A stretch of DNA of 32,811 bases, from NCBI RefSeq assembly GCF_006345805.1, contig NW_021832730.1:1-32811 (forward strand), written 5' to 3'. Of this stretch, positions 1 through 32,811 are shown one piece after another. The position numbers were made by a program, and so were the translations under genes. This DNA is from Octopus sinensis. Lineage: Eukaryota. Numbering within the stretch: position 1 is the first letter of the stretch; each line of letters starts with the position of its first letter. The notes below the pieces were generated by a model. It made no database searches, was not told the origin of the DNA, and saw only the letters and a list, made by a program, of their open reading frames with translations.

Positions 1-11828: not shown

Positions 11829-11929
11829 TCTTTTACTGATGAAGTGTGACCTATGGTAGACTAGCTTAATTTAATTTAATTAAGCTGGTCTATCATTAAA
11901 GACACTGAAACGATGCATCGTATAAAAGA
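11829..11929 (+). ncRNA. Type I hammerhead ribozyme
   Basis: Stem I tctttta/taaaaga; core CTGATGA 11836-11842; stem II agtgt/acact enclosing a 19-bp hairpin; GAAA 11907-11910; stem III cgatgcatcg; GUA cleavage triplet ending at 11922. Confidence 0.92.
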
Positions 11930-12301
11930 TGAATTAGGGTAAATGTTTTTAAATTTTACTTATTTCCGAATTACACTACTTGGCGGTTGGAGTTCTGGCT
12001 GCTCTTTCTGGTGGACGAATGGCCTGTTTAGGCCATTCCTAAATTGTTATATTTATATATATTTAGTCTATGACTATTTTCTCTTTTCCACTAGGCCGCT
12101 GGTAGCGATAAATTTTTACTGAATTTTGCTACCCTACTAAATTGATTAATTGATAATTTTCTGACTAATTCTGAGATTGAATCGGCAGTTTATATTTGCT
12201 GCCGATAAGTTGGCGCGAATGCGTTGGTCTTGAAAATTTTAAGACAGATATTCCCGAGGCATTGATACAGTCGCCTCGTGTATATCCGTCTCTCCCAGGT
12301 T

Positions 12302-12402
12302 TCTTTTACTGATGAAGTGTGACCTATGGTAGACTAGCTTAATTTAATTTAATTAAGCTGGTCTATCATTAAAGACACTGAAACGATGCATCGTATAAAA
12401 GA
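12302..12402 (+). ncRNA. Type I hammerhead ribozyme
   Basis: Same motif as 11829-11929, with core at 12309-12315, GAAA at 12380-12383 and predicted cleavage after 12395. Confidence 0.92.
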
Positions 12403-12622
12403 TGAATTAGGGTAAATGTTTTTAAATTTTCACCTTATTTCCGAATTACACTACTTGGCGGTTGGTTGGAGTTCTGGCTGCTCTTTCTGGTGGACGAATG
12501 GCCTGTTTAGGCCATTCCTAAATTGTTATATTTATATATATTTAGTCTATGACTATTTTTCTTTTCCACAAGGCCGCTGGTAGCGATAAATTTTTACTGA
12601 ATTTTTTGCTACCCTAAATTGA

Positions 12623-12709
<87 letters not shown>

Positions 12710-12722
12710 CAAACATATGTAA

Positions 12723-12756
<34 letters not shown>

Positions 12757-12860
12757 GTACCCAATCCAATACAAACTGTAGATGCAGCCCAGGGATGGAA
12801 CCAAGTGCAGCGATTGCATAAAACTTGAACGTATATGACATGCATGTATACATGTATGTG

Positions 12861-12906
<46 letters not shown>

Positions 12907-13841
12907 GTGTGTGTGTGTGTTTGTGTGTGTTTAGGCGTATACCTCTTTGAGCGTATGAGACTTTTAATGCTTATTCATTTTGATTTTCTTTGGTTTGCAA
13001 TTATTGCTAGGGTGCGCTTTATTTTGGCTTCTTTATTGTTTTTCTTTTTAATCTATATTCTTTCTAATTTTGACTTTGTACTTTTGGTAATAATAAGTGA
13101 TAGAGATGCAGTCTATTGAATTGTCTAGAGCTTATTTGTTAGGTGGAGAAAGCATTTGATTTCTGTCTGTGTGTAATGGTGTAAAGGTTGCTTTAAGAAA
13201 GGTGTTTTATAAATGGAGTTATTTGTAAAACTAATTAAGGATGTGCGTTTTGTGAGGAACCAAATCCCTAACAAATGATACTATTCACAACTGACAGATT
13301 TTGGGAGATTGTTTAGTGAATAAATAAAGCTTCATATTTTTTATATTCTTTTACAGTTTAAAGTATTCTATCGTTTTTTTCCCTTCTTTCTTTTTTTTTC
13401 ATTCGAAAAGTGTAGAATGATGAATTTGCGAGTGAGGTGTTTCGCTCTTTTTATGTTGTGCGTATTCGACTGATACGATAGTGTCAGTGAGTGAATACGA
13501 ATCAACAGAGAATTTAAAGTTTAGTCCTGCAACAATTTGTATTGAGAAATGAATACAGAGTGAGCATAGAATGAAAAACGAGGTAATAAATTATTCGTTA
13601 CTTCGCCAAGATGAACCATTCAGCAAAAGCGAAATGTTTGACTTCTTCAAAGATATTACCTTTCCCAATTTCACACATTTCTTCTGGCAAAATTCCAAAG
13701 TCTCGCTTAGTTATAATGAATCCACAACTGAAGTAAAATTCTATTAGTTTCGAGATGATTTCTGTTACGCTGTTCATGCAGTTAGATATTATATCTCGAA
13801 GGACGAACATTTTTGTACATATACTTCTTAGTCACTTCATG

Positions 13842-13847
13842 TTATTA

Positions 13848-13931
<84 letters not shown>

Positions 13932-13950
13932 ATAGTAGTAGTAATAGTAT
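13842..13950. repeat. (TTA)n-(CTA)n-(GTA)n compound microsatellite
   Basis: Direct inspection. Confidence 0.9.
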
Positions 13951-15929
13951 CGTTATATCTTCAGCATTCTCATTATAGGATATTCCGTTTCAGTTTTTGC
14001 CCACACCATCGTATCCCGTGAAATTTTAGAATAGCGATTTCTCTCCCATTTGCTTCTACATTTGTTTTATTCTTTGTTACGTTGACATTCACTGGCCCAC
14101 CACAATCAAACTGTAAAGCTCAACTATGTGATAGCCTGCGACACTTACTGATTCAAAATTGAACACACAGGACCGTAGCTAAAGGAGGCAAAACCATTTT
14201 ATACGTTGCCCTTTACTGGATCAGCCAGGACACAACTTAATTACATGCTAGGAAGAAAGTTGTTTCGTTTAATTACTGGCGTGATTTGAATTCATTTATC
14301 AATTATTATTCACAACATTAAATGCAATATGCCCCACTTATCTAGATATTCCGCGTACGATAATCACACCCTGGAATTTTAAAATTTCTCGTGTAAATAC
14401 TTATGAACGAATCTGCGCAAACTCAGTGATTTTAAGGTATGATGAGTACGATTATAACTATGCTTCACTGAGAAAGTACAATTAGTCCAAAACGTGTTCT
14501 GTGTTTTTCCCTGAATATCAAGCATCTGACTTCACATCCCACTGCATTCTTCCAATTTAGGAGGAATTACAACCGTGTTTCGTGGTCTGCTACTACAACA
14601 GCTCCTTTATAGGATCCAGTTAGCTCAAGACATCATCAGGAGGAACCACGTCCGGTTTCGGCCTCTACGCCTCTACCGTTTTGAGGTGGCGGGGCCCCCA
14701 CTTTCGGAGGTGTCTTCAGCTCTGGTGTTGGGTGCAAGTCTTCTTTCTTCTTCTTTCTTCTGTTCCCTGGCCTCTTCAATGTATCGTCAGCGAGTGTCAG
14801 CCGGTGATTGACTGACTTTAAACAGTTGGGAATTTGTTGTTGTTTCCCTCAACTTTCACTAAAAGTACTTTGAAAATTAAGAATTAAGAATAATCTGATC
14901 ATTACCGATAATTTTTCCAATAATTAAAAAAGAGTCTTCCTTACAATAATAATGACAATTACCTCCTAATTGTTTTTCATGCTGAACACATCATGGAAAA
15001 TTTACACCTACCGATAGAAAGAGAAAGATACCGCCATTTGAGGTAAATAAACTACGTTAGAATAAATATCTACTTCAAAGAAAGAGAGAGAGAGAGAGAA
15101 TGCGCGCGCGCGTGTGTGTGAGAGAGAGAGAGAGATAGAAACACTGACACTTTTCAACTAATATCTTAAACAGATTATAACTTTTAGTGCAGAAGAAAAT
15201 GTCTGACGGTGATAAAAATTTTGTTCTAAGACGAACATGAGCGTATTTTTGTGAAGTGATTTAACAATAACTGCACTCTAATTCTGTTCACTTTCTCACG
15301 GAAATTCAAATAACCATTTGACGCATCTCTTTTTTTTTTTTTTTTTTTCATTACCAACTGCCATCCACGTTTATAAACTGATTAGCTCTTACAAAAGTTT
15401 TCTTTGCTTTTTTTTTCTTGTTCCTTTAGAGAGTAAAGTGGAAATCCGAGTGCCACCCACCATTATCGATTAAGGGAAAACTCTCTCAAATTGCTTCGTC
15501 ATGCATGCTGAAACGTTGTCTTCATTCTACAATTGTACATGTAATATATTTAAAATAATTCAAGAAAAGTTTTGTACATAAAACATTTCAAGTCATGGAC
15601 CAGTTCGCAATTATTATTCTTTCTTTCTCTTCCCTTCTTGACCCATCTCACTCTCTCACTCTCTTCTTGAATGAAGTAATTGACCAAAGTAGTTTAATCG
15701 CTACAGATGATGTCCAGATACTTTTCTTTTTATTTTCGTTGTACCTGCAACCAGTTCGTCAGAGTCACTTCAGAAGTTTAGCCAATGGTACATTCTGCAA
15801 CACATTTAGATTTTACTTAAATTCTCTCCATTTTCATTTTGAAAAATGTTGCAATCCGACATTTTCTTTATTTATTGCAAACAGGCGTAGGGCTTGCTCT
15901 GAGGTAAGAATCTTGCTGTTCTATATTTG

Positions 15930-16091
15930 AGAGATGAGGAATTATGTACATTACTTACATTATTTACATTTGTCGAATATTTGTCCTCACCTTGTTTGTT
16001 GTTAACACGACCTTTCGGCTGATATACTCTCCAGCCATCATCAGGTGTCTTGGGGAAACATGGCTTCTCATTCCTTAAGTATTTTTCGATG

Positions 16092-16148
<57 letters not shown>

Positions 16149-16283
16149 TATGTTTGACTTTTGCTTTACATTTGCACAAGATGGCTCCAAGTCTCACCCA
16201 AAGACCTCAAGAGACAACAAGCTGGAAGTTCATGTTGGTGTTATGTCTAGAGTGCCATATATTTGGTTTTGTACTTAGTGTTA

Positions 16284-16358
<75 letters not shown>

Positions 16359-16437
16359 CATTCAGGTCACTGCCTTGACTCGAACTCGGAATCTTGGGCT
16401 TAGCAGCCTGCGCTCTCAACCAATACGCCATATGCCC
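15930..16437 (-). mobile_element. tRNA-headed SINE-like element with hammerhead-bearing tail (family D, copy 2)
   Basis: Minus-strand head gggcatatggcgtattggttg..ctgctaa..gagttcgagtc, then two (AAT)n tracts, then the HHR and the same tail as copy 1. Confidence 0.8.
16004..16049 (-). ncRNA. Minimal type I hammerhead ribozyme
   Basis: Minus strand: gacac CTGATGA t ggctg gagagtatat cagcc GAAA gg TC gtgtt. Stems I and II pair fully; the stem III palindrome is mutated. Confidence 0.7.
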
Positions 16438-16499
16438 ACGTTGTGTTAACAACAAACATAATGAGGACAAATAAAGAACAAATTGAGGACAAATGTAAA

Positions 16500-16912
16500 G
16501 AAGCTTGATTCCCAACAAAATCGTTCCCATCCACATGGTTTCCAACCACAAAGTTCCAGGCTTACTGCTTGGCATCGTTAGTAAATGTCTTCTACTATAG
16601 ACTCAAACCGATCAAAGTGTCAGAGTGGATTTGGTAGACAGAAAAGTAAAGAAACCTGTTCTATATATTGCAAAGTGGGGGGAGGCGTGTGTTTGTATGT
16701 GTGTCTTTGTTTCTATGTCTATCCACTCATAAACACATGACAGGCTGTATTGCTATGTCTACGACCTTGTAACTTAGCGGCTCGTTAAATGACACGGATT
16801 GAACAAGTACCAGCATTAATAAAATTAACTACTAGATTCGATTCATTTTACTCAAAATTCTTCTTGGCGGTGCCTCAGCATGCCCGCCGTCTAACGACTG
16901 AAACAAGTAAAA
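16500..16912 (+). mobile_element. tRNA-derived SINE, family B (old, 5'-damaged)
   Basis: gtcttctactatag..gagtggatttggtagacagaaa..gtaacttagcgg..gactgaaacaagtaaaa. Confidence 0.75.
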
Positions 16913-17334
16913 TATCAAAAATAATAGATGAAGAAAAAGTATTTTTCTCAAAAACATAAGAAATAACTATAAATTTCTTTGAATGCTTTAAATACTGATA
17001 TAACATAAATAATGTAAATAATGTAAATGTAATAGAATATTGTGAATATTTTAGTATCTTCCATCACATTGCTTTGGCTGCCCCAGGAACAACGCAGAAT
17101 ATTGCTTTCGGTATCGGATTCAACTGGCATTAATAAGAAAGATATAGGGAAAGAATTTGTATTTTGGAGTCATTATTTTTAGATTTGATTTCATACAGTT
17201 CCTGGCCAAAGCCAAACACACTCACACACACACACACAAACAGACATATATATACACACATACTCGTGCTTCTATGAGTGTGTACATATTACACACACAT
17301 GTATATATATATATGTGTACATATCAATACATAC

Positions 17335-17390
<56 letters not shown>

Positions 17391-17527
17391 TATATATAAG
17401 TATGTATGGTTATGTATATCGATATATATATAATATATATATATATTATATATATAAATGTACATATCAAAACATATATATAAATACATACATACATAAA
17501 TAAATAAATATATATATATATAATATG

Positions 17528-17570
<43 letters not shown>

Positions 17571-18303
17571 CAGACACAGAGACACAGACACACACTTATG
17601 CACATCTAAACTAACATTGTCAGTGATCTAATTTTCTAAAATGATTACATTAGAGAGTCGCTCGATATTTTTTTATATTATTTGAAATTAAAATATATAC
17701 AAAATGAGAAAACAATCATTAGTTTTAATGATAATTACTTTAGATTCTAGCCTAGAACTACGAAATTAAAAGTGTGTGTGTGCATATAATACTTGATATA
17801 TATATAATGTTCATAGCTATACCTGTCTTCGTCTTTTGCTTTTTGTGAATTCCCCACCATATATATATGTATGCATGTATGTATACACACACATATATAC
17901 ATACACACGCACGCACTCACACATATAAATATGTACATATACATTGTGTCATCCTATAAATAATGCGATTTTTTGTATTTTCAAAATTAAACGGATTGTA
18001 TCTGAACCTTAAAATTATAGTTAGATTGTTTCAAACCCTGTTACCCTTTTTTTAAAGCAAGCTGGATCAAACAAGAAAAGTAGATAAATCCTTGATTCAA
18101 AATTAATTCCAGAATATAAATTTTCAGCAAATTCATCAGTTTTTCATTCGGCGAAGAACCAGGGGAATAAGTATAAGTAGAATCCATTGAATTTCAATAC
18201 ACAACTTCGTTTCAGTTTCTACTTTTTTCATAAGAGGAGACTACTGGCAGTTACCATTACAGTTTTATCAGGTCATCTAATGGTTAGAGGTCAACACCAG
18301 ACC

Positions 18304-18508
18304 AGCGGACTTAGCCTGAATTCTTCTTTTGAGAAAATTAACTCTATTTCAGACACCTAAAATCTAGTGTTAAATAGAACGGTGTATTCCGTCAATAATT
18401 CCAGGCAAGCGGATTTAGCCTGAATTCTTCTTTTGAGAAAATGAACTTTATTTCAGGCACCTAAAATCTAGTGTTAAATAGAACGGCGTATTCCGTCAAT
18501 AATTCCAG
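18304..18508 (+). repeat. Tandem duplication, 104-bp period, two copies
   Basis: agcggaYttagcctgaattcttcttttgagaaaat..ccgtcaataattccag begins at 18304 and at 18408. Confidence 0.92.
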
Positions 18509-18859
18509 TTAAAACCTAAAGAGATATCTAGCAAACGATGCTGCCTTCAAGGAGACCAGTAAAGACAGAAAAAATAGAAATAAACAGGAAAGAGAGGAGA
18601 AATACTCAGAGGTCATTACAGTTTCCAGTGTGCGTGTAGGGGTGGGGTTACGGTTGAGAGTTGATAAATCTTGTTCAATAATTGAGTAAAATATGTTTCT
18701 TTTTCTAAGCTGCTCGTGAATTCTGTCAACATTTGACCTATGTTACAGTTATTGTAATATATGACGGTCTTATCATAATTTACGTTACTTTCAGTTGCGT
18801 TTTAGTGTGAGAATTTTGCTTGTGTGTGTGTGTGTCCGCGTTCGTTTGTGTGTGTGTCT

Positions 18860-19440
18860 ATGCGCGCGCATTTGTGTGTATGTGCTCGTGTATGTGTCTG
18901 TGCGTGTGTGTGCCTGTTCTTTTCTTTTGTTTGTGTGTGAGCGTATGTATATGTGTGTGTGTGTATGTTTGTCTGTGTTTTTATCTGTCTGCGTGTGTAT
19001 ACCTGTGTGTGTTTGTGGTGTATGTGTGCGTGTGTGGTTGCGTGTGTGTATGCGCGCGCGTTTGTGTGTATGTGCGCGTGTCTGTGTCTGTGCGTATGTC
19101 TGTGCTCGTGTGTGTTCGTTTCTTTTTTTGTGTGTGAGCGTGTGTGTATGTGTGTATGTATATTTGTCTGTGTTTTTATCTGTCTGTGTGTGTATACCTG
19201 TGTGTGTTTGTAGTGTATGTGTGCGTGTGTGGTTGCGTGTGTGTATGCGCCCGCATTTGTGTGTATGTGCGCGTGTCTGTGTCTGTGCGTATGTCTGTGC
19301 GCGTGTGTGTTCGTTTCTTTTTTTGTGTGTGAGCGCGTGTATATGTGTGTATGTATATTTGTCTGTGTTTTTATCTGTCTGTGTGTGTATACCTGTGTGT
19401 GTTTGTGGTGTATGTGTGCGTGTGTGGTTGCGCGCGCGTG
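18860..19440. repeat. Minisatellite, 195-bp period, ~3 copies, built from degenerate (GT)n
   Basis: The marker ttatctgtct recurs at 18981, 19176 and 19371. Confidence 0.9.
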
Positions 19441-19629
19441 AGTGTGTGCGTGCGCGCGCGCGTGGGGTGCGCGTATGCAAATGAGATTCAAAAGCGTTCA
19501 GGGAAACATTCTCAAAACTAACAGATAAGATATACTTGTTATTTGTATTTTAATTATTTCTGTTAAATTTATTTACCATTTTACTTAGATTTATTTATAT
19601 CTTATTCATTTTTATTTAATTTATATTTC

Positions 19630-20052
19630 TCTTTTACTCTATTACGCTTTTACTTGTTTCAGTCATTTGACTGTGGCCATGCTGGAGCACCAACTTTAGT
19701 CGAGCAAATCGACCCCAGGGACTTATTCTTTGTAAGCCTAGTACTTATTCTATCGGTCTCTTTTGCCGAACCGCTAAGTTACGAGGACGTAAACACACCA
19801 GCATCGGTTGTTAAGCGATGCTGGCGGGTACAGATACAGGCACACAAACATATACACACACACACACATATATATTATACATATATACGACAGGCTTCTT
19901 TCAGTTTCCATCTACCAAATCCATTCACAAGGCTTTGGTTGGCCCGAGACTATAGTAGAAGACACTTGCCCAAGGTGCCACGCAATGGGACTGAACCCGG
20001 AACTATGTGGCTTGTAAGCAAGCTACTTACCACACAGCCACTCCTACGCCTA
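19630..20052 (-). mobile_element. tRNA-derived SINE, family B (full length)
   Basis: Homologous end to end with 8328-8747. Confidence 0.9.
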
Positions 20053-21759
20053 TAAATTTCATTTATTAATTTATTGATTCATATATTATTTAAACTTGTT
20101 ATTTGTCTTTTATTTCTATGTCAAAGCTTCGTCAATTATCCAGAATCAAGGATTTATTTAATTTAAGTTTATTCCAGCCTGCTTCAAAACCCCGTAACAG
20201 CGCGTTAACACAATCTAACCAGGATTTTAAGGTTCAGATACATTCACATTAAGAAACGATTAGAATGAAGAATTAAATATCTATTTAATTCCTAGGAGCC
20301 TCACATGCAGAACGTGGAATTCATAAGTTTATCAAGACCTTGGTTGTTAATTGAACTCATGGGTTACTGTAGAAGTGAGTTTTATTTCACATTACATTTT
20401 TCTTTGGGGAGTAACAGCTATCTCCTACTTACTTACCCAGAGAACGTATGAAAAATGGTCAATATTTCCTTCAAACTTTGCTTTTCTTATAACTGTTCAA
20501 GCCGCAAAGTACCCCTCTCAACATATGGCTATGACGCTCCTCCATTATTCGTGATGATCATCAGAGATGCACGTTTTCCCACCTATTAAGGGACATGCTT
20601 TAGTGGATAACGTCAAGCAACTGTCAAGCAAATCTGTGGTATTGAGCAGAATATTTGCTATAACTATATTTCTGCTTCAGCAATTCAGCGCTGAATCGGG
20701 CCGAAGTGAAATGGAAAATAGGTCACTTTCCAAAAATCGATGCCCAGTCGCAAAAGCAGTTTGAAGGAAATAGTAGTTATTTCTTTTGATTTCTCAATAG
20801 AAGCAAATAGGAAATGACATTCACTGAGCTAAAACAAAAATAGATAAATATATAAATAAATAAATAAATTGGTAACACTATTAAAATTTGATAATGATTA
20901 CTGCAATATAAAGACGTAGAGAAAAGCATTAGATAATTCTGAGACGCCGTATTTTATGATCGAATCTCACTGGGACGGGGTTTGCTGTTCTTCCTTTTGA
21001 GAGTGGAGAGTAGAATTAAGAAGATTTGTTTGTGATCAAGACAAATGCCTCCACCTAATGCTCAACGTATCTACAACGAGAATGCCCGTTCTAGGAAAAT
21101 GCGGACAAAAGATAAATGGATACTAACATGTATATTCAATTTTATAGACATTATAATATGGATAATAAGAAGTTCTAACGCTGGAAGTATTCAGTATTCA
21201 CAGTGATGGATACATTTTCTCCCATTACCACTGTGCATTCTTTATTGTGTGTAACTCTTGAGTGACCCACAATACATTGCTCATGCGCAAATAGAATATT
21301 TTAGAAGAGTAGACGTATTTTACTCATTTATTGATCGAGATTTATTAACTGTCAACCGTAAAAGCACACACACACACGCACACACACGCACACACATACT
21401 GGATAATGTAATGACTATAACTGGCAGAGTATTTCTCCTGTTTCCTATTTCTTTCTATCTATTCTGACTTTATTGGTTTCCTTGAAGACATAATTTTTTG
21501 TTATTTATCTGTTTAGATTTTATCTTTTACTAGATATTTTTATAGTCCTACTGTATGTCCTTTGTAATAGATTTGTAGATGTATAAGGTCTCTATCTCCA
21601 AGTATTAGATTTAAACATAAATCATTCTTTATCAGTCTTGCGTGCTGCTTTCAAAACGCAATCATTATTTTACTTTGTTTCTGTCTATCACCGTTTCCAC
21701 TAGCGAATATTATAATTATAACAAGGAAAGACAATGCTCCCAGACCGGGAAAGTAAGTC

Positions 21760-22060
21760 GATATTGTTGGACGTACGTTCATATTCCAGCAAGACAAGGA
21801 AACTTCTATCCATTTTAGATGAGATGTGACAGCAATGTTGGGGAACTATGCGAATAAGAGTAACGCAATGGAGAATGTTCATCCTATAGATAAACTGGAT
21901 GTCAAGTTGATAACTTTTGCATAGGCGTTTGAAATGAGGTTAGTGATTGCTTTTGGTGATGTAATTAGCAAATCTAGGCCTATATCCTGAACAGATATTT
22001 CCCGCAAAGACTTCCCCTCATATAATCCAGTACATCATAGAGATATATGCTGCTCTAATA
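21760..22060 (+). mobile_element. Possible decayed Tc1-like transposase fragment
   Basis: GRTFIFQQDKETSIH (cf. FIFQQDNAPxH) and, further on, FPSYNP..IIEI (cf. WPxxSPDLNxIEN). Confidence 0.4.
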
Positions 22061-22461
22061 AGTTTGGATCGAAGAATTTGATTATAGGTAGTAGGTGTTT
22101 GTTCCGAAGCAGACGATTTTGATACCCTTTAGAAACGTTCAAAACTTTCAACGTACAGTGACGTTTGCTCAGTGGTTAGAATAAATAGCAACATATCCGA
22201 AAATTAAATAAGAAACATGGTCGGTCAAAGTCTCTCAGCAATTGTGTGTCCTGATTTTCGAGGCGCTACTGCAAAAACTGCTAGCGTAGTAGAGTCTGGT
22301 CGATACTTCAGGTAGAGGTTTAGTTATGGTTTTGAATGGATGATTCGAAAGCACAGGGAGATGGACGATCTTATGAACAGAGTGTGCATTTTCGTCCAGA
22401 AATGAGGTGAGAGGGGTGTATCTCTGAAAATTTGATTGAATGTAGGAACAGTGTTCATAAT

Positions 22462-22539
<78 letters not shown>

Positions 22540-22582
22540 TGTCACATATAAACTAACTATAACTTAACCATCTTCTCACATC

Positions 22583-22634
22583 GTCTCCGATGAAGGGATA
22601 TAATTAATAAATATCTTAGAAACACCTGTAAGAC
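22583..22634 (+). ncRNA. Minimal type I hammerhead-like motif (core variant CCGAUGA)
   Basis: gtct CCGATGA agggatat aattaataa atatctta GAAA c acct g TA agac. Stem I is gtct/agac and stem II is gggatat/atatctt. Confidence 0.6.
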
Positions 22635-22708
22635 CTATCTATGAATGCTCTAATATCTAAACTGCCTTGGGGTTTTTAATCTTATCACGCAAACAATTCT
22701 TTTATGTG

Positions 22709-22740
<32 letters not shown>

Positions 22741-22971
22741 GATATATATATACGATTTCGAAACGTACGTCCGTAGATGACTTTTTATTGTATGATCGAT
22801 TGTCGTCATTTTCTTTCTCTCTTGCCTGTCTGTGTTTGCCTTTCAAGTGCTGTGGTTTTACTGAGATCTCCCTTTTAGTAGAAAGGAATAGCTATAACTC
22901 TTTGACTGCTATTTCTAAATTCGGTGTGTGGTGAGGCAAATCGTTGCTAAACTCTTAATTACTTAGTATAT

Positions 22972-23034
<63 letters not shown>

Positions 23035-23035
23035 C

Positions 23036-23117
<82 letters not shown>
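22972..23117. repeat. (GATA)n/(GA)n microsatellite
   Basis: Direct inspection. Confidence 0.95.
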
Positions 23118-24139
23118 GCCTGACCATTATTCGATTCTCCGCGGTCAGCTGTTCTAAACACCTTCATCGTCTTCTACGTATGCCGTGATTGGCAGTGAAC
23201 AAACTAGTTCTGATGCTACACCCACTCAGCAACTCACAAATTAATGGTCATCCAGCTGGTTTCGCCATCGTTAGTAAAGTCCGTTTTCTAGGCCCCTTTT
23301 TTTCTCGTTGGCGCTCCAATCTTGGATCAAAGAATGACTTAGTCTCGTATTCTGATTCTAGAATGTTATCAAACAATCACACTATCCAGCCAGTTTGAAA
23401 ATATGGTGTGACATCCCCGTGTGGACTCTCATCATGCTCTCTAAAAATGCGGGAATCATGGAGAATGATCTGGATGAACAGTTACGGTCAAAGTATTATG
23501 GATAACTCACAATTTATCGATGAGGATTGGCAGCTCTAGACAAATGCAAGTTTCGAGATACATGCAGGAGGACGAAGCTGTTCGCTCTAGTATTGTTAAT
23601 CCATTGAATATCAGCGAAGAGCTGTGGTGCGGGTGACGAATCCGGGTATCGAGCAAGTTATTAAGGAAACTTACCCTGCTTTCTTTTTTTTCTTTTGAAT
23701 GTATGATGGTAGACGGGATGAAAAAAGTCCGGTGACAAGACAACTGGCTCCTCCGAAAAGTACTCATAGATATTTCAGATAACAATTAAGAAAGTGCGAA
23801 AAGGGAGATAGAGATGCTGAGCTCCAGCTCGAAATGTCAAGAATGGGCCATTTCACTCAATATGGGTGAAATGGCCCTCTTCCCAGTATGTTACTTTCAG
23901 CTCCATAATGATGACCTGGAAGGGGTAAGTTTCATTGATGGTGAGGTGAATTCTGAACTTATGAGATTTCTTCCTTGTAACTAGCGTGCTGTCCTGCCCA
24001 CTAGGCACTTATTGTTATTCTCTATATTTGCCAGCATTATGTTGTATCTATTATATTACATAATCGATGAAAAATTTCCTTGCATTAAATCCTGCTTTTT
24101 TTTGTACTGTCTACAATATTTGGCTCGTAATTCAAAATA

Positions 24140-24325
24140 AATTACCTTTGTTTTTTCTACTCTAGGCTTAAGGCCCAAAATATTGGTGGCCCAGTATGCA
24201 ACTGGTACTTAATTTATCGACCCCGAAAGGATGAAAGACACAGTCGACCTCGGTGAAATTTGAACTCACAGCGTAAAGACAGACGAAATACCACTACGTA
24301 TTTCACCCGGCCTGCAAACGTTTCT
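24140..24325 (-). mobile_element. tRNA-derived SINE, family A
   Basis: actggtacttaatttatcgaccccgaaaggatgaaag..gtcgacctcgg..tttgaactc is the reverse complement of 4500-4610. Confidence 0.8.
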
Positions 24326-24932
24326 GATTTTCATTACCAATATTAAAGCAACCATTGGGTAAAATTGTTGAAATGTCGGGCAAAATGCCTTCCGTTATTT
24401 CTTCCGAATTTCTAAGTACTGAGTTCAAATTCGACCAAGGTTAAATTTGAATGTCACCTTTCTAGTATCCATATCATCAAGCACCCGTCAAGAAAGAGAC
24501 ATCAAGCACCCGTCAAGAAGGAGAGTTAACGGTATTCACTTACACCAACCTCTTAAAACTACCATCTTTGTACCTATATTTGATATTATCATTTTGTTGG
24601 AATGCAACTTGGAAAATGAAATAAGAGTTAAATATGATAACAATATGGAAATAAGAAAGTAGTCTACTCTTATTTACTCGATATTGGAAACATTGTTACA
24701 AAAGCTAAGAAATGTTTAAACAAAAAGGAAAAGCAAATACAAAGGTAGTACAAACACCCACACTCACAAATAGATATACATTTATTTATATCGTATATAT
24801 ACCTAACAATCTATCTGTCTATTTAGGTATATATATATTTATATATATACCTACAGAGATTGATAGAGATATTATATGGAAATAGTACATATATATAAAA
24901 TATATGTATATATATATATTATATAATATATA

Positions 24933-24991
<59 letters not shown>

Positions 24992-25534
24992 TAAAAATTT
25001 AATAAACAGACAAAAAAGCAAGCAGAGATAATAGAAAGAAGTCGATATTATTGAATTCAGTGGCTGTTATTGAACAAGGAAGACCTATTTATTCCTCAAC
25101 AATTTCCTATAAAAGCGTGCAACAGCCCGAGGGTTAATTGAGAAATGTATCAAGGGAAATTTAAACGTTCGCTTCACTTACTGATGTATTTCATCCTTCA
25201 ATTAATTTGCTTTCATTTTCTATTTTTCTTTCCGCATTTCGTAGGTTCGCATGTCCCTATTTTTATATAGTTTCAGAATTTTATAAAGACTCTTTCCAGG
25301 CAGGACTATACGTAAATAAACTGACAATACAGTCGATGAGGAAATTAAATATGTGTGTGTGTGTGTGTGTGTATGCCTGAGCTTATGTGTGTCTGCTTCT
25401 GCGAGCGCATACTAGAGAGAGAGAGAGGAAGAGAGAGAGACTGTGTGTGATTACATATAAATATGGCTTTAAAACACTGCACAAAGTATAGTGTATGTAT
25501 GTATGTATTTATATATGTGTGTATGTATTTATGC

Positions 25535-25885
25535 TTTTATTCTTTTACTTGTTTTAATCATTTGACAGAGGTCATGCTGTAGTACTGCTCTACAGGGTCT
25601 ATGTCGAAGAAATCCACTGCAGGGGGCATATTTTTGTAAGCCTTGTACTTATTCTATCGGTCTCTTGTGTCGAATCGCTAAGACGGTTGTCAATTGTTAG
25701 CGTGAGGACAAACGCAGACACATAACTATATATATATATATATATATTATAATATATATATAATATATTATACACATATATATATGTATATATATATGAG
25801 ACGGGCTTCTTTCCCTTTCCGTCTCACAAGGATTTGATAGGCTCGAAGCGATAGTAGAAGAGACTTGCCCAAGGTGCAACGCCTG
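25535..25885 (-). mobile_element. tRNA-derived SINE, family B (degenerate)
   Basis: ttttacttgttt..gtacttattctatcggtctc..gatagtagaagagacttgcccaaggtgc. Confidence 0.7.
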
Positions 25886-26204
25886 CGCCAATGTATGTAT
25901 GCATGCATGTATGTATGTATGTATATATATATATACGTATGTATGTGCGTGTAAGTATGTGCGTGCGTGTGCGCGTTTGTGTATGAATATAACGTCACAT
26001 TTCCAATAAGTGACAGAAAGAGACACATCATATCTACCTATATACCACGTAGTTCTTGAAAGAAAATGTCTGACTTTCCTTACGGTCAAATCGAGACCTA
26101 GCAGAGAGACTCCCTCCACGCCTCTCTCAGTTCAAAAGTCATAAAAGTGAAAATAATTAGCCATTGCCTTCAGGGCTTTGAGAACCACTTCGTTTATATA
26201 CTGG

Positions 26205-26372
26205 ATTCTAAGTGTGGCATAAGGCCAGCAATTCTGGGGAAAGGGATGAGTCAACTTGGACTCAGAAATGGGTTGAAAGGTAAAATCGACCCCGGAGGCA
26301 CTTGAACTCAGAATGTAAAGACAGACAAAATGTTGCTAAGCATTGCGCTTGGCGTCCAAACAATTCTACCTT
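26205..26372 (-). mobile_element. tRNA-derived SINE, family A (degenerate)
   Basis: gaaaggtaaaatcgaccccgg..ttgaactcagaatgtaaagacagac. Confidence 0.65.
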
Positions 26373-26391
26373 TTCTCCGTCTTATATATAT

Positions 26392-26787
26392 ACTCTCTTT
26401 ACTCTTTTTACTCTTTTACTTGTTTCAGTCATTTGACTGCGGCCATGCTGGAGCACCGCCTTTAATCGAGCAACTCGACCCCGGCACTTATTCTTTGTAA
26501 GCCCAGTACTTATTCTATCGGGATCTTTTGCCGAACCGCTAAGTGACGGGGACATAAACACACCAGCATCGGTTGTCAAGCAATGCTAGGGGAACAAACA
26601 CGGACACACAAATAACACACATACGACGGGCTTCTTTCAGTTTCCGTCTACCAAATCCACTCACAAGGCTTTGGTCGGCCCGAGGCTATAGTAGAAGACA
26701 CTTGCCCAAGGTGCCATGCAGTGGGACTGAACCCGGAACCATGTGGTTGGTAAACAAGCTACTTACCACACAGCCACTCCTGCGCCT
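26392..26787 (-). mobile_element. tRNA-derived SINE, family B (full length)
   Basis: Homologous end to end with 8328-8747. Confidence 0.9.
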
Positions 26788-26818
26788 GTAATATATATAT
26801 ATATATATATATATATAT

Positions 26819-28720
26819 CGGAAGGTTTGGAGATGATGTAAGGTATTATATATTAGAAAAATTGAGGTAGAGGTAATCAGACAGTGTTCATATTTGTAGA
26901 TATTTATTATATATATTACATTTTTTACATATAATCATATCATTCGGATTAGCGCTTGCTCCCATTCTAGTGGGTTTTCAAATCAAATCAGTTGTGGGTA
27001 GTTTGAACCTTTTTATAGTTTCGTAGTAGTGGGTGAGAGGATAGTGAGGCAGAGAGAAAATATGTGTGTATGGTGTGTGGTGGTGTGTGTGTGTGGGGTG
27101 CGTGTTGTGGTGTGTGTGCGATTTATTCTGAGAGTGAAGAAGTGTAGTGTTATTTCCGTTGGTCTGCTGGACCCTGTGGTTTTATAAGAACTTTGGCTGT
27201 CCATTTCAATGTCACTGGGTGTGTTGTTGCATAGGTTGGCCTGGCAAATGTCATTTGGGGTCACACTTTCTATGATCATTTCTGGGAGGGTGTGTGGTGT
27301 GTGTGTCTCTGTGTGTCTGTGTGTGTTTTTGTGTGTTGTGGGTGTGTGTGTGTGTGTGTGTATGTGTGTGTGTGTGTGTCTGTGTGTTTGGAGAAGGGGA
27401 GAGAGACAAAAAGAGAAAGGGAAAATAAAAATAATAATAATAAAAATAAAAAAATAAAAAAATAAAAAAATAAAATAAAAAAATAAAATAAAACAAAAAT
27501 AAAAAAAATAAAAAAATAAGAATAAAATAAATATAAAGAATAAAAAATAAAAAAATAAAAATAAAAATAAAAATAAAAATAAAAATAAGTGAGGAAGGGG
27601 AGAGAAAAAATATTTTTGTGTGTTGATATTTATACCAACAACATATATACACACACACAGACTTATACATAATATTTGAAAAAAACTTTTATCGGTTCAA
27701 AATGAACAACCAAATTATACCATCTTGAAAGTTGTATGTCATAGGAAAGTTAAAACTAAAGTGACAATTAAAGGTGAAAGATGAAGTGAATTATAAAGAT
27801 AATAATATAATATGATGTATATAACAGGCAATACACACATCTACACACACAAGATTTTTCCTTCATGTATGTTGAGTAAAGTTTCAGCCATTTAATTTGG
27901 GGGAGAACTAGCTATGAAATGTTTTTCCATATTCCTCCTGAAGGGGGTGTCATTCTTCGGACACTTGTAGAAGGGAAATATCTTAAATTTTCCTTCTCCA
28001 CATGTAGCTAGGTGTGGCTTAGTGGTATTTTGCGTAGTTCTTCCTGCCGAATATGTTGTCGGTGGATCCTGGCTCGCTGGCACAAAGAATTACCAGTTTC
28101 TCCTACGTAATTATCCTTGCATGTGGGGCAGGTTATGCAGTATATGACGTTCTGCGTCTTGCAGTCATATCTGCATTTACTTTGAATATGACACCATTTT
28201 AAATCTTATCTCTCTGTTGCTCTCTATGTATTTGTAGGTGGGGTTGCTGCAGGTCCCACATCTACCATCTCCGCACTCTTTTGCAAAGAATTCCGCACTC
28301 TTTTGCAAAGAATTCCATAAGGCGGAGGTAGAGCTGAAGTTTCTATGTCAGTTGGTTTCTATCCATTGGTATATTGTTCCATGTGTGTGTCCTTTAGGGT
28401 GTCCAGTGTTATGTGTTGGTGGTTTGTTCATATTCTATTTGTTCTATCCAAGTGTTATAGTTGTTGGTTGTATGTATTGTGCTCGTCTTGCTGTTGTGTG
28501 TTGGTTTTTGTGGGGTTTTGGGTTGATGGTTGTCTTTCATATTTTGTGTATCTGTTAATTGGGGGGTTCGGCAGTGTAAGGAGCGGGATTTTGGTTTGTG
28601 TTTTGGTAGGGCTTATTTGATGTCTGGGAGTCCAGTATGTTTGTGGTGTGAGTAGTTTGGTTGTATCTATTCATTGTTTTGGTAGTTTTTTTGTCTTCAT
28701 AATTGATTCTTCACCATAGT
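26819..28720 (-). mobile_element. Inverted, internally deleted copy of the Penelope-like element (5' segment + GIY-YIG + 3' UTR)
   Basis: ~26850-28316 is the reverse complement of 30463-31915, and 28306-28350 is the reverse complement of 28765-28812. 28350-28720 is A/C-rich on the minus strand, like the element's sense strand. Confidence 0.9.
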
Positions 28721-31700
28721 TCTTTTACACCTACACCCACTCCAAACCTCATAGAACTAAAAAATGACATAGATAACTTCAGCGCGCTACCTCCGCCTTA
28801 TGGAATTCTTTGAAAATAAAGAAACAGGAAGATAACTCAATCATAAGAAAAAAAATCCACTTCACCCCTTACAAGGGAAGTGACAAACACCTTGACACGT
28901 ACATAGAAACAATATCCAAATTCCTCTTCACACACACAAATGCAAACAGAATCTCCGCAGAGAAGAAAAGCAAAGCCCTACAAAAAATGAAAAATGACAA
29001 ATCATCGTTATAAAGAAGCTGACAAAGGTGGAGCAATAGTAATTATGGACACAGATTACTACAAAGAAAAGATACTAGAGTTACTGAACAACCAGACATA
29101 TTACAAAGAGGAACCAAACCACCGGAGAAAAACAACAATAAGAAAAATTAGAACTTTAGTCAATGAATATCAGGACTCCTTTACAGATAAGGAGGAAGAT
29201 TATCTATGCAACTCACAAACCAAAGAAAGCAACTTTTATGGATTACCTAAAATTCATAAAAGCTCGGAAATACAGAGAGCCATAAAGGAACAGAGGAACC
29301 ACTACATAAGAGTACAAAGACCTGCAGACCTCACGATGAGACCAATAGTGGCAGGACCCCAGGCAACAAAACACAACAACTAAGCCACTCATAATATACT
29401 CCTCAAACCTCTATGCCCACAGATTCCAAGCTACATAAGGGATGACATAGACTTCATCACACACATTCCAAATACAGTCCCGAAAAACACCATACTTGCA
29501 AGCTTTGATGTCACAAATCTATACACAAACATACCACACACCCTAGGTCTAGAAGCTATAAAACAATCAATAGAAAAATACAGAGAACTTATAGATGAAC
29601 GCTTTCAAGACAAACTTTATCACCCAAGCCACCCAACTAATACTAGAAGAAAACACATTCTCATTCAACAACAAGACATACCGACAGATAAAAGGCACGG
29701 CTATGGGTACAAAATTCGCACCTTCATATGCCAACCTAGTGATGGGCTTCCTGGAGGAAAAAACTATATGACGAAATAGGGAAAGTCTTCGAACACGACT
29801 TCAGAGAAGACATCAAGAAAAGTGGAAACGCTACCTCGATGACTGTTTATCTTTTGGAACAGATCAGAGAGGACCTACAAACATTCCACAACATCCTCAA
29901 TACGCTGCACCCATCTATCATTTCACAATAGATACCAGCCACAACGAACTTCCCTTCCTAGACATCACATCAAAAAACACAACTCCATCGTCACAAACAG
30001 ACATCCACTACAAAAAAACTGACACACATCAATACTTAAATTTCCACTCCTGCAACCCATCCCACACAAAAAGAAACATCCCATATAGTATGGCACGACG
30101 AATATGGCATAGTAACTGATTCACCAATACGATTAATAAGACTAGATGAACTCAAAAGCTTCTCCTAGAGCAAAAATACCCCCTTAAACTAATAGAAAAT
30201 GGAATCACAAGAGCATTAAAATAGACATCACACAACTCAGGACACCCAAAACAAAAACAAAGAAAACACACTATCCTTTTATAAACACACACAACCCTGG
30301 AGTTACCAACATCTTCCAAACATACATCAAACCTACCAATAGCCTTACAGAGCCCCAAATGAAAAACAATTAAACAAATATAGCATAAAAAAACAGTAGA
30401 CGACAGGACAAAAACCTAAAAAACCAACTAACAAGAGCGAAATTCTCTTCAGAAACTAAAACGGAATTCTTTGCAAAAGAGTGCGGAGATGGTAGATGTG
30501 GGACCTGCAGCAACCCCACCTACAAATACATAGAGAGCAACAGAAGAGAGAAGATTTAAAAATGGTGTCATATTCAAAGTAAATGCAGATATGAACTGCA
30601 AGACGCAGAACGTCATATACTGCATAACCTGCCCCACATGCAAGGAGAATTACGTAGGAGAAACTGGTAATCTTTGTGCCAGCGAGCCAGGACACCGACA
30701 AAATATTCGGCAGGAAGAACTACGCAAAATACCACTAAGCACACCCTAGCTACATGTGGAGAAGGAAAATTTAAGATATTTCCCTTCTACAAGTGTCCGA
30801 AGAATGACACCCCCTTCAGAGGAATATGGAAAAACATTTCATAGCTAAGTTCTCCCCCAAATTAAATGGCTGAAACTTTACTCAACATACATTGAAGGAA
30901 AATCTGTGTGTGTGTAGATGTGTGTATTGCCTGTTATATAATCATATTATATTATTATCTTTATAATTCACTTCCATCTTTACCCTTTAATGTCCACTTT
31001 AGTTTTAACTTCCTATGACATACAAACTTTCAAGATGGTATAATTTGGTTGTTCATTTTGAACCGATAAAAAGGTTTTTTCAAATATTTATGTATAAGTC
31101 TGTGTGTGTGTATATATATGTGTTGGTATAAATATCAACACAACAAAAATATTTTTCTCTCCACTTCCTCACTTATTTTTATTTTATTTTTATTTTATTT
31201 TTATTTTATTTTTTATTTTTTATTCTTTATATTTTTATTTATTCTTTATATTTTTTATTTATTTTTTATTTTTTGTTTATTTGTTTATTTTATTTTTTTT
31301 ATTTTTAATTTTTTATTTTTATATTATTATTTTTATTTTCCCTTTTCTCTTTTTGTCTCTCTCTCCTTCTCCAAACACACAGACACACACAGACACACAT
31401 ACACACACACACAAACACACACAACACACACAAAAACACACACAGACACACAGAGACACACACACACAAACCTCCACAGAATGATCATAGAAAGTGTGAC
31501 CCCAAATGACATTGCCAGGCCAAACATGCACAACACACACTCAGTGACATTGAAATGGACAGCCAAAGTTCTTATAAAACCACAGGGGGTCCAGCAGACC
31601 AACGGAAATAACATTCTTCACTCTCAGATATAAATGCGCACACACACACACACACACGCACACAAACACACACACACACACCCACACACACACACTACAC

Positions 31701-31915
31701 ACATATTTTCTCTCTGCCTCACTTCCTCCTCACCCACTACTACGAAACTATAAAAGGTTTCAAACTACCCACAACTGATTTGATTTGAAAACCCACTGGA
31801 ATGGGAGCAAGCGCTAATCCGAATGATATGATATATATGTAAAAAAAATGTAATAATAAATAAATATCTACAAATATGAACCATCTGATCTGATTACCTC
31901 AATTTTCTAATATAT
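28721..31915 (+). mobile_element. Penelope-like retroelement (PLE), 5'-truncated, inserted in (TA)n
   Basis: RT and GIY-YIG motifs followed by a ~1-kb 3' UTR; (TA)n tracts flank the composite at 26788-26818 and 31910-32039. Confidence 0.93.
28723..30873 (+). pseudogene. Frameshifted PLE polyprotein: reverse transcriptase + Cys linker + GIY-YIG endonuclease
   Basis: In order: FTPTP, LRLMEFF, EADKGGAIVIMD, FYGLPKIHKS, MRPIVAG, LASFDVTNLYTNIP, YRQIKGTAMGTKFAPSYANLVMG, WKRYLDDC (YLDD 29832-29843), LPFLDI, YLNFHSC, CGDGRCGTC, NVIYCITCPTCKENYVGETG (~30609-30668), PKLNG and stop TGA at 30871-30873. Many 1-nt frameshifts. Confidence 0.93.
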
Positions 31916-31939
31916 ATATATATATTATATATATATAAT

Positions 31940-32037
<98 letters not shown>

Positions 32038-32039
32038 AT

Positions 32040-32356
32040 GGAGGTGAAAATTGGCCAGTGGTTAAGGCAGCGGACTCGCGATTGTAGGATCGTGGTTTCG
32101 GTTCAAAAACAGGTGTTGTAAATGTTTATTGAGCGAAACACCCTAAAGCTCCACGCGGCTCCGGCAGGAGGTGGTGGTGATCCTGCTGACTCTTTCGCTA
32201 AAACTTCTGTCACTCTTTTTCTTTGTTGGCTGCTAGATAGCCAGCGCGCGTGGGTGGCGTGGCGTCTTTGAAGTCTAAAACAATGAGAAGAGCATAGTGA
32301 CCAGCGATGTTAGCAACATCTGATAGCCCGGTCGGTCACCTTGATCACGGTGATGA
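32040..32356 (+). mobile_element. tRNA(Arg)-like-headed SINE, family E
   Basis: A-box-like tggccagtggttaagg, anticodon-loop-like gactcgcg and B-box-like ggtttcggttc; flanked by (TA)n. Confidence 0.7.
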
Positions 32357-32392
32357 TATATATATATATATATATAATATATATATAATATA

Positions 32393-32811
32393 TTAATAAT
32401 TTAGGGGTAGCAAAAAATTCTAGAAAAAATTCTCCACTACCAGCGGTGAAGTGAGAAAGAAAAAATAGTCAATAGACTATGTAATATACATTCAAAATAT
32501 AAGGGATGGCCATAACAGGACATCCGACTCACTAGAAAGAGCAGTTAACCCAAACCACTAATAGTTGTAATCTGAAATGGAAAGAGAAATAAAAACCGTT
32601 ACCCTATCCTTTTGGACTATGCATAGTTTCGGCAATCTTTTGTAAATAGAATAAATTTATTTACGACTGGCGTTGCACTCTTCAGCAGAAAACCAAGGAC
32701 TAGCATATAGCCACGAGGCGATAATAGCATGCCTCGAGTCTATATGCTATAACTTTTTAAATCCACCATCTCGCGCGGTTTTCTCAGCAGTAAATATAAA
32801 CTACCGATTTA
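32393..32811 (-). mobile_element. Diverged relative of the 473-nt hammerhead repeat (runs off the window end)
   Basis: Blocks are collinear with the circularly read unit of the 10940-12628 array: ttaggggtagcaaaaaattc..ctaccagcgg, atagtc..gactat, agaaagagcag, HHR, cacgaggcga..atgcctcg, cagtaaatataaact.ccgatt. Confidence 0.85.
32608..32692 (-). ncRNA. Type I hammerhead ribozyme (diverged family member)
   Basis: Minus strand: ttttctg CTGAAGA gtgcaa ..gtaaata..tatttac.. ttgcc GAAA ctatgcatag TC caaaagg, with a GUC cleavage triplet. Confidence 0.8.

Follow-up and report, generated by a model that had tools for sequence, protein, structure and literature searches.

A dispersed repeat of Octopus sinensis with a predicted long-stem-II hammerhead, probably a non-LTR retrozyme that a Penelope-like element mobilises in trans

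The window analysed here, 32,811 bases long, is the whole of contig NW_021832730.1 (positions 1-32,811) of the Octopus sinensis assembly GCF_006345805.1, and it carries two insertions of one dispersed non-coding repeat, with units of 451-489 bases and a unit GC content of 36%. The first insertion (10926-12627) consists of an inverted piece (10926-11370), ending at what we call the short end, joined to 2.7 tandem units on the plus strand that end at the long end, with (TA)n flanks on both sides. The second is one unit on the minus strand (32393-32811), which the contig end cuts about 28 bases short of the end of the previous unit and whose long end abuts a (TA)n microsatellite target (32356-32393). 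Over the units of either insertion there is no open reading frame of 120 or more amino acids. Between the two insertions lies a broken Penelope-like retrotransposon (26819-31909, plus strand), frameshifted in the window; it has a 3' copy in inverted orientation, its tail measures ~35 bases, it targets (TA)n and it is of the candidate helper kind.

Other sequences share the window. A short element between two (TA)n runs (32040-32355), with a tRNA-like start as judged by eye, is possibly a SINE, and a further repeat of ~440 bases occurs in three copies (8338-8769, 19642-20092 and 26406-26818); both are also found on the genomic sequence C8, to which we return below. Two related minimal hammerhead-like motifs, CTGATGA ... 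GAAA (10812-10850, plus strand, and near 16044, minus strand), are unrelated to the repeat and probably come from another Penelope-type terminal repeat. For the repeat itself, a tRNA-like internal promoter noticed by eye was dropped because T runs follow it.

Read 5' to 3' on the minus strand, the unit at the contig end opens with a hairpin, H1 (32784-32807), which was obtained by single-sequence folding and is predicted in most lineages of the repeat. In the upstream hairpin that follows (32701-32749), an outer stem, TAGCATATAG/CTATATGCTA, encloses a CGAGGC/GCCUCG helix. The predicted hammerhead then comprises the GGU of loop 1 (32692-32694), the 5' strand of stem I (32686-32691), the core CUGAAGA (CTGAAGA in the DNA; 32679-32685), a long stem II (32631-32678) made of a 5-bp base (G(T)GCAA at 32673-32678 with TTGCC at 32631-32635), an internal loop holding GCC (32669-32671) and an AU-rich extension, next GAAA, a palindromic stem III with a UGCA loop and the triplet GUC (32615-32630), with the predicted cut between 32615 and 32614, and finally the 3' strand of stem I with the AGGG of the outer stem I (32602-32614). 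Downstream, the 5' arm of a long-range helix, Pb (32528-32535, predicted partner 32448-32455), precedes the hairpin Pc (GGAUG/CAUCC, GGATGTCC/GGCCATCC; 32504-32525) and a tail of ~90 bases (32393-32484), which spans the interval between two fixed 3' ends, the short one near 32484 and the long one at 32393, and contains hairpins at 32465-32480 and 32406-32441. All the motifs that a sequence-only reading had named in this unit were found on the minus strand where it had placed them, and the collinearity on which its comparison of two subfamilies depended was borne out by an end-to-end alignment of the window copy with the array at 10926-12627 (~69% identity, E 2e-46). Folding favours the real sequence over 100 of 100 shuffles for the window copy (z -3.5) and likewise for the array unit (z -7.3).

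A copy at G000:C8:44344285-44344711 shares the flank of the window copy and aligns with it without a substitution but with 14 single-base indels, the window lacking the base in 11; by this comparison, the two are probably one locus assembled twice. The match extends over window positions 26790-32811 (G000:C8:44340141-44344711, 93-95%, differences mostly indels), and the remainder of the window, left of 26790, had no match within the 40 kb of C8 sequence compared. This divergence left of the Penelope-like element reflects either a duplicate assembly with a misjoin or a structural variant. One G is absent at 32612 in the window assembly, a deletion that weakens stem I in this version alone; the C8 version has the G, and contigs from two public runs carry it too. 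The contig stops at 32811, and it is the C8 version that shows whether the copy is also tandem: there, the unit is preceded by a 28-base spacer and, before that, by a 5'-truncated second unit, which begins ~4 bases past the predicted cut and borders on (TA)n. This makes the insertion a partial tandem in which one ribozyme is complete.

Across the 2.72 Gb of genome searched, a pattern anchored on stem III gave 5,519 matches against 69 in the control, a lower bound because some lineages lack the pattern's anchor, and a 3' hairpin pattern gave 3,919 against 0. DNA searches with the two window types returned 1,854 and 1,764 first-look candidates, 40 of each being scored, and a profile search of 179 loci and the window returned 503 hits, of which 243 are distinct and cover at least 62% of the model. 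We grouped 234 of these 243 into 20 lineages, 56-97% alike, leaving out nine sequences in seven small clusters; 8 further lineages were found later. The window copy, lineage B10, had been described as a diverged second member of its family: a member it is, but as one of at least 20 lineages and not merely the second. Copies of lineage A, to which the array belongs, are ~97% alike on many chromosomes and were inserted as multi-unit inverted arrays. Pieces of the family also occur in assembled contigs of three of four public runs, contigs that cannot show strand or ends. Literature searches, for which the animal group was partly guessed, listed no paper that describes the repeat family or, for any retrozyme, a footprint of this form; repeat databases may already list the family among unclassified repeats.

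The insertions end at their 3' side in two preferred places. The 317 distinct 3' boundaries divide into 176 at the long end, 118 at the short end, which is 87 model positions upstream of the long one, and 23 in other places; the tail measures 87-91 bases. The sequence continues into (TA)n from 86 of the long and 82 of the short ends, and into the next unit from 62 of the long ends. Complete insertions numbered 144, in loci chosen by similarity or by pattern, so that the proportions are not genome-wide rates: 55 have one long and one short outer end, 72 have one such end with a 5' truncation and 17 are of other forms, with two long or two short outer ends in 0 of the 144. Inversion points and unit numbers differ between loci. 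The 179 truncation points are scattered, and the small number within 3 bases of the cut site (4 of 179) argues that linear monomers are not the main template.

The hammerhead consensus has a core CUGANGA, GAAA and UH in this order. The window unit contains these elements in the same order, with stems I, II and III closing the core and with ends in stem I, as in type I; RNAalifold finds stems I-III unaided. Across lineages, the unpaired catalytic core is conserved and changed cells are still paired in 19 of 19 cases for stem I and 18 of 18 for stem III (19 lineages, a single-locus lineage being left out), in agreement with the sequence-only reading of the element as a ribozyme. That reading had also held the changes at N7 and in the triplet to be tolerated, and we find N7 as all four bases and H17 as A, C or U, with a pattern that excluded G at H17. 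Depending on lineage, the third pair of stem III is G-C, U-A, A-U or C-G, thus taking all four Watson-Crick forms, and departures of the stem from a perfect palindrome are G-U, a pair accepted in whole lineages, with A-C in 0 of 19. The stem III pattern fixed only the central GC of the loop; among the 100 matches listed, reading shows a UGCA loop in 100 and a fully paired stem in 99. In stem I, 188 of 207 copies have complementary bases at the inner four pairs, and six different forms occur among them. Variation at the first stem III pair was set aside as mostly chance (19 matches against 8 in the control, with 3 family copies). One stem III mismatch is present in the inverted array copy (11072-11087, minus strand).

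Rfam gave no hammerhead match at gathering in the window, and no hammerhead family at E<=10 in 32300-32811, likely because stem II is long; its AU-rich extension varies through 10-base indels. A match to an Rfam model is an aid to detection and not the definition of a hammerhead, and the consensus elements and covarying stems make it likely that each unit holds a type I hammerhead, predicted to be self-cutting.

Loop 1 presents GG-Y opposite R-CC in the stem II loop, and GG and CC are both present in 167 of 190 unselected copies. In these 167 copies, the third pair between the loops is C-G in 99, U-A in 60, U-G in 5 and another combination in 3, and the fourth pair is often broken in lineage B. 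The U-A third pair arose in only two or three branches, mainly one clade with a second branch at two loci, and genome-wide counts outside lineage A are small and mixed (U-A 22, control 8; C-A 27, control 1; U-G 48, control 9). A pseudoknot of 3-4 bp between the two internal loops (GGY/RCC), with the GGU and GCC given above as its 5' and 3' halves in the window, is a candidate that may supply the tertiary contact. According to PMC3088659 and PMC6765202, a pseudoknot linking stems I and II is predicted for ~40% of hammerheads, and repeat-type hammerheads with a palindromic stem III may cleave as dimers. The octopus repeat has the palindromic stem III and loop of such dimer-type hammerheads, and its stem III of 4 bp with a tetraloop is enough for a monomer.

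For the fold outside the ribozyme, we guarded against circularity by predicting pairs from one lineage alone and scoring them on the others, and used a null in which one partner gives way to another column that matches it in base and in number of changes on the tree, so that relatedness is kept. With lineage A as the reference, the 95 non-ribozyme pairs hold 20 double-sided changes against 12.8 +/- 2.3 under the null (p 0.002). Over eight reference lineages, double changes reach p<0.05 in seven, and the fraction paired beats the null in all eight (p 0.001-0.022). Of 65 named pairs followed in 20 real copies, 23 have changes in both partners; shuffling, a control that ignores relatedness, gives 13.1 and sliding 3-8. 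In the 8 later-found lineages, 41 of 62 changes leave a standard pair against 34 +/- 6% by chance, or 30 of 48 when the 14 changes from a non-pair are excluded.

Helix by helix, the signal is uneven. Uncorrected p values are 0.01 for the outer stem of the upstream hairpin, 0.016 for H1, 0.07 for Pd, 0.08 for Pb, 0.09 for Pe and 0.13 for Pc, with GAAUGGCC borderline (p 0.06-0.13, also uncorrected). Pa (0.37) and H2 (0.66) do not covary, and in the lineage comparison covariation is absent from the inner H4 stem. The outer stem at 32701-32749, which the sequence-only reading took as a replacement that preserves pairing, is present and covaries, but it is a perfect 10 bp in one sub-lineage and has mismatches in other B sub-lineages. 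The CGAGGC/GCCUCG helix is, as that reading proposed, kept in sequence, but without covariation (p 0.58), and GGATGTCC/GGCCATCC contains one compensatory change together with one fixed U-C mismatch. The claim built on these helices, that the window itself gives evidence of selection on the structure of the whole unit, has to be divided: two sequences from one window could not demonstrate selection, whereas the comparison of lineages supports structural selection beyond the ribozyme in aggregate and unevenly across helices, not for each helix.

We think it unlikely, though it would be compatible with a retrozyme, that only the ribozyme is under structural selection and that the other pairing combines ancestral conservation with chance. 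The lack of covariation in CGAGGC/GCCUCG, H2, the inner H4 stem and Pa would fit such an account, as would the p values of 0.06-0.13 for Pb, Pc, Pd and Pe taken singly and the fact that double transitions by themselves restore a pair; against it stand the aggregate fraction paired outside the ribozyme in all eight reference lineages, the outer stem and the changes in the later lineages.

Some segments are conserved in sequence. CGCGA (32770-32779) and GCCUCGUG (32712-32719), both on the minus strand, are kept in most lineages despite their CpG and are partly complementary to each other; the 3' arm GCCUCGUG is conserved while its partner is often broken, which suggests a role apart from the CGAGGC/GCCUCG helix. 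A conserved GCGGUU arm (32541-32558, minus strand) can pair either with a local GGCUGC or over a long range with GACCGC in the tail, and one-sided changes preserve both alternatives, so that the arm may be part of a folding switch.

The family of the broken Penelope-like element has RT and GIY-YIG domains and is young: near-identical copies and long open frames are found at other loci (L245 and L246). By eye, a CxxC-type motif precedes its endonuclease, as in the clades Neptune and Nematis (PMC8557442). Like the repeat, the family has two kinds of end: at its 30 loci, 19 ends are short, 7 have a tail of ~35 bases and 4 are unscored; all 26 scored ends run into (TA)n. Its terminal repeat has no clear hammerhead, and at these 30 loci neither that terminal repeat nor the rest of the family has homology to the retrozyme unit, nested copies at three loci and one weak hit aside. 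Those retrozyme copies lie in or beside Penelope-like copies (3 of 30 loci: L222, L227 and L236), consistent with a common (TA)n target. The short end of the Penelope-like family has CCTCAATT in common with the short end of some retrozyme lineages.

A closer tie to such elements would exist if the units were orphan pLTRs of 5'-truncated autonomous Penelope-like elements, grown into a satellite by unequal crossover, with their structure selected in the parent, a route proposed in the discussion of bioRxiv 2026.07.22.740005. The insertion footprint is indeed like that of autonomous elements, and our Penelope-like comparison covers one family among 10,201 first-look candidates. Upstream of a unit, however, lies a previous unit, an inversion or a truncation; the masked flanks of 160 repeat loci contain no vestige of either RT or endonuclease, and unequal crossover alone does not make multi-unit inverted arrays of lineage A that are ~97% alike on many chromosomes, so that we consider this origin very unlikely.

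Private mutations strike paired sites without bias (G-U 99, A-C 92), as expected under neutral decay of inserted copies. Between lineages, the ratio of G-U to A-C is 46:26, within a composition-keeping null (p about 0.1), and selection on the RNA strand is thus not separately proven. Two arguments for it were rejected: wobble asymmetry, since slid controls give G-U at about two to three times A-C from composition alone, and the lower sense-strand energy in 20 of 20 lineages, which carries the same composition bias. That pairing is instead kept up in the DNA, by homogenisation of arms through template switching or by ssDNA movement of a MITE- or Helitron-like kind with the hammerhead a dead relic, we find scarcely credible: the long and short inverted ends do resemble terminal inverted repeats, the stem II extension changes in steps of 10 bases and the wobble asymmetry is not significant against composition, but the unpaired catalytic core is kept across lineages, stem I and Pb covary over distances of about 80-100 bases, whole lineages have G-U in stem III whereas none of 19 has A-C there, and inversion points and unit numbers are locus-specific.

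We conclude, with a probability of roughly 0.85, that the repeat is a non-LTR retrozyme, of a kind already known, and that a Penelope-like element mobilises it in trans. The basis for this reading is directly established: many copies in many lineages, covarying pairs, insertion into (TA)n, partial tandems and inversions, and 3' ends fixed at two points. Metazoan non-LTR retrozymes were defined in PMC7229834, which reports circles in coral, mussel and axolotl, proposes Penelope-like helpers and describes, as we find here, tandem low-GC non-coding repeats with a type I hammerhead in each unit. The GC content given above lies below the limit of 45-50% for non-LTR retrozymes. The mussel retrozyme is similar in having about 5,000 copies, and is described as being without most of the archetypal loop 1-loop 2 contact nucleotides. 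In Xenopus, retrozymes were linked to pLTRs, with cleavage in vitro for one of nine predicted elements (bioRxiv 10.64898/2026.07.22.740005). Units of 451-489 bases exceed the 170-400 bases of PMC7229834 and lie within the 51-972 of bioRxiv 2026.07.22.740005; with one full ribozyme, the window insertion would not be 'active' under the two-ribozyme rule of that preprint. The octopus repeat differs from metazoan retrozymes in its long stem II and in that no pLTR homology was found with one family at 30 loci; its two fixed 3' ends, inversions and (TA)n targeting are undescribed in the available parts of the two sources, the word 'inverted' having 0 occurrences in PMC7229834, and both sources leave the retrozyme-Penelope mechanism open.

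The footprint has its counterpart on the Penelope-like side. According to PMC8557442, Penelope-like elements show partial tandems, inverted 5'-truncated copies, a tail of 30-40 bases at one end and a bias for microsatellites, and non-autonomous derivatives such as MRC1 yield multicopy head-to-tail insertions; partial tandem, inverted 5'-truncated copy, one-end tail and microsatellite bias are all found in the octopus repeat, as in GIY-YIG elements and MRC1. Unlike these, as far as that text describes them, the repeat has no ORF, a tail of ~90 bases (versus 30-40) and a full-size hammerhead. In 3' sequence, the one similarity to a partner that was found is a short CCUCAAUU motif, which some lineages have at their short end.

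If the repeat is such a retrozyme, its cycle would likely begin with transcription through tandem copies, the RNA being predicted to cut itself after GUH into unit-length RNAs, which would likely circularise; the palindromic stem III would also permit cleavage as a dimer. A Penelope-type endonuclease would nick (TA)n, and the first nick would prime reverse transcription at one AU-rich point inside the RNA, with synthesis passing the ribozyme site, round a circle or along a multimer, to give tandems. The second nick would prime at the other fixed point ~90 bases away and so give the inverted copy. The predicted cut falls in the middle of the unit, away from both insertion ends, and truncations are not piled at it, which makes a circle or an uncut multimer the likely template. 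New lineages would be founded only by RNAs that fold, cleave and are recognised; selection would then act on structure from one round of transposition to the next, and copies once inserted would decay neutrally. A fuller version, to which we give slightly less than even odds, holds that the insertions of the family record the life cycle of a retrozyme, that a Penelope-type enzyme primes at two fixed AU-rich sites in a circular, fully structured RNA, always leaving one long and one short end and copying through the ribozyme site, that the tail is a structured recognition module and that the hammerhead is a long-stem-II, pseudoknot-stabilised form missed by Rfam.

The repeat adds no new class of system: its kind is already known, and a connection with Penelope-like elements was put forward in 2020, with support from frog pLTR homology in 2026. 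The small novelties are the insertion footprint, the long stem II missed by Rfam and the candidate loop 1-loop 2 pseudoknot; given that Rfam misses this form, other animals may have similar families that go unnoticed. With its thousands of copies spread over many lineages, the repeat amounts to a natural mutagenesis series for an RNA fold. The footprint points to Penelope-type priming at two defined internal sites, and with defined RNA elements in hand, trans-mobilisation and rolling reverse transcription become testable.
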